This document shows, one piece after another, positions 1 to 64,000 of a DNA stretch of 64,000 nucleotides (positions within the stretch are counted from its first letter, which is position 1; every line of letters starts with the position of its first letter). The notes beneath the pieces were generated by a model. The model made no database searches. It worked only from the letters and a program-made list of their open reading frames with translations, and was not told the DNA's origin. The position numbers and the translations under genes were made by a program. The stretch comes from Promethearchaeota archaeon (lineage in GTDB: Archaea; Asgardarchaeota; Lokiarchaeia; Sigyniarchaeales; SOKP01): positions 1,928 through 65,927 of the forward strand of contig JBHLNL010000002.1 of NCBI GenBank assembly GCA_048941605.1. The letters are read 5' to 3'.

Positions 1-3
1 TCG

Positions 4-792
4 TTGATAATTGATTTTCAAGAACTAGAAAAATTAAAGATCAAAAACTTGAAAAAACGATATTTAATTGAGAAGCTTGTAGAATCCAAGATAAGATCAC
101 AACGATTTGGATTATTAAAATGGAAATTTTTCTCAATAATATTAAAAAACAGTAGGAAATATATAAAATTTCGGGAAGATCAGCGATTTAACCTTGATAG
201 ATGGATTACAAGGAATAGAAATGTTTATCTAGAAATCGGTAAAATATTTGTGAAAGAAGGAATATTATCTGATATTAACAGGATTTTTTTCCTTTATAAG
301 CAAGAAATTAAGAACTTAGCTTTAAATAAATATAATCAAGTAGAAATTCAAAAAATATCATCAGAAGTTAGGAGCCGTTATGAAGATTTTATATCATATG
401 AAAATAAGACACCTCCGAAGTTCCTTTTAGGATCACGAGAATTTGATGATCTTTTAAAATATAATAAAAAAAGTAAAGTATTCCATGGAACAGCAGCGAG
501 TCAGGGAATAATAACTGCATCTGTACGTGTTGTTCAAGATATTAATTTAATTTCAACAGTACAAACTGGAGATATTTTAGTTGTCCCTCGAACAGATCCT
601 GGTTGGACTCCTGTTTTTTCTAAAATTGGGGGTTTAATTACCGAAACTGGTGGAATTCTTTCTCACGGTGCTGTTATTTCAAGAGAATATAGCATACCTG
701 CAGTCACTAACATCGCAAATGCTTGTGAAATCTTTAAAACAGGTCAAATTGTTAATGTTAATGGTTTTACTGGAGTTGTTATTCTGCAATAA
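4..792 (+). CDS. PEP-utilising enzyme family protein, C-terminal part (5' end runs off the window)
   Basis: The C-terminal ~80 aa (GTAASQGIITASVRVV...GDILVVPRTDPGWTPVF...GGLITETGGILSHGAVISREYSIPAV) fit the swivelling phospho-His mobile domain pattern of PEP synthase/PPDK-like enzymes. The ORF is open to base 4. Confidence 0.6.
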   Translation: MIIDFQELEKLKIKNLKKRYLIEKLVESKIRSQRFGLLKWKFFSIILKNSRKYIKFREDQRFNLDRWITRNRNVYLEIGKIFVKEGILSDINRIFFLYKQEIKNLALNKYNQVEIQKISSEVRSRYEDFISYENKTPPKFLLGSREFDDLLKYNKKSKVFHGTAASQGIITASVRVVQDINLISTVQTGDILVVPRTDPGWTPVFSKIGGLITETGGILSHGAVISREYSIPAVTNIANACEIFKTGQIVNVNGFTGVVILQ

Positions 793-813
793 AAACTCTA
801 TGGTGCAAAATAG

Positions 814-1782
814 TTGGAACCAATAACTCATCTAAATAATATTACAGATCAGCTTGAATGGAATGAGTCATATTATTTTGTTTTTTATGATAAAGACCAA
901 AATCTTGGTGGAATGACACGATTAGGGTTTAAACCTAATAAACAAGAAGGAATGTCATTTTTCTTTTTATTCCTACCTGATGGTTCTGCCGCAGGTTATC
1001 ATGTAGTAAAACGGATTAAAGACTATGAAAATTCGTTGAAAGTTGGTGGTGTTATTCATAAATGTCAAGATGAATCAAAATGGAATTATAAATTTCAAGG
1101 TACCATGATTTTAGTTAAAAAATCAGAAGATTTACCAAAAGTAAAAGAAAAACCACAATTAATTATTGGTACAAAAAAAGTAAAGATGGATATCTATTTT
1201 AATCCGATTAATGAGATCTATGAGTATTCCTATAATATGACTCCTGAATCATTAGAAATTGGAAAGAAAGCAGGAGATAAACATTGGGAACAAATTGCTA
1301 CCTTATCTGGGACATTACAGATTGGAGATAAAAGTTTTTTATTTGAAAATACTCTAGGACAAAGAGATCATACTTATGGAGTTCGTGATTGGACGGGAGT
1401 AGGAAATTGGTTATATTATGTAGTTTGGTTCAATGAAAATTTAGCAATAAATCCAGCAGCTATTATAACTGATGATGGAAGATTATCTACTGGTGGTTTT
1501 ATATTTATTAAAGGAAAAAATATTCCATTGAGAACAATTAGAATAGTTGATCAGCAATTTAGAGAAGATGGAATTTTTCCAAAAAGTTCAGAACTTTATA
1601 TTGAAGATGATTTAGGAAATGAATACACCTTAAAAGCCAAAGTTGGACCCATTATTCCTGTCCCCTTTACCGATAATGAAGGAAGACAATCAATTTTAGT
1701 ACAATCAATTGGAAAATTTGAACTAAATGAGATTAAGGGGGGGTATGGATCCTTTGAAACACTCAGAAGAGTGAAATCTTAA
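814..1782 (+). CDS. hypothetical protein (no family recognised)
   Basis: 322-aa ORF co-directional with, and 21 nt after, the PEP-utiliser gene. Composition is protein-like; no motif recognised. Confidence 0.45.
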   Translation: MEPITHLNNITDQLEWNESYYFVFYDKDQNLGGMTRLGFKPNKQEGMSFFFLFLPDGSAAGYHVVKRIKDYENSLKVGGVIHKCQDESKWNYKFQGTMILVKKSEDLPKVKEKPQLIIGTKKVKMDIYFNPINEIYEYSYNMTPESLEIGKKAGDKHWEQIATLSGTLQIGDKSFLFENTLGQRDHTYGVRDWTGVGNWLYYVVWFNENLAINPAAIITDDGRLSTGGFIFIKGKNIPLRTIRIVDQQFREDGIFPKSSELYIEDDLGNEYTLKAKVGPIIPVPFTDNEGRQSILVQSIGKFELNEIKGGYGSFETLRRVKS

Positions 1783-1890
1783 AGCTTGTTGGATTTTTGA
1801 TATTTTTTACTTAATTTGTAAACTGAAATTGTATCTTATCAAATCATAAAATATAAAAAATAAATAAAGTATGAAAAAAATATTTACACA

Positions 1891-2724
1891 TTATTCAACT
1901 TTCTCTAAATATTGCCAAAGATTTAGTTTTTTTCTTAATTTTTGACCTATTTCTAAAGACTTTTTACCTAACATTTTGATTTCATCAATTGAGAATGTAG
2001 CAGCTCCACTCTTTTGAATTGAGGTAATTTTATCTTCTGTGGTTGAAATCGATATTTTACCATCACAGACTAATTCCTCTGGTAAGCTAGGATCCAAAAA
2101 GATAATGTCTTCAATTTTTCCATATGTTAATACTAAAGGGAGTTCATTTACTATATCTTTTCCTGTTAAATACTTTCCTGTCCATTCAGCTTCACCTTTC
2201 TCTTCATTCCAAATACCTTCAGGGATATGCGAAGAAATTAAGGTTGTTAATGCACTCACTCCACCTGCATCAATTAAATTTCCAGAATAATTAATAACAT
2301 ACATATCAACAAATAAAATATAGACAGCTTTATTCTCTTTTATGCAAAGTTTAGTAGTTTGAACACAATCAGCATGTCGAATTCCACGATCTACGACACG
2401 TGCTAATTCAATTGATTGCTCGTCTGGCGGTCCTCTTTCAAATAAGGGAGATGCTACAGGAAGTAATTCTGCCATAACAGTACAAACTCCTTCATCGGGT
2501 AAATCAGGAAAAGGTTCACCAATTTCGTATTTTAATCCTGTTATTATCCTTGTTTCTCCCAGATTAACATCTGCAGAACCTTCAGCTGAAGAGATTATAT
2601 CGCTTTTTATTTGAAATTCACGATACTCCCAAAGTCCTCTGTCTTCAATTCTTTCTTCTTTTTTCAAATTTGAGAGAATATAATCTCTTTCTATTTTTGA
2701 AATAATTCGTTTAACATCCATCAT
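1891..2724 (-). CDS. rrp42: exosome complex component Rrp42 (RNase PH-like)
   Basis: RNase PH-fold pattern (EDRGLWEYREFQI...AEGSADVNLGETRIITG). It follows rrp41 immediately in the conserved archaeal exosome gene order. Confidence 0.85.
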   Translation of the reverse strand: MMDVKRIISKIERDYILSNLKKEERIEDRGLWEYREFQIKSDIISSAEGSADVNLGETRIITGLKYEIGEPFPDLPDEGVCTVMAELLPVASPLFERGPPDEQSIELARVVDRGIRHADCVQTTKLCIKENKAVYILFVDMYVINYSGNLIDAGGVSALTTLISSHIPEGIWNEEKGEAEWTGKYLTGKDIVNELPLVLTYGKIEDIIFLDPSLPEELVCDGKISISTTEDKITSIQKSGAATFSIDEIKMLGKKSLEIGQKLRKKLNLWQYLEKVE

Positions 2725-2726
2725 TT

Positions 2727-3512
2727 TTAGTTATCACCTACATTTTCTATTTTTACCTTTTCTTTAGATATCTCTTCCTGCAACTTCACATATTTGCTCT
2801 TTAAAGTATTTAGTTGTATTTGGTGAATTTTATTTAATGATTCTTTTGCAAGATCTAAGAATTCATTCATCTCATTCAAATCCATGTCGCCATCAAATTG
2901 CAGTAGTGAGATTTCTTCATTATACCAAGTGATTGCAATAGGAAAGTCTGCTTCTCCTGCTTTGTCTTCAATACCAGAAAGATCCGCTACCCTCTTTCCA
3001 TCAATTTTTCCTACAGCTATAGCGGAAACTAAACTTTTCATAGGAATTCCCGCATCTGCTAATGCTAATGCGGCTACTGTAGTACTTGCACACCTAGTTC
3101 CTCCATCTGCATCCATTACTTCAATAAAAACTTCGAAACTGGTACCAGGATAAAGCTCAAGAAATAAAACAGGTTCTATACAATCTGCTACAATCATAGA
3201 GATTTCTTTTTCGCGCCGTCCAGGTGCTGGTCTTTTTCTATCAAAAACAGAAAAAGTAGCCATTCTATAAAAAACTCTTAAAATTCCTTTATCTGGTTTT
3301 GCTAAATGATGCGGGTGGACTTCTCGTGGTCCATATACAGCAGCAAATATTTTATTATTGCCCCATTCAAGATACGCTGAGCCATCTGCATTTTTTATAA
3401 TACCAACTTCCATTTTTATTGGTCTTAGTTCATTAACATCTCGGCCATCTAGCCTTTTTCCATCTTTACGAAATAAAACATCTGGATACTCATCTTTAAT
3501 AATTAATGGCAT
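2727..3512 (-). CDS. rrp41: exosome complex exonuclease Rrp41 (RNase PH)
   Basis: KRLDGRDVNELRPIKMEVG...ADGSAYLEWGNNKIFAAVYGPRE...DADGGTRCASTTVAALALADAGIPM are typical Rrp41 phosphate-binding and active-site segments. Abuts rrp4 and rrp42. Confidence 0.9.
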   Translation of the reverse strand: MPLIIKDEYPDVLFRKDGKRLDGRDVNELRPIKMEVGIIKNADGSAYLEWGNNKIFAAVYGPREVHPHHLAKPDKGILRVFYRMATFSVFDRKRPAPGRREKEISMIVADCIEPVLFLELYPGTSFEVFIEVMDADGGTRCASTTVAALALADAGIPMKSLVSAIAVGKIDGKRVADLSGIEDKAGEADFPIAITWYNEEISLLQFDGDMDLNEMNEFLDLAKESLNKIHQIQLNTLKSKYVKLQEEISKEKVKIENVGDN

Positions 3513-4307
3513 CTATACTATACCTCTTTTCTTTTTTTCGTTTATTATATAATCTTGCATTCTGTCTGTTAAACCAACAGTATGGGCTTCAGTAGCGATT
3601 TTATTTATTGATTCAATTAATAACCTTTCATGAGCAATATCTTCTCCTTTTAACCAAATTCGGCCATTTTGTGTTACAAAGATATTACATTTAGTTAGAT
3701 TTTTTAACATTTTAATCATTGAACCATTTCTACCAATTACTCTTGGTATTTTTGGTGGATCTATGGTTATAACAATCCCACCCATCTTTTTCCCTAAGTA
3801 TTTTCCAACAGTTGTTAATTCAGGCTTATTTAAACGATCCGCAGAGAGAACCTTTACCACTAAAATATCGCCAATATCAAATCTTTCTGTACTTAAATCC
3901 TCTTGAACTGCTCCACCGCCTCTGAAACCCCTCACTTTACCTTTTTTAATAGTATTTTTTGGTTTAAGTTGACCAAAATCTTTAGCATTTATATCACATT
4001 TGTATTTAACAGGATTTTTATCAACTACTAAAGCTATAACCTTATCTCCAGGACGAGGTGTATAAAAACCCCGTAGAGGAATTACATTAACATAATTCTT
4101 TTTTATTTGTTTTAATCCAATGTTTAAAGAGATAATTTTGTTTCTCTCCTTATTTAATATTGTTCCTCTTCCCGGTAAAAAGTTTGATACATCTTCAGTT
4201 AATACTTCTCCAGGTACAACAACTTCTCTTATAACTTCTTCATCTTCAAAATCTTCGAATTCATCATCTATGTTTCCTTCTTCATCATTTTCCATAGTAG
4301 TACTCAC
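3513..4307 (-). CDS. rrp4: exosome RNA-binding subunit Rrp4 (S1 + KH domains) with acidic N-terminal tail
   Basis: S1-like PGDKVIALVVD and KH-like IPRVIGRNGSMIKMLK segments. Sits between the SBDS and rrp41 genes. Confidence 0.85.
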   Translation of the reverse strand: MSTTMENDEEGNIDDEFEDFEDEEVIREVVVPGEVLTEDVSNFLPGRGTILNKERNKIISLNIGLKQIKKNYVNVIPLRGFYTPRPGDKVIALVVDKNPVKYKCDINAKDFGQLKPKNTIKKGKVRGFRGGGAVQEDLSTERFDIGDILVVKVLSADRLNKPELTTVGKYLGKKMGGIVITIDPPKIPRVIGRNGSMIKMLKNLTKCNIFVTQNGRIWLKGEDIAHERLLIESINKIATEAHTVGLTDRMQDYIINEKKKRGIV

Positions 4308-4386
4308 ATTTTTTCTATAATTATATAATTCTCCTAACCTATACTAAAAAAATAATATAAATGAGATCATTTCAAAAACATTTTGG

Positions 4387-5178
4387 TTAGGCTTTTAATA
4401 TTTTTGTTTGAACTCTTCCATGTGTTAATTTATTTAGTTTATCAACCAATTCCATTTGTAAACCTGCTGGTAAACTCACAACTGCAACCCAAGAACCATC
4501 AGATTGCCACTCTTCCTTCTTAATTTGTACATATTGAGCAACAATGTTATACCCTTTTGCTGTAAAGGCTGTTGGAATCTTTATAGCCATCTCTACTTGC
4601 TCTATTCTAATTGGAATAATAGCTCGAATAGATTTTACAATATCATCAATCTGTTCCTCTGCACTCCTCATTAAATCAATTTTTACTTTTGCTTCTTCAA
4701 TAGCTTTTTCTATCCGTTGGTATGGATGAGGTTTTTTATTCTGTGGATTTATAGCATTTTTACTTATAATAGTTATAATTTGCTTTAATTTCTTCTGCCT
4801 TTCCTCTTCTCTTTGGGCTTTGGTCCAATGAATCTCTCCATCTAGCAAAATATGAGCTGCAATTGTCATTCCATCTGTTGTATTAAATACTACTTCCATA
4901 TCCCCATCAGTTGCTTTTTTGCCTCTTCTTAAGTCTTCAAATACACTAAAAGTCTCAAAAATGAGTTCTAAATTAATTCTGGGATCATTTAACACATCAT
5001 TGACAGTAAGGCGAGATTTATCTTTACCTTCCTTTAATCTTGAACTGATTTCATCTCGTATTAGTTTTTTTGCTTCCCATGCTTGTTCAGGATCCATTAA
5101 CATTTCAAAAATTCTACCAGAATTCTCAATTCGCCCTATAATAAAGCCGCCTAAATCAATTCTTGCTCTGTCGATCAT
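4387..5178 (-). CDS. sdo1: SBDS-family ribosome maturation protein
   Basis: N-terminal FYSH-like segment (GRIFEMLMDPEQAWEAKK) and the conserved position between psmA and rrp4 in the archaeal exosome superoperon. Confidence 0.8.
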   Translation of the reverse strand: MIDRARIDLGGFIIGRIENSGRIFEMLMDPEQAWEAKKLIRDEISSRLKEGKDKSRLTVNDVLNDPRINLELIFETFSVFEDLRRGKKATDGDMEVVFNTTDGMTIAAHILLDGEIHWTKAQREEERQKKLKQIITIISKNAINPQNKKPHPYQRIEKAIEEAKVKIDLMRSAEEQIDDIVKSIRAIIPIRIEQVEMAIKIPTAFTAKGYNIVAQYVQIKKEEWQSDGSWVAVVSLPAGLQMELVDKLNKLTHGRVQTKILKA

Positions 5179-5302
5179 ACTACATTCTCATGCATAAACT
5201 TAATGAATTAACTTAAATCTTGTCCGTTCCTGTTATTTGTCTTTCTGTTAAGAGATAAATATAAAGGGGCAATACCTTGATAATTATATTATTTTAAGGA
5301 GA

Positions 5303-6022
5303 TTATATTTTATTTAATAATTCTTCCTTTTCTTCCAAACTAAGTAGCTTAAACTTTATATCTTCCTTTAATATAAAAGCTACATCACAAGTATTTTTGT
5401 TTAAATTATCACCCATCAATTCTTTCAAAGCTTTTAGAGGTAATAATTTTAATTCTTCATCAATCATATCCTCTTTATAATGTTCCTCAAGGTAAGTTCT
5501 TGCTTCTGCTGCTCCAGAGCCAATAGCAAAAGCTTTATAACCCCACATCGCTCCACTTGGGTCAGTTAAATATAAGGAAGGTCCATTATTTGAGTCTATA
5601 CCAGCAATCAAAAATGATACTCCGAATGGTCTTACACCAGCATTCTGCGTGAAGACTTGTTTATACTCACATATATTTAGAGTGCTATCTTTAACAGAGA
5701 TTCTTTCATCATAATTTAATATATTTACCTGAGCTTGAACTCTAGCCCGGTCAATAAGCACTCTCGCATCAGCTGTAAGTCCCGCAATGGCCACTCCAAT
5801 ATGATCATCAATTTTAAAGATTTTTTCTGAACCTATATCTTGTTCTTGAAGTTCAGAGCTTTTTTTTTCAACTGCAAATACAACCGAATTTTTATTTCTA
5901 CATACTATTGCAGTTGTACCTCTTCGGACGGCTTCAATAGCATATTCAACTTGGAAAAGCCTACCCTCAGGTGAAAATTGGGTAATGGCCATATCATAAC
6001 CTCTTCCTGCTTGCTGGAACAC
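5303..6022 (-). CDS. psmA: proteasome subunit alpha
   Basis: GYDMAITQFSPEGRLFQVEYAIEAVRRGTTAI is the alpha-subunit N-terminal signature. It is the first gene of the exosome superoperon. Confidence 0.9.
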   Translation of the reverse strand: MFQQAGRGYDMAITQFSPEGRLFQVEYAIEAVRRGTTAIVCRNKNSVVFAVEKKSSELQEQDIGSEKIFKIDDHIGVAIAGLTADARVLIDRARVQAQVNILNYDERISVKDSTLNICEYKQVFTQNAGVRPFGVSFLIAGIDSNNGPSLYLTDPSGAMWGYKAFAIGSGAAEARTYLEEHYKEDMIDEELKLLPLKALKELMGDNLNKNTCDVAFILKEDIKFKLLSLEEKEELLNKI

Positions 6023-6200
6023 TCAGATCCACCTTAAAATTTTTTGATATTTATCTATTTATATTATTTTTATTTTTATTATACTTTAGTTAAAAAGTAG
6101 TAATAAATAATCTAATAAATATTTTTTTTAAATATTTTAAAAAATAGGGATAAAAAATGGAATAGAGAACGTTTAAAATTATTTTTTAGTATATTATTTT

Positions 6201-6572
6201 TTATGACCAGGCAACTTTATTAATAAAAATTGACCACTCTAGTAATATCATTCCTTCGTCTCTAGTATGAGCAACAAGATAATATCCTTCTTTAGTAATT
6301 GATCCGACGATGTTACCTTTCCCACCACCAATATTTTTTGCAGCTAATTGTATTTCATCATTTTTTAGGATTGCAAATCGATAATCCTGAAATTTAAGAG
6401 CCGGTTCTTTTGTTTTCCAAGCATTTAATATTCCTTTAGCTTCATCGCTTGATAGAGGGAAATCTTCTGATTTAAAAATAATATCTCCTGCACTATTTAG
6501 AAGAAAGATCTCTTCTACTCCTTCATATTCATTTAATGCGTTAACTAGATAATTAAATCTATGTTCTTCCAT
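6201..6572 (-). CDS. profilin-like protein (start moved to the internal ATG at 6572)
   Basis: 123 aa from MEEHRFNYLVNAL. The pattern ...SAGDIIFKSEDFPLSSDEAKGILNAW...LKFQDYRFAILKNDEIQLAAKNIGGGKGNIVGSITKEGYYLVAH follows the profilin fold template. The 30 upstream codons of the tracked ORF are low-complexity. Confidence 0.65.
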   Translation of the reverse strand: MEEHRFNYLVNALNEYEGVEEIFLLNSAGDIIFKSEDFPLSSDEAKGILNAWKTKEPALKFQDYRFAILKNDEIQLAAKNIGGGKGNIVGSITKEGYYLVAHTRDEGMILLEWSIFINKVAWS

Positions 6573-6747
6573 AATTCTCCATCTTTGGTATAATACGTTT
6601 TGAAATTTTATAGAAAGATAAAAATTTTGAAATTTAAATCTTTTTAGAATGATAGATTCCACATTTTAAAATTTAAGGAAAGTATTTTACATTATAGACA
6701 TTAAATAATTTAATATCTTATCGAAGTTAGTAATTGAGATTTATTTT

Positions 6748-7533
6748 ATGGTTCAAAAGTTAGTTTTATTCGATAAAATCTATAATATTCCAGATCGAAG
6801 AAATAAAGAAGATATTTATCTTAGATATATTAAGTATTTAAACGAGCATGTTAAAGGATTTCCAAATACTTCAATTACAATTAATAAGCTAAGAAAGTTT
6901 GATAGAAGATTTGAGATTATCATTAGTGGCCCAGAAGAACAATTTGTTTTTAACCTATTAAAAAAAGAAATAGGTTCTATAAATGAGTTTAAAGAAGTTA
7001 AAATAGGTAAGGAATATAAAGGTTCTCTTGTAGATGTAGGAAAAGTTGGATTTGGGTTATTTGTTGATTGTGCAATTTTAAATCCACATGCAGATGTACT
7101 TATAAATCTACATACATTACGACGGCAATTATGCAAAGGAAAAGAAAAATCTCTCAAAGAAATAATCGATGCTTATAATTTTATTGATCATTTTCCTCTG
7201 TATGTAAAAATCACAGAATTAGATTCTGTTAAAAATAAACTTTTAGGAGAATTAACACAAAAAACATTAAAGCTCTTTGAAAAAATCTTAGAAGAAAATG
7301 TAGAAGGTGTGTTTTTAAGCGGAGAAACTAAAGGTCAATTTAAAAAAATAATAACCCAAAAAGGACATTTCCGAGATATTATAACTGTAAAGAGATTTGG
7401 ATTTTTAGAAAACATTATTTTATTAAAAGAGGGATCAAATGCTCCTGGAATTATTGCTCATATTGGAAATGAACTTAAAAACTGTAAATTAAGTGCTCTA
7501 CGTCCTCAAAAAATGAAAAAGATACTTAAATAG
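6748..7533 (+). CDS. hypothetical protein with a central S1/OB-like segment
   Basis: 261-aa ORF. YKGSLVDVGKVGFGLFVDCAI...ADVLINLHTL resembles the S1-domain G-x-V...G-x-FV motif. No firmer assignment. Confidence 0.4.
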   Translation: MVQKLVLFDKIYNIPDRRNKEDIYLRYIKYLNEHVKGFPNTSITINKLRKFDRRFEIIISGPEEQFVFNLLKKEIGSINEFKEVKIGKEYKGSLVDVGKVGFGLFVDCAILNPHADVLINLHTLRRQLCKGKEKSLKEIIDAYNFIDHFPLYVKITELDSVKNKLLGELTQKTLKLFEKILEENVEGVFLSGETKGQFKKIITQKGHFRDIITVKRFGFLENIILLKEGSNAPGIIAHIGNELKNCKLSALRPQKMKKILK

Positions 7534-7543
7534 GATAAATAAA

Positions 7544-7620
7544 TGGTGGGCCAGGAGAGACTTGAACTCCCGATTTTCTCGGTGTAAGCGAGACGTCATA
7601 CCGGTCTAGACCACTGGCCC
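7544..7620 (-). tRNA. tRNA-Val (anticodon UAC), genomically encoded CCA
   Basis: The reverse complement GGGCCAG..TCTCG-CTTACAC-CGAGA..GGGAGTTCAAGTCTCTC-CTGGCCC-A-CCA folds as a cloverleaf by hand. Confidence 0.9.
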
Positions 7621-7629
7621 TTAGTTGAG

Positions 7630-7712
7630 CGCAATCGGTGGGATTCGAACCCACGAGTCCGTTGGACACCGGTTTAGCAGACCGGCGCATTACCAGGCTA
7701 TGCAACGATTGC
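7630..7712 (-). tRNA. tRNA-Ser (anticodon GCU), class II with long variable arm
   Basis: Reverse complement GCAATCG TT GCAT..ATGC G CCGGT-CTGCTAA-ACCGG TGTCCAACGGACTC GTGGGTTCGAATCCCAC CGATTGC G. Confidence 0.9.
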
Positions 7713-7830
7713 CTATTAAATTAAGATTTGATAAGTTACAATTTCAATATAAAGATTCAAAATTTTAATATTTTATTATCTACATTAAAAAAAGAAAAGA
7801 AAAAGGAATGGTGTAAGGAAAAAATTTAAA

Positions 7831-8319
7831 TTATTCAGAGATTATCTCAAAAACCATTTTTTCGATGATTGGTTTCTTTGTATATCTTTTGTCGTAGTAC
7901 CAACCTACTAGATGAGCTTTTTGTTCTGGTGTTTTATCTGTTGCTGGTGGAATTACAATAATCATAACCCCATTTGATAAATATTTTAATATACGTTTAT
8001 CTATTGTATGTAGTTTCTCATTTCCACTCGGATGGGAGTGCCACATCCAAACAATATCAACTCCTAGCTCGGCTTTGAATTTCCGCATATTATAAATTTT
8101 AGATTTTTTGTATCTCATCCAGCTTCGCGGTTTAACATGAACTTTGCTTTTACGTAAATCGGGATTCATTATGAATTTTGTACAGATTCCGAAGTTTTCT
8201 TTACGGTCGGCAAAGAGCCATCCATGGATAATATTGGGATACTCTTCAGCTGCCTTCTGAGTTATTTCTTTAAATAAACTTTCTGGTATTAAATAGCGAA
8301 AATCTTTAGCCCCACTCAT
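7831..8319 (-). CDS. JAB/MPN (JAMM-like) domain protein with a variant metal-site motif
   Basis: EEYPNIIHGWLF followed by WMWHSHPSGNEKLHTID fits E...HxHx7[S]x2D, with His in place of the usual Ser. Confidence 0.5.
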   Translation of the reverse strand: MSGAKDFRYLIPESLFKEITQKAAEEYPNIIHGWLFADRKENFGICTKFIMNPDLRKSKVHVKPRSWMRYKKSKIYNMRKFKAELGVDIVWMWHSHPSGNEKLHTIDKRILKYLSNGVMIIVIPPATDKTPEQKAHLVGWYYDKRYTKKPIIEKMVFEIISE

Positions 8320-8493
8320 TTCTATACCATCTCTTTAATGTGTCAATGTAGCATAAAATTTATATTTTACTCATTCTTCATGTAGAGCTTAAGAATAGCG
8401 GGTAAAAAATAATAAAAATTTTATGTTCTTAATTATAAACTATTTATATCATTAAAGTAAATTAAGTATTTAAATCATAAATCTTCTAATTAA

Positions 8494-8598
8494 GCAGACG
8501 TAGCCTAGCTGGTAAGACGCCGGCCTTGAGATTTTCAGTAGTCAAGCAAGCTAGCCGGTGCGCGTAAGCGCTCGGGGGTTCGAATCCCTCCGTCTGCG
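8494..8598 (+). tRNA. tRNA-Ser (anticodon UGA), class II, with a 22-nt intron at 37/38 (8531..8552)
   Basis: Acceptor GCAGACG/CGTCTGC plus G. Anticodon stem CCGGC/GCCGG, loop CTTGAG|..|A. The intron gives a BHB: CTTG pairs with CAAG (8547..8550), bulges AG|A and CT|A. Long variable arm TGCGCGTAAGCGCTC; T-arm GGGGGTTCGAATCCCTC. Confidence 0.85.
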
Positions 8599-8632
8599 CT
8601 TATTAGAAAGATTAAAGTAAGGATAAAATTTT

Positions 8633-8706
8633 GGGCTATTGGCGCAGGCAGGTAGCGCAGCAGGCTCTTAACCTGACGGTCGGGGGTTCAAATCCCCTAT
8701 AGCCCG
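8633..8706 (+). tRNA. tRNA-Lys (anticodon CUU)
   Basis: GGGCTAT..GCAGG-CTCTTAA-CCTGA..GGGGGTTCAAATCCCCT-ATAGCCC-G folds as a cloverleaf by hand. Confidence 0.9.
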
Positions 8707-8739
8707 CTTTTCTTTTTAATATCTGTAAGAATAAGCTTT

Positions 8740-8814
8740 TTAAAGATACTGGAAAACAACTTCAAAATCTGAGAAATCAAAGGGTTTTAATATATAGCCA
8801 TCTGCCATAGTCTC
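8740..8814 (-). pseudogene. 3'-terminal remnant of a third RHH-DHp-REC paralog
   Basis: The minus strand reads ETMADGYILKPFDFSDFEVVFQYL*, near-identical in DNA and protein to the end of gene 10043..10933 (..ETMADGYILKPFDFSDFEIVFQYL*). An in-frame TGA lies immediately upstream (8815..8817), and only degraded similarity continues to about 8900. Confidence 0.65.
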
Positions 8815-9065
8815 TCAAATCAGGAGATATAATATGTGAAGATAAACACCCCCCAGAATCATATGAGGGTGATTTTCTTATTGTTTTAAATGCAAATTCT
8901 TATGATTTTCCACTAAATAACTAGTATAATAGAAAATTGTTTAGTTTTATAAGAATCGAATATATTCATATTTATAATGTTTAACAAGACTTATATATAA
9001 TACTTTGATATATATCTTGTTCTAATATTTAATTTCATTAATATAAATCCAATTCATGAATTAAA

Positions 9066-9824
9066 ATGTTAAAAAGAAACGATAAAATATACATATTTTT
9101 AAGTGTTATCTTGTTTCTATTATTAATTCAATCATTTTCACCTGTAAATGGACTTATTGAAGCTAAAATTGATCCAGAAAATGATGTCTATTATTTCCAT
9201 AATCAAAATGTACAACAAGGAGATTTTCATGATGAAATTGATATTGTTAGCTTAGAAATTAATGGACAAAATCTTAATTTAAGCCTTGCTGGTAATATAA
9301 ATGGTTGGGTGAATAATGATACAGTTGATTATATCGCTCATATTTTATTAGTGGAAAATTTTGAAATAGATTCCTATAAACAAGGCGAACTCCCATATCC
9401 TTATTATATTATTCGTTATGTAAGTTTACCTTATTATTATTCAGGATTTAAAGTTCTTCTCTATAAAATGATAGGGTTTCTTGACTTTTTGTTTTGGACT
9501 GGTTCAGGATGGAGTACAAATCCAGATTTAGCTCAAGAAATTGGTTCAATTTCTGCTAACTCAATTATAGCAAATGTTCCTATAGGAGCTTACACTATTG
9601 CTGAAGATATTACATTTTTTGCAATCATTGAACATATGATTTTTGGCTCTGATACGATTTATTATATGGATATTATTCCGAATGAATATTCACTTTGGAG
9701 CGTATCTGTACCTGAAAGTATTTTAAGTTACAATATATTCATCTTAACTGGACTTTTATTTGGAATTTCTATCATTATTATAAAAAATATGATGAAAGAA
9801 AAAGAAATAAGAAACAGAAGTTAA
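9066..9824 (+). CDS. hypothetical secreted/surface protein with N-terminal signal-like and C-terminal TM anchor
   Basis: N-terminus MLKRNDKIYIFLSVILFLLLIQSFSPVNG. C-terminal hydrophobic stretch NIFILTGLLFGISIIIIKNMM followed by a basic tail. Confidence 0.45.
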   Translation: MLKRNDKIYIFLSVILFLLLIQSFSPVNGLIEAKIDPENDVYYFHNQNVQQGDFHDEIDIVSLEINGQNLNLSLAGNINGWVNNDTVDYIAHILLVENFEIDSYKQGELPYPYYIIRYVSLPYYYSGFKVLLYKMIGFLDFLFWTGSGWSTNPDLAQEIGSISANSIIANVPIGAYTIAEDITFFAIIEHMIFGSDTIYYMDIIPNEYSLWSVSVPESILSYNIFILTGLLFGISIIIIKNMMKEKEIRNRS

Positions 9825-10042
9825 GATTAGATTATAAATGTAATTTGAGAATTTTCTCCTGGAATTCTTTGAACGTTTAATATAGCATTAATAACCCTCT
9901 AGAACAGAGTAAAAGCTATTACCTAAATTCAATAAAGTAATCTTAAAAGGCTATAAGATTTAAAGAAAGAAGAAATTCTATGAAATAAATTTTAATTTCT
10001 CTTTCTCTAATTAAAAATCTAGTAAAACATGAGCAAAACGTA

Positions 10043-10933
10043 TTATAAATATTGAAAAACAATTTCAAAATCTGAGAAATCAAAGGGTTTTAATATATAG
10101 CCATCCGCCATAGTTTCCGCCATCTTTTTTTCTACTTCTGATCCTGGTATAGCAGTTAACAAATAAACAGGGATCTCTTGATACTTTTCATGTTCCTTAA
10201 TCATTTTGCAAATCTCATAACCCGAAATATCCGGGAGTATGACATCCAGTAAAATTAACTTGGGAACACCACCTCTTATTTCTTCTATTCCTTTGGTTCC
10301 ACTTATTACGCCTTTACATTTGTAACCTTTGCTCTCAAAATAACTTGTAAGAAGTCGGATCGTGGCTAAATCATCTTCAATTAAGAGGATATCATATTGT
10401 GGATGAGGTTCTTCAGTAGCAATTTTATCCAAGATGTTAATGATTTTATTTTCAAGGAGTAAACTTTGATCAAAGATGTTTTTAATAGTTAATAAGACAT
10501 CTTCATTCAATTCGTCAGCGTAATTTTCTAGAAGGAGCTGACTAAAACCTTTTATTGTGGTGAGTGGTTCCTTTAAAGCATGAGAGATATTAGAAATTGT
10601 CTTTTCATCCATTTTTTGTAGTTTATCGCTTAAAAGGTCAGATTTTTGTTCAATATAATAATCTACACTCTCTCTAATAAGAGCTGATATTGTAGAGTAT
10701 TCCTTTTTTTCTTTAAATTTTTGCCATTGGTCTTTTGTTTCTTCTGATACATACAAAGAGATCCTTTCTTTGTCTCTATCATAGATTTTCTCTCCTTTTA
10801 ACCATTTTTTAAAACCTTCAGTAATAGAACCCCGCCAGATGGCGTATTTGTCAGTTTTTTCTTGATATTCTTTCATCAATTCTTTAACTTCTTTACTATC
10901 TAAGTCGAGTTTATCGATCTCCTCATCTGTCAT
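10043..10933 (-). CDS. RHH-like + HisKA(DHp)-like + receiver (REC) domain protein, no HATPase domain
   Basis: ERISLYVSEETKDQWQKF...STISALIRESVDYYI is ribbon-helix-helix-like. ISHALKEPLTTIKGFSQLL is an H-box. ILLIEDD...LILLDVILPDISG...LLTA...YILKPF carries the REC D/D/T/K positions. Confidence 0.7.
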   Translation of the reverse strand: MTDEEIDKLDLDSKEVKELMKEYQEKTDKYAIWRGSITEGFKKWLKGEKIYDRDKERISLYVSEETKDQWQKFKEKKEYSTISALIRESVDYYIEQKSDLLSDKLQKMDEKTISNISHALKEPLTTIKGFSQLLLENYADELNEDVLLTIKNIFDQSLLLENKIINILDKIATEEPHPQYDILLIEDDLATIRLLTSYFESKGYKCKGVISGTKGIEEIRGGVPKLILLDVILPDISGYEICKMIKEHEKYQEIPVYLLTAIPGSEVEKKMAETMADGYILKPFDFSDFEIVFQYL

Positions 10934-11253
10934 ACTCTTGCGTTCAGATTCATCATCTAAATCCTTATCCTTCTCAGTTTTTTTAGTTTCATTATTTTTC
11001 TTTGAAATTATATGATCCCTCTTTTTTTATCACAAAACTATTATTTTGTAAACAATCATTATAAATTATACAAAAATCTTTTTATGTGTATGATTTCATA
11101 TAACAATGATTTCCAATATTGTGTAATTTTTTATCTATTTATAAATGTTTTTTATTATAATACTATTGTGTCATTGTGATTATGCCCAAAATCTATTAGA
11201 AACCGATAAATTTGGTAAGATTAAAAAATTTATTTAATTTTGAGATTATATGT

Positions 11254-12126
11254 TTAACTTTTCTTCAAAATATCAAAAATTACTTCAAAATCAGAAAAGT
11301 TAAATGGTTTTAATATATATCCATCTGCCTTTGTATCTACTAAGTTCTTTTCTACTTCACTACCCGCAATAGCAGTCAAAAAAAATAAAGGAATGTGTTC
11401 CCATTCTTTATCTGATTTAATCGTTTTACATATATCATATCCACTCAGATCAGGTAAAATAATATCTAATAAAATTAGTTTTGGAATTGTATTGCCAAGT
11501 TCCTCCAAACCCTTTGAACCACTTACAACGCCTTTACATTTAAATCCTTTACTGTCAAAATAACTTGTTATTAATCGTATTGTTGCGAGATCGTCTTCAA
11601 TTAATAAAACATCGTATTCAGACTCCACTTTTATATTATCTAAGATATTAATAATTTTTTTTTCAAGAAGGATGCTCTGCTCAAAAATATTTTTTACAGT
11701 CTCTAAAACTTGGGAGTTTAACTTTTCTCTGTAATTCTCAAGAAGTAGCTGCGAATAACCTTTAATAGAAGTTAAAGGTTCTTTTAATGTATGAGAAATT
11801 GTCGAGATGGTTTGAGGATTTAATCTAGAAAGTTTATTTTTAGTATTATTTGATTTACTTTCTATAAAGGTAGAAACCGCTTCCCTAATTAATTTAGAAA
11901 TCGTTAAATCTCCATTATTTTTAGTATATTCTAACCATTTTGATTTTGTATCCTCTGATACATACAAAGAAATACGTTCTTTATCTCGATGATATACTTT
12001 TTCCCCTTTTTGCCACTTTCTAAAACCTTCAGTCACGACTCCACGCCAGATCGCATATCTACCAGTTTCTTTCTCATATCTCTTCATTTCCTCTGATTTT
12101 TCAGTGTAGTTCTCATTGTTATTCAT
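11254..12126 (-). CDS. RHH-like + HisKA(DHp)-like + receiver (REC) domain protein, paralog of 10043..10933
   Basis: Same architecture and collinear similarity (YAIWRGVVTEGFRKWQKGEKVYHRDKERISLYVSEDTKSKW; ISHTLKEPLTSIKGYSQLL; VLLIEDDLATIRL...LILLDIILPDLSG...YILKPFNFSDFEVIF). Confidence 0.7.
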   Translation of the reverse strand: MNNNENYTEKSEEMKRYEKETGRYAIWRGVVTEGFRKWQKGEKVYHRDKERISLYVSEDTKSKWLEYTKNNGDLTISKLIREAVSTFIESKSNNTKNKLSRLNPQTISTISHTLKEPLTSIKGYSQLLLENYREKLNSQVLETVKNIFEQSILLEKKIINILDNIKVESEYDVLLIEDDLATIRLITSYFDSKGFKCKGVVSGSKGLEELGNTIPKLILLDIILPDLSGYDICKTIKSDKEWEHIPLFFLTAIAGSEVEKNLVDTKADGYILKPFNFSDFEVIFDILKKS

Positions 12127-12734
12127 AGAGGACTCCTTAATTTTTGTACCATCAATATTTAACTAATTTTAAGTTGAAACCATAATAAAAGAACTATTAT
12201 TTAATGTTTTTTTTATTTTTTTTACTTGTTTTAAAACGGAATTTTGTGTATAAAAATGTAATTAAATAAGAATAATGAAGCCCTAAATATCTAAAACTAC
12301 GAATTAAACAATAACATTAATAGTAATTAATTCTCATATAACGAATCCAATTAGGCATGATTAATTCTTTTTTTTTTTTATGCTAAAAAAAGAGGTGGTT
12401 TTATTTATTTCCTAATTATCCGACAAATTTGATGTTTTCGTAAAAATGTGCAGAAGTCTTTATAACAAAAATGTATCTTCTGGGTATTGTTTGCTTTTTA
12501 TAATTTCCATTTAATACTTTTTACTAACAAATTTAGTATAGCAATTTTTGTACACAAATATTTTATCAATATTTAAAGGATTTGTTATCACAACAACATT
12601 TAAATAGAAGATAGGGATTTATTATTATAACAATAAAGAAATTTTTTAACACAAAAAAAGTTAAAAATAAAATTTTTTATCTTGTGTGTGTTCAAAAAAT
12701 CTAATATTATGAATTTTGATTAGGGTTATGATTC

Positions 12735-13625
12735 ATGGTTGTTGAAATTACGCCTCAAACTGGTTTTTGTCCTGAATGTGGTGGCAGCACAATTGATATT
12801 CATCAAAGAGGGGAGATAGTGTGTAAACATTGTGGTTTAGTGGTATCTGAAAAGGCAGTAGACATCACTCACAGTGGTATAAGGGCTTATTCAAAGCAAG
12901 AAAAGGATAAAAAAGAAAGAACAGGATGTCCTATTTCAATATTGATGCCTGATATTGGACTTAGTACAATAATTGATAGGACGAAAATAAAAAATCCTGA
13001 TTTAAGAAGAGCAGCAAAATGGAATACTCATCTATCATGGGAGAAACGGAATATGCTTATTGCCATAACAGAATTAAAGAGAATTGGTGGTAATTTAAAT
13101 TTTCCAGAGAGAGTAAAGAAAGCAGCTGTTCGACTTTATAAAGAAGTATTCAAAAAAAATCTCTTAAGGGGCAGATCTATAAATGGTATGATTGCGGCTT
13201 GTGCATACTATGTTTGCAAGCAGGAAAAAGTTCCTATTACTCTTCAAGAAATCTTGGATGAGGCTTCAATTAATGATAATATTGTGAAGAAATGCTACAA
13301 GATCTTAGTGAGAGAATTGAACTTAAAATCACCTCATATTGATCCTGTATCCCTTATACCACGCTATTGCGCCGATTTAGGCTTACATATTAATGTAGAG
13401 AAGGAAGCAATAAAAATATTAAAGAACTTCATAGCAAACACATCAATTTGTGGCAAAGATCCAAAAGGGTTATGTGCAGGAGCGATTTATTTAGTATCGA
13501 AACTAAAAAATCATAGAGTAAGCCAAAAAGACATTTCAAAAATAATTGGAGTCACTGAGGTAACTCTTCGTTCAAGGTATAAAGAATTTTTACAAAATGT
13601 AACATTTAATTTTAATGCGAATTAG
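12735..13625 (+). CDS. tfb: transcription initiation factor IIB (TFB)
   Basis: N-terminal Zn ribbon CPECGG...CKHCGLV, followed by two cyclin-like repeats (GRSINGMIAACAYYVCKQEKVPITLQEI ; GKDPKGLCAGAIYLVSKLKNHRVSQKDI). Confidence 0.9.
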   Translation: MVVEITPQTGFCPECGGSTIDIHQRGEIVCKHCGLVVSEKAVDITHSGIRAYSKQEKDKKERTGCPISILMPDIGLSTIIDRTKIKNPDLRRAAKWNTHLSWEKRNMLIAITELKRIGGNLNFPERVKKAAVRLYKEVFKKNLLRGRSINGMIAACAYYVCKQEKVPITLQEILDEASINDNIVKKCYKILVRELNLKSPHIDPVSLIPRYCADLGLHINVEKEAIKILKNFIANTSICGKDPKGLCAGAIYLVSKLKNHRVSQKDISKIIGVTEVTLRSRYKEFLQNVTFNFNAN

Positions 13626-13809
13626 ACTACATTTTTCTTTTCTATTTCTAAATATGTTAAGGGTTGAGAGGGCGCAATCAATCAATTTTTTTATATATAA
13701 TAGAGAAATTCATCATCCCTCATAGTCACTAATAAGATTTATATAGTATACACCATAGTTTTCTGTAAATTTTCTAAAAAAAGTATAAAATACTAGAGGG
13801 AAATATCAA

Positions 13810-14199
13810 ATGAGTCCTGAAATTATAAAAGGTTTAAAATACACACTTTTAGCGCAACTAGTTATTTTTGTTATATTTGGGATATTTTTTACATTTTTCA
13901 TTGATTTCTACGTGCAATTATTCAGTTGGCCAAATTTAGATCCAACAGCGGGTAGATTTATTGGTGTAATTTTTCTAAGTTTTGCATTTGTTTTATTTTT
14001 AGTGTATAGAGAATCTGATTTTGACAAGATTGAATTAGTCATTATATTGGATATTCTTATAATGATTTTAGGAGCAATTGTTCAATTAATAGGAGCCTTC
14101 CTTGATGGAACTGGTTGGGCTGGATGGTTTAACTTCGCTCTTCAAATAGCGTTTTTTGTAGGTTTATTATACTTCTATATTCTACAAGTAAGACAATAA
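13810..14199 (+). CDS. small integral membrane protein (4 predicted TM helices)
   Basis: 129 aa, almost entirely hydrophobic helices (LLAQLVIFVIFGIFFTFFIDF ; FIGVIFLSFAFVLFLVY ; etc.). Confidence 0.45.
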   Translation: MSPEIIKGLKYTLLAQLVIFVIFGIFFTFFIDFYVQLFSWPNLDPTAGRFIGVIFLSFAFVLFLVYRESDFDKIELVIILDILIMILGAIVQLIGAFLDGTGWAGWFNFALQIAFFVGLLYFYILQVRQ

Positions 14200-14344
14200 G
14201 ATGGATTTATATAATTTAACTCAAATTTTTCTTATTTTTTTTTATTTTTAAAGGATTATCTCAGTGTTTTGAATTTCTTAAAAGAGAATTTTGGGAAAGT
14301 AGATAAATTCAAATAAAAACATTAACTGGTCAAAAGAGCAGTGT

Positions 14345-15073
14345 TTAGTTTTGATGCCCTGTTCGACGAGCTGCTATCTGTCCAACCTTCCTACCTGGAG
14401 GAGCATTACGAGAAGTAGTAGTTGGCTTATGTGGTGATTGTTTTGCACCACCACCGTAAGGATGACTAGCTGCTGTCATAGCAACACCACGAACTACAGG
14501 CCATTTCTTAGCTTTAGATTTTACATAATGAAATTTATTACCAGCTTTTAAGAATGGTTTATCTGTTCTTCCACCTCCCGCAACAACTCCTACTGTAGCT
14601 AAACAATTTTCGTTGATCCATTTGGTTTTTTTTGACCGAAATAATAATTCAACATTCTTTCCAGATCTGTTTCTCACGATCGCAGCAACTCCAGAAGATC
14701 GTGCGAATTTACCCCCATCTTGCGGAGTTGATTCAATGTTAAACACTAAAGTCCCTAATGGCATCTTTTTCAGAGGTAGGACATTTCCAACCTCTACTGT
14801 TTGACCATATCCAGTTTGAGATTGTATAAATTCCTGTCCAATAAAAATTCCTTCTGGTGGGAGCCAAAGTCCCTTTTCACCATCATCATATTGAATTCGA
14901 GCTACTGGAGCACCTCTTCCTGGGGAATGGATGAGATCTATTACTTTAAATTTGAATAATTTCTCATTTTTCCGAAACGAGCGATACTTGACGGCCCCTA
15001 TGTGTCTATGACTAGGGCTTCTAAATCCAAGGACACCTCTGCCTTTCCTTTGAGCTAAAATTCGTTTTCCCAA
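14345..15073 (-). CDS. rpl2: 50S ribosomal protein uL2
   Basis: MGKRILAQRKGRG...HSPGRGAPVARIQYDDG...GNVLPLKKMPLGTLVFNIE...AGGGRTDKPFLKAGNKFH...VRGVAMTAASHPYGGG are unambiguous uL2 motifs. Confidence 0.92.
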   Translation of the reverse strand: MGKRILAQRKGRGVLGFRSPSHRHIGAVKYRSFRKNEKLFKFKVIDLIHSPGRGAPVARIQYDDGEKGLWLPPEGIFIGQEFIQSQTGYGQTVEVGNVLPLKKMPLGTLVFNIESTPQDGGKFARSSGVAAIVRNRSGKNVELLFRSKKTKWINENCLATVGVVAGGGRTDKPFLKAGNKFHYVKSKAKKWPVVRGVAMTAASHPYGGGAKQSPHKPTTTSRNAPPGRKVGQIAARRTGHQN

Positions 15074-15157
15074 TTTATTTCACGGTATTCTTTGGATATA
15101 AACTTAAATTATTTAAACTATAAATTTTTTATCTTTTTCCCAGATAGTTTTGCAAAT

Positions 15158-16516
15158 TTAGAGCTTATTATTTTTCAGTAATTCGTCGATATTATAATTA
15201 AAGGCAATAGGGATTTCTCGTTCCAAGAACTCACCTGCAAGATTCTGTAATACTAAAGTTTTAATTTCTTCTGGGTTGTTAGTCTGTCCTAAAACCCACC
15301 CCAGTTTTACATAAGCTACCTCTGGTAATAAGTTTCTTCCAGAGATTAAACCCATATTTAATAATTCTCTTCCAGTTGAGTAAACATTCATACCCACAAA
15401 TCCATGGAGTGTTTGAGTGGTCATAAGAATAGTAATTCCTTCTTGAATCGCTCTTTTAATTGAATCATAAATAGTAGTAGATACATGTCCTAATCCAGTC
15501 CCTGCAATTACAATTCCTTTATATCCTTTATCTATATAAAAGTTAATTAATTCATTATCAGTTCCAGGGTATGAATAAATTAAAGCAGTCTTCTTTTCAA
15601 AGTTAGTAAGGGCTTTTGTTTCTGATTTTGTTCTTTTCTTATAATCATTAGTAAACATCTTGATTTTTCGATTTTGAATCATCCCCAATGGTATGGTATT
15701 TATAGTTCGAAATGTATTTCTTACAGAAGAATGCATTTTCCTAACTAATGTGCCTCTATGAATTAATCCATAATCATGAGATGAAGAGCCAAGCATGGAA
15801 ACTACGACTTCAGCGATATCCGATCTTGCTACAACTGCAGCATTAATTAAATTTAAAGCAGCATCTGAGGAAGGTCTATCAGAACTTCTCTGGCTCCCAA
15901 CTAAAACTACTGGAGCCCCTAAATCTTTTAACATGAATGAGAGAGCTGCACTAGTAAATGACATTGTATCTGTTCCATGACCAATCATTATACCATCGAT
16001 TCCTGAGTTTGCTACATTTTTAACTTTTTCCGCCAATTTTTGCCAATGATCTGGTTTCATATTTTCTGAAAGGATTTGAAATACAATTTCGCAATCAAGA
16101 TTACAAATTTCAGCCAATTCCGGTACAGCACTGAATAATTCTCCGGGAGTAAAAGAAGGAATTACTGCTCCTGTAGTATAGTCTAATCTCGAGGCAACAG
16201 TTCCACCCGTTCCTAATAATTTAAGATTAGGGAGATTTTTATTATTGGGAAATTCTTTTTCTGGAATTTTATATGAAGCTTCTCGTTTTCCTAATTTTTT
16301 AATTTCTTTTATTTCATTAGTATTAATTCCAATATTATAGTTATTACTCAACTTAAGATTGATGAAATTTGGAGCCGAATATTCATTTCTTGGCAATATT
16401 ATTCCTTCATAATCTGTTCTTTCAGTTTTTATTTGCACTATGTCCCAAATTTCTATATTATTCTTTTCCAATAACTTTCTTCCTTCCTTTTTATAACCTT
16501 TTAACTTTTCACTCAT
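15158..16516 (-). CDS. gatD: Glu-tRNA(Gln) amidotransferase subunit D (asparaginase-like)
   Basis: LLGTGGTVASRLDYTTGAV...IGHGTDTMSFTSAALSF asparaginase-family motifs. Abuts gatE with zero spacing. Confidence 0.9.
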   Translation of the reverse strand: MSEKLKGYKKEGRKLLEKNNIEIWDIVQIKTERTDYEGIILPRNEYSAPNFINLKLSNNYNIGINTNEIKEIKKLGKREASYKIPEKEFPNNKNLPNLKLLGTGGTVASRLDYTTGAVIPSFTPGELFSAVPELAEICNLDCEIVFQILSENMKPDHWQKLAEKVKNVANSGIDGIMIGHGTDTMSFTSAALSFMLKDLGAPVVLVGSQRSSDRPSSDAALNLINAAVVARSDIAEVVVSMLGSSSHDYGLIHRGTLVRKMHSSVRNTFRTINTIPLGMIQNRKIKMFTNDYKKRTKSETKALTNFEKKTALIYSYPGTDNELINFYIDKGYKGIVIAGTGLGHVSTTIYDSIKRAIQEGITILMTTQTLHGFVGMNVYSTGRELLNMGLISGRNLLPEVAYVKLGWVLGQTNNPEEIKTLVLQNLAGEFLEREIPIAFNYNIDELLKNNKL

Positions 16517-18436
16517 TTATTTCATCTCCTTTAATTTCTCCTTAATTAAATTATCTAATTCTTTAGAAACAACAGCTCCATCAATCTTTCCTCTTACTTT
16601 TTTCATTATTTCTCCCATTAGAGGTCCTTTTGCTCTCATTTCTTTTTCTTTTATCATCTCAAAGTTATTATTTATGATTTCTTTTATTAATTGTTTAAGA
16701 TCCTGAACTGAAATACTTTCAATCTTTAATTTCATTTTAATCTGATCAATAGAGAGTTCAAGAGAATCAGCTTTGAGAATCATAATTTCTTCTATGGCTT
16801 CCTTACTAATTTGATTTTTCTTTAAAAGAGTAAAAATTTCAATAAAGTTATCATCAGAAATGTTTTCTATGTTTTTTCCGTCTCTTCTAAGAGCAGTTGT
16901 CGTTTCTAAAAGAGTTGTGAAGATTAATGATGGATTATCAGGATATAATTTTATTAAATCATCAAACAACTTGAGTTTTCCTGTAAAAATCAGGTCTTTT
17001 ATCAATCTTTCTTCTGCTTTATATTTTTTAGCATACTCTTTTATAATTATCCATGGATATTTTGGGAGTTTTTTTCTTATTTCACTTATTTCTTCTTCAT
17101 TGTTAAAGATAGCTTCTGTATCTGTATCAGGATATAACCTCGCGCCCCCATGAAGTTCTCTTAAAAATTCTGTCTTTCCATCCTCAAGAGCTCTTCTAGT
17201 CTCAGGAGGAACACCGTTAAAAGCATATTTTACTCGATTAATGATAACATCCATTGCTGTATTTAATTCTTTTTTGGAGCCTAAAATTAATACAAAGCAA
17301 TCAGATTCTTTAGTAACTAATTTATCTTTGATCTTTTTTATTTCTTCTTTTGAAAAATTATAATTATTTAGGTCTTCATCGGAATGAATTATACCTTTTA
17401 AACCAGAGATTAATTTTACTTTGCTACTAAGTTCTGTACCAAATCGATAATTTTCCATTAATTCTTTTCCAAATACCCCCTTAAATCCACCGAAATTTAT
17501 TCCATATAGTAATTTTCCTGATTTAATACCTTTAGCTATAAAATTAGATTTAGTTTTAGAGAGAATATCAGTTAAATCTACAAAGCTCTTTTTAATGTCT
17601 GTCTCATTTAATTTTCTTTTGGTTAGTTCTTCCTTAATTTCAAGAAGTTTTAATTGACGTGAAATTTCATGATTGATTAATATAGGAATTAATCCTAATT
17701 TCTGAACTCCTTTTATTTCAATTCTAGTTCCTGCTGTAATACTCACATTAACATCTTGTCTAATTGATCCTAGTACTTTTTTTACATTTGTGGACCATAA
17801 TAATAATCCTATTCTTTCAGCACATTCCCTACATTCTTCAGGTGTATTTATATCAGGTTTTGTTGTTACCTCTACTAATGGAATTCCTAATCGATCTAAT
17901 CGAAAATAATTAGTTTTATTTTCTGTTTTAATTTTTCTTGCAGCTTCCTCCTCCAAACTTAAGATTTCTATTCGAACTTTTTTACCACTTTCTAAAGGAA
18001 TTGCACCATCGGTCCCTAAAATCATCGTTCGTTGAAAACCACAAGGAACACTTCCATCAAGGTAATTTTTTCTACATACATGCATTTCTTCAATAATATT
18101 TGCATTAACAAGCATAGCAATTTGTAAAGCAATTTTTCTTGCTTCATCATTGCAAGAAAATGGTGGAGTATCATCGAGTTCATAGGTGCATACTACATCA
18201 TTATATCCTTCATAGATAATTCCCATTCCCTTCTCGTATTCTGTTATCATTGCTTTATCATAAGTACCCATTTCACCCAAAACTGGACGCATTGCTCGTT
18301 CTATTGTGAAATCTGGTTCGCGAGTTCCCTGTAGTTTAGCGGGACACCTACAAAATAATTTTTTTTCGGTATCAAGTTGTTGGTGAATCTCAAGTCCACA
18401 TTTAAGGCCTAGTTTTTCATAATCAAATTCGTTCAT
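16517..18436 (-). CDS. gatE: Glu-tRNA(Gln) amidotransferase subunit E
   Basis: GLKCGLEIHQQLDT..KLFCRCP N-terminus and GatB/E-type body with insertion domain. Paired with gatD. Confidence 0.9.
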   Translation of the reverse strand: MNEFDYEKLGLKCGLEIHQQLDTEKKLFCRCPAKLQGTREPDFTIERAMRPVLGEMGTYDKAMITEYEKGMGIIYEGYNDVVCTYELDDTPPFSCNDEARKIALQIAMLVNANIIEEMHVCRKNYLDGSVPCGFQRTMILGTDGAIPLESGKKVRIEILSLEEEAARKIKTENKTNYFRLDRLGIPLVEVTTKPDINTPEECRECAERIGLLLWSTNVKKVLGSIRQDVNVSITAGTRIEIKGVQKLGLIPILINHEISRQLKLLEIKEELTKRKLNETDIKKSFVDLTDILSKTKSNFIAKGIKSGKLLYGINFGGFKGVFGKELMENYRFGTELSSKVKLISGLKGIIHSDEDLNNYNFSKEEIKKIKDKLVTKESDCFVLILGSKKELNTAMDVIINRVKYAFNGVPPETRRALEDGKTEFLRELHGGARLYPDTDTEAIFNNEEEISEIRKKLPKYPWIIIKEYAKKYKAEERLIKDLIFTGKLKLFDDLIKLYPDNPSLIFTTLLETTTALRRDGKNIENISDDNFIEIFTLLKKNQISKEAIEEIMILKADSLELSIDQIKMKLKIESISVQDLKQLIKEIINNNFEMIKEKEMRAKGPLMGEIMKKVRGKIDGAVVSKELDNLIKEKLKEMK

Positions 18437-18510
18437 ATTAATCGAATTTTAATTTAAATTTTAGTCAAATACTATTAAGAGTGAATTAATAAATCTTATA
18501 TTAATTTTCA

Positions 18511-18523
18511 AAAAAGGTTTAGG
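18511..18523. repeat. 13-nt direct repeat AAAAAGGTTTAGG, left copy
   Basis: Identical 13-mer at 24217..24229. Similarity extends to about 20 of 25 nt. Lies just 3' of the stop of 18539..19612 on the minus strand. Confidence 0.6.
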
Positions 18524-18538
18524 ATATTTTAATATAGG

Positions 18539-19612
18539 TTATTTTAAATAATAAATGCCATTGTTTTGAGTAATCTCAGTATGCTCTGAAAGATAATCTA
18601 TTAACATTTGTTTTTGCTTAATATTTTTTTCTATAGTTAGGTCAATTCGAAATGATAGATCTTTAAGGTTCTCAATTCTAATCCAATGCAATTTGTTAAA
18701 GAATTGCATTATTTTACTAAGAAAGTCTTCTTGTGTGCCAAATTTTTGCAAATCTTTTTCTATTGTTTTAATCCATTTATTAAAAGCAGTTTTAGTTTTA
18801 AAACTTATAAATATTTCATTATCTTCTGCTAAATTCATCCATAAATATTTATCTTTATCCTCAAGTACTCTATTGTAATTTACCATAAAATCGACGTTTT
18901 CTTTTATCAGTTTTAATCGTTCTTTCTTAGCTAATTCCTTTTTAAATAATAGATCTGTTTCTATAAGATCTAATCTGCAATAATAACCTGCTGGAGAATA
19001 AATAAAATCAGTTACTCTGACCCCTAGTATACCAAAAACAGCTGCAAAAAATTTGCAATTTTCAAAATGCAGATTTTTAAATTTTCCAATAAATTCTAAA
19101 ATCGCTTTGGCAGGTCTATTATCTTTAGAAGGAATTATTTCCAATTGCATATCTTTAGATACCGTAGTAGTGGCATATCTACTTCTTATCTTTTCAAAAA
19201 ATAATTTAGCATCTTTAAAATTATTAGTTTTAACCTCTTTATTGAAGAAATCTCGATACATTAATAAAAATCGTGTGTTAAATTCAAATGAAAAATGTGT
19301 ATATTTATTAGGTTCAATTGCCATTTCATAAAGTGGAATTGTTGCTTTAAAAGTGAATCGATCGAAGAAATCCTTAATCTTTTTATCTTCTACTCTCTTA
19401 AAGTCATCAATTGTTTTTCCTTCTTCAAATAATTTCAATATATTTTCTATAATATAATTGTAAAAACTTGAAATACTTTTATATCTCTCATCATTAGGGT
19501 TTTTCATGTGTTTCACATTTACATATCTTTTCACCCATTCTTTAATAGCTGGAGATGTTGAAATGGTTTGTTGAGTTGTTCTCTTATTTGATAAATATTT
19601 TTTTGGAGACAT
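18539..19612 (-). CDS. hypothetical protein, family A paralog 1 (N-terminal RHH-like segment)
   Basis: Collinear similarity to 22985..24070 (TTQQTISTSPAIKEWVKRYV / ITQQTISISPALKDRIEKYV; KSISSFYNYIIE / KSISAFYNYVLE; FENCKFFAAVFGILG / FENCKYNAALFGLLG; FFNKLHWIRIE / FFEKLHWIEIE). Confidence 0.55.
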   Translation of the reverse strand: MSPKKYLSNKRTTQQTISTSPAIKEWVKRYVNVKHMKNPNDERYKSISSFYNYIIENILKLFEEGKTIDDFKRVEDKKIKDFFDRFTFKATIPLYEMAIEPNKYTHFSFEFNTRFLLMYRDFFNKEVKTNNFKDAKLFFEKIRSRYATTTVSKDMQLEIIPSKDNRPAKAILEFIGKFKNLHFENCKFFAAVFGILGVRVTDFIYSPAGYYCRLDLIETDLLFKKELAKKERLKLIKENVDFMVNYNRVLEDKDKYLWMNLAEDNEIFISFKTKTAFNKWIKTIEKDLQKFGTQEDFLSKIMQFFNKLHWIRIENLKDLSFRIDLTIEKNIKQKQMLIDYLSEHTEITQNNGIYYLK

Positions 19613-19883
19613 AATATTTTAAACCTTATCTAATTTTTAAATTTATATTAGTTGAAAAATTCAATTATGTAAAATTTTTTGATATTTACAATAAATTCCA
19701 TAACTTATTTAATATTTATAAGATACATTTTTTTTATTAATACATTTATAATGTAAATTTTTTAGTATTTTCTTTTTAGAAACACCTAATACGAGTTTAT
19801 TTCTTCAAAATAGAAATTTTGACAACAAATATTCCCTTTCATTAGATTTTTTATTTATAAAGATTAGATCGGTATTGTAGGTT

Positions 19884-20306
19884 GTGTCGATAGAAGGAAA
19901 AAATCATTCACAGGCAGACTACAAGAAATTCTTACCAATAGTGCTTTCAAAAAATGGTAATTCTATTTTTCATCCAGGGTTTATCTACCGTTCTTTGCTT
20001 CGAGAGACAACCATATCAAAATTAAATGCCCAGAAAATTACTGAGGAAGTTTTACGATTTCTCATCTCAGCAAATTTGAAGATTATAACTGCCCCTTTAA
20101 TTAGAGAAGTGGTGAATGTTCATCTGCTTAAGAATGGGTTCGAAAAGGAACGATTACAGTATACTCGAATAGGGTTGCCTTTCTATGACTTGAAAGAACT
20201 GTTCACCAATACGGAAAATGATGAGGGTGTCATATCCAAAATCATCAATTGGATTATTGAAGAATTTTATGAGGTAAATAAGCTAATTGAGGGGGATGAA
20301 AAGTGA
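19884..20306 (+). CDS. hypothetical protein, possibly ATP-cone-like
   Basis: GTG start. VLSKNGNSIFHPGFIYRSLLRETTISKLNAQKITEEVLRFL...LIREVVNVHLLKNGFEKERLQY loosely follows the ATP-cone helix pattern. Weak. Confidence 0.3.
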   Translation: MSIEGKNHSQADYKKFLPIVLSKNGNSIFHPGFIYRSLLRETTISKLNAQKITEEVLRFLISANLKIITAPLIREVVNVHLLKNGFEKERLQYTRIGLPFYDLKELFTNTENDEGVISKIINWIIEEFYEVNKLIEGDEK

Positions 20307-20512
20307 AAATTAGCAGGATATATAAGAAATTTATTTCAATGATTGGGTGGTTTATTCTTTGGATTGCTTCTTTTCCATGGTTATGGTACTATGGTATGCC
20401 TTTCTATATAGATTACTTATATTTTTATATGTACTTCAGCGGAATTGCTACTCTTCTAATTATGGTCGCTGATTTATCAGAAATTTATAAAATGACTAAA
20501 GATTACATATAA
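20303..20512 (+). CDS. small membrane protein (2 TM)
   Basis: GTG start overlapping the upstream stop by 4 nt (GTGA). Two hydrophobic helices. Confidence 0.35.
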   Translation: MKISRIYKKFISMIGWFILWIASFPWLWYYGMPFYIDYLYFYMYFSGIATLLIMVADLSEIYKMTKDYI

Positions 20513-20573
20513 AAAATGAAAGTATATCGATTTATTATACTAAAAAAAATAGTGATAATTATTGAGTGTATTT

Positions 20574-20720
20574 TCATGCATAATAGACTCCCAAAATTGC
20601 CTTACAATTAGGACACACTATTATTGTCTTTCTTCCTGGTCTTATTGTTTCTAATTCTTTCTTAGGATTTGTAAACTCAAAATTACAAAATCCACATTTT
20701 GCATTTTCGTTTTTGGGCAT
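20574..20720 (-). CDS. small zinc-ribbon protein (48 aa), not in the supplied ORF track
   Basis: Hand translation: MPKNENAKCGFCNFEFTNPKKELETIRPGRKTIIVCPNCKAILGVYYA*. It has two CxxC pairs, an ATG start and a TGA stop. Confidence 0.4.
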   Translation of the reverse strand: MPKNENAKCGFCNFEFTNPKKELETIRPGRKTIIVCPNCKAILGVYYA

Positions 20721-20793
20721 TTTCAAACCTCTAAAAATAATAGAATATAAAATTTATATAAGAACAACTTAAGTATTTTAGCTACATTGCAAG

Positions 20794-21318
20794 CTAGCTA
20801 TGATCAAGCCAAATCAAACCTGTATTATCGTCCCAAACACTAGTACCTTGAGTCTTTTGACCGCCAGCATAAATTTTAACCCAGACAGATATATATGCCT
20901 TTATATCATAATCTCTACTATCCCACACTCTCCCCCATACACGATATTTAACAGATATTTTCTCATCATATTCATTATATTCATATGACCATTCTATATT
21001 CGACGAAAATTTCCACCACCATAACCAAAATGGGAACGTATAATGGTATACAGTCCACCAGCTCCAACTTCCACTTTTACTAGTGATAATTGGACCTCCA
21101 CCAGCTCCTATTCCTGTTGTAACCTCCAAAGCTACTGTTAATCTACACTCATTTGGCAAACCAGGATAATTTCGACATCCTGTCAAATGATAATGGTGAT
21201 CATATTTAGCTGCTAAAGTGGATGTTGTTAAAAATGCTAAAATACATATTGATAATATACTTATACTTATTTTTGATCTTTTTGATAGCATATATTTAAC
21301 CTCCTTAATTTTTGTCAA
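20794..21318 (-). CDS. secreted Trp/Tyr-rich protein of unknown function
   Basis: Signal-like MLSKRSKISISILSICILAFLTTSTLAAK (alternative start 21291). The mature part is very rich in W/Y (SWSWWTVYHYTFPFWLWWWKF...). Confidence 0.45.
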   Translation of the reverse strand: MTKIKEVKYMLSKRSKISISILSICILAFLTTSTLAAKYDHHYHLTGCRNYPGLPNECRLTVALEVTTGIGAGGGPIITSKSGSWSWWTVYHYTFPFWLWWWKFSSNIEWSYEYNEYDEKISVKYRVWGRVWDSRDYDIKAYISVWVKIYAGGQKTQGTSVWDDNTGLIWLDHS

Positions 21319-21450
21319 TATTAATTTTTTTTAAAATTTTTGTCTAATTTTATAATAAGACTCTCTTTTTAAATATTACTAATTGGTAAAGGAATTGCTA
21401 AAGATCATCCAGCTGTAAAGTGGACGGAGTCATATTTAAAGACCAAAGGA

Positions 21451-21936
21451 ATGGAATTTGTTAACTTTAAGGCAGTTTCCAAACTTATTAGTCAGCTTTC
21501 CTCAACAGCTCCAGTATCTTCTAAGAGTGTTCTAAGTCCAGCTCAAAAGGCTAATATAAAAAAGATTATATGGGAGTTAACAGGGGGGAGAAGCTGGTGG
21601 ACTGGTAAGCCTGTTCCATACGATGATGCTATCCCACATCATATATTGCATGATCCTATGCCCCCCCATAAAACTCTGTATGGTGCACAATGGGAGAATA
21701 AATTCGAGTATTTTGCAATGTTATCTAAAGGGGAAAATATGAAGGTGGAGACTTTGCATGATTGGCGTAAGATTCAAGCTTTGTTTACTTCGATGTGGCA
21801 GAAATTTAAGGAGGGTGATATAGAGGGAGCAGTTGCCCATTGGTCGAACCAAAAAGATATTGATGATTTTTTGTATGAGAGGAAGTCAAAGCGATACTTA
21901 GATTATTGGTTGAATATTATTAAATATGGGATTTAA
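21451..21936 (+). CDS. hypothetical protein
   Basis: 161-aa ORF with protein-like composition; no motif recognised. Confidence 0.4.
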   Translation: MEFVNFKAVSKLISQLSSTAPVSSKSVLSPAQKANIKKIIWELTGGRSWWTGKPVPYDDAIPHHILHDPMPPHKTLYGAQWENKFEYFAMLSKGENMKVETLHDWRKIQALFTSMWQKFKEGDIEGAVAHWSNQKDIDDFLYERKSKRYLDYWLNIIKYGI

Positions 21937-22044
21937 ATTTATATTTTTCTTTTTGTAAATTTAATTAACACAAAGAGAGCCCCAATTTAAATAATTTAAT
22001 TACTATGTTATAATTATAATTATTCTCTTTATTGGTGGAGAAAA

Positions 22045-22638
22045 ATGAAAGATAATACAAAAGAGGAAGATTCTTCGCTTTTTACAGATCGATCATATAG
22101 TATTTTCACTGAGATCTTCAATTCGAATGGTCTTGTAAAACGCCTAGATTCTACTATTCTTTCTCAGTCTCAAGTTAAGTTGCTTTCTAATCTCTTTTTT
22201 ATAGTAAAGAACGCCTATGCTAAAAGGAATATTTCTTTTGATACTGAGAAGAGTGAATTTGAGAAAGTCTCTAATGTCTTTTTTCAAACATTTAAGTTGG
22301 ATGATCTTGATGACCAAGATAGCTTAGAATCTGCGATGGAGCGTTATATCGAGGATTTAACAAAATTTGAGTTTTATGTTCCTGAAGATCTTTCTAGTAG
22401 TAGGAAGCTTTATAAGCAGGGGATTAATGAAGTATTAAAGTATTTTGAAGAATCATTAAGGACTATAAGGGAGGAGGAAATAATCTTCTGGGAAAGACTA
22501 TTTGAAGAGTACAAGAAAGATAAGGAAGGCTATAACTTAGAGTTTCGTACCACAGCAACACGATTTAAGAAAGATCTTGACAGATTCTCACAGATCACCA
22601 AAGAGGACATCGAGAACACCTTTAAGAGTCTCAAGTAG
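22045..22638 (+). CDS. hypothetical acidic helical protein
   Basis: 197-aa ORF, E/D/K-rich helical composition; no motif recognised. Confidence 0.4.
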   Translation: MKDNTKEEDSSLFTDRSYSIFTEIFNSNGLVKRLDSTILSQSQVKLLSNLFFIVKNAYAKRNISFDTEKSEFEKVSNVFFQTFKLDDLDDQDSLESAMERYIEDLTKFEFYVPEDLSSSRKLYKQGINEVLKYFEESLRTIREEEIIFWERLFEEYKKDKEGYNLEFRTTATRFKKDLDRFSQITKEDIENTFKSLK

Positions 22639-22984
22639 TATGTTTTTTATTAGGTTGTGAATAAGAATCTATGGGCTTATTCCTATCAGAGATTAAAAGT
22701 ATTGCTTGTTCGAGGTTTTTGAGAGTACATTTTTTCCATTTATATATATATGATCCATTTCTTTATAATGTTTTTTCTATTGAGTAATTAGATAAGCTAT
22801 CTTAGAAATTAAAAATTTATACCTTTGTTTATATATGAAGATGTTGAAATTATAATTGGGCAATTTTTGCGATAAAAATCAAGGGGATTGCAGGGGTTCA
22901 GCCAAAAAGACAAGAGAAGGGGGTAAATAGGGAGTAAAGAGGACGAGATCCGTTTCTTTTTTTTTAATTTTTAATTGAAATTTA

Positions 22985-24070
22985 TTATTCAATAAGTTTT
23001 TTTAATTGAAATTTACCATCTATTTGTAAAATATTTGATTTTTTTGATAGTATCTCAAATAAAAATTTTCTTTCATTTTGGAATTTTATATTTGATAATT
23101 TTATTTGAAAGATTAGATCTTTTTTACTTTCGATTTCAATCCAATGTAGTTTTTCAAAAAACTTCAAGAGATTAAGAGTATACTCCTCACGATCACTAAA
23201 TTTATCTATTTCGTTTTCTGTTAAATTTACCCAATCTTTTTGAATTTCTTCGTTGTTAAAATTGATGATAACATTTCTATCTCCAGCTAACCTCATCCAA
23301 AAATAATAATCCTTATCATCTAAAATTCTAGGATAATTGAAGAAATAAGATAGATTATGGTTAACTAGTTCAACCCTCTCTTTTTTTGCCAAGTCTTTTC
23401 TATAAAACAAATCTGTGGTTTTTAAGTTGAACCTGAAATAGTTATCTTTATCTGAATATAGAAAATTAGTTATTTTAGCACCTAACAAACCAAAAAGTGC
23501 TGCATTGTATTTGCAATTTTCAAATGTTAAATTTTTGTATAATCCAGAATATTCAAATATTCCAGTTAATCCTTTTCCCTTCTTTCCAGTAAAGATATCC
23601 AAATTTACTTCCTTGGTAAGATTTTGTGAAATTAAATAGTTTTTAACTCTATTGAATATACTCTTTATACTAGCAATATCATAAGGATCCATTCGATCCA
23701 AATAAAGCCTTCTTAGAGTTAAATAAAAAAAGGTGTTTTTTTCAAAGAATGGATGTGTATAACGATTTGTCCTTATAGCAGTTTCATAATAAGGAATTAA
23801 GGCATTAAAGGAAATTTTATCGAAAAATCCCTTAATTTCACTGTCTACAAAAGATTTAAAGTCATCAAGTGTTTTACGTTGGTCAAAACAATCCATAGTT
23901 TTTTCCAAAACATAATTGTAAAAAGCCGAGATACTTTTAACCCGATTATCGTTCGGATATTTGTTTTGATTTTCAATTACATATTTTTCTATTCGATCTT
24001 TCAATGCAGGGGAAATAGAAATTGTCTGCTGGGTTATTTTTTTTCTTGATAAAGGTCTTTCTGAAGTCAT
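22985..24070 (-). CDS. hypothetical protein, family A paralog 2 (N-terminal RHH-like segment)
   Basis: Collinear full-length similarity to 18539..19612 (see that entry). Confidence 0.55.
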   Translation of the reverse strand: MTSERPLSRKKITQQTISISPALKDRIEKYVIENQNKYPNDNRVKSISAFYNYVLEKTMDCFDQRKTLDDFKSFVDSEIKGFFDKISFNALIPYYETAIRTNRYTHPFFEKNTFFYLTLRRLYLDRMDPYDIASIKSIFNRVKNYLISQNLTKEVNLDIFTGKKGKGLTGIFEYSGLYKNLTFENCKYNAALFGLLGAKITNFLYSDKDNYFRFNLKTTDLFYRKDLAKKERVELVNHNLSYFFNYPRILDDKDYYFWMRLAGDRNVIINFNNEEIQKDWVNLTENEIDKFSDREEYTLNLLKFFEKLHWIEIESKKDLIFQIKLSNIKFQNERKFLFEILSKKSNILQIDGKFQLKKLIE

Positions 24071-24216
24071 TTTTGATTCTTTTTTTAATTTTTTTTGACA
24101 TTTATATAGTAAACTTTTGTATATATAAAATTATTAAAAAATAAATTTGCAAATTATAATAGAATAGATTGGTAATATATCCTTTCAGTAGAACAAACTA
24201 GTTTTGATCCTATTTT

Positions 24217-24229
24217 AAAAAGGTTTAGG
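24217..24229. repeat. 13-nt direct repeat AAAAAGGTTTAGG, right copy
   Basis: Identical to 18511..18523. Lies just 3' of the elp3 stop on the minus strand. Confidence 0.6.
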
Positions 24230-24234
24230 GAATT

Positions 24235-25869
24235 TTATTTAATAAATAATTTAGAAACATATACTCCATCTAATTTATACCCTAAATTCCTGAAAAAGTC
24301 CCTTGCTCCAAAACCACTTATAACAGCTAATTTTTTTACATCAAACTCTTTAAATGCTATTTTTTCAGCATTTTCCATCAATAACTTTCCATATCCTTGA
24401 TGTTGTATTTGAGTATAATAATTTGGTTTCATATCTTTTGGAACAAGTTCGCCAACCACTTTAATTTCTCTGACGATCATAGTTTTTCCATCATTTAATT
24501 CGGGTCTGTGAGCAAATTCAGAAGGCTTTCGTAAGCGTAAATACCCTACCAAATAATCTTCCTTTTTATTCTCATATGATAGGAATATTTCAGTTCCTTC
24601 TGATGCTTCATAATCTAATCGATATAATTTTACTTCATCGAAAGATTGTTTATCAAATACTCTTTTTTTCTTGCTAATTCCATATTCACGACATCTAATA
24701 CATTTGCATGTTTCGTTAATTTCTGTTAATCTATCATGGACTAGTTGCCTTAAATTGCTATTTTTACATCCCGCTTCGATTAAATTTGCAGGGATGTCTC
24801 TCATAATTCTTTGTATTCGAACGTAAGGAGGAAGATTTATTTTAGCTCTCACTATTAAATCTATCAATTCTTTATCAGAATAAGGTGAATATTTTCCTTC
24901 TTTCCACCAGTTATACAATTCAGTACCATTTATTACCAGAGTTGGATAAATTTTTAACATATCTGGTCGATAATTAGAATTAGAATATAATTCATCGAAT
25001 AATTGCATATCTTTAGAATAATTAGAACCAGGTAGGTTGGGCATTATATGAGCATTGATTTTTAATCCAGCATCTTTGGCAATTCTGATTGCTTCTATAC
25101 TATCTTCTATAGTATGAGCTCTCTTCACTAATGTATATATATCCTCAAATACAGTTTGAATACCTAGCTCAACTCGAGTTGTACCGTAATTTAACATACG
25201 ATCTACATCTTTTTCTTTACAGTAATCAGGTCTTGTTTCTAAAGTTATCCCTATAACACGTCTTCTGGATCTCTCAGCGAGTTTCTTAGCTTGTTCTAAA
25301 GTATCTACTCTTTTTTCAATAATTCCTTCTAATGCTCCTTTTATGAATTCTTCCTGATACTTTGAGTTAGTTGATAAAAATGTACCTCCCATAATGATTA
25401 ATTCAATTTTATCAACTTTATGGCCTATTGCTTCTAAATCATTAATTCTGCTTTGAACCTGTAAATAGGGATCATAATCATTATGAATGGATCTCATAGC
25501 TGCAGGTTCACGACCAGTATAACTTTGGGCAACTTTTTCTCCAGGTTGAGAGTCTTGACCCGGACAATATATACAAGTTCCAGGACATGGAAGTGGTTTA
25601 GTCATAATAGCTATTACAGACACTCCAGATAATGTTCTAGTTATTCTCCTTTTAAGAATCTGAGTTATGGTATTTTTTTCTTCCTCTGTAGCAAAATCCA
25701 AAATAGTGGCATTTTTTATAACTTTATTATAATTATACTTTTTACCTATCCTTCCCTTAATATTTGTTATTTTGTCGCGAGGGGTTTCTGGGTTTTTTTC
25801 TAAATAATCTATTATCTCTCGAGAAATCTTTTTAATTATTTCGTGATTTTCAATTTCTAAGGAACCCAT
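24235..25869 (-). CDS. elp3: Elp3-type tRNA-modifying radical SAM + GNAT acetyltransferase
   Basis: VIAIMTKPLPCPGTCIYCPG radical-SAM cluster region, TIM-barrel body, and a C-terminal GNAT segment (QHQGYGKLLMENAEKIA). Confidence 0.9.
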   Translation of the reverse strand: MGSLEIENHEIIKKISREIIDYLEKNPETPRDKITNIKGRIGKKYNYNKVIKNATILDFATEEEKNTITQILKRRITRTLSGVSVIAIMTKPLPCPGTCIYCPGQDSQPGEKVAQSYTGREPAAMRSIHNDYDPYLQVQSRINDLEAIGHKVDKIELIIMGGTFLSTNSKYQEEFIKGALEGIIEKRVDTLEQAKKLAERSRRRVIGITLETRPDYCKEKDVDRMLNYGTTRVELGIQTVFEDIYTLVKRAHTIEDSIEAIRIAKDAGLKINAHIMPNLPGSNYSKDMQLFDELYSNSNYRPDMLKIYPTLVINGTELYNWWKEGKYSPYSDKELIDLIVRAKINLPPYVRIQRIMRDIPANLIEAGCKNSNLRQLVHDRLTEINETCKCIRCREYGISKKKRVFDKQSFDEVKLYRLDYEASEGTEIFLSYENKKEDYLVGYLRLRKPSEFAHRPELNDGKTMIVREIKVVGELVPKDMKPNYYTQIQHQGYGKLLMENAEKIAFKEFDVKKLAVISGFGARDFFRNLGYKLDGVYVSKLFIK

Positions 25870-25985
25870 TATTTTTGAAGGAAAGGTAATTTGATATGCT
25901 TTAAAGGTTTTATAATTTTCAAGTATAATATTAAGAGATTAAGTAAATATTTTGTGATTTGAGCAATCTAAATTCAAATTTCTTT

Positions 25986-26840
25986 TTAATCAATTGAGAT
26001 TTTTTTTCCAGTGAAATCCCTTTGGTATTTTCCAAAATCTTGAATTTTCTTTAAAGTATCAGAATCAAAAATAGGACCATCTTTACATACAAGTAAGCCT
26101 AATGGATCCAAAGTACATAATCCACACAATCCACAGCCACATCTCATTATTCGCTCAAGACTTGCTTGAAGCTCGATATTCCATTTTTCACATATTTCAT
26201 AGATCGAATATAGCATTTTTTCAGGACCGCAAGTGTAGACTATTGCATTTGAAAGAAGTCTCTTCGAGTAAGTCGTCAATATTCTTTCAAAAGCCTCAGT
26301 CGCAAGGCCTTTGGTTCCTAAACTCCCATCTTCGGTGCAATAAAAAATGTCATTAGAATTCTTGTCTAACATTTGTTTTTGAGTTGTAAACATTAATTCA
26401 CTTTTGACGTTTGCACCTTGAATTAGAATAAAAGAAATTTTATGTTCATATAGCTCTTGGGAAAGAAAACGAAGAGGAGCCATACCAATTCCCCCCCCTA
26501 TTAAAAATATATATTTTGACTTCTCTTTCGGAATTTTAAAGTAGTTACCCAAAGGTCCTCTAACACCAATAAAATCCCCCTTCTTTAAGTTAAAAATTGC
26601 ATTGGTGCATTCACCAACATTTTTTACAGTAATCGCCCAATTTCGATTATTATCACAGCCAGATATAGACATAGGTATCTCATCAACTCCAGGCACCCAT
26701 ACCATAATAAATTGCCCTGGTTTAGGAATAATGTAGTTTTTAATAGTGTTGTTCTTCATAGAGAAAGTAAAAGTTCTAACGTCATTACATTCATCAATTA
26801 TTTCTTGAACTTTCACTGTTTTTATTATATTTTCAGTCAA
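25986..26840 (-). CDS. pyrK: dihydroorotate dehydrogenase electron-transfer subunit
   Basis: FAD/NAD-binding ferredoxin-reductase-like body (IGGGIGMAPL) and a C-terminal 2Fe-2S motif MRCGCGLCGLC. Overlaps pyrD by 8 nt. Confidence 0.85.
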   Translation of the reverse strand: MTENIIKTVKVQEIIDECNDVRTFTFSMKNNTIKNYIIPKPGQFIMVWVPGVDEIPMSISGCDNNRNWAITVKNVGECTNAIFNLKKGDFIGVRGPLGNYFKIPKEKSKYIFLIGGGIGMAPLRFLSQELYEHKISFILIQGANVKSELMFTTQKQMLDKNSNDIFYCTEDGSLGTKGLATEAFERILTTYSKRLLSNAIVYTCGPEKMLYSIYEICEKWNIELQASLERIMRCGCGLCGLCTLDPLGLLVCKDGPIFDSDTLKKIQDFGKYQRDFTGKKISID

Positions 26841-27759
26841 AATCAGGCACCTCTTGAGTTTTGAACTGATGAGCTAAACCCTTTATATCATTTATAGATT
26901 TAAATTTATTATTTTTTAGATATTGAGTTATCCCATGATTAATATCAATAAGGATTTCCACTCCGTTATATAAAGCAGTTCCAATTTGTACTGCTGAAGC
27001 TCCAGCTAAAAAGAATTCAACAACATCTTGCCAAGAATCTATTCCTCCACACCCTATTATTGGGATTTTTAGTGTTTTATATAAATCATATACTTTTTTT
27101 ACAGCTATAGGATGAATTGCCTTCCCGGAAAGTCCACCACTTCCATGGGATAAAATAGGTCTTTTAGTATTTACATCTATTTTCAATGCTGATAAAGTAT
27201 TTATAGCAACCACGCCGTCAGCACCAGCTTTCTCAGCTGCTAAGGCAATTTCTACTATATTTGTTACATTGGGATTTAATTTTACAAAAAGAGGGATACT
27301 AAGTTTGTTTTTTAAAAATTTTACAATCTCAGAAGTTAAATCTTTATCAATACCTATGCAAGATATTTCAGCATGTGGACATGAGATATTTATTTCAATC
27401 GCATCAGCTCCTGCGTTTTCAGCTTTAGTGGCAACATCCAGATAGACTTCCTTGGTATCACCAAAAACACTTACTATTAATGGAATGTTGTACTTCTTAA
27501 TTTCATTTATTTCTGAAATAAAATCATCGATCCCGGGATTTCCGAGACCCACACTATTCATAAATGTTCCAGGATATATCTCTATTATAGATGGATTTTT
27601 ATATCCTTTTCTCGGTATTGGTCCTATTGATTTTGTAGTGACAGCACCAGCTCCAGCATCAATTACTCTTTTCATTGAAGAAAAAGATACTCCTAAAATT
27701 CCTGAAGCTAAAATAATAGGAGATTTTAGTTTTAAACCAGCAAGATTTACTTCTAGCAT
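26833..27759 (-). CDS. pyrD: dihydroorotate dehydrogenase (class 1B) catalytic subunit
   Basis: LKSPIILASG...AVTTKSI...NSVGLGNPG...EINISCPH...NTL...GGLSG...GCGGI are typical PyrD motifs. Confidence 0.9.
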   Translation of the reverse strand: MLEVNLAGLKLKSPIILASGILGVSFSSMKRVIDAGAGAVTTKSIGPIPRKGYKNPSIIEIYPGTFMNSVGLGNPGIDDFISEINEIKKYNIPLIVSVFGDTKEVYLDVATKAENAGADAIEINISCPHAEISCIGIDKDLTSEIVKFLKNKLSIPLFVKLNPNVTNIVEIALAAEKAGADGVVAINTLSALKIDVNTKRPILSHGSGGLSGKAIHPIAVKKVYDLYKTLKIPIIGCGGIDSWQDVVEFFLAGASAVQIGTALYNGVEILIDINHGITQYLKNNKFKSINDIKGLAHQFKTQEVPDFD

Positions 27760-27837
27760 TTTTTAAAAGACAATAATGATTATAGTTTTATAATAATTAT
27801 TAATGAAGGAAAAATAAGTATAAATTAGCCAATCATA

Positions 27838-29037
27838 ATGAAGTCTTACATAGCAGATACTTTAATTGGAATTTTTGCATTTGATGAGACTGGAAACATC
27901 TTAAATTTTATTGATTTTGATGATGATCACGAAAAAATCCTTGAATTTTATGAATCATTAGAAAATAATATTATTCAAAAAGTGTTTGAGAATTTTTTAG
28001 TGCAATTGAAAAATTCTGGTTTTAATGAATTTATATTTGATAATAAAAAATTAGCATCATTAACTTCAGAAAAACTAGGATATAAAACTATTATTGAGAG
28101 AAAATCGTTAGAACTCAAAGCATTTCGTTTAAATCTGGAATATAACTTAAAAAAAATTGGAATAAACAAAAATAGTGAAGATATCCTTTCACAGTACAAA
28201 GAAATAAGCGACAAATTAACAAGAAGAAGAGTTAGCCAAGCTAGTGGACATTTTGATAATAAAATTACTCAAATTATTACAGTTTTAGACGTGATTAAAA
28301 AGTCAATAAGTCTATTCTCAAGTCATCTAAGAGAATGGTATGGTTTACATTTCCCCGAGTTAACTGATAAAATTATTGAGGATAACATGATTGTAGCAAA
28401 ATTGATTTCAATTATAGGATCTAGGGAAAATTTTACATTTGAAAATATAAATAAAGAGTTTGATTTAAAGGAAAGTAAGATTAAAGCTTTAGAGCATTAT
28501 GCTTTACAGTCAATGGGTGCAAATATTGATCTCTCTATGATACAAAAATATGCTGACCAAATTATTTCATTGGATAAATATCGGGTAGAGTTAGAGAATC
28601 ATTTAGAAGGGTTGTTGGAAGATTATGCTCCTAATGTTAATGCAATAATTGGATCTTTGATCGGAGCTAAATTAATAGCTAAAGCAGGAAGTTTACAGAA
28701 ATTAGCTTACATGCCAGCGTCTAGAATCCAATTATTAGGAGCAGAAAAAGCTTTATATAGATTTCTTAAATCTGGGGAAAAAAGACCTAAACATGGATTA
28801 ATTTTCCAATGGAATCAAATAAGATCGGCAAAACCATATAATAGAGGGAAAATTGCACGTGTCGTAGCAGGGAAAATTGGAGTTGCTGCTAAATTAGATT
28901 ATTTTAGTGGAGAATTCATTGGTGATAAATTATCACATGAAATTGAAGCAAAAATCAAAGAAATCGATGTTAAATATCCAAATCCTCCCAAAAAAAAGCC
29001 GCCTCAAAAAAGTAAGAAAAAAGCAAAAAAAAGATAA
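27838..29037 (+). CDS. nop5: C/D box sRNP protein Nop5 (Nop56/58)
   Basis: Nop domain LREWYGLHFPEL...GAKLIAKAGSLQKLAYMPASRIQLLGAEKALYRFL and a lysine-rich tail. Followed by fibrillarin. Confidence 0.9.
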   Translation: MKSYIADTLIGIFAFDETGNILNFIDFDDDHEKILEFYESLENNIIQKVFENFLVQLKNSGFNEFIFDNKKLASLTSEKLGYKTIIERKSLELKAFRLNLEYNLKKIGINKNSEDILSQYKEISDKLTRRRVSQASGHFDNKITQIITVLDVIKKSISLFSSHLREWYGLHFPELTDKIIEDNMIVAKLISIIGSRENFTFENINKEFDLKESKIKALEHYALQSMGANIDLSMIQKYADQIISLDKYRVELENHLEGLLEDYAPNVNAIIGSLIGAKLIAKAGSLQKLAYMPASRIQLLGAEKALYRFLKSGEKRPKHGLIFQWNQIRSAKPYNRGKIARVVAGKIGVAAKLDYFSGEFIGDKLSHEIEAKIKEIDVKYPNPPKKKPPQKSKKKAKKR

Positions 29038-29056
29038 TTAGGTAATATGAAAAAAA

Positions 29057-29755
29057 ATGTCTAAAATAGAAATTAGAAATCATCCTAAATTTTCCAATGT
29101 TTTTATATCTGGCCCTCCAGAAAAATTGAGACTTTATACAAGAAATTTAGATGTAGGAAAAAGGATATACGGTGAGAGATTGATAAATTATAAGGGTATC
29201 GAGTATAGAGAATGGGATCCATTTAGAAGTAAATTAGCTGCATTAATTTTGGAAAACCCTATGACAAATTTTTTATCAGATAATTTAAAATGTTTATATT
29301 TAGGAGCTTCATCAGGCACATCTATATCTCATCTTTCAGATATTATACCTTCTGGAATCATCTACGGAGTAGAATTTGCAGAAAGAAGTATGAGGCAACT
29401 AATTCAAAATAGTTCAAATCGAAAAAATATTATTCCAATCTTAGGAGATGCACGGTTTCCGGGTAGTTATGGTAAACATATATTTACTAACATAGATTTA
29501 ATTTATCAAGATGTTGCACAACCACGACAAGCTGAGATTGCGTTGGAAAATTGCACTTATTACTTAAAAAATGAAGGAGTTTTGGTTATTGCTATCAAAT
29601 CTCAATCAATTGACAGTATTCAAAAATCAGAACTGACTTTTGCTCAAGAGAAAAAAATACTCGAAACCGCAGGATATATCATACTAGAGAGTATTAATAT
29701 CCATAAATATGCTGCAAATCATATTATATTAATCGTTAAAAAAGAAACTAATTAA
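29057..29755 (+). CDS. flpA: fibrillarin-like rRNA/tRNA 2'-O-methyltransferase
   Basis: YREWDPFRSKLAA...LYLGASSGTSISHLSDI...IYQDVAQPRQAEI fibrillarin motifs. Paired with nop5. Confidence 0.9.
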   Translation: MSKIEIRNHPKFSNVFISGPPEKLRLYTRNLDVGKRIYGERLINYKGIEYREWDPFRSKLAALILENPMTNFLSDNLKCLYLGASSGTSISHLSDIIPSGIIYGVEFAERSMRQLIQNSSNRKNIIPILGDARFPGSYGKHIFTNIDLIYQDVAQPRQAEIALENCTYYLKNEGVLVIAIKSQSIDSIQKSELTFAQEKKILETAGYIILESINIHKYAANHIILIVKKETN

Positions 29756-30381
29756 GAAAGTCAGTGATTTTTTTATTAGAGATCTCTTCATTTATTATTT
29801 TTTTGGTTGTATCCCAGGATTTTCTCGCAAACTTGGGCACTTTTTTATTTCTTTTTATATAATTTCTTAGGAATTCAATTGTTCTAACATCGGAAGGGTA
29901 ACCCGAACCAAATTCTCCATATTTTTCATTGAGTTCTTCAACTATTGCATCCCTTTTGTCTTTGGCTATTATGGACCCCGCTGAAACAATTGGATATATA
30001 TCATCGGCCTTATGTTTGGAAATTATTTTTTTAGGAGAATAATTTAGTAATCTTTCTATTGATTTACCAAATCTTTTTTCATTTACGTCAGCAGCATCTA
30101 AATAAATAGTATCTGGTTTCAAATTATTAATAATTTCTGCCATCTTAATTTCTTCAAGTCGGTTCATGGTAATTTTATTAACTTCTCTCTCATCAATCTC
30201 TTGAGGACTAATTACAATAATTTTATGTGAGTGGCAATTATCTTTCAAGATATGAGCTAATTCACTTCTCTTTTTTGGAGATAATTTTTTTGAGTCTTTA
30301 ACACCTATTTCAGATAAAAAACTAAGTTTAGATTTATAAAAGCATATACCACATAAAACCATGGGACCTAAGACAGAGCCT
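29748..30381 (-). CDS. rnhB: ribonuclease HII, exon 2 (the tracked ORF starts at an internal ATG, 30389)
   Basis: GSVLGPMVLCGI...GVKDSKKLSPKKR...YLDAADV...KADDIYPIVSAGSIIAK...GSGYPSD are RNase HII motifs. The N-terminal GIDEAGR motif is missing from this ORF and is found upstream (see exon 1). Confidence 0.85.
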
Positions 30382-30411
30382 ACTGACATTTAATTCGATT
30401 TGAATTAAATT
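30382..30411 (-). other. 30-nt intervening sequence in rnhB with a bulge-helix-bulge (BHB) fold; candidate mRNA intron
   Basis: In-frame ATT TAA TTC AAA TCG AAT TAA ATG TCA GTA lies between ..GIDEAGR and GSVLGP... Perfect 9-bp palindrome at 30388..30410. Central helix UGGU/GUCA, bulges AG|A and GU|A, outer helix GAGGC/GGCTC. Confidence 0.65.
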
Positions 30412-30491
30412 CTACCAGCCTCGTCTATCCCACATATTAGTTCTGTTTCATCCTCATGAATCTTGAATGAGTTCAATGAATTCTTCTTCAT
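30412..30491 (-). CDS. rnhB: ribonuclease HII, exon 1 (start ATG 30491 or TTG 30476; uncertain)
   Basis: Same frame as exon 2. Reads MKKNSLNSFKIHEDETELICGIDEAG(R), containing the catalytic DE of the RNase HII N-terminal motif. Overlaps the 3' end of the upstream gene in another frame. Confidence 0.6.
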
Positions 30492-31455
30492 CATCTACTT
30501 CTTCAAGGTTTTTAATTTTAACAATAGGAATATTTGTTTTTTTAAACGGTTCAGGAATTTTGATATCATTGTCTATTATGAAAAGTGAAGTTTTATGGAA
30601 TAAATCTGTGAACATTTTTAAGCAATGAAAGCTCATCTCATTGATTTTACCTTGTTCCTCAGAGATACCAGAAAATAGAGGATAAAACCCATCAAATTTT
30701 ATTTTATCAGAGTGAGAGTATAACGATAATTTGAAAGGTATTGATCCTTTCTTATACCAATAAGAAGAAAGCCCTATGTCTTTTATTATATCTTGAACAT
30801 GGGATTCAAATTCACTTAATTCTTTTTCTTCCAATAATTCTTTTTCTTCTGTATAATCCTTAATAGTCCACCCAAAAACGTTAATTTTTTTAAATAGTTC
30901 ATTACTGTTTAAGATTTCTAATATTCTTTCAGCAATTTTCTCAGAAGGTCTCATAGATTCATTTTCATATGAACAAATAGTCCGCTTAGTCACTCCTAAG
31001 ACTTCTGATAATTCCTTTCTTGTTATTGAATAGTTTTCTCTCAAGGTTTTCATCAAAGCACCATCTAAAAATACTACCCCACCACCTCTTCTTGCTAAGA
31101 TATAAGGGTATTTATCACTTAGGATATTCTCAAATGTGTTTAGTGTTATAAAGGGTAAACCTTCTCTTACATAAATAGTATTATCTTCTAATTTTTGATA
31201 TCGATTTCTAATTCCAATTAATAATGGTTTTGATTTGAGGATTAAGGATAAAGATTTAATATCACGAATTGTATCTTGATTCAGGTTATCTATATTAGGA
31301 AAAATTTTAATACTAAATACTAAATCATCTTTTTTAACTAAAAGATCAAAACAGAATTTACTTTTTGTAGTGGCAAAATTACCCAATGCTAATGTTTCAT
31401 AATTTGCTTTTTTTAACAAGCTGTCAATTCTTTGAATTATCTTTTCAATCATCAA
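30454..31455 (-). CDS. HTH (XRE-type) domain protein, putative transcriptional regulator
   Basis: Central YSITRKELSEVLGVTKRTICSYENESMRPSEKIAERI is an XRE/HTH_3 pattern. The flanking domains are unassigned. Confidence 0.6.
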   Translation of the reverse strand: MMIEKIIQRIDSLLKKANYETLALGNFATTKSKFCFDLLVKKDDLVFSIKIFPNIDNLNQDTIRDIKSLSLILKSKPLLIGIRNRYQKLEDNTIYVREGLPFITLNTFENILSDKYPYILARRGGGVVFLDGALMKTLRENYSITRKELSEVLGVTKRTICSYENESMRPSEKIAERILEILNSNELFKKINVFGWTIKDYTEEKELLEEKELSEFESHVQDIIKDIGLSSYWYKKGSIPFKLSLYSHSDKIKFDGFYPLFSGISEEQGKINEMSFHCLKMFTDLFHKTSLFIIDNDIKIPEPFKKTNIPIVKIKNLEEVDDEEEFIELIQDS

Positions 31456-31572
31456 ATCTAATCTTTAAAAATCAATATTTTATAAAAAAATTATTCTTTT
31501 TTGTATTAAGTAATGATATTTTACAAATATATAACTTTTACATTGGAGAATTAATAAATTTTTATAATATTC

Positions 31573-32175
31573 TTATTTTTCATTAGATAACCTAAGAAGA
31601 TCTGAATCAGTGATAATCCCTATATAATCATTTTGTTCTTTTACCAGAACAGCTGGATACTTCAAGAGTAAGTCAGAGATATCCTTTACATTCCAATTTT
31701 TATCAATTTCTGGAAATGGTAATTCCTTTATAAGAGATACATCCATATTAATAATTCCTGGATTATCTGTAATATACTTCTGTATTTTTTTTGATGTTAT
31801 ACTACCTATATTCTGATTGTTGTCTATTACTGGTAATTGTGAGATTTCATGTCTGTTCATCAAATCTACTGCTTCTCTTATCATTGAACTAGATTTGATT
31901 GAGATAATCTCCTTAATCATAATGTCTTCAGCATGTTTTTTCGATTTTTCTCGAATTTTCCGCTGATTTTCAAGGTACTCATATATTTTTTTTAGTTTAG
32001 AATATGGAGGATCCACGGTTCCATTTTCAATTCTCGAAATTGTTGACTGTGGAATATTCAATTCTTCTCCAAGTTCTTTTTGGCTAATATCTAGTTTTTT
32101 ACGTAAGCGTTTTATATCGCTCAAAGAGGGTAAAATTTCCATTGTATTATCATATTTTTTATGCTTCTTATGCAT
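31573..32175 (-). CDS. HTH (XRE-type) + CBS-pair domain regulator
   Basis: ISQKELGEELNIPQSTISRIENG is an HTH. It is followed by two CBS repeats (..IREAVDLMNRHEISQLPVID.. ; ..AVLVKEQNDYIGIITDSDLL). Confidence 0.7.
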   Translation of the reverse strand: MHKKHKKYDNTMEILPSLSDIKRLRKKLDISQKELGEELNIPQSTISRIENGTVDPPYSKLKKIYEYLENQRKIREKSKKHAEDIMIKEIISIKSSSMIREAVDLMNRHEISQLPVIDNNQNIGSITSKKIQKYITDNPGIINMDVSLIKELPFPEIDKNWNVKDISDLLLKYPAVLVKEQNDYIGIITDSDLLRLSNEK

Positions 32176-32329
32176 ATTATAATTACAAAATATTTATAAA
32201 CGTTTTTAATTATTATCAGATATGAAATGCAATGACTGCATTTTTCATTTAATAAGGAATTTAACTGATAAATAATTTAAAAATATATTTAAAAGAACTA
32301 TTTATTAATTTAGAAGTTGGTTAAATGAA

Positions 32330-33574
32330 ATGTTAAAATTGAGTCTAGCAGATTTTAAACCTATTGAGAAAAGTGATTTCCCTGAACTCTGTGAAAGGAA
32401 AGGAATTGGACATCCCGATACTGTCTGTGATGCTGTTGCAGACGCATGTTCTAGAGCTTTATGTGTTTATTATCTTGAAAATTTCGACCGAGTTTATCAC
32501 CATAATGTCGATAAGGCTGCTCTTGTTGGAGGCACCGCAAGACCTAAATATGGTGGAGGTCAAATCATCCAACCACAATACTTTCTAATTGTTGGAAGAG
32601 CTATAAATCAGATTCTTAAAGAATGTGGTGATGGTACACATAAACTCGAATATATTCCTATTCCAACGATTTGCATAGAAACCCAGCGTAAAGTACTTTC
32701 TGATATTTTTAGAAACCTTGATCTAAATAGAGATATTCAGTTCGATTATGCAGTTCGGCCAGGATCAATAGATTTGACGGGAGTATTTGATGAATCTCAC
32801 CATACTGAAGAAGTTCCACTAGCTAATGATACAAGTTTTGGAGTTGGCTATGCTCCATATTCAGATGTGGAGAGAATTACTCTTGAAGCTGAAAAGTTAA
32901 TTAATTCGGATAAATTTAAAGATAAATGCCCTGCTTCTGGAGAGGATGTTAAAGTTATGACAGAAAGAATGGGTAATGAAATTGGGATTACTATCGCAGC
33001 AGCAATGGTAAGTAAATATATTAAAAATGCAGGTGAATATGTAAATTATACCAATCAAATCAAAGAAGCTGTTTTGGATTTAGCCTCAGATATTATTCCA
33101 GAACGCGAGGTAACATGCCAAGTAAATGTAGCTGACAATATCGAAAAGGGCATCATGTATTTGACCATTACTGGTACTTCTGCTGAAGCAGGTGATGATG
33201 GAGAAGTAGGACGTGGAAACCGATCAAATGGTCTTATAACACCTTGTAGGACAATGAGCTTAGAAGCTGTATGCGGAAAGAACCCAATTAACCATGTAGG
33301 GAAGCTTTATAATGTTCTTGGGACAGAAATCGCAAGAGAGATTGTAAAGAGAGGACAAGGAGATATAATAGAAGCACATGTTAAACTATTATCTCAAATT
33401 GGAAGACCTATAACTGATCCATGGGTAAATTCAATTGAACTAATTCCAGCTGACAATGTCAACTTTTATTCTGTAAAGAAAATTGCTGAAGAAGTATCAA
33501 ATGAAAAACTCAGTAAGGAAAGCTTTTTTGATTTAAGAAAAAGACTTATAGCTGGTGAAGTTCAGGTATACTAA
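32330..33574 (+). CDS. mat: archaeal-type S-adenosylmethionine synthetase
   Basis: [23 protein letters not shown]...[12 protein letters not shown]...[18 protein letters not shown] are characteristic of archaeal MAT. Confidence 0.9.
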
Positions 33575-33697
33575 TATTTTAATGTTGATAAACAAATTTT
33601 TATTTTTTATTCTTTTTTTATTTAATAGGTTTTAATTGAAGAAGCAACAGTTAAATTTTATAATTTAACTCTCCCTTATCTCAAAAAAGATTTCAAA

Positions 33698-33973
33698 GTG
33701 AAATTCATGGGTTTGGACAAGTGGCTGAAGAAAGAAGATATTGAAAAAAAATCAAAAAAAAAGAAAGAACAAGTAGTTCAAACAAAAAAAGAACAAAGTG
33801 GAAAAACACAAAATAAGGATCTTGAAAAACCATTAATAAATTTAACAAAATATATGCTTATTTGTACAAATGCAAAATGTAAATTTCAAAAAATAATTAT
33901 GAAGAGGCAACTCTCTGAAAATGACAAGAACTGTCCCAGATGCAAGAAAGAAATGAAAATTAAGGGAGTATAA
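33698..33973 (+). CDS. small lysine-rich zinc-ribbon protein
   Basis: GTG start. CTNAKC...CPRC pairs after a K/E-rich N-terminal half. Confidence 0.4.
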   Translation: MKFMGLDKWLKKEDIEKKSKKKKEQVVQTKKEQSGKTQNKDLEKPLINLTKYMLICTNAKCKFQKIIMKRQLSENDKNCPRCKKEMKIKGV

Positions 33974-34226
33974 ATTTAGTTTTAGACTTAAAAGATTGAT
34001 CAAGATTAATATTTTGTTTGGAAAGGTTATTTAAATCAAAAACGGACTCACAATTAGGGCAAGTGTTTGGTTTCTTGCTATATTTTAACATAATATAAAT
34101 TATAAAGCCCAATCCTAAAGTTAGGATAACCATGAAACATAAGATCTCGTGATAAGCGTGATCGAAGTTCTTGCGGCGTAACACGACTATTTCCTCACAA
34201 GTAGGACAATATACTTTATAACCCAA
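33960..34226 (-). CDS. small zinc-ribbon membrane protein
   Basis: CPTC...(TM helix ILCFMVILTLGLGFIIYIML)...CPNC. Confidence 0.4.
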   Translation of the reverse strand: MGYKVYCPTCEEIVVLRRKNFDHAYHEILCFMVILTLGLGFIIYIMLKYSKKPNTCPNCESVFDLNNLSKQNINLDQSFKSKTKFILP

Positions 34227-34311
34227 TTCTTAATCTTACCCAATTCTTCTGTAATTATTTTTATGTAATAATTTGAATAATAATTATTTTTTGTTACATA
34301 TAAAACTATTA

Positions 34312-35019
34312 TCAGTTTTTTTTCTGTTTCTTTGCAGGTCTACCATAGTATATAGAATTTTTTTCAATTCTTTGATTTATCTTTGTATAGCTTCCCATTC
34401 CTAATATGGCTCCTTCTTCTACGATAGTTCCAGGAGAAATCACACTAAATGCACCGATTGTGCTTCTATCATGTAAAATAACTTTTTTTACTAACAATAA
34501 ATCTCCTATAACAAGTGAACTCATCACTATCGACCCTTCACCTAGAATCGTATTATTACCTATTTCAATAAAATCTGAATCAATAAAACTGTCTAGTATT
34601 CCTGTATTATATTGAATGTTTAAATTAAAGATTTTTAAAGCCAAGATTTTTGCCCAAGGTAATGGATAATAATTATATATTTTTAGGACAAACCACTTTA
34701 TTCTTCTTCTTAGCAAAAAAAATAAAAAATCTTTGTCATATAAATTTATATGAAAAACTCCCTCTTTTGGGTGATGGATTATATTAATAAGGATTAAAAT
34801 TAATTTAGCGAACAGTAAAAGAAGTAAGATAAAAATTGAATAGTAAATTACAAGGGAAATGGGTAAAAAAAATATGATAATCATCGGTTCAATCCAATGA
34901 GAAAAAAAATCGAAGAAGAATACAAAAAAAACACTTGTAGGAAAAAAAGCAAACCAAATTAGGATTGGATATAGCCAAAAGAATTTCTTTTGAGTTAACA
35001 CATTATTTGTAATCTTCAA
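34312..35019 (-). CDS. membrane protein with one TM + left-handed beta-helix (hexapeptide-repeat) module
   Basis: N-terminal TM helices, the conserved HHPKEGVF motif, then hexapeptide-like repeats (IEIGNNTILGEGSIVMSSLVIGD..VILHDRSTIGAFSVISPGTIVEEGAILGMGS). Confidence 0.6.
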   Translation of the reverse strand: MKITNNVLTQKKFFWLYPILIWFAFFPTSVFFVFFFDFFSHWIEPMIIIFFLPISLVIYYSIFILLLLLFAKLILILINIIHHPKEGVFHINLYDKDFLFFLLRRRIKWFVLKIYNYYPLPWAKILALKIFNLNIQYNTGILDSFIDSDFIEIGNNTILGEGSIVMSSLVIGDLLLVKKVILHDRSTIGAFSVISPGTIVEEGAILGMGSYTKINQRIEKNSIYYGRPAKKQKKN

Positions 35020-35055
35020 AGATTCTAGATCTGTTATTGAAATCGACCTTGTTTC

Positions 35056-36630
35056 CTATTGATTCTTGAAATAATCTATATTAAAAAATATATCATCTTT
35101 ATCTAAATTAAAAGCTTGAATTAATCCCTCTTTCGAAATTTTCGTTAAAGGGGAATTAAAAAATATTGAATTATCTGATAGAATACTATTTTTAGAAGTT
35201 ACGGACATTGGCAATAACAACACATTGTCATTGATTTCTGTGCCAGGAGCAATACAACAATTATCGAGGATTGTCACGTTATCTCCAATTTTAATCTTCT
35301 TTATTATCAAATTTTTGTCCCATAAATGATTTGCTAGTAGTACTTTTCCAATGTATGCATTATTTCCTACGATGAACAACTCTTTTGCTAAATAAGATTC
35401 TTCAAGAACAGTATTTTCTCCAATTTGACAATTTCCTATAAAATTAAAAGCAAATTTTAATAACCATGGAAAGGGACTTTTTTGTATTTTCCATTTGACA
35501 TATCTCAATATGAAAGAGCGTTTAAAGTAGTATTTATAATCAGTCGTTTTATTTTTCCATTCAAATATTCCTTCTTTAACAGGATTTAAATGTGTAATCC
35601 ACTTGTAAATGAGTTTAGTAAAAAAAATTATAAGTAGTAAATTTAACAAATATAAGGAGATAAGAAATAAAGGAGTTGCAAGAAAAATTATAATAGAGTT
35701 AAAATTTTCGAAAAGAGTAAGATAATTAGGGCTTTGCATAAAAAAAGGAAAGAAAAAGTTAAGCATAAAATAAATAGCGCTAATAATTGGAATAAAATTT
35801 GAAAGGAAGTATAAAATCCCAAAGATTATTATATTAAAAGTGAAATTTTTGACAAATTTCTTTGTTTGTTTTTTGTCCTGTTTAGTAATCTCATAATTTT
35901 GGTTTTCATTTTGGGTAATTTCATTTTTAGATAAAACTTTATTTGGCATTTGTATTAAATTAAGAGAAGAATTATTCAAAGGGGAATCAGATTTTATTAA
36001 TTGGTTATATTTCGTTTCTGACATCGTTGTTATAACAGAATTCTTACATATATACGTTCCAGGGGCTATAAAACAATTGGATCCAATAAGAACATTATCG
36101 CCAATTTTCACTTTTTTAATAATTAGCAATTCTCTAAAAATCATGCTGGCTTTTACGGAACTCCCATTACCTATACAAACATTTTTCCCATACTCAATAA
36201 ATTCTGAATCATTGTGAAACCATCTTAGATTTATTTTATAGACCATTGGTAAAGGTATAAATTTAGAAATCCAAATTGGCCATTTTTTTATTACTGCTCT
36301 TAAACTCCAAAAGTAATAATTTTTTTCTGATTTTTCTCTTTTAAATATACCTTCTTTAGGCTTATGGATGAGATTGATTATTAATAGAAAGATTTTTGCC
36401 AAAAGGATAGAACTGAACACTAAGATTAGATATACAATATAAATTTCAATTGGTAATAGTAAAATGAACAAGAATAGATTATTTTCAATTAGTTTCCAGA
36501 AGATAAAAAATTCTAATATTGATGGTAGCATAGAACTCCAGATGATAATAAAGTAAACAAAAAGAAATTTTTTAGATACTAATGTATTGGTGGTAAATGG
36601 TCCATCATGAATTGAGACAGGTGTAGACAA
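35056..36630 (-). CDS. membrane protein with two tandem TM + left-handed beta-helix modules
   Basis: Two internal repeats, each with TM helices, H-x-PKEGIF (HKPKEGIF ; NPVKEGIF) and hexapeptide repeats (VKIGDNVLIGSNCFIAPGT ; IKIGDNVTILDNCCIAPGT). Confidence 0.6.
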   Translation of the reverse strand: MSTPVSIHDGPFTTNTLVSKKFLFVYFIIIWSSMLPSILEFFIFWKLIENNLFLFILLLPIEIYIVYLILVFSSILLAKIFLLIINLIHKPKEGIFKREKSEKNYYFWSLRAVIKKWPIWISKFIPLPMVYKINLRWFHNDSEFIEYGKNVCIGNGSSVKASMIFRELLIIKKVKIGDNVLIGSNCFIAPGTYICKNSVITTMSETKYNQLIKSDSPLNNSSLNLIQMPNKVLSKNEITQNENQNYEITKQDKKQTKKFVKNFTFNIIIFGILYFLSNFIPIISAIYFMLNFFFPFFMQSPNYLTLFENFNSIIIFLATPLFLISLYLLNLLLIIFFTKLIYKWITHLNPVKEGIFEWKNKTTDYKYYFKRSFILRYVKWKIQKSPFPWLLKFAFNFIGNCQIGENTVLEESYLAKELFIVGNNAYIGKVLLANHLWDKNLIIKKIKIGDNVTILDNCCIAPGTEINDNVLLLPMSVTSKNSILSDNSIFFNSPLTKISKEGLIQAFNLDKDDIFFNIDYFKNQ

Positions 36631-36770
36631 AAATCTATCAAATAGAAATTCAAATTAAATTGTAAGATTAGTATATTCATTAGCAATTAAAGTTTTTGCT
36701 AACATGAGTAAATTAAGAATTATGGAAGAGTCTTATCATTTACTGAAAAGTTGATTGAATATTGAAGTAA

Positions 36771-36926
36771 TTAATTAAATCCCCTAAATGATTTTTTTTC
36801 TTCTGGTTCTTTCTTTTTCTTCTCACCAGTTGTCAAAAGATCCCATGTACTATTGACTCCCATTTCTTTTAGTTTTTTACGCTCTTCATCCAATGATATT
36901 TCATCTTCATTTTCATCTTCACTCAT
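36771..36926 (-). CDS. possible small acidic/basic protein (51 aa), not in the ORF track
   Basis: Hand translation MSEDENEDEISLDEERKKLKEMGVNSTWDLLTTGEKKKKEPEEKKSFRGFN*. Sits alone in a 514-nt gap. Weak. Confidence 0.25.
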   Translation of the reverse strand: MSEDENEDEISLDEERKKLKEMGVNSTWDLLTTGEKKKKEPEEKKSFRGFN

Positions 36927-37144
36927 AAAATACACTCAATTAATCTTTAAGATTAATTAACTAGTAGACTTTAGCTTAATATATTTATCTTAATTTAACA
37001 TTAATAAGCTTTAAAAGAGAAAATTAAAAACTTCAAAAAAAAAAAATAAAAAGAATGCTCATTAAAATTTTAAGTATTTAATTTTATAATTTAATAAAAC
37101 AGTATATCATTACAATTTTTATCAAACCATATTAGGTATTAAAT

Positions 37145-38125
37145 ATGACAAATTGTGCTCATTGTGGTGAAGAAATAGTCGGAGAGTCATTTTATTGTAA
37201 TACATGTGGATATAATTATTGTTTAAGACATAAGGAACCCATAAATCACGATTGCATTATTATAAGAGATAGTTTACAACAGACGCCTCTACCAACTCAG
37301 CCTTATTTCCAAACTTCACAAATACCAGCAATTTCTCCAGATCAAACTTACCAGCAACCCACTACTCAAGGAATTGTTAGAGGAACTACAGATGGGACAT
37401 ATACATGGTATCATCAAGAAAACCAAATACCCGTAGATGCCTTTAATCCGGATTCTGGAATTAAATTTAAAGGGATTTTATTGCCTCATAAATCAGAATT
37501 GTTTCATTTCATTATAGGAGTGTCATTGATTTTTATAATAGGTATATTAACTTTTTATCCTAGTTTGATTAGATATCCAGGACTTGAATGGGCAATATTC
37601 ATGTTGGCAGGATTTTATGCTACAGCTTTTCTCTTTCACGAACTAGGTCATAGACAAGTAGCTATCCATTTTGATCTTCAGACAAAATTCCGATTGTTAA
37701 CTTTTGGAATGATTTTGACAGTTTTTGGTGTTGTATTTAACGTATATTCGTTAATATCTGGAGGAGCAAGTTTCCCTTCATTAGCATTACCAGGAGCAGT
37801 AGTAGTTTTAGGTTTAAGTAAAATAGATAGAACCACAGGCTTATGTAAAGCAGCAGGACCTACAGTGAATCTTGTTTATGGTACAATCCTTTTCATAATT
37901 TCATTCATAATCCCAATATATCCATTGAATATGTTAATTGGATTAGCAGCGAATTTAAATTTCATGTTAGGGACTTTTAATATGATTCCAATTGGCATCT
38001 TAGATGGACAGAATATTTGGAAATGGAATAAAAAAATATATATCGCACTTGGGGGTTCATTATTAGTACTTTTAATAATAACATATATACTGATTTATTC
38101 TCCTACTAGTCCATATATAATTTGA
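37145..38125 (+). CDS. AN1-type zinc finger fused to an M50/site-2-protease-like membrane domain
   Basis: CAHC-x10-CNTC-x4-C-x2-H-x5-H-x-C at the N-terminus. A Q/P/T-rich linker. A polytopic membrane part with HELGH (HExxH) in a TM helix. Confidence 0.6.
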   Translation: MTNCAHCGEEIVGESFYCNTCGYNYCLRHKEPINHDCIIIRDSLQQTPLPTQPYFQTSQIPAISPDQTYQQPTTQGIVRGTTDGTYTWYHQENQIPVDAFNPDSGIKFKGILLPHKSELFHFIIGVSLIFIIGILTFYPSLIRYPGLEWAIFMLAGFYATAFLFHELGHRQVAIHFDLQTKFRLLTFGMILTVFGVVFNVYSLISGGASFPSLALPGAVVVLGLSKIDRTTGLCKAAGPTVNLVYGTILFIISFIIPIYPLNMLIGLAANLNFMLGTFNMIPIGILDGQNIWKWNKKIYIALGGSLLVLLIITYILIYSPTSPYII

Positions 38126-38352
38126 ATGTAAAATTGAAGTGGATTTCTAATCTCATTTTTTTTTGATTCATTTTGAATCTTTCACGGTTTTATGAAATAA
38201 AGAAAAAATAATAAAAAGTAAAAATTATGAAGGATGTTAATTTTAAATAATTATACATTAGAATTCAATAATCAAGATATTGAAATAATTTAATGTTTAC
38301 TTGGTGATTAGAAACGACCTACTGTGAATTCTGCGGAGATCCGATAAGTTAC

Positions 38353-39282
38353 TTGCCATTTACCTGTAAATATTGTGGAGGTACCTATTGTAAAAAACAT
38401 CGACTACCAGAAAATCACGAATGTACTTTTGAATTAAAGCATGTACCTGTTATCCCTGCTACCCCAAAACAATCTAGAGGACAATACCAAGAGGTAATTC
38501 CAAAAAAAACAAGCTCAAAAGTATATTTAGATAAAGGTCCCAGAACTTTAAAAAAATATTTAAGGAGACAAGAAAAACAGAGAGTAAGATCATTAAGAGA
38601 TATAAGAGAATATTCAGATAGAGTCCGTAGATATCAAGGAACAGATTTAATTTTTATCTTATTAATTACTCTAACGGTCTTGTCAATGATATTTGTATCT
38701 TTTGGGATTGGGGAATATTTATATTTAAGTTTGAACGCACTCGCTACTAAGTTTACTATTCATACATTATTTACATCTCTTTTTATCGACCCAATAAATC
38801 CAAATGATCTTTTTTTCTTTTTCCAAATATTCTTCCTCTTTATTATGTTATATTTTACTTATAAAATAACCAAATTAATTGAAATGGCGAATGGGATGAA
38901 ATTTATAATTAAATTATTCCTTTTCTCAGGATTATGTGCAATTATCTTTTATTTTCTTCTGAGGTTTGCTTTGATTCCTTTTTACCCTATTTATAATAAT
39001 GAATTTTTTGATGGCGTTGGATTACTCTGGGGAGGAATTTATGGGTTAATTTCTTTTGTAATTTTTCCGGCTGTTGATCGAAAAAATACTGCCTTATTAG
39101 CATTTGTTCGAGTTAGAATGACTGGAAAAACGTTCTTGTATATGATTATATTAATAAGATTATTATTCGGATTAGTATATGGAGTAACTATTCATCCTTT
39201 ATATTTTCTCTACTATTTTCCTGAATTAGGAGGAATTTTAGGTTCATATTTGGTATATAAATATAAGATTTTTACTAGATAG
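38353..39282 (+). CDS. AN1-type zinc finger fused to a polytopic membrane domain (true N-terminus probably upstream, from 38293 or 38308; see findings)
   Basis: The tracked TTG start cuts the finger. The frame upstream encodes TYCEFC, which completes C-x2-C-x10-C-x2-C-x4-C-x2-H-x5-H-x-C. Six or more TM helices follow. Confidence 0.55.
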   Translation: MPFTCKYCGGTYCKKHRLPENHECTFELKHVPVIPATPKQSRGQYQEVIPKKTSSKVYLDKGPRTLKKYLRRQEKQRVRSLRDIREYSDRVRRYQGTDLIFILLITLTVLSMIFVSFGIGEYLYLSLNALATKFTIHTLFTSLFIDPINPNDLFFFFQIFFLFIMLYFTYKITKLIEMANGMKFIIKLFLFSGLCAIIFYFLLRFALIPFYPIYNNEFFDGVGLLWGGIYGLISFVIFPAVDRKNTALLAFVRVRMTGKTFLYMIILIRLLFGLVYGVTIHPLYFLYYFPELGGILGSYLVYKYKIFTR

Positions 39283-39391
39283 GGATTAAAACTTAGTAAC
39301 TATAGTATTGATATTAGTAAAAAATATCAAGGAATAAATCCTTAATTTTATAATCTACTCCCTAATGCAAATTTTCTTTTAGATAAGATAA

Positions 39392-40048
39392 ATGTCGGAA
39401 AAAAAAATTTCACGGATAATTGAATTAAACGAAGATTTAATCGATAATAATGACAAATTAGCTGCTCAAAATAACAAGTTTCTTAATACAAAAGGTATAA
39501 GAGCTTTTGATTTTGTTGGAGCCATTGGAGCAGGAAAAACAGCGATTCTAGAAGGAATAGTTAAAAGAATTTCTAAAGATCACAATATTCTAGTGGTAAA
39601 TGGAGATGTAGCTACAAGAATAGATGCTAATAGATTAGAAAAACATGGTGTAAGAACAATTCAGATAAATACAGGTCGTGAATGTGCCTTAAATTCTTAT
39701 CACATTTCCCAAGTTTTAAAAAATTATGATTTAAATGATGTTGATATACTTTTCATTGAAAATGTGGGGAATTTGATTTGTCCATCTGATTTTATTTTAG
39801 GTGCTGAGAAAAGAATTGTTATAGTGTCAATAACAGAAGGCCCATGGGTGATTCGTAAACATCCTTTATTATTTAAGTATTCTGATATAGCGGTCATTAA
39901 TAAAATAGATTTAAAAGATGTAGTTGAGGTAAACATCAAAGAAATGATAAAAGATGCAAAAAAAATAAATCCAGATCTTAAAATTTTTACAACAAGTGCT
40001 CTAACTGGTGAAAAAATACCCGAGCTTATAAAAGAAATATTAAATTAA
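39392..40048 (+). CDS. hypB: hydrogenase/urease nickel-incorporation GTPase HypB
   Basis: FDFVGAIGAGKTAILE (P-loop), ENVGNLICP, NKIDL: G3E-family HypB motifs. Confidence 0.85.
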   Translation: MSEKKISRIIELNEDLIDNNDKLAAQNNKFLNTKGIRAFDFVGAIGAGKTAILEGIVKRISKDHNILVVNGDVATRIDANRLEKHGVRTIQINTGRECALNSYHISQVLKNYDLNDVDILFIENVGNLICPSDFILGAEKRIVIVSITEGPWVIRKHPLLFKYSDIAVINKIDLKDVVEVNIKEMIKDAKKINPDLKIFTTSALTGEKIPELIKEILN

Positions 40049-40105
40049 TAAAATTAAGAATAAAAGTAAAAGAAAATAATAATATTATTAAATATAAAAG
40101 TTCTG

Positions 40106-40540
40106 ATGATTATGTCAGTTAGGCAATATAATACAGAGTTAGGAACTTTAATTGATAAGATCGTTAAGGTATATCTAGATAAAGATAAATTCTTCGTGGG
40201 ACAATTAAAGGGAATTTCAGAGGATTCAAACCTTATTCTGATTAATGCTAAAAATGAGAAGAATAAATCATTCCCTAAATTGTTTATAAGAAATAATTTT
40301 TATAATTTCGTGAGTTTAGAAGAAGAACCGTTCCCAATGATTGCGCTTGCTGACCGTATTGCCACTATTTTTTCAAAAGGTCATGTTAATTATATCGAAG
40401 ATCAAAATATTATATCAATATTAAGTGGTAAAATTATTGTTGATGAAAATGGAGTAAGGGGAGAAGGTCCTTCAGCAGATAGAGTAAGAAAAATTTATGA
40501 ACAATTTAAAATGGACTTAGAAAGTCCACCAGAAGAATAA
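40106..40540 (+). CDS. Sm-like (LSm) protein with a C-terminal extension
   Basis: Sm1-like LIDKIVKVYLDKDKFFVGQLKGISEDSNLILINAKNE and Sm2-like KLFIRNNFYNFVSL, then about 70 extra residues. Confidence 0.6.
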   Translation: MIMSVRQYNTELGTLIDKIVKVYLDKDKFFVGQLKGISEDSNLILINAKNEKNKSFPKLFIRNNFYNFVSLEEEPFPMIALADRIATIFSKGHVNYIEDQNIISILSGKIIVDENGVRGEGPSADRVRKIYEQFKMDLESPPEE

Positions 40541-40562
40541 TTTTTTTTTTATTTTTAAGATT

Positions 40563-41066
40563 TCATTCAGATTCGAATAAATTTAGCAAATTTTGTAAAT
40601 GCAAATCTTTTATAATATTTTTAAAAGTCGCTTTTCCTAAGGGAGTGATTTTAATTATCCCCAATTCATCAAATCTTCTTAAATAATCATTATCGATTAA
40701 AAATTGCACATCAGTATCCCAAACTTCATAAAAAATTTCTTTTAAATCGTCAATTTTTATATTTTCATCAACTTCTTTGCTTAAAGCGATAATTAAGGCT
40801 AAAATTCCATATTGTGACGGTGTAAAATTATCATCTTTACCATCAGAAGTTAGAATATACAATTTTTGCTCAAGGAAATTTGTTTTAATAAGTTCAAATC
40901 CTACATTTCTTAAATTCAAATAAACTCCACTCATAATTTCTTGAAAATCAAAATCCTTGCTTAAATTCTTAAGATCTTCCTCCCTGATTATTTTCTGAGG
41001 ATTAGTTAATATGAGTTTTGTAATATTTTTCACTATTTCATCTACTTCACTATTTTCAAACAACAC
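40563..41066 (-). CDS. operon gene 8: small tandem winged-helix-like protein (ScpB/kite-like or Vps25-like topology)
   Basis: 167 aa. Two helix-rich halves ending in beta-hairpin-like GFELIKTNFLEQKLYILTS and LGIIKITPLGKAT. TPSQYGILALIIALSKE resembles the ScpB second-WH opening. Inference only. Confidence 0.35.
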   Translation of the reverse strand: MLFENSEVDEIVKNITKLILTNPQKIIREEDLKNLSKDFDFQEIMSGVYLNLRNVGFELIKTNFLEQKLYILTSDGKDDNFTPSQYGILALIIALSKEVDENIKIDDLKEIFYEVWDTDVQFLIDNDYLRRFDELGIIKITPLGKATFKNIIKDLHLQNLLNLFESE

Positions 41067-41071
41067 TTACA

Positions 41072-42517
41072 TCAACTCTCTTTTATAGTTATAGTTTTTA
41101 AATTTTTAATTACTTTCTTTAATTCTAAATTTGGAAGGATAAATATAAGATTATAATTAGATAAATCGTTATCTATTTCGAATATTGGTAAAATTTTTCT
41201 TATTGTTCTAAAAATTGAACCTGCTTTATTATATTTACTTAAGATGGACACATTTGAAAGAATGATATTCTCTATTCTAATATGGAGCTTAATTGAGATA
41301 TAAAACACAAGAATAAAGAAGATTTTTTCAGGAGTAGTTAATTCCTCAAAATTTACAGGTGGATTATCATTTCTCATGAATTTTAATTCGATCAAAAAAC
41401 TGTTAAGATTTTCCTTAACAATAATTCTAAATTGAGATATTAAATTAATTTCTGTTATGAATTTATTTATTAAAATTTCAATCTCATTAAGATGGTTTTC
41501 CAATTCTCTAAATTGATCTAATGATTCAGAGATTTCTTTTTCATTTGTTGTGATAGTAATCTCAGTTTCAAGATTTTTTACTTTTTCATCAAACTCCTTC
41601 AATTGGGTAATTATTAAGGATAAATCAATGGGATTTTGAGGATTATAATAATTTTTTGAGATAACCAACTTATCTAATTGAGTTTCTATTTTTTGAAGTT
41701 TTTCTTTAATTTCATTTATTGGGCGTATTGATTTTACATAATTTAAATCATCATTCTGAAAGGTTGCAATATCATCATCTTTTATTTTTTCTTTTAGTTC
41801 AGATTGTAGATCTTTTATTCTTTTCTCCTCAGTATTGATTATATCCAACAAAGTATGATAATCCTTTTTGTATATTTCAAAAATTGGCCTCAATTCTTCC
41901 AATTTAAATTGAATTTGATCTACTTTTGATTTATTTTTATTAATTTCAAATTGAATTTCTTTTGCGGTCTTTTGAAGACGTTTTATTCTTTCAGCGTTCG
42001 ATAAATTGTTGTTAGTTTCTATAGTATTTCCTTTTTTCTCATTTTTTAATCCTGGCACATCTTCTGACATCTCTCGAGTGATTTTATTGATTTGACTGAA
42101 ACAGTGTTTTTTTTGTTTAGTTAATTCCTGAATTTTTGAATTAAAATCTGCTAATTTCTCATTTACTTGGTCAATTTGGTTTTTACGGTGTAAAAAATCC
42201 ATTTCTAACAATTTTAATTTTGTTTTATTTGATACTAAGGATTCATTCAATTTTTCTAATAATTCTGAACTAGCCGTAATTTCACTTGATTTTTTATAAT
42301 GTTTTGATAATTCTAATTCTCTTAATAAATATTGTTTTTGGTTTAAAAGCATATTGTAATTAACAATAAGAATTAAACTTTCCACAATCTCATTATATTG
42401 GGAATTAATATCAATATTCTTATGAGTTATTTTGTGATATTCAATTAAAAAATCTAACATTTTATTAGATTTCGTTAATTTGGAGGAGGATTCAGAATTT
42501 TTCTGTATTAAATGCAA
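41072..42517 (-). CDS. operon gene 7: long coiled-coil protein with degenerate Rad50/SMC-like head segments (open frame continues upstream to 42694)
   Basis: The central ~300 aa is a heptad-rich coiled coil. The C-terminus LTTPEKIFFILVFYISIKL...NIILSNVSILSKY...NLIFILPNLEL parallels signature/Walker B/H-loop positions with the catalytic residues replaced. Confidence 0.45.
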   Translation of the reverse strand: MHLIQKNSESSSKLTKSNKMLDFLIEYHKITHKNIDINSQYNEIVESLILIVNYNMLLNQKQYLLRELELSKHYKKSSEITASSELLEKLNESLVSNKTKLKLLEMDFLHRKNQIDQVNEKLADFNSKIQELTKQKKHCFSQINKITREMSEDVPGLKNEKKGNTIETNNNLSNAERIKRLQKTAKEIQFEINKNKSKVDQIQFKLEELRPIFEIYKKDYHTLLDIINTEEKRIKDLQSELKEKIKDDDIATFQNDDLNYVKSIRPINEIKEKLQKIETQLDKLVISKNYYNPQNPIDLSLIITQLKEFDEKVKNLETEITITTNEKEISESLDQFRELENHLNEIEILINKFITEINLISQFRIIVKENLNSFLIELKFMRNDNPPVNFEELTTPEKIFFILVFYISIKLHIRIENIILSNVSILSKYNKAGSIFRTIRKILPIFEIDNDLSNYNLIFILPNLELKKVIKNLKTITIKES

Positions 42518-42708
42518 AAATTTTTCAGCAGAAATATTATCAAAATCTTCAGAAATTTCAAGGAATATTTTGTCTTTATATTCATTTAATAGATTCTTCT
42601 TAATCTTTCCATTAATTAATGTGAATCTATCCTTAATTAGAAACTCTTTAGAGCCAATTGATACCTTAAAATTATTAATTGGAATACTTAATACCTACTT
42701 CTTTTTAA

Positions 42709-43749
42709 TTATTGATTATTGAAATGATCTCTATACTCTTTATACTCTTTTTCTTTCTTTTTCTTCCTTTCTCTAATTAAATCAATTGGATCTTTATCCT
42801 CGTCCTTTTGAATCATATATTTTTCATTAAAGCTTTTATTCATTTGTAACTTAAATTTTTTAATCTTTTCGGAAACCTCGTCGCTAATTTCAATTGATTC
42901 TTGTTCGGTAGCTTTTTTAGAAATATCTGTTAATTTTTCTCGGCTTTTTCTCCTTCTTAATCTTTCAAATTCCCTATCAGAAAGTTTTAAATATTCTTCA
43001 TAAGTTTCTTTTTGTTCTTTTTGTTTCTTCTTTAATTTTTCTAATTCTTCTTTCTCTCTTACTTTTTTCAGTATTTCCCTTTTAGCGGTTAATTCTTTTT
43101 GAGTCGCACGGTTTTCACTGGTTTTTAAGTACTCTTTAAAACTTGAATCTGGATTTTTAATAAAAAATTTTTTATATTCTTCGATTAAAATTGGATTTGT
43201 TTCCTCAGGAATCTTATCCAATTCATTTTCAAGTCTTTTTTGTAATAGTTCTTGATAATAAATTCTTATTTTTCCTACGGATTTTTGAAAAAGACTATTA
43301 TATTTTAAGGAATCTAAAAGCTCTAACCATTCTTGTATTTCAATTGAAGGTATAAATGACACAAAATCTATGATTTTACTAATTTTTTTATCTTGAATTA
43401 AAGATAATCCTATTCTTTTTGCTAAATCTTTATCAATCTTTAAATTTTTTAATTTATCCCTAAAAATTTCTTTATATTTTTTAACTAACTTGTCTTGAAA
43501 ATCAAGAAACTTATTTAAATTGATTTTAGTTATTTTGTTTAATCTATTATTAACATTTTGCATGATACTTTTTATAGTTGCAATCTGGGCAAGAAAAGTC
43601 TCATTCTTAATTTGATTTTCAACAATATGTGAATTTTTTTCAAAATTTAAAGAGATTTCTTTTAATTGATTTAATTTTATCTGGAGATCTTCAATTGGAT
43701 ATGTTAATTCCTTTATTTTTTCTAGATTGAATATTTGGTTAGTTTTCAT
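42709..43749 (-). CDS. operon gene 6: K/E-rich coiled-coil protein
   Basis: 346 aa. The C-terminal third is strongly charged (KREILKKVREKEELEKLKKKQKEQKETYEEYLKL...). No enzymatic motif. Confidence 0.45.
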   Translation of the reverse strand: MKTNQIFNLEKIKELTYPIEDLQIKLNQLKEISLNFEKNSHIVENQIKNETFLAQIATIKSIMQNVNNRLNKITKINLNKFLDFQDKLVKKYKEIFRDKLKNLKIDKDLAKRIGLSLIQDKKISKIIDFVSFIPSIEIQEWLELLDSLKYNSLFQKSVGKIRIYYQELLQKRLENELDKIPEETNPILIEEYKKFFIKNPDSSFKEYLKTSENRATQKELTAKREILKKVREKEELEKLKKKQKEQKETYEEYLKLSDREFERLRRRKSREKLTDISKKATEQESIEISDEVSEKIKKFKLQMNKSFNEKYMIQKDEDKDPIDLIRERKKKKEKEYKEYRDHFNNQ

Positions 43750-43798
43750 TTTTTATTGGTATTAAACTGTGTTTTAAATATTTAGATCCAGATTAAAT

Positions 43799-44908
43799 TT
43801 ATATTTCAGGAGGGCTAGGGATCATTCTACTCTTTTTATCTGATTTTTTCATATTTGTTGAAATTTGCTTGGTGTCACTTAAAACATCTTGTCTATCAAC
43901 ATGGATAGCAGTACCTCCAACTAATTTTAATGAACTATAGAAAGAGTCATAAGTCAATACACCTGTATTAATTGATTTTAATATAGCAACTCTTGTACCT
44001 CTTTCAATATCAGATCCTGAATATCCATATGTTAAATTTAATAGTCCTTGGGATTTTTGCTTCTTTTTAAATTCTTCCCATAAAATACCATTATCAAATT
44101 CAGAAATAATTCGACCTAATTTTGTTTCCAATTGTATTGATACTTCTTGGATTGCTTTATATTCATTATTTAAATTTGAGATAATTGTATCATCTACCCC
44201 GATCTTATAAATTTTTAGTTTATTGATAAATGATTCAATAATTTTTTTTCTTAAGTGAAAATCAGGAAAATAAAATTTAAAATGGAAAGTAAAACGACGC
44301 CATATTGCGGAGTCTAGTTGATTTTGATGATTAGTAGCTCCAAATATCGCTAATGGAACTCCTTCATAATTGATTCGATCAATAACTTGAAGAAAGGAAA
44401 TTACTGCCCTTTTGATTTCTCCCACTTCATGAATATTAGATCTTTCAGAGCCAATTGCATCAATTTCATCAAAAAATAATATAAAAGCTCCTTTTTCTTT
44501 AGAAATTTCAGCAGCTAATTCGACAACTCCTCGAATATTTTTAATGGTATCTCCAAGTAATGGTGATACAAGTCTATCAGATTCTACTACACAGATTGGT
44601 ATATCATGTTTTTTGGCAAAACCTCTCGTTAGGGATGTTTTTCCTGTACCTGGAGGACCATAAAGAAGAACTGTTAGATTGGGAGCTAAATTGGTGTTTT
44701 TTAAATTTTCTGTAAATTCATTATATTTATTCAAAGCATTAAAAAAATCCTCTAAAATTTCTTTTTTAACTTCATTTCCTAAAATATCATCTATTGTTTC
44801 TTTAATATCAGAAGGAAAATAAACAGCTCCATATTTACCAAGTCTGTCTTTAATTACATCGTCAGTAAATACTGATTTAGTTTCCTTTTCACTGTTAGAT
44901 TTATTCAT
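43799..44908 (-). CDS. operon gene 5: classical-clade AAA ATPase
   Basis: Walker A LLYGPPGTGKTS, Walker B FILFFDEIDAIG, second region of homology GATNHQNQLDSAIWRRF, lid GYSGSDIE. Short N-terminus with no MIT or double-psi barrel recognisable. Confidence 0.8.
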   Translation of the reverse strand: MNKSNSEKETKSVFTDDVIKDRLGKYGAVYFPSDIKETIDDILGNEVKKEILEDFFNALNKYNEFTENLKNTNLAPNLTVLLYGPPGTGKTSLTRGFAKKHDIPICVVESDRLVSPLLGDTIKNIRGVVELAAEISKEKGAFILFFDEIDAIGSERSNIHEVGEIKRAVISFLQVIDRINYEGVPLAIFGATNHQNQLDSAIWRRFTFHFKFYFPDFHLRKKIIESFINKLKIYKIGVDDTIISNLNNEYKAIQEVSIQLETKLGRIISEFDNGILWEEFKKKQKSQGLLNLTYGYSGSDIERGTRVAILKSINTGVLTYDSFYSSLKLVGGTAIHVDRQDVLSDTKQISTNMKKSDKKSRMIPSPPEI

Positions 44909-44933
44909 TTTTTTTCAACTCATTATTTTAAAT

Positions 44934-46241
44934 TTATTTATTCATATTTTTATTTTCAAATGCCTCACAATAAATTGCAATTTCATTAATAAAATCTTTC
45001 AGATTATCAATTTGAGATCCAATAAAATTAAAAATTTCTTTTCGATATTGGATTGAATCTCTAATTTTCATCTTATCTAACCCTAAATAGTTTGGAAAAC
45101 ATATTAATTTCATTAAATATGGAAGAACTTTTTCATTTGTTTGCAGATCTTTAAAAATGGAATAAAAAATATTTTCATCAGATAATTTCCATTTTAAAAT
45201 ACCCATATATATTAAAAAAGCAAAATTCATTGAAATCCAATTAATTAATTCTTTTGATAAAAAGCCCCGTCTTTGGGATGCAAATGCTAAATAATATAAT
45301 ATCAATGTTTCATTGCTAAATTGTGGATATAATCTTGTATTCCCATCTGTTTGTTTATTGTCTCTTAGAAAGTTGTTTTCTAATAAAATTTCTATAAAAC
45401 CTTCCTGTGGTGCTAGAAAAATCCCATCAATTAGACGTAACCCTATCCTTTCAGCAACTTTTTCAATAGCTTCTTCTTCTGCATTCGCAATCGAGTCAAT
45501 ATAGGGTAAAAATACGTCATTTTTTAAGATCATAGGAATCTCATGGTCTTTTTTTTCCGGAAATTCTCCAAAATTGGGATCCAAGTTGTAGAGTGATGTT
45601 ATGTTATTGATTATTTGATATATTTTTGGTGAGATTCCAGGAATTTCAAAATAATCTGGATTTTCTAAATTTTCTCGATAATAAGTATGTGGCTGTAAAA
45701 GGTGCCTTTGACATTCATAAAAATTATTAGAAGATTTTAACAACTTTTCATATATAAGTTTGAGATTTGCCCCTCTTGGAAATAAAATATCTTCAATGAA
45801 TTTAACTAATTTATATAAATAAGTATTTTCCAAATTTAATTCATCAGGATTAGTGATATGACGTAAAATATTCAAGGCGTCGATAGACTCATGGAGAAAA
45901 TCAACAATGTAATCTTTGATATCAATTATAGGGATGTTATCTCGGTATTTAACAATGAAGTCTTTAATTATCTCATAAATATTCGATCGGTACATCGCAG
46001 AAAATTCTGAAAGTGCCCTAACTTTACGAATATTTCTCTTTTCTTCTTCTTGGCGGATTTTATCTAAAATTTCAGGATCTAATAATAGATCTGCATCTAA
46101 TTCAATAATTATTCTTCTAGTTTCCCTTAGAATTGGGCGCATATGACTTAAAAATGTTAAATATCTTGGTAAAATATCTGTCCATTTCTCTCTTTTTCTT
46201 CCTGATTTTACTGTTCTCGTAGATTTTTTTTTATAACTCAT
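44934..46241 (-). CDS. operon gene 4: hypothetical protein (435 aa)
   Basis: Long ORF 25 nt upstream of the AAA gene. Basic N-terminus (KKKSTRTVKSGRKREK). No motif recognised. Confidence 0.45.
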   Translation of the reverse strand: MSYKKKSTRTVKSGRKREKWTDILPRYLTFLSHMRPILRETRRIIIELDADLLLDPEILDKIRQEEEKRNIRKVRALSEFSAMYRSNIYEIIKDFIVKYRDNIPIIDIKDYIVDFLHESIDALNILRHITNPDELNLENTYLYKLVKFIEDILFPRGANLKLIYEKLLKSSNNFYECQRHLLQPHTYYRENLENPDYFEIPGISPKIYQIINNITSLYNLDPNFGEFPEKKDHEIPMILKNDVFLPYIDSIANAEEEAIEKVAERIGLRLIDGIFLAPQEGFIEILLENNFLRDNKQTDGNTRLYPQFSNETLILYYLAFASQRRGFLSKELINWISMNFAFLIYMGILKWKLSDENIFYSIFKDLQTNEKVLPYLMKLICFPNYLGLDKMKIRDSIQYRKEIFNFIGSQIDNLKDFINEIAIYCEAFENKNMNK

Positions 46242-46267
46242 ATTTATTAATTTACCATATAGTTATT

Positions 46268-47407
46268 TTAATCTTCATTATAGCCAACTAAAATTTCAGT
46301 AAATATATTAGAAATCTCAATGAAAATTGGTATTTCCACACGACACAAATTTCCAAGAATCCATTTATTAACATCTTTAAGAAGAAATCTTATTTGATTG
46401 TGAATCTTTTTATTAATTTCTGAATCGATTATTTTAGATAACCATAATCCTCCTCCTATTCTATAAGCAATGATCTTGATAAGTGGTTCGAATAATGGTT
46501 CTAAAACTTGTTTCATCATCCAAGATTTTGGAATAACGCTCATGTTCTTTTCTTTAAAACTTGGGTCATTTAAAATTGGATTTGTCTCATCAATGCTTAA
46601 TTTAGGCATGAAACTTAGTAATAAGATTAAAGCAAAAATAGATGAAATCCCATTTATGGTATAAGAGCCTCCAATTCTCTCGAGATCATCTCTATTTATC
46701 GCAATATTGGCTAAAAACATGCAAATAAAGACATTTCTGTCAAAATCTTTAGAAACAACAGCATATCCTAAGTTCTCATCAATTTCCAAATATTTCTCTT
46801 CAAGAATCTTTATAATTTCTTCCGGAAATGTGTAAAATACATAGCGTTTTTCTTCACTCCTTCTTACATCCTTTTCAATTACAAGTTCTTTGGAGACAAG
46901 CCCAAATAAATTCACCAGTTCTTCAAGTTGCTTTTTCACATAATGATGTGGTTTATTTGGGTCTCCAAACATAGCAAAAAATTGATGATCTACAATATGA
47001 AAATCATTTCTCTTACTAAAAGCCTCAACCATTCTATCTATTATTGGTACCTGAGTTCCAGCCATTATAGCTTTTGCTTTAGAAGTTACAAATCCATTTA
47101 GCAATTCATTAATTATAAAATCTTGTTCATGAGTTCTTGATTTTAACACTTTTTGAAAAGCTTCAACAAAATTTTTAGTATTGGGGAAAAAAGCATTTTG
47201 AATTTTATCATTTATGGATCTCAATAGTATATCTCCGTCATTTTTAGGAAAATGAAGTTTCATATTGTTTAATCTTTGAATAAGCGCTTCTTTAGCACCG
47301 GGTATATTTTCTATATCTCTTTTTTGTAATTCGATAATTGCTATTTCAAGGTTAGTTTGGAAGTCAACTAATAATCTTTTCCATGTTGGATCTTCAGGAG
47401 CAGCCAT
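46268..47407 (-). CDS. operon gene 3: hypothetical protein (379 aa)
   Basis: Long ORF with 26-nt spacing on both sides. No motif recognised. Confidence 0.45.
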   Translation of the reverse strand: MAAPEDPTWKRLLVDFQTNLEIAIIELQKRDIENIPGAKEALIQRLNNMKLHFPKNDGDILLRSINDKIQNAFFPNTKNFVEAFQKVLKSRTHEQDFIINELLNGFVTSKAKAIMAGTQVPIIDRMVEAFSKRNDFHIVDHQFFAMFGDPNKPHHYVKKQLEELVNLFGLVSKELVIEKDVRRSEEKRYVFYTFPEEIIKILEEKYLEIDENLGYAVVSKDFDRNVFICMFLANIAINRDDLERIGGSYTINGISSIFALILLLSFMPKLSIDETNPILNDPSFKEKNMSVIPKSWMMKQVLEPLFEPLIKIIAYRIGGGLWLSKIIDSEINKKIHNQIRFLLKDVNKWILGNLCRVEIPIFIEISNIFTEILVGYNED

Positions 47408-47433
47408 ATTTTTCTCTTACCATTCAAATTATT

Positions 47434-48414
47434 TTAATTATTTATAGTCCAATTTAGCTCGAGTGATGTATTTCTTAAAGCTTTAATCAGAGGTTTAATT
47501 AAAGTTTTATCATAAATATTTGGAGAAGAAATTCCTTTTTGAGCTTTCCATCCCATCTGAGTACCATTTCCCATTTCTCTCTGTCCATATTTTAAAATAT
47601 TACTTAAATCTCGTACCCACCAATAAAACCTTAACCATTTTTTATTTGGATTATCTTTTGAATATATTACTGCCAATGCTTTCCATTCTCCCATTAACCA
47701 TTTAAGAGTTATTCCACTAACTGGAAGGTAAAAATTAATAGGAAAATTTGCATGAAATTTTAAATCAAGATCTTTTGTTGAAATATTAAAAATTGGTTGA
47801 TTATATCCTTCTAAAATAACTATTTCTCCACAATGCTGACATTCGTAATGAGATTTCATTTTATCCATCTTATTCTGACATTTAGGACAGGTTTTATTTT
47901 CTAATATCCTATATTTTATTATCTCTATATACTTTTCTTTTTCTAATTCTTCTTTTGTTTTACTTTCTTGTTTTCCGTATTTTCCACGCCAACCCCAGAG
48001 TTCATCAAAAGATTCATCAACTTTTTCTAAAGCTACTATAAGATTATTTAAAACGTATTTATCATAGACTTTAAACATTCCTGCATGTTGATAATTTTTC
48101 CACCAAGAAAGTCTCACATATTTCTCTTCCTTTAAATAAGCGCTATGACATATTAATACAGCAAATAACCTATTTTCTGTCTTGTTAATTACAATCCCTT
48201 TTTCTGCCACTTCATAATTTTTATTTAAGGAAGCATTTTTATGAAAATACTCTCCATCTTGAAAGTCTCCTTGCCCAATCTCTTTTTTTCTATTTAAATC
48301 TACTTTTTCATCTTTTTCTTTAATAATTTTTTTACATTGTGGGCATTGAAAAATTCCAGCTACTAAGGGTTCCGTCTCAATATTACATGCAGGGCATTTC
48401 AAATTAATCATCAC
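47434..48414 (-). CDS. operon gene 2: protein with two zinc-ribbon + W-rich modules
   Basis: CPACN...CPQCKK followed by ..YVRLSWWKNYQHAGMFKVYDKYVLNNLIVALEKV. Then CPKCQ...CQHCGE followed by ..WLRFYWWVRDLSNILKYG...IYDKTLIKPLIKALRN. This is an internal duplication. Confidence 0.5.
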   Translation of the reverse strand: MMINLKCPACNIETEPLVAGIFQCPQCKKIIKEKDEKVDLNRKKEIGQGDFQDGEYFHKNASLNKNYEVAEKGIVINKTENRLFAVLICHSAYLKEEKYVRLSWWKNYQHAGMFKVYDKYVLNNLIVALEKVDESFDELWGWRGKYGKQESKTKEELEKEKYIEIIKYRILENKTCPKCQNKMDKMKSHYECQHCGEIVILEGYNQPIFNISTKDLDLKFHANFPINFYLPVSGITLKWLMGEWKALAVIYSKDNPNKKWLRFYWWVRDLSNILKYGQREMGNGTQMGWKAQKGISSPNIYDKTLIKPLIKALRNTSLELNWTINN

Positions 48415-49504
48415 TAATTATTAAAATCAATCTCTCATAATCTAAATTTAATAGTTTTAATTCTTTCTCTGTTAGTTTAGTAATTTGCTCATTTATTTTT
48501 ACGAGATCTTTTCGTAATTCAATTAATGAGGTTTGAATATTATCTACAATTCCATCTTCGTTAAAAGATATTTTTTCTATAAATTCTAAATAACTTAATT
48601 TTTTGTTCTTACCAGAATAGTTTTTCTTCAATTTTTTCAATTTATTTTCAATATCCTCAAGTTGGTTCCTAATAGTTAATAGTGTTAATAATTGAGAAGT
48701 CCACTGCTTATATAATTGATCCTCCTTATTGATTTTGTCAAAGTTAAATTTATCAGAAAGTTCTATTTTCTCGTCTTTAAGATATTGGAATATCTCTTTA
48801 TTTTCTTCTATTGCTTTATTAATTTTTTTCATTATTGGTTTTGTATTTAATAATGGTTCAAAAATTTTAATAAATCCATTAATTTTATCTTGAATTTCTT
48901 TAAACCTTTGATAAAATCCTTCAATTGTAACTTCAATTTTAATCACTTGATATATATTCCCATATTGATCCAAAATATAATAAAAATCATCTGATAGTGT
49001 ATAATCATGTTCACCAATTTCTAAAATCAACGAATGAATAGCAGTACTTTTCTCACATCTCACTCCTTTCAACCTTGTAAGAGCTAAATTAAAATTCCTT
49101 CTATTTAAGAATTTAAATTTCTTGCTTATAATTAAATATAGAGTGTCATCTGGAATAGATATTGTATCATTCTCAATGGTTACTGTTTCTTCTCCTAATT
49201 TTATTATATAATCACCATCTTTTTGTTCAAAATCTCTTAAACTTCGAATATTTTTAAAGAGACCTAAGTCAATGTAAATTTCAATAAATTCTTCTTTCCA
49301 AAAATTTAAGATATTATTTTTATAAATATCATCTAAATACAGCACTCTCTCATAAGATTCTATAAGACCTATGTCGGATAAATCTTTAAATAAATCATTT
49401 CGAATGATATAAAGGAAAAGAATTATATACCTCATATCTACATTGTCAAGAATTTTATCGATTAAGTTTTTATCATATTCTAATGTCAAATTATTATGTT
49501 CCAT
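48404..49504 (-). CDS. operon gene 1: hypothetical protein with a C-terminal coiled coil
   Basis: 366 aa. Overlaps gene 2 by 11 nt. The C-terminal ~130 aa is heptad-like (QLLTLLTIRNQLEDIENKLKKLKKN...). Confidence 0.45.
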   Translation of the reverse strand: MEHNNLTLEYDKNLIDKILDNVDMRYIILFLYIIRNDLFKDLSDIGLIESYERVLYLDDIYKNNILNFWKEEFIEIYIDLGLFKNIRSLRDFEQKDGDYIIKLGEETVTIENDTISIPDDTLYLIISKKFKFLNRRNFNLALTRLKGVRCEKSTAIHSLILEIGEHDYTLSDDFYYILDQYGNIYQVIKIEVTIEGFYQRFKEIQDKINGFIKIFEPLLNTKPIMKKINKAIEENKEIFQYLKDEKIELSDKFNFDKINKEDQLYKQWTSQLLTLLTIRNQLEDIENKLKKLKKNYSGKNKKLSYLEFIEKISFNEDGIVDNIQTSLIELRKDLVKINEQITKLTEKELKLLNLDYERLILIISDD

Positions 49505-49692
49505 GCCTAAAATCCACTCTTTATTTTTAAAAATACTATTACATTTCAGTTAAAAAGAGTAACTGAGATAATTATTCATTCCTAAAAAATTTTACCAAAA
49601 TCCTCTAAAAATTTTCACATAAAAGCAAAAATATTTTAGTTTTTATTTCTTTTTATTCTAAATGAAGATATGTCCATTTTTAAGAAAATAAT

Positions 49693-50283
49693 TTGGTGAT
49701 TCTATTGGGAAGGAGAAAACGTAAACAAGTAACACCAAAACGGGTAAAACGGGTTCCTAAAATCTTCACATGCCCCGAGTGCGGTGAGAAAAGTGTAAAG
49801 GTAACAGATCTTAAAAAGAAGGGCGCTTTTGCCACCGTGAAATGTGGTAATTGTGGGTTAACTAAAGAAGTGCTTGTTAATTCAATTTCGGAGCCTGTAG
49901 ACGCTTTTGGAGATTTTATTGATATCTATTATGCTGATCAAGAATTACAAAGATTAGAAAGAAGAATAAAAAAACTAAAAGAAGAAAATGAATGGGGAGA
50001 GCTTGCACTAGCTTATTCAATTTTATCCGATCTTTGTAAAACAAAAGCAGCAACATTATTAGAAGAAGATGATGTTGATTTGGATGATGTTAATAAATGG
50101 AAATTGAGAGCTGAGGAATATAAACAACTTGAAAAAAATACTCTATTAAAACTTGATACTGAAGAACTTGAACGTGGGGTTCGAACTGATGAAGAATCCT
50201 TATTTGCTGAAAGTGATACAAAGATAAAGAAGGAAAGAAAAATTGATGATATTTTTGATGATCCAGGGTTCTTGGAGTTTTAA
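49693..50283 (+). CDS. Elf1-type zinc-ribbon transcription elongation factor homolog with a long acidic coiled-coil C-terminal extension
   Basis: GRRKRKQVTPKRVKRVPKIFTCPECGEKSV...VKCGNCGL...ISEPVDAFGDFIDIYY parallels eukaryotic Elf1 (basic N-terminus, CxxC..CxxC, EPVDVYxxWID). Candidate starts are TTG 49693, GTG 49696 and TTG 49705. Confidence 0.7.
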   Translation: MVILLGRRKRKQVTPKRVKRVPKIFTCPECGEKSVKVTDLKKKGAFATVKCGNCGLTKEVLVNSISEPVDAFGDFIDIYYADQELQRLERRIKKLKEENEWGELALAYSILSDLCKTKAATLLEEDDVDLDDVNKWKLRAEEYKQLEKNTLLKLDTEELERGVRTDEESLFAESDTKIKKERKIDDIFDDPGFLEF

Positions 50284-50510
50284 AAGCCTAATAATTAAAT
50301 TTTATACTTTTATTTAGGATTCTTGATTTTATATTTGCTGGAATGTACTTTCACTTTGATAAATTCCACAAATATTTAAAAAATTGCTTTTAGATATTAG
50401 AATTGCTTCCTTAAGATTTAATATATATATTAATAGGAAAAAGAAAATATCCTTTTTTTTTACCCGAAAAAGTAAGGAATGTAAAAAAGTTTACCAGTTT
50501 AGGAGATGGG

Positions 50511-50957
50511 TTAAGATCCCTGTCTACGTTTGGCGAATAGTTGTTTAAGTTCACCCATAATGGCTCCTCTCAAAGAGACTGGACTTGCAGGTCGATTAGG
50601 TCCCGGAGCAGGTCCTGGACCTCTTGGTGCCCCAGGTGGACCTCCGGGTGGTGGAGGTGGACCTCCAGGTGGACCTCCCGCTGGTAATGGTGCAGATGGA
50701 CCAGAAACTATTGGAGCTGCTGATGTTGGGCTTCCTCCAGGTCTTAATGATGCCATTTGACTATTTATTGAATTTAATTGATTTTGTAAATTATTTACTT
50801 TATCGTTTACAGCACCAAGTGATTGATCAACTAAATCGGGGATCCGTAAAACAATTGACATTATTTTTTCAATGATGTCTCCAAACGCGTTTAATTTTTC
50901 TTCTAATGGAGCTTTTCGAGTACTATCTAAGAAACTTGCAAATTCTTCAGCGCACAT
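50511..50957 (-). CDS. coiled-coil + polyproline protein with a C-terminal amphipathic basic helix
   Basis: 148 aa with an N-terminal helical half. PGGSPTSAAPIVSGPSAPLPAGGPPGGPPPPPGGPPGAPRGPGPAPGPNRP, then SLRGAIMGELKQLFAKRRQGS*. The DNA is a local GC-rich island carrying 3 copies of ggtggacctcc. Confidence 0.6.
   Translation of the reverse strand: MCAEEFASFLDSTRKAPLEEKLNAFGDIIEKIMSIVLRIPDLVDQSLGAVNDKVNNLQNQLNSINSQMASLRPGGSPTSAAPIVSGPSAPLPAGGPPGGPPPPPGGPPGAPRGPGPAPGPNRPASPVSLRGAIMGELKQLFAKRRQGS
50635..50678. repeat. three copies of ggtggacctcc (Gly-Gly-Pro-Pro coding repeat, antisense view)
   Basis: Copies at 50635..50645, 50656..50666 and 50668..50678, inside the polyproline tract of gene 50511..50957. 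Confidence 0.8.
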
Positions 50958-51085
50958 TTTAACTCTTTAAGTCATGTAATTTTTTATGTTTTCTAATAAT
51001 TTAATAGATTTTTGTTTAATAAATTTAAGTTCAAGCTTATTTATATTTTTTCAAAAAAATATAAAAAAAGAATGAAAAGTTTAAC

Positions 51086-51709
51086 CTAGCTTAATTCAAC
51101 TATAGTATCTTTTAATTTAATCCATAAAGTATTTATTTCATCTCTTACTTCAGTAAATTGATATATTTTTTTAAGTAATATATCTCGAGCTCTATCAAAA
51201 TCTCTTTGAACATCATTCAATTCTTGGTCAAGGATGTTTAATTTATCACCATCAATTAACTTATTTTTTGCTTTCTCAACATCTAACGCCTTTTTTATTA
51301 CAACAGATCTTTTATCAGCTACATCTGCTAAGGCATTGACAAATTCTTCTTTTTTTTGAACCAAATATTCCTTTTGTACAGCAAGATCTTTAATTGCATT
51401 CAAATATATATTATTTCCCTTGATATAATCATCATTTTTTTGGATTATTTCTTTATATAATTTTACTTCCTCGTCTTTAATGTTAGATCTGTGTTCTCGT
51501 GCGAGAGTTTGCATTTGTTTTAATACATCTCTAAAAGTTCGATTTAACATTTCTCTGTTTATATTTGCTTTGGTAATATTTTCTGCATATTTTATTTGAG
51601 AATTAATAAGAGCACTCTGAGATTTAGCCAATTTCCTAAATCGGGAGACTAATTCTTTTTCCATCTTTGCTAACTCTAACTCATCCTCATGCGTAATTAT
51701 TGGGCTCAT
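51086..51709 (-). CDS. all-helical coiled-coil protein (207 aa)
   Basis: Continuous heptad-like helical sequence. No motif recognised. Co-directional with the Pro-rich gene downstream. Confidence 0.45.
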   Translation of the reverse strand: MSPIITHEDELELAKMEKELVSRFRKLAKSQSALINSQIKYAENITKANINREMLNRTFRDVLKQMQTLAREHRSNIKDEEVKLYKEIIQKNDDYIKGNNIYLNAIKDLAVQKEYLVQKKEEFVNALADVADKRSVVIKKALDVEKAKNKLIDGDKLNILDQELNDVQRDFDRARDILLKKIYQFTEVRDEINTLWIKLKDTIVELS

Positions 51710-51802
51710 TTTAAATCCTACTCCATTACTTTTTATAGTATTTAATAAATTTCTTATGTGATTTACTTATTTTGATTAATATAATATTTTTAATATTTAA
51801 GT

Positions 51803-52837
51803 TTATATTGAAAAGGATGCTGTTAAAATATTATCTTTATAATTTGCTTTAATAATTTTTGCTTCAATCTCTTTTCCAATAAATTTTTCAATATTCATGA
51901 TTGGTTTGTTTAAAATAAGCTTAATACCAAAATTATTATCTATTTTTCCGATATATTCTCTTTTCCAACGCCCTTTAGAAATGACTTTTAGTCTTAATGA
52001 GTCATTTTTTTTTACATTTAGAGATGCTCCAGTTTTACGTTTATGAATTCCAAAATCTTTTGGTCCCAATTTCAATTTAATATTATATTTTTTTTCAAGA
52101 CTAGATAATTGGTTATAAAAATAACCCCAACTTTTTGGTCTGATTTTTTTTAACCTCCTACCTGTTTTATATATCAAATATTTTTGGATACCAATTTGAA
52201 TTTTCTTTTCTGAATATCCTGCATTTCTTTGATCTATGATATATTGAATAATCTCTTCGATATCGTTGTCATTTTCTCCGGGAAACCAGACAGGGGCAAT
52301 TAGTAAATCAATTTTTGTATCTAATAAGATTTTTATGCTTTTTTTAAGATTTTCTATATCATAATCCTCGCAATTGCACAAATAACCTGATTTTCCTTGG
52401 TTCAATGAATTTAGACTAATGTTTATCCTTGTAATTTTAGCATCTTCTAATTGGCTAATTTTTTCTTCATTAAGCAATAATCCATTTGTTTGTATTGATA
52501 TAATTTCGACTCCTTTTATCTTCCAAATTTCTTTGATTAAGTCAAATAAATTAGGATAGAGTAGTATTTCTCCATATGGTGCAAAATGTATTTCAATTTT
52601 ATATTGACCTTTAAATTCTATTAAATCTCTTAATTTTTGTAGTAGATAATTAGAGTCGATAATAAAATTGGTTTCATAATCTCCAGCACTTACAAAGCAA
52701 TACTTACATTTTAAGTTACACAAGGTTAAAGGTTTTAATTCAATAACATTTGTTCCTCTATCAATTATACCTATAAAATCTATGCCAAACAACGGAATTT
52801 CTGATTCTTCATCAACATATATTATTTCAGTAGTCAT
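51803..52837 (-). CDS. radical SAM protein
   Basis: Canonical CNLKCKYC (CxxxCxxC) at aa 40-47 and a TIM-barrel-like body (ISIQTNGLLL). The C-terminal ~90 aa may be an OB/TRAM-like beta domain. Confidence 0.7.
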   Translation of the reverse strand: MTTEIIYVDEESEIPLFGIDFIGIIDRGTNVIELKPLTLCNLKCKYCFVSAGDYETNFIIDSNYLLQKLRDLIEFKGQYKIEIHFAPYGEILLYPNLFDLIKEIWKIKGVEIISIQTNGLLLNEEKISQLEDAKITRINISLNSLNQGKSGYLCNCEDYDIENLKKSIKILLDTKIDLLIAPVWFPGENDNDIEEIIQYIIDQRNAGYSEKKIQIGIQKYLIYKTGRRLKKIRPKSWGYFYNQLSSLEKKYNIKLKLGPKDFGIHKRKTGASLNVKKNDSLRLKVISKGRWKREYIGKIDNNFGIKLILNKPIMNIEKFIGKEIEAKIIKANYKDNILTASFSI

Positions 52838-52846
52838 TTCTCTTTA

Positions 52847-53920
52847 TCAGAGTTTATATCGTAAAATTCCTATAATTGAGCCTAAATTTACTAACTGTTC
52901 TCCAGTAATATTTTCGGTACTCATGATATTAATTTCACCACCACTTTTTTCAACATTAGTAATAATTTCTTCTATTTTTAGCTTATTTTTTTTTGAAGCC
53001 CCTCTAATTAACACGTCTGCTATTAATAAATCTTGAATTGCTCCTTTATTAGAAGCTTCAGATACTTCTTCAAGGCCAATAACAATATAATCAGGATCAT
53101 TAGCAAAAAGAGTCATAATATTTTCGATTTTTTCAGTTTCTTGTATAATTTTTATTTTATTTTTAAGATTAGCTAACTCACTTGATTTTAAAGTTTCTCT
53201 AATTGCACTTTCTGTTCCAGAACTGGCATGACTAGTCTCAATTTTCCCCTTAAAGTCAAATTCAGGAATTTTTCTAAGAAAACTTATGAATTTATCTTTA
53301 ATGTTTCCTGGTCCACAGAAGATTATTAAATCGATATTAATATTTTTAATATTTTCCATTATAACTTTTTGTATATCTCCAAAAAAATCCTCCAAGGCTT
53401 TGTTTCGATAAGTTTGTTTATACCTTTTACCAGGAATATTTTTCTTAATGGTAGCAATTCTTTTGTGGCTAAAATTAGTAATAAGTGCTAACGTTGCCAA
53501 ACCTGTTTCAATTGCTGCAATTAGAATAATAAAATTAGATTCAAATTTTGAGGTTTCTTTCAATCTTCTTAATTCATTTTTCAACCAGTTTTCTTTAATT
53601 ATAGTTAATTTTTGCGATACTTCTATATTGAATGTGTGGTATGTTCCAAAGCTCACATAATCTTCAGGACCTTCCAGAATTTTACCCTTTATTCTTAAAC
53701 GATTTGAAAATTCATGAAAAGACACATCCTCAACTTTTAATTTTAATTTCATTAATTTACGTTCGCCTTTAGTTCCTTCTTTAAGAACTACTCTTCTCTG
53801 AGTTAGAGAAGAAACAATATCATCTTTATTTATAATATTATATAATGACCATAAATCATTAAGATTCTCGGTTTTAACAGTGATTTCTCCATGTTTGTTG
53901 TCAATATTGAGAATTTTCAA
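52847..53920 (-). CDS. pelA: Pelota (Dom34) mRNA surveillance / ribosome rescue factor
   Basis: MKILNIDNKHGEITVKTENLNDLWSLYNII N-terminal Sm-like domain and eRF1-like central and C-terminal domains. Confidence 0.9.
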   Translation of the reverse strand: MKILNIDNKHGEITVKTENLNDLWSLYNIINKDDIVSSLTQRRVVLKEGTKGERKLMKLKLKVEDVSFHEFSNRLRIKGKILEGPEDYVSFGTYHTFNIEVSQKLTIIKENWLKNELRRLKETSKFESNFIILIAAIETGLATLALITNFSHKRIATIKKNIPGKRYKQTYRNKALEDFFGDIQKVIMENIKNINIDLIIFCGPGNIKDKFISFLRKIPEFDFKGKIETSHASSGTESAIRETLKSSELANLKNKIKIIQETEKIENIMTLFANDPDYIVIGLEEVSEASNKGAIQDLLIADVLIRGASKKNKLKIEEIITNVEKSGGEINIMSTENITGEQLVNLGSIIGILRYKL

Positions 53921-54060
53921 TTAACAAAACTGACTCTTAAATAGAATTATTCTTATTTAGAATAAATATGAAATATAAGAAAAGCTTAATTTAATTTGCT
54001 TGAAATAGTATTCCAAATAAAAATAAAATAAAAATATAAAAACTAACTTATTAGAACTAT

Positions 54061-54213
54061 TTATTTTTCGCCTAAAGCAGCTTTTACTTTTTCTAACTCT
54101 TCCATGCGTTTCTTTTTCTCTTCTTCCCTTCTCTTTAACTCTGCTTCATCGACTTTTTGGAGTGAGACACCTTTTTTAATTTCATCTTCTAGTTCTTTAT
54201 CAATTGGAGACAC
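54061..54213 (-). CDS. possible small charged helical protein (50 aa), not in the ORF track
   Basis: GTG start preceded by AGGTG. Reads (M)SPIDKELEDEIKKGVSLQKVDEAELKRREEEKKKRMEELEKVKAALGEK*. Weak. Confidence 0.3.
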   Translation of the reverse strand: MSPIDKELEDEIKKGVSLQKVDEAELKRREEEKKKRMEELEKVKAALGEK

Positions 54214-54303
54214 TTTTAACTTACACCTTCTATTTAAATTCCTCTGAAATAATTATATTGATATTTACACAAATTATAATAGAAATTATATATAAGTTTT
54301 AGT

Positions 54304-54771
54304 TTATAGAGAGTTGATATCTAATTCCATAAGATACGCAGATTCTCCAGATTGATAATAATTTTCCAAAATTACTGGATTCCTTTTGAAATTAAATTTT
54401 TCATATAATTCAATAGCAGCAGCATTATTTATTTGGACATTTAACACAATTTTTTTAATTTGCTTTAGATTTTTTATAATTTCAATAGTATTTTGAAGAA
54501 GATGAGAACCATACCCTTTATTATGAAATTTTGGGTTAATAAGAAAATTGATAATATTTACTCTATCTTTTTTTTCCATTATAGCTATAATAAAACCGAT
54601 AAGCTTTTTTTTAATATTACGAGATTCCAATTTTAAAAAGATAGCATTATTTTCAATTAAATTCTCAATCAATTCCCGTGAAAATGCATTCTTTTTGAAA
54701 ATCTTTTGCTCAAGACGTACAATTTGTTTTAAATCTTCTATTGTTACTTTTTTAATTTCCATTAAAACCAT
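54304..54771 (-). CDS. GNAT family N-acetyltransferase (RimI-like)
   Basis: NPKFHNKGYGSHLLQNTIE (Q/RxxGxG/A-type acetyl-CoA motif) and a size typical of RimI/Ard1-like enzymes. Confidence 0.75.
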   Translation of the reverse strand: MVLMEIKKVTIEDLKQIVRLEQKIFKKNAFSRELIENLIENNAIFLKLESRNIKKKLIGFIIAIMEKKDRVNIINFLINPKFHNKGYGSHLLQNTIEIIKNLKQIKKIVLNVQINNAAAIELYEKFNFKRNPVILENYYQSGESAYLMELDINSL

Positions 54772-55903
54772 ATTCCTTTTTAAATACGTTAAGAGGCGTT
54801 TTTTCTGTTATTTGGTTATATTTTAACTGTCTAAAAGGTGTGGTTTCTATAATGTAACCTGTCAATTCATAATTTTTTAATATAGATATAATTTGATCCT
54901 CAATTGCTATATAGAAAGGGATTTTAATATTTATTTTATCATAGAATATGAATTTATCATGAATTTTCAGATCTGTTATTAGGAATTTATAAAATTTTTC
55001 AAGATCTTTTTGTTTTCCCTCTATTTGTGCATATAACAAAAGTCCTTCTTCAGTAATTACTTCATAAGGTAATTTTATATTTTTAGCTCTTCGAATATAT
55101 CTATTTTTCAATTGATAATAATCTTTAGCCCTAATAGTACAAAAATGCATTTTTATAGAAACTTTAGGTCCTAATTTTTGAATAAGGTTAATTGCTGTTT
55201 CATGACTATTAATTACGGTGGCAATTGAATCCTTTTTCAATTTGAAACCCCGTTCCTTAAGTGCTTTGCTATTAGGAAAGCAATATTCGAATTCATTTAA
55301 ATTAATGAAGTCTATACCATTATTGTCTAAATAATATATGAAATCCTCTAACAATTTTACATTTTCATCTCCTGGGATAACTGGAACTTCTACCCCTACT
55401 TTCATTTGGGTATTTAACGCTTTCTTAACATTACTCCAATTTTTTCTTCCTGGATGAAACCTTATCTCATCTAATCCTGTTAGAGAAAGTCTTTCAGCAA
55501 TATTCTCATTAAAATTAATGCCATTTGAGTATAAATGGATATGGAACTTTTTTCCCTTTTTAGCTTTGATATAATTAATATAATCAATAGTTTTTTCAAG
55601 ATTTATTTCTGAAAGAGGTTCTCCTCCAGTTATACTCATCCCTTTTGCGCTAATTAATTCAATTTCTTTAAGTAATTCTTCTTTAGTCCTAATCTCTATT
55701 TCATCTGCGAATGTTAGATTCTTTCCTCTCCTTTCTTCTGAAATTGGACAATACCAATTACAATGATCAGGTTTTTGGCAGATACCATTTAAGAATAAAA
55801 CTACTTTACTTCCTTTTAAACAATATTTACATCCTTTGGGAATGCTCCTTCCTTTTATATAATAAGTTTGGCTATCTGTTTTTGCTATTTTTATTTTTCT
55901 CAT
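54752..55903 (-). CDS. radical SAM-like protein with a non-canonical Cys motif
   Basis: GMSITGGEPL glycine-rich SAM motif and TIM-barrel-like body. The Cys cluster is CQKPDHCNWYC (C-x5-C-x3-C) preceded by CKYC, not CxxxCxxC. Confidence 0.55.
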   Translation of the reverse strand: MRKIKIAKTDSQTYYIKGRSIPKGCKYCLKGSKVVLFLNGICQKPDHCNWYCPISEERRGKNLTFADEIEIRTKEELLKEIELISAKGMSITGGEPLSEINLEKTIDYINYIKAKKGKKFHIHLYSNGINFNENIAERLSLTGLDEIRFHPGRKNWSNVKKALNTQMKVGVEVPVIPGDENVKLLEDFIYYLDNNGIDFINLNEFEYCFPNSKALKERGFKLKKDSIATVINSHETAINLIQKLGPKVSIKMHFCTIRAKDYYQLKNRYIRRAKNIKLPYEVITEEGLLLYAQIEGKQKDLEKFYKFLITDLKIHDKFIFYDKINIKIPFYIAIEDQIISILKNYELTGYIIETTPFRQLKYNQITEKTPLNVFKKEYGFNGN

Positions 55904-56607
55904 CTTTTAAATAGTTTTTTTCTTATAATAGATTTTTTATCAGCCAATTCTTTCAAAATATCTTCAGTAGTTTCGTGAATTTGAATTTGTCTCTTTAAAA
56001 ATACCCCTGTTCTTCCATGTTTTTCTCTTCTTAAAAGTACTTTTTTTCTTTCGTTTAATGTATTGATACTAATTCCCACTTCTTTTGCAGAATTAGCTTC
56101 ATTGCCAATAATTGAAATTTCTTCGTGCCCTTGAGAATTTGGTTTTATTAATACTAGTCTTTTATCTATACCAGTTACTCTCAAATCTGATTTCAATTGA
56201 TTTATGTTTATTTTTCCTCCAAAATCATAGAATTCTATTGCTTTCTTCTCTAATTTTGATAAAGGTATTGTAATACTCTCCAATTCACTTAAATGGATAT
56301 AAAGTTTTATGGCATCTAAGGGAGTAGCCATTAATATCTCTCTAAAATAATTTTTAAAACCATTTTTATTTAAAATTAATTCTATTTGAAATGAAGGTAT
56401 TTGCTGAAAAAAGATAATATCTATATCACTATTTTCGTGTGTATCACCACGGGCAATGCTTCCGTGAACAAAGGGATTGAGACCTTCTTTAACGAATATA
56501 TCTAATAAGTTATGTGCAATATCCCTTTTATTTTGTAAAATAGTCCAATCTTCTTTAGAATAAATAACATTTTCATAGTGATCTCTTAAAATTTTTTCTT
56601 GCTTCAT
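55900..56607 (-). CDS. Pol-beta-superfamily nucleotidyltransferase domain protein
   Basis: FVHGSIARGDTHENSDIDI fits the GS-x9-13-DxD minimal NTase motif. 4-nt overlap with the downstream radical SAM-like gene. Confidence 0.6.
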   Translation of the reverse strand: MKQEKILRDHYENVIYSKEDWTILQNKRDIAHNLLDIFVKEGLNPFVHGSIARGDTHENSDIDIIFFQQIPSFQIELILNKNGFKNYFREILMATPLDAIKLYIHLSELESITIPLSKLEKKAIEFYDFGGKININQLKSDLRVTGIDKRLVLIKPNSQGHEEISIIGNEANSAKEVGISINTLNERKKVLLRREKHGRTGVFLKRQIQIHETTEDILKELADKKSIIRKKLFKR

Positions 56608-56610
56608 AAC

Positions 56611-57450
56611 TCAAACTAAATTTTTTGATTTCAGTAATTTATTGTCAAAGATATCAATAATCATGCCTAGAACAATGGTTTCATAATATTTAAACGAATA
56701 AGTGGCTTTCTCTATAGTTAAATATTTTAAATTCTTTACTCTTTGTGGTACAATTACAGTTAAAAATTTCTTCAGATGTTTATTTTTTAAAATTAGGACT
56801 GATCTACTACTGAATATTACATAGTTTTGAGTACGTAAGGTATTTTCTTTAACAAGATCATAGAAAGCAGAGAAATTTCTCTTGTTTAGCTTTGGATTAA
56901 TCATTAAAACACCCAAATTATTAGGATCTGATAAAATTAGGCTATTATTTAACATAGGTTTTGAATGGTTTAATATAATGTAATTAGTGTTATTTATCAT
57001 ATTTTTGAGTTTGAGAGAATCTATAATAGCGGAAATAAGTGATTTCAACTCAGTACTTATATTTTTTTCAAATTTTATACTCTCTGTAAAATTCTTGGTA
57101 TTTAATTTTATATTTATTATAGTGAAACCATAACTACATAACCCTTCTATTAATATTTTGGAGAATTTTCTTTTGTACCTCCTTCCAAATAATATAATTG
57201 GAGGACATGAACTGAATTTTTCTTTTAAAGATAAATTTCTAGTAAAATTCCACTTCTTTATAAGATCAAAATGATTCTCAGCAATTTTTGGCATTTTTGA
57301 GAACGAGTAATGTTCTAGAGCTTGATTTGAAAAAGAATTACGCCATCTGTGGGTAAATTTAAATATTTTTACACTAAAGAGTAGCACAAGCAATAAGAAA
57401 ATTATAATTGTGTCGATTAAAATCCAATCCAATTGAAAAATACTTGTCAT
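56611..57450 (-). CDS. hypothetical protein with an N-terminal TM anchor
   Basis: N-terminal WILIDTIIIFLLLVLLFSV helix. The rest is unassigned. Confidence 0.4.
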   Translation of the reverse strand: MTSIFQLDWILIDTIIIFLLLVLLFSVKIFKFTHRWRNSFSNQALEHYSFSKMPKIAENHFDLIKKWNFTRNLSLKEKFSSCPPIILFGRRYKRKFSKILIEGLCSYGFTIINIKLNTKNFTESIKFEKNISTELKSLISAIIDSLKLKNMINNTNYIILNHSKPMLNNSLILSDPNNLGVLMINPKLNKRNFSAFYDLVKENTLRTQNYVIFSSRSVLILKNKHLKKFLTVIVPQRVKNLKYLTIEKATYSFKYYETIVLGMIIDIFDNKLLKSKNLV

Positions 57451-57474
57451 GATAATAGAAAATTAAATTTAACC

Positions 57475-57789
57475 CTAATCTACAACTTCAGATATCCAGT
57501 TTAAATATTTTTCAGAACCTGTTTCGATTTTAAATCCAATACATTCTGGGGTTTCATAACTGTGAATTTCATTGATTTTTTGGATAATAAGTTCATTATT
57601 TTCTTGGATTGTCTTGATGAGCAATAAACATTCGTTTTCTTCTTCAATTTTTCCCTTCCATCTATATATAGAAAAAACATTATGAATGATATTTACACAT
57701 GCAGCGAGTTTACTTTCAACTAAAATCTTTGCTATTCTTTCACCCTCCTCTTTATTTGGTACAGTAACAAAAAAAATATAGTGACTCAT
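57475..57789 (-). CDS. cutA: divalent-cation tolerance protein CutA (start moved to the internal ATG at 57789)
   Basis: MSHYIFFVTVPNKEEGERIAKILVESKLAACVNI...SIYRWKGKIEEENECLLLIKT...HSYETPECIGF...YLNWI matches CutA end to end. Confidence 0.8.
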   Translation of the reverse strand: MSHYIFFVTVPNKEEGERIAKILVESKLAACVNIIHNVFSIYRWKGKIEEENECLLLIKTIQENNELIIQKINEIHSYETPECIGFKIETGSEKYLNWISEVVD

Positions 57790-57937
57790 ATCTGATCTTT
57801 TATTAGTAATTTTAATTTTGATTAATGATGTACATAATATCAACTTTAATAGATCTGAATAACTTATAAAGAAATTTAAATTGGTATAATTCTATTAAAT
57901 ATACAATTAAAATATTATATCTGAGGTACATAAAAAC

Positions 57938-58663
57938 TTGCTGCATAATGTTTATCTTATTCACCAATATACCGGGATTTGTTTAATCCACCGGAAATAT
58001 GGGACTATTGAGTTTAATCAAGATTTAGTTAGTGGTTTTCTCACAGCATTAAAGGATTTTAGTGTCGAATTTTCGAAAGGTTCTGGGGAATTGAAAGTAA
58101 TTGATATGCAAGTGTTTTACTTGCTATTAGTGTTTAAGGAGGGGGTATTGATTACAGCTGCAGCTGATAAAAATGATGATGCGAAAATAACACATAAGGC
58201 ATTAACAGATATTATTGATAAATTTGTAGTCCAATACGGTAATCAACTCGAAAGTTGGTCAGGTGACGTTCGTATCTTTCGTGACTTTGACCAAATAATT
58301 GATGAAATTTTAAAGAGAGGAAGAATTGCTGAAATCCAATTGAAGCTTCCAATTTTAAAGATTTTCAAGAAGGATTTTCTTAAATCGCAGAAACAGATTG
58401 CGAAGAAGGGTTTGGTTTTATCAGAAGATGATTTGCGAGTAGTTAGAGATCAGAAACCAGAATGGACTGCAAAACGACTACCCAAGCAAATAATTACACA
58501 AGGATTTTTAGATAAAAAGGAATTTAAAATAGCCCATTTAGCGGATGGATTTCACACAATTGCTGAAATTGCTGAAGAATCTGGTCGACCAGAATCTGAG
58601 ATTCTACGAATAATAGGAAGTTTAGATGATTTAGGTTTAATCTCATATATAGAAATCAAATAA
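57938..58663 (+). CDS. longin-like N-terminal domain + C-terminal winged-HTH protein
   Basis: TTG start. VYLIHQYTGICLIHRKYG...DLVSGFLTALKDFSVEF...VIDMQVFYLLLVFKEGVLITAAADKNDD..ITHKALTDIIDKFV follows a beta2-alpha-beta3-alpha longin/sigma-adaptin-like pattern. C-terminal HTIAEIAEESGRPESEILRIIGSLDDLGLISYIE looks like a wHTH. Confidence 0.4.
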   Translation: MLHNVYLIHQYTGICLIHRKYGTIEFNQDLVSGFLTALKDFSVEFSKGSGELKVIDMQVFYLLLVFKEGVLITAAADKNDDAKITHKALTDIIDKFVVQYGNQLESWSGDVRIFRDFDQIIDEILKRGRIAEIQLKLPILKIFKKDFLKSQKQIAKKGLVLSEDDLRVVRDQKPEWTAKRLPKQIITQGFLDKKEFKIAHLADGFHTIAEIAEESGRPESEILRIIGSLDDLGLISYIEIK

Positions 58664-58788
58664 TTTTATAAATTACCTTTTTAAGGCACCTATATATAAA
58701 GTAATCAATTTTGGATTTCACTGTTTTTTGACTTATTATTGAATTAAATGAAAATATTTTTGAAAACTGCTTTACTTATAAAGTTAGT

Positions 58789-60261
58789 ATGAATGTTAAT
58801 AAAATTGCTGACAATATCTATGAGATTCCTCCAAAAACTTTAATGACACGGATTAAAGGAAATATCGAGAAATTTCAGATGATTGTTCCTGTAAAAATTT
58901 ATGCAAATGATTACATTTTAGAAAAAATACGTTTAGATCGTACGTTAGACCAGATATGTAATGTTGCATGTTTACCCGGTATAAAGAAACATGCTATTGC
59001 TCTTTCGGATGCTCATCAAGGATATGGATTTTGTATAGGGGGCGTTGCTGGGACAGATGCAGAGGATGGAATGATTTCTCCTGGTGGTGTTGGATATGAT
59101 ATTAATTGTGGTGTAAGACTATTAAAATCTAATTTATTTCTTAAAGATATCAAGAATGTACTTCCAAAGCTGTTAAATACAATTTTTAATAATATCCCCT
59201 CAGGTTTAGGATCGAAAGGTAAATTAAACATAGGCTATTCAGAATTAGATAAAGTTTTAAATAATGGGGTGAATTGGGCTTTTGATAATGATTATGCATT
59301 AGAAGAGGATCTTAAACATTTAGAAGAAAATGGATGTTTAAAGGATGCTGATGCTAGTTTAGTTTCACAAAAAGCGAAACAGCGAGCTATAAAACAGCTT
59401 GGTTCTTTAGGAAGTGGAAATCACTTTCTTGAAATACAAAAAGTTGATCAAATTTATAATGAGGGTATTGCTAAAGCTATGGGAATTTATGAAAAGAATC
59501 AAATTACAATTATGGTTCACACAGGAAGTAGAGCTCTTGGACATCAAGTATGTACAGATTCTTTGCGCAGTATTGAACAGGCAATGAAAGAATACAATAT
59601 AAAAGTTCCTGATAGAGAATTAGCTTGTGTTCCTGCAAATACATCTGAAGCACAAAACTATTTGAAACAGATGTCATGTGCTGCTAATTTTGGATTTACA
59701 AATCGTCAATTAATCACTCATTGGTTAAGAGAATCCTTTCAAAATACCTTTAAAAAAGATATAGACGATTTGGATTTACATTTAATCTATGGTGTTTGCC
59801 ATAATATTTTGAAAATAGAAGAACATGAAATTGATGGAAAAAAAGTGAAATTAAATGTTCATAGAAAAGGTGCAACTAGAGCATTTCCACCAGAACATCC
59901 TGTTCTACCATCTGAGTATAAATCTATTGGTCAGCCTGCATTAATCCCAGGAACGATGGGTTCTGCTTCTTATCTTTGTGTAGGTAAAAAGAATGCTATG
60001 GATCTGTCATTTGGTTCTACTGCGCATGGCTCTGGAAGAGTTATGTCTAGAGCTAAAGCTACTAAGAAATATTGGGGAGAACGAGTTAAAGATAGCCTAA
60101 GTAAACAAGGTATAATGGTGAAAGCTGCTTCGATGAAAGTAATCGCTGAAGAGGCTCCTGGGGCATATAAAGATATTGATCAAGTTGTTCAAGTAAGTCA
60201 TGATCTAGGAATTGTTGAAAAAGTAGTAAGATTAGTTCCTGTAGGTGTGGTAAAGGGCTAA
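58789..60261 (+). CDS. rtcB: RNA-splicing ligase RtcB
   Basis: LPGIKKHAIALSDAHQGYGFCIGGV...GGVGYDINCGVRLL...GSGNHFLEIQ...HTGSRALGH...CHNI...HRKGATRA...STAHGSGR are diagnostic RtcB motifs. No intein. Confidence 0.93.
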   Translation: MNVNKIADNIYEIPPKTLMTRIKGNIEKFQMIVPVKIYANDYILEKIRLDRTLDQICNVACLPGIKKHAIALSDAHQGYGFCIGGVAGTDAEDGMISPGGVGYDINCGVRLLKSNLFLKDIKNVLPKLLNTIFNNIPSGLGSKGKLNIGYSELDKVLNNGVNWAFDNDYALEEDLKHLEENGCLKDADASLVSQKAKQRAIKQLGSLGSGNHFLEIQKVDQIYNEGIAKAMGIYEKNQITIMVHTGSRALGHQVCTDSLRSIEQAMKEYNIKVPDRELACVPANTSEAQNYLKQMSCAANFGFTNRQLITHWLRESFQNTFKKDIDDLDLHLIYGVCHNILKIEEHEIDGKKVKLNVHRKGATRAFPPEHPVLPSEYKSIGQPALIPGTMGSASYLCVGKKNAMDLSFGSTAHGSGRVMSRAKATKKYWGERVKDSLSKQGIMVKAASMKVIAEEAPGAYKDIDQVVQVSHDLGIVEKVVRLVPVGVVKG

Positions 60262-60269
60262 ATTCTTAT

Positions 60270-60707
60270 TTAGATATCAAAAACAATATTTATTTTTACA
60301 TTATTCTTTTTTTCTTCGATCTTCATGAAAGAATAAGTTATAGCTTTGACTTCTGTACCTGGTTCATGTTTTTGTTTATCAAATTTTTCTCCAGAAGCAT
60401 GTGCTTTTAAAAAATATTTTCCTTTATCTTTTTTTATAGGGTGAATACTTATTTTGTTAAATATAAGTTCTTCTACATCAAAAAGATAAAGGAATTCTGA
60501 AAGGAAATCAAATAATAATGCTTCTTTATCTTCTGCTTCAATTTTTATAGTTCTATCAATTTTTGGAGTTATTATTTTTAAACTGGGTGTAATTGTTTCC
60601 ATTAAACTATATGCTGTTTGCTCAAAAGCTTCTTCCAAGGAATTGCCCCGAATTTCAACTGAAACATCAGCAGTGTGATTCAGAAATTTATACCCTGCTT
60701 TTTTCAT
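60270..60707 (-). CDS. archease (RtcB activator)
   Basis: YKFLNHTADVSVEIRGNSLEEAFEQTAYSLMETI...VKAITYS pattern and size (145 aa). Convergent with rtcB, 8 nt apart. Confidence 0.85.
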   Translation of the reverse strand: MKKAGYKFLNHTADVSVEIRGNSLEEAFEQTAYSLMETITPSLKIITPKIDRTIKIEAEDKEALLFDFLSEFLYLFDVEELIFNKISIHPIKKDKGKYFLKAHASGEKFDKQKHEPGTEVKAITYSFMKIEEKKNNVKINIVFDI

Positions 60708-60824
60708 CTTTTCGTTAACGATTGATTGATAATTGCATTATTTTGAAATGTTTGATATAGATAGCATTTTAGCAGTTATATAACTTTCTTAGTAGTTTAA
60801 ATTGATTTTAGAAAATGTTACTAT

Positions 60825-61325
60825 ATGTTTTATACAATTGCGGATGATTTGATCTTTTATCAAGTATTTTCCTTTGTTAAAAAATACACAAATTATGAAC
60901 TAAAACTGCGTGAATATTTTTATGAAAAGACTCAGGGAATCTATCCAGAATTTATAGTAGTAATTAGGCAATTTATCTTCTTTTTTATTAAAAAAGAACA
61001 TTATTTCAATGCTAAAGAGTATTTAGACTCTATGAGAAGGGAGCTAATTAATAGAAAGATTATAATCATAAGAATTGAAAGAATTCTAATTAATATGTTG
61101 TTTAGTTTTTTTCCTGATTTAAACATAGATACTGTAAAAATAGAGAACGATTATGAATCAGGTAAAAGAGAAATTTCAGTATATTTCCTTTTTTTTAAAG
61201 AAAGGGGTATTGCAATAGGGCGTAATGGAGATTATATTAGAGCAGTAAACGAAATATTTGAAAAATATGTTAAATTTGTGAACAAAAATTCTCCAGTAAG
61301 AGTAAAGTGTAAATTCAAGGAATAA
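60825..61325 (+). CDS. hypothetical protein with a possible KH-like GxxG segment
   Basis: GIAIGRNGDYIRAVNEIF resembles a KH GxxG loop. The rest is unassigned. Confidence 0.3.
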   Translation: MFYTIADDLIFYQVFSFVKKYTNYELKLREYFYEKTQGIYPEFIVVIRQFIFFFIKKEHYFNAKEYLDSMRRELINRKIIIIRIERILINMLFSFFPDLNIDTVKIENDYESGKREISVYFLFFKERGIAIGRNGDYIRAVNEIFEKYVKFVNKNSPVRVKCKFKE

Positions 61326-61343
61326 AGTCAATTTACTACGATT

Positions 61344-62114
61344 TTACCATGGTACATCTTTTAAACCTATGAAATAAGCTACTGTATTCGCAATAATACT
61401 TACAGCAGGGGTTAAAATTATCAAAAAAACTAGGATAAAAGTATCTGGTAATAAAAACAGATTTGGTGCAATAAAACCAGGGATTGAGATAAATAATAAT
61501 GCAACTAAGGCAAAATCAAGTTGATCTACTATCCAAAAAGGAGCTCCGCTTTTAATATCAAATCTCCTTTTAAAAAATGAACCTATCAAATCACCTAATA
61601 CAGCCCCATATGAGGCTAAAACAATTCTTATAATTAAGACAAGGAAATTAATTGGAAATTCTCCACCTATAAAATAATATTCAAAAACTTTCATATTGTT
61701 ATATAGAATATATTGTCCTGAGGCAGCCGCATCCCCAATAACCTCCTGAATCGGTAACCATAAACCATTAAAAAGGAGAAAAATGCAGAAAGAAATAGGA
61801 ATTCCAATATATAAAGGTCCTTTTAGTCCTTTCCAAGTTTTATGATCCCCTAGGATTCTCCTTCCATCACGGAAATTTCTCCCACCATCAATAGGTTTAC
61901 CTCCACCAGTGATAACCATTGAAGCATTTGAAATGTAAGCTGGAACAATGATAAGAAGGCTAAATATCAATAGAGCAACCCAATCAGCCCAATTAAAAAT
62001 AAACGAAATTACAAGAAAATTAGCTAAAATTAATGTTGCAAATACTATTGCTAAAATTATAGCAACCTTTTTATTATTTTTTTCAGTATCTCTACGATAA
62101 ATTTCAGCTGGCAA
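61344..62114 (-). CDS. carS: CDP-archaeol synthase (CarS, DUF46 family)
   Basis: GGGKPIDGGRNFRDGRRILGDHKTWKGLKG plus a polytopic membrane body match the CarS cytoplasmic-loop signature. Confidence 0.8.
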   Translation of the reverse strand: MPAEIYRRDTEKNNKKVAIILAIVFATLILANFLVISFIFNWADWVALLIFSLLIIVPAYISNASMVITGGGKPIDGGRNFRDGRRILGDHKTWKGLKGPLYIGIPISFCIFLLFNGLWLPIQEVIGDAAASGQYILYNNMKVFEYYFIGGEFPINFLVLIIRIVLASYGAVLGDLIGSFFKRRFDIKSGAPFWIVDQLDFALVALLFISIPGFIAPNLFLLPDTFILVFLIILTPAVSIIANTVAYFIGLKDVPW

Positions 62115-62426
62115 CGTTAAATAATCCTTTATAAGGTATACTATTTAGTTAAAAAAATGTTTGATTAAATTAAATTTTTTTTAAATGAAAAAATTGTTAA
62201 TAAGAACTTAATAAATATTGCTTCATAAATAATATTCTTTTAAAATACCGACAATAATATTATAATTTATTGAAAAGATTCATCAAAATTAGCTATTAAA
62301 GCTTTAACATTTTTCTAATAAATTAAAGATTAATAATTAACTTTATATATGCAATTGAAATAAATTATATATTTTAATTTCGAGTGCAAATATTTTTATG
62401 AAAGTGATGGAGTAATGGTGTAATAA

Positions 62427-63734
62427 TTGTTGAACAATCAAAATAATAATCATCAATTTAATATCGATAAATTTTATAAAAGTTACCTCAATGGTCCAAG
62501 GATCTTTAAAAATCGAGATGCACTGGATTCCTGGTATATTCCAGAAGAATTACCTCACCGAGACTTCCAGATTAAAAATATTGCTGAAAAAACAGCTTGT
62601 GCTTTATTAGGTGATACACCACCAAGTTTCTTATGTTATGGGATGACAGGAACAGGGAAAACAGCGACTATAAGATATGTAAGTCAGAAACTGGCACACC
62701 AAACTTCAGAGATTAAACCATGGTGGATTTATATTAACTGCAATGTTGTATCGACACCCTATCGTATTTTGGCTCATATTTATAACACGATTTCAAGACA
62801 AGAAAAAATCCCTCCAACAGGGCTTCCCAAGGATATAATTTTCAAAAAATTGCTTGGATTATTAGATTCAAAAATTGGGAATTCAATTTGCTTTTTAGTT
62901 TTAGATGAGATTGATATATTGGTTAATAAAAAAGGTGGAAATGAAATCTTATATGATTTAACAAGATTAAATGAGAATTTAGACAAATGTAAGACTTGTT
63001 TAATAGGAATTTCAAATAAATTGAAATTCAGAGAAAATTTGGATCCGAGAATAATATCAAGTTTAGGCGAAGAACATATTGTCTTTCCTTCTTATGATGC
63101 GAGTGAATTAAGAGACATTTTAATTGAAAGAGCTAAAATAGCTTTTAATGAGGGTGTTTTGAAGGAGGAAGTTATTCCATTATGTGCCGCTTTTGCTGCA
63201 AAGGAAAATGGTGATGCCCGAAAAGCATTACAATTATTAAGGAAAGCTGGTGAATTAGTTGAGAGAGTACAAAACAAAATTGTCACATCTAAGCATGTAG
63301 AAAAAGCTCAAGAAGAATTAGAAAATGATCATATTATGGAGTACATTAAAGGTATCCCACTCCAATCACAATTAGTATTAACCTCAATTTATTTAATTTC
63401 GAGATTCAGTCCTGAGCACATTATAATATCTGGAGATATTTATGATGTTCACTCAGAAATTAGAGGGTTAATACCGGGGATTAGACAATTAACAAAAAGA
63501 AGAATTAGTGATTATATTAATGAATTAGCATTGGCAGGGATAATTTCTGCTGATGTTAAATCGATGGGACATTATGGAAGAACCAAGATAATTAAATTAG
63601 ATATTAGTGTGGAGTTAGTAGAAAAAGCCTTATTAGAGAGTGATAAGATTAAGGGTATAATGAATTATAAACCCGCCTTTTTACAAGCAAATAAAGTTAA
63701 ACTAAAAAATAATATATTTAAAAAGTTAATTTAA
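62427..63734 (+). CDS. cdc6: Orc1/Cdc6 replication initiator
   Basis: ELPHRDFQIKNI, Walker A YGMTGTGKTATI, Walker B FLVLDEIDILV, GDARKALQLLRKAG sensor-2 region, and a C-terminal winged helix. TTG start. Confidence 0.9.
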   Translation: MLNNQNNNHQFNIDKFYKSYLNGPRIFKNRDALDSWYIPEELPHRDFQIKNIAEKTACALLGDTPPSFLCYGMTGTGKTATIRYVSQKLAHQTSEIKPWWIYINCNVVSTPYRILAHIYNTISRQEKIPPTGLPKDIIFKKLLGLLDSKIGNSICFLVLDEIDILVNKKGGNEILYDLTRLNENLDKCKTCLIGISNKLKFRENLDPRIISSLGEEHIVFPSYDASELRDILIERAKIAFNEGVLKEEVIPLCAAFAAKENGDARKALQLLRKAGELVERVQNKIVTSKHVEKAQEELENDHIMEYIKGIPLQSQLVLTSIYLISRFSPEHIIISGDIYDVHSEIRGLIPGIRQLTKRRISDYINELALAGIISADVKSMGHYGRTKIIKLDISVELVEKALLESDKIKGIMNYKPAFLQANKVKLKNNIFKKLI

Positions 63735-63994
63735 GCTGAAAAATCCCATTTATCAATATTTTCTGCTAACTGATTTAGAAAAAACTCAGCAATATTTTCA
63801 TCTTTATCTTTCAATAACAAAAATAATTTTGCCAAATGTTTACAAAATTTTTTATTCTCAGCCCTTCTTGTCTCAAAATCATGACAATTATGTTGTAAGA
63901 TCTTTTTATTAGTATCTATTTCTATTATATAAGATTCCTCTTTTGAACCCTTAACTTTTGATTTAATAATTCCTTGAGTAGAATCAAATTTCAA
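63731..63994 (-). CDS. SWIM-type zinc-finger-like small protein
   Basis: YIIEIDTNKKILQHNCHDFETRRAENKKFCKHLAKLF follows the SWIM pattern (CxC..DF...CKH), with His replacing the first Cys. Confidence 0.5.
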   Translation of the reverse strand: MKFDSTQGIIKSKVKGSKEESYIIEIDTNKKILQHNCHDFETRRAENKKFCKHLAKLFLLLKDKDENIAEFFLNQLAENIDKWDFSA

Positions 63995-64000
63995 TAATTC

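Follow-up and report, generated by a model that had tools for sequence, protein, structure and literature searches.

The ribonuclease HII gene (rnhB) on the minus strand of the analysed Promethearchaeota DNA is interrupted after GIDEAGR, inside the catalytic motif, by 30 nt (30382..30411), which very probably represent an archaeal bulge-helix-bulge (BHB) intron within the coding sequence that is spliced from the mRNA by the tRNA-splicing endonuclease EndA and the RNA ligase RtcB. Coordinates refer to the window, i.e. the whole 64-kb stretch of DNA that was analysed. A BHB intron in rnhB was the interpretation put forward in the original prediction, and it is supported by the conservation of the insert, by a 29-nt variant and by purifying selection on exon 1.

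Interrupted rnhB gene and predicted spliced product

The rnhB open reading frame at 29748..30389 (minus strand) starts with MSVGSVLGPMV and is publicly annotated as a 213-aa 'ribonuclease HII' (database entry P0001 is 100% identical to that ORF). This annotated product lacks the Asp-Glu of the GIDEAGRG motif, which we take to be two of the four catalytic carboxylates in Thermococcus RNase HII. An upstream ORF on the same strand (30405..30494) encodes MMKKNSLNSFKIHEDETELICGIDEAGRI and ends in a stop codon. The intervening codons read ATT TAA TTC AAA TCG AAT TAA ATG TCA GTA and thus contain two in-frame TAA. The gene can be divided as follows:

30412..30494, minus strand: rnhB exon 1, from the ATG at 30494 to the AG of the split Arg codon; encodes MMKKNSLNSFKIHEDETELICGIDEAG(R)
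30382..30411, minus strand: proposed BHB intron, 30 nt (AAUUUAAUUCAAAUCGAAUUAAAUGUCAGU), bounded by predicted cuts after nucleotide 2 of each bulge and containing two in-frame UAA
29748..30381, minus strand: rnhB exon 2, starting with the third base (A) of the Arg codon, followed by GGC UCU GUC... (GSVLGPMV...), through the stop codon

Exon 1 carries the catalytic Asp-Glu of the motif and shares its initial 41 nt with the 3' end of the HTH gene lying upstream. In silico deletion of 30382..30411 yields an open 238-aa frame containing ...GIDEAGRGSVLGPMV..., whose product matches the Pfam RNase_HII family over the entire model (E 5.9e-49, model positions 1-199 of 199), with the match beginning at residue 21. 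Furthermore, the spliced product aligns with Thermococcus RNase HII from residue 3 and without gaps over the junction (ICGIDEAGRGSVLGPMV / IAGIDEAGRGPVIGPMV), and the joined coding sequence is collinear with PDB 1io2 and 2dfh over the same region. The two ORFs, the start at MSVGSVLGPMV, the in-frame stops and the 30-nt deletion that restores GIDEAGR joined to GSVLGPMV, from which the original prediction had set out, all match the sequence, and every one of its sequence statements was confirmed on checking.

Bulge-helix-bulge structure of the insert

An hBHBh' layout can be read directly from the minus strand, as drawn by hand in the original prediction, with the following elements (arrows mark predicted cuts):

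30418..30422, minus strand: GAGGC of exon 1, forming the 5' strand of outer helix h; four of five pairs with 30376..30380
30376..30380, minus strand: GGCUC of exon 2, forming the 3' strand of outer helix h
30414..30417, minus strand: UGGU of exon 1, forming the 5' strand of the 4-bp central helix H and covering the last base of the Ala codon and the complete Gly codon
30384..30387, minus strand: GUCA of the intron, forming the 3' strand of central helix H; partner of UGGU
30411..30413, minus strand: 5' bulge B1, AG↓A; predicted 5' cut between 30412 and 30411
30381..30383, minus strand: 3' bulge B2, GU↓A; predicted 3' cut between 30382 and 30381; last base is position 3 of the Arg codon
30388..30410, minus strand: inner hairpin h', AUUUAAUUC, loop AAAUC, GAAUUAAAU; nine of nine pairs in the window

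The central helix UGGU/GUCA comprises two Watson-Crick and two G.U pairs. Layout, pairs, bulges and loop are as originally drawn, except that the outer helix is better conserved when shifted by one base. In cbf5 pre-mRNA, cleavage occurs between the second and third bulge nucleotides (PMC2738675). Applied to rnhB, this BHB cut rule removes exactly the bases whose loss restores both the reading frame and the family motif.

The insert itself is a near-perfect palindrome that forms a stable hairpin. An RNAalifold consensus independently recovers the central helix and the inner hairpin, in agreement with that part of the fold initially proposed, but energy minimisation mostly predicts a different fold: the BHB conformer is the minimum free energy (MFE) structure in only two of 33 sequences, with a median of 5.6 kcal/mol above the MFE, and in the window sequence it reaches -7.9 kcal/mol compared with an MFE of -19.0 kcal/mol. 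Across the 33 sequences 93.9% of the cells in the central helix are paired, and the competing lower-energy folds are not conserved (70.9% paired vs 93.9%). In our view, formation of the BHB as a stable fold is not strictly defining, because EndA binds and shapes the motif.

Chance expectation in the window

A strict BHB scan identified two motifs of equal quality in the window, compared with a mean of 2.2 in 20 dinucleotide shuffles, and loose criteria returned 652 matches. BHB-like geometry alone is not significant in this AT-rich window. The odds of a chance motif cutting at the sole place that restores both the frame and GRG are about 2.2/128,000, roughly 2e-5, and in a joint test combining a BHB with the fusion of two open frames the rnhB site ranks first in the window. 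Comparative evidence, not geometry, decides the case.

The joint BHB and ORF-bridging scan of the window revealed no other convincing site. The second strict BHB match (30889..30918, plus strand) lies antisense within an intact HTH gene in AT-rich sequence and was judged to be a chance occurrence. Two other genes were considered and rejected as interrupted: the seemingly truncated uL2 gene (14345..14764) is intact with a non-ATG start, and the open frame of a CarS-like gene (61344..61919) continues upstream.

Distribution among Promethearchaeota

The insert is present at the identical site and codon in 38 species-level Promethearchaeota (Asgard) genomes, comprising 37 retrieved loci and the window, all from independently assembled genomes; complete chromosomes such as CP070831.1 are among the carriers. 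It measures 30 nt in 37 carriers and 29 nt in one, and is single-copy in the window and in each locus, with no dispersed copies found in the window or in the relatives' loci. A further 21 relatives lack the insert, and its absence is precise to the base. Related genomes had been singled out originally for showing whether the insert is present, absent or co-varying, and all three are seen: presence in the same codon in 38, precise absence in 21, and compensatory changes as described below. Within Asgard archaea of the Lokiarchaeia type, the intron seems to be old and to have been lost precisely several times. The labels of the database records point to several different Asgard groups.

The ATG-initiated exon-1 ORF is kept in 38 of 38 carriers. 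In the carrier with the 29-nt insert (L063), exon 1 is intact and exons 1 and 2 lie in different DNA frames, and in silico BHB excision of the 29 nt rejoins them in frame. A split gene would also tolerate this variant: exon 2 would be translated on its own from a start within the insert to give 213 aa, the 29-aa exon-1 peptide might or might not assist in trans, and no splicing would occur. Such an arrangement would agree with the 213-aa 'ribonuclease HII' reported by gene callers and NCBI, with the in-frame ATG, GTG or TTG that 27 of 38 carriers have three codons ahead of Gly, and with the lack of a spliced product in the protein searches. However, a start codon at or ahead of Gly is missing from nine of 38 carriers, three of the carriers have none within 12 codons past it, and the 213-aa product would be devoid of the motif Asp-Glu. 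The apparent start codon is a by-product of the helix sequence: its AU comes from the end of the inner arm and its G is the first base of the central helix. In addition, separate translation leaves the covarying exon-intron helix and the constant 3-nt bulges unexplained, and we regard it as highly improbable.

Covariation, base constraints and selection

The BHB register is paired in 88.9% of cells across 33 sequences, compared with 22.6-44.4% when the partners are slid by one to three columns. Compensatory double changes occur in seven pairs, two in the exon-intron central helix and five in the inner hairpin, and none of 500 shuffles (0/500) reached the observed pairing and covariation values. 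All four pairs of the central helix are retained in 30 carriers and three of four in the remaining eight, and the inner hairpin retains 7-9 of nine pairs in all carriers. In the canonical register, pairing of the outer helix amounts to 83% and is weak in Pro-type genes (2-3 of 5 pairs); it reaches 98.7% when the register is shifted by one base and extended to seven pairs. The outer helix fits better with a 4-nt 3' bulge.

B1 reads AGA in 37 of 38 carriers and AGG in one. B2 is more variable (AAA in 22 carriers, ACA in 10, AUA in three, and GUA, AGG and ACG in one each), with a purine as its third base in all carriers, so that the rejoined codon is always AGR and encodes Arg. Exon positions with a predicted role in pairing also differ between carriers and non-carriers: GAG is found in 38 of 38 carriers and in 15 of 21 non-carriers, and A at the third position of the Val codon in one of 37 carriers and seven of 21 non-carriers. 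Synonymous sites predicted to pair are thus restricted in carriers relative to non-carriers.

Programmed translational bypassing, in which the ribosome would leave the mRNA ahead of the insert and resume beyond it, is known from phage T4 gene 60 and the yeast mitochondrial byp elements, and the 30-nt gap is within the size range of known bypass elements. A stop codon (UAA or UGA) is located two codons past the putative take-off site in 33 of 33 sequences, and a stable hairpin follows immediately, as might be expected of such an element. Bypassing requires matching take-off and landing codons, however, and in 31 of 33 sequences the codon before the Gly landing site is AAA, ACA, AUA or GUA instead of AGR. 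The conserved Arg-Gly would be lost in a hop from Gly to Gly, for which the two codons belong to different decoding boxes in nine of 33. Bypassing also leaves the covariation of the central helix unexplained and, to our knowledge, is not known in archaea. We consider it extremely improbable.

Purifying selection on exon 1 is strong (pN/pS 0.087 with a pS of 0.58, calculated from the final nine codons), and exon 2 has a pN/pS of 0.317. Two in-frame stops that break a conserved catalytic motif, in an insert that is a near-perfect palindrome, could be taken to indicate a pseudogene, disrupted through a small insertion or by a palindromic mobile element, or else an assembly artefact. Against this, the insert recurs at the same base in 38 independently assembled species-level genomes, its length does not vary beyond 29-30 nt and its pairs show compensatory changes, purifying selection acts on both exons, no dispersed copies of the insert occur in the window or the loci, and the window contains no second rnhB. 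The conservation and selection data effectively refute this explanation, the probability of which we consider close to nil. The refuting scenario named in the original prediction, a decaying pseudogene with no conserved BHB, is excluded by the conserved BHB register together with the selection on the exons.

Splicing machinery and proposed mechanism

The window encodes further components relevant to RNA splicing:

58789..60261, plus strand: RtcB RNA ligase (Pfam RtcB E 1.4e-169, model positions 1-426 of 426)
60270..60707, minus strand: archease, cofactor of RtcB (Pfam Archease E 2.6e-44)
8494..8598, plus strand: tRNA-Ser(UGA) (Rfam tRNA 44.6 bits) with a canonical 22-nt BHB intron at 8531..8552

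The Pfam matches bear out the earlier statement that RtcB and archease are encoded here. The tRNA-Ser(UGA) intron has a perfect 4-bp central helix (CUUG/CAAG) and the bulges AG↓A and CU↓A and, as first noted from the sequence, fits the same cut rule as rnhB with the same 5' bulge. ARAGORN missed this intron-containing tRNA, which was detected by Rfam. The tRNA-Ser intron may serve as in-genome evidence for an active splicing endonuclease, by which the presence of EndA is implied; no EndA gene is located within the 64-kb window. Asgard archaea have been reported to possess an (alpha-beta)2 EndA with an L1 loop conferring broad specificity, as in the cbf5-splicing Crenarchaeota (PMC5829648).

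In the proposed mechanism, rnhB would be transcribed with the insert included, and UGGU of exon 1 would pair with GUCA of the intron to form the 4-bp central helix, flanked by the bulges AGA and GUA, with the 9-bp hairpin inside and the exon-exon helix outside. EndA would then cut after nucleotide 2 of each bulge, and RtcB together with archease would join ...GGU AG to A GGC UCU... The junction of the joined RNA would read ...GCUGGUAG followed directly by AGGCUCUGUC..., and the mRNA would encode a 238-aa RNase HII with an intact GIDEAGRG motif, in which the exon-2 tryptic peptide after the junction Arg would be GSVLGPMVLCGICFYK. Unspliced mRNA would yield only a 29-aa peptide and perhaps a 213-aa fragment without the motif Asp-Glu. 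Judging from these predicted products, intron removal must presumably be required for an active enzyme. We infer that cleavage and ligation take place in vivo and that EndA is the nuclease.

The role of EndA is predicted from sequence, the canonical BHB conformer is thermodynamically disfavoured and the outer helix would prefer a longer 3' bulge, all of which would also be compatible with excision of the insert from the RNA by some other structure-specific nuclease and ligase acting on the conserved hairpin. The conserved features are, however, those that EndA needs (a 4-bp helix and two 3-nt bulges on opposite strands), the frame-restoring cut positions coincide with EndA positions, and the EndA type reported for Asgard archaea is of broad specificity (PMC5829648). 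Excision by an enzyme pair other than EndA and RtcB therefore seems very unlikely. No other system in archaea that removes segments from mRNA and joins the ends is known to us.

Searches for the spliced form

No full-length protein of the Ser type (GRGS) was found among the best 120 of 3531 homologues, an absence that counts against the spliced product because such a protein would outrank the truncated forms. Truncated RNase HII accounted for 40 of these best 120 of 3531 homologue clusters. In a protein search with 74 aa spanning the junction, the matches were limited to truncated forms and short GRGP fragments, and the sole match in a spliced-junction scan of metagenomes was an unrelated archaeon with a natural GRGS. 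The public data searched (protein homologues and metagenome assemblies) thus yielded no spliced transcript or junction protein. In addition, the literature, coverage of which was incomplete, yielded no description of a BHB intron for rnhB or for any other protein-coding gene of Asgard archaea.

Comparison with known introns and splicing systems

BHB introns in cbf5 pre-mRNA have reportedly been described in Desulfurococcales and Sulfolobales, in work attributed to Watanabe in 2002 and Yoshinari in 2006. In agreement with the precedent cited in the original prediction, papers of 2020 and 2025 name cbf5 of Crenarchaeota as the one archaeal protein-coding family known to have an in-frame BHB intron, in addition to one 5'UTR case (PMC7714728). 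Like the cbf5 intron (Yokobori 2009, PMC2738675), the proposed rnhB intron is a short BHB-type intron at catalytic-motif codons of a protein-coding gene with the same cut positions, and its removal would likewise be needed for a functional enzyme. Both occur in lineages reported to have a hetero-oligomeric broad-specificity EndA (PMC5829648), both seem to reflect an ancestral gain followed by several precise lineage-specific losses (PMC2738675), and both are routinely mis-annotated in genome records. The cbf5 intron interrupts the codon region of the catalytic Asp in Crenarchaeota, whereas the gene concerned here is rnhB and the host lineage Asgard (Promethearchaeota); given the different gene and lineage, the rnhB intron would be an independent acquisition and an analogue, not a homologue. 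Most cbf5 introns are described as forming an unconventional, relaxed BHB, whereas the rnhB intron has a full hBHBh' with a weak, G.U-rich central helix. Furthermore, sequencing of cDNA and cleavage in vitro have confirmed the cbf5 introns, while that of rnhB is predicted from sequence.

With archaeal tRNA introns, represented by that of tRNA-Ser(UGA), the rnhB intron shares the hBHBh' layout, the cut rule, the 5' bulge AG↓A and the expected processing by EndA, RtcB and archease. Unlike the tRNA intron, its substrate would be an mRNA without a tRNA body, and its central helix contains two G.U pairs and is not part of the MFE fold, whereas that of tRNA-Ser consists of four Watson-Crick pairs and is. 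The BHB intron in the 5'UTR of Haloferax volcanii HVO_1309 is also located on an mRNA and is processed by the splicing endonuclease, and its removal appears relevant to expression (PMC7714728); it differs in residing in an untranslated leader, where no reading frame is interrupted, and in a euryarchaeon with a different EndA type.

Splicing of HAC1 and XBP1 is similar in its working, as a short mRNA intron is excised by a structure-recognising protein endonuclease and the exons are joined by a tRNA ligase with a changed frame or product. The XBP1 intron measures 26 nt, is cleaved by IRE1 and, in metazoa, the exons are ligated by RtcB. The nuclease IRE1, the twin stem-loop motif and the regulation by stress distinguish this system from rnhB, and apart from the use of RtcB the resemblance does not imply common descent. 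The weak, G.U-rich, non-MFE BHB and the invariant stop codon two codons inside the intron prompt the further, rather doubtful suggestion that the rnhB intron is a regulatory device and not a neutral passenger, rendering active RNase HII dependent on EndA/RtcB/archease capacity, as an Asgard form of XBP1/HAC1-like RtcB-dependent splicing that predates eukaryotes and as the first of a wider unannotated set of Asgard BHB introns.

If the proposed splicing is correct, rnhB would be a second protein-coding gene with a BHB intron in its frame, conserved in dozens of species of the archaeal lineage closest to eukaryotes, and the tRNA-splicing machinery would process mRNA outside Crenarchaeota. This would be relevant to a pre-eukaryotic origin of mRNA splicing by protein enzymes (RtcB, TSEN). 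It would also expose an annotation error, with RNase HII deposited as a 213-aa protein missing two catalytic residues. Gene callers will miss similar introns elsewhere, which warrants a systematic search of Asgard genomes for conserved genes that are interrupted. With 30 nt, the rnhB intron may furthermore represent a small natural substrate suited to the biochemistry of Asgard EndA.

Interrupted rnhB reading frame

From the ATG at 30494, the minus-strand frame reads MMKKNSLNSFKIHEDETELICGIDEAGR and then runs through an isoleucine codon into a stop; thirty bases on, GSVLGPMV... resumes in the exon 1 frame and continues to a stop at 29748. The RNase HII gene (rnhB) is described here as three segments:

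30412..30494, minus strand, exon 1
30382..30411, minus strand, insert
29748..30381, minus strand, exon 2

Excision of 30382..30411 yields an uninterrupted 238-aa product, which matches the whole Pfam RNase_HII model (E 5.9e-49, model positions 1-199 of 199) and aligns to solved Thermococcus/Pyrococcus RNase HII structures (query 20-238, chain 3-218) with no gap at the junction, where ICGIDEAGRGSVLGPMV in the query faces IAGIDEAGRGPVIGPMV. This confirms the original prediction of a split rnhB with in-frame stops whose frame is restored by a 30-nt deletion. The public annotation of the identical database protein (P0001, 100% identity to the window ORF) is a 213-aa 'ribonuclease HII', and 40 among the best 120 of 3531 homologues are 213-aa clusters that start inside the insert. 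An intron at this site would reveal a systematic annotation error, in which the carriers' gene is recorded as this shorter protein.

The upstream gene (332 aa) overlaps exon 1 by 41 nt (30454..30494, minus strand); it has an HTH_3 match in the window and a precomputed PDDEXK_19 match on its homologue in the related locus L063, where the window's order of CBS-HTH, PDDEXK-HTH and rnhB, followed by convergent fibrillarin and Nop5, is maintained.

Proposed bulge-helix-bulge structure

The hBHBh' motif (outer helix, bulge, central helix, bulge, inner helix) originally drawn by hand at the insert was correct at every base when checked against the sequence:

outer helix, minus strand, GAGGC/GGCUC
central helix, minus strand, UGGU/GUCA
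bulges, minus strand, AG|A and GU|A
inner helix, minus strand, AUUUAAUUC-AAAUC-GAAUUAAAU

Its polarity is that of the archaeal splicing motif, with the bulge 3' of the central-helix segment on either strand. The cbf5 intron is cut between the second and third bulge nucleotides (PMC2738675), and the same rule applied to the rnhB layout places the cuts at the borders of 30382..30411. In a nearest-neighbour model of the window sequence, the bulge-helix-bulge (BHB) conformer reaches -7.9 kcal/mol versus -19.0 kcal/mol for an irregular hairpin in which the bulge bases are paired, and in 33 sequences constraining the fold to the BHB costs a median of 5.6 kcal/mol relative to the minimum free energy. 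The competing folds are not conserved (pairing in 70.9% vs 93.9% of cells), and we read the motif as a weak, G.U-rich substrate dependent on protein binding. These energetics possibly hint at inefficient or regulated splicing.

An in-frame UAA or UGA lies two codons inside the insert in 33/33 carriers in an alignment of 33 distinct junction sequences (A1, columns 22-24; window 30405..30407, minus strand). This stop sits in the inner helix, and structure may account for its constancy; alternatively, it could be selected for quick termination of translation on unspliced mRNA. The final two bases of the hairpin loop (UC) are near-invariant and the first three variable (A1 columns 31-32; window 30397..30398, minus strand), for which the BHB model offers no explanation.

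With a G+C content of 28.7%, the window yielded two sites in a strict hBHBh' scan (inner helix ≥9 bp, intron ≤60 nt) versus a mean of 2.2 in dinucleotide shuffles; BHB geometry alone is not beyond chance here. The second site (30889..30918, plus strand; 30 nt, 9-bp inner helix) is antisense within the intact HTH gene and was rejected as most likely a chance occurrence, the number of hits matching chance expectation. Non-randomness at rnhB resides in position rather than geometry: the odds of a chance motif cutting exactly at the one excision that restores both frame and GRG are about 2e-5 (our estimate from the shuffle scan). In a joint test for a BHB together with fusion of two stop-separated open frames, the rnhB site ranked first in the window, and no other convincing site was found there.

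Distribution and covariation among relatives

With one genome scanned per species, 62 loci were obtained, nearly all from Promethearchaeota (Asgard) MAGs. An insert occurs at the identical place, after GIDEAG and a further AG, in 37 of the 62, which together with the window makes 38 carriers; 21 Asgard relatives lack it and read continuously as GIDEAGRGPVLGP. In A1, the proposed structure accounts for pairing in 88.9% of cells, a share that falls to 22.6-44.4% if the 3' partners are shifted by 1-3 columns, and none of 500 column shuffles reached the observed pairing values. Compensatory double changes affect seven pairs, two in the central exon-intron helix and five in the inner hairpin, as illustrated by one carrier (L048) with AGGG/CCUU in place of UGGU/GUCA and another (L060) whose inner helix is AUAUGAUCC/GGAUUGUAU. 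Presence, absence and covariation of the insert, the comparison proposed with the original prediction, are all represented among relatives. RNAalifold, run without a supplied structure, recovered the central helix and inner hairpin, together with a longer outer exon-exon helix shifted by one base (98.7% of cells paired) that varies by G-C/G-U changes only, because both of its strands are coding. The central helix retains all four pairs in 30 carriers and three in the other eight, the 5' bulge is AGA in 37/38, the 3' bulge reads AAA, ACA or AUA in 35/38, and a purine completes the split Arg codon in all 38.

A split gene, or the annotated exon 2 protein functioning alone, would dispense with splicing but is very unlikely: nine of the 38 carriers lack any start codon up to and including the Gly codon, the catalytic motif's Asp-Glu is missing from the 213-aa product, and the exon-intron covariation would be left unaccounted for.

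All carriers have a 30-nt insert except L063, the DNA behind a database protein (P0115) that begins with exon 1 in a shifted frame and runs on into exon 2. Its insert of 29 nt is one base short in the inner hairpin's 3' arm, which places the exons in different genomic frames, while synteny and an intact exon 1 ORF (MMKRNSLNSSKIHDGRSQLICGIDEAGR) are kept. In silico, excision at the BHB sites rejoins the exons in frame whatever the intron length, L063 included. This variant is as an RNA intron would predict, and is at odds with any model of reading through the insert. Translational bypass, in which ribosomes would skip the insert, is scarcely credible given its mismatched take-off and landing codons.

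A dispersed palindromic element was considered and rejected, as no further copies occur in the window or any locus. In two loci (L030, L052), N runs (masked sequence or scaffold gaps) begin ~10-40 nt past the intron, which may be coincidence or reflect assembler trouble at the hairpin. One contig labelled 'Candidatus Nanopelagicaceae bacterium' (L035, DATKTW010000134.1), probably mis-binned, has an insert-free rnhB of Asgard type that shares 70% identity with the window's gene. Ten loci (L004, L009, L010, L013, L017, L028, L036, L047, L049, L052) bear Hod-, Hermod-, Odin- or Thorarchaeota labels, yet their RNase HII shares 62-78% identity with that of the Promethearchaeota window; these labels look inconsistent.

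Selection and evolutionary history

Over the final nine full codons of exon 1, pN is 0.05 and pS 0.58 (ratio 0.087; 36 carriers), and pN/pS is 0.317 over the opening 40 codons of exon 2. Together with an ATG-initiated exon 1 retained in 38/38 carriers, the low ratio indicates that exon 1 is still read as protein, in the frame of the RNase HII motif. This selection on the exons, and conservation of the insert over 38 assemblies, exclude a pseudogene or artefact. At synonymous sites expected to pair, choice is narrower in carriers than in non-carriers: Glu is encoded by GAG in 38/38 versus 15/21, the Val codon ends in A in 1/37 versus 7/21, and the Gly codon ends in A in no carrier versus 11/21. 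Lineage-specific codon usage could contribute.

The residue after GRG (window 30376..30381, minus strand) is Ser in 21/38 carriers and Pro in 21/21 non-carriers. Ser (UCN) improves canonical outer-helix pairing, giving A-U for A.C; GRGS without an insert also occurs in an unrelated archaeon.

In a neighbour-joining tree of the spliced proteins, the insert is found in most branches, deep ones included, and genes lacking it group in one large clade, with others at scattered tips. Fitch parsimony on 100 bootstrap trees required 4-6 changes in 94 and at least 3 in 99. This pattern from a single short gene tree would fit an early gain followed by several precise losses, a history also inferred for the cbf5 intron (PMC2738675).

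Splicing machinery and known systems

The comparative evidence argues strongly for the predicted BHB intron, which is very probably processed at the RNA level by the tRNA-splicing machinery; splicing itself we infer from sequence comparison. No full-length Ser-type protein (Ser after GRG) is among the best 120 of 3531 database homologues, where it would outrank truncated forms, or was returned by a junction-centred protein search, and the sole match in a metagenome scan for the spliced junction was an unrelated archaeon with natural GRGS.

As originally noted, the window encodes both ligation proteins and an intron-containing tRNA:

8494..8598, plus strand, 105-nt tRNA (Rfam), tRNA-Ser(UGA)
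8531..8552, intron of this tRNA
58789..60261, plus strand, RtcB
60270..60707, minus strand, archease

The tRNA intron has a canonical BHB (22 nt; CUUG/CAAG, bulges AG|A and CU|A), its 5' bulge being AG|A as stated; ARAGORN missed this tRNA on the window, though Rfam detects it. RtcB and archease lie tail to tail with 8 bp between them, ~28 kb from the interrupted rnhB. The EndA gene is absent from the 64-kb window. Asgard archaea are reported to have a broad-specificity (alpha-beta)2 EndA bearing an L1 loop (PMC5829648), and the conserved features of the insert are precisely what EndA requires; removal by an RNA-processing enzyme other than EndA/RtcB is unlikely on both counts.

Among known systems, the rnhB insert comes closest to the cbf5 pre-mRNA intron found in Desulfurococcales and Sulfolobales, which it resembles in cut rule, position at a catalytic motif, host EndA type, gain-and-loss pattern and frequent mis-annotation. 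The same mechanism is proposed, but in a different gene and lineage (Asgard), and with splicing that we infer. A 2020 paper named cbf5 as the only other BHB intron reported in archaeal mRNA besides its own in the HVO_1309 5'UTR (PMC7714728), and as late as 2025 a study of archaeal splicing endonucleases cited the cbf5 work alone. A full-text literature search of incomplete coverage found nothing on BHB introns in rnhB or Asgard protein-coding genes. An rnhB intron would extend a very rare phenomenon to Asgard archaea, and its 30-nt substrate is directly testable.

Other features of the window

The ORF list contains two apparent paralogue pairs (10043..10933 / 11254..12126 and 18539..19612 / 22985..24070, minus strand), alike within each pair at their N-termini (...YAIWRG... 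and ...QQTIS.SPA.K...). Judged by eye, ORFs at 1891..5992 (minus strand) form a putative cluster with exosome-like (RNase PH-type) and proteasome alpha-like members.
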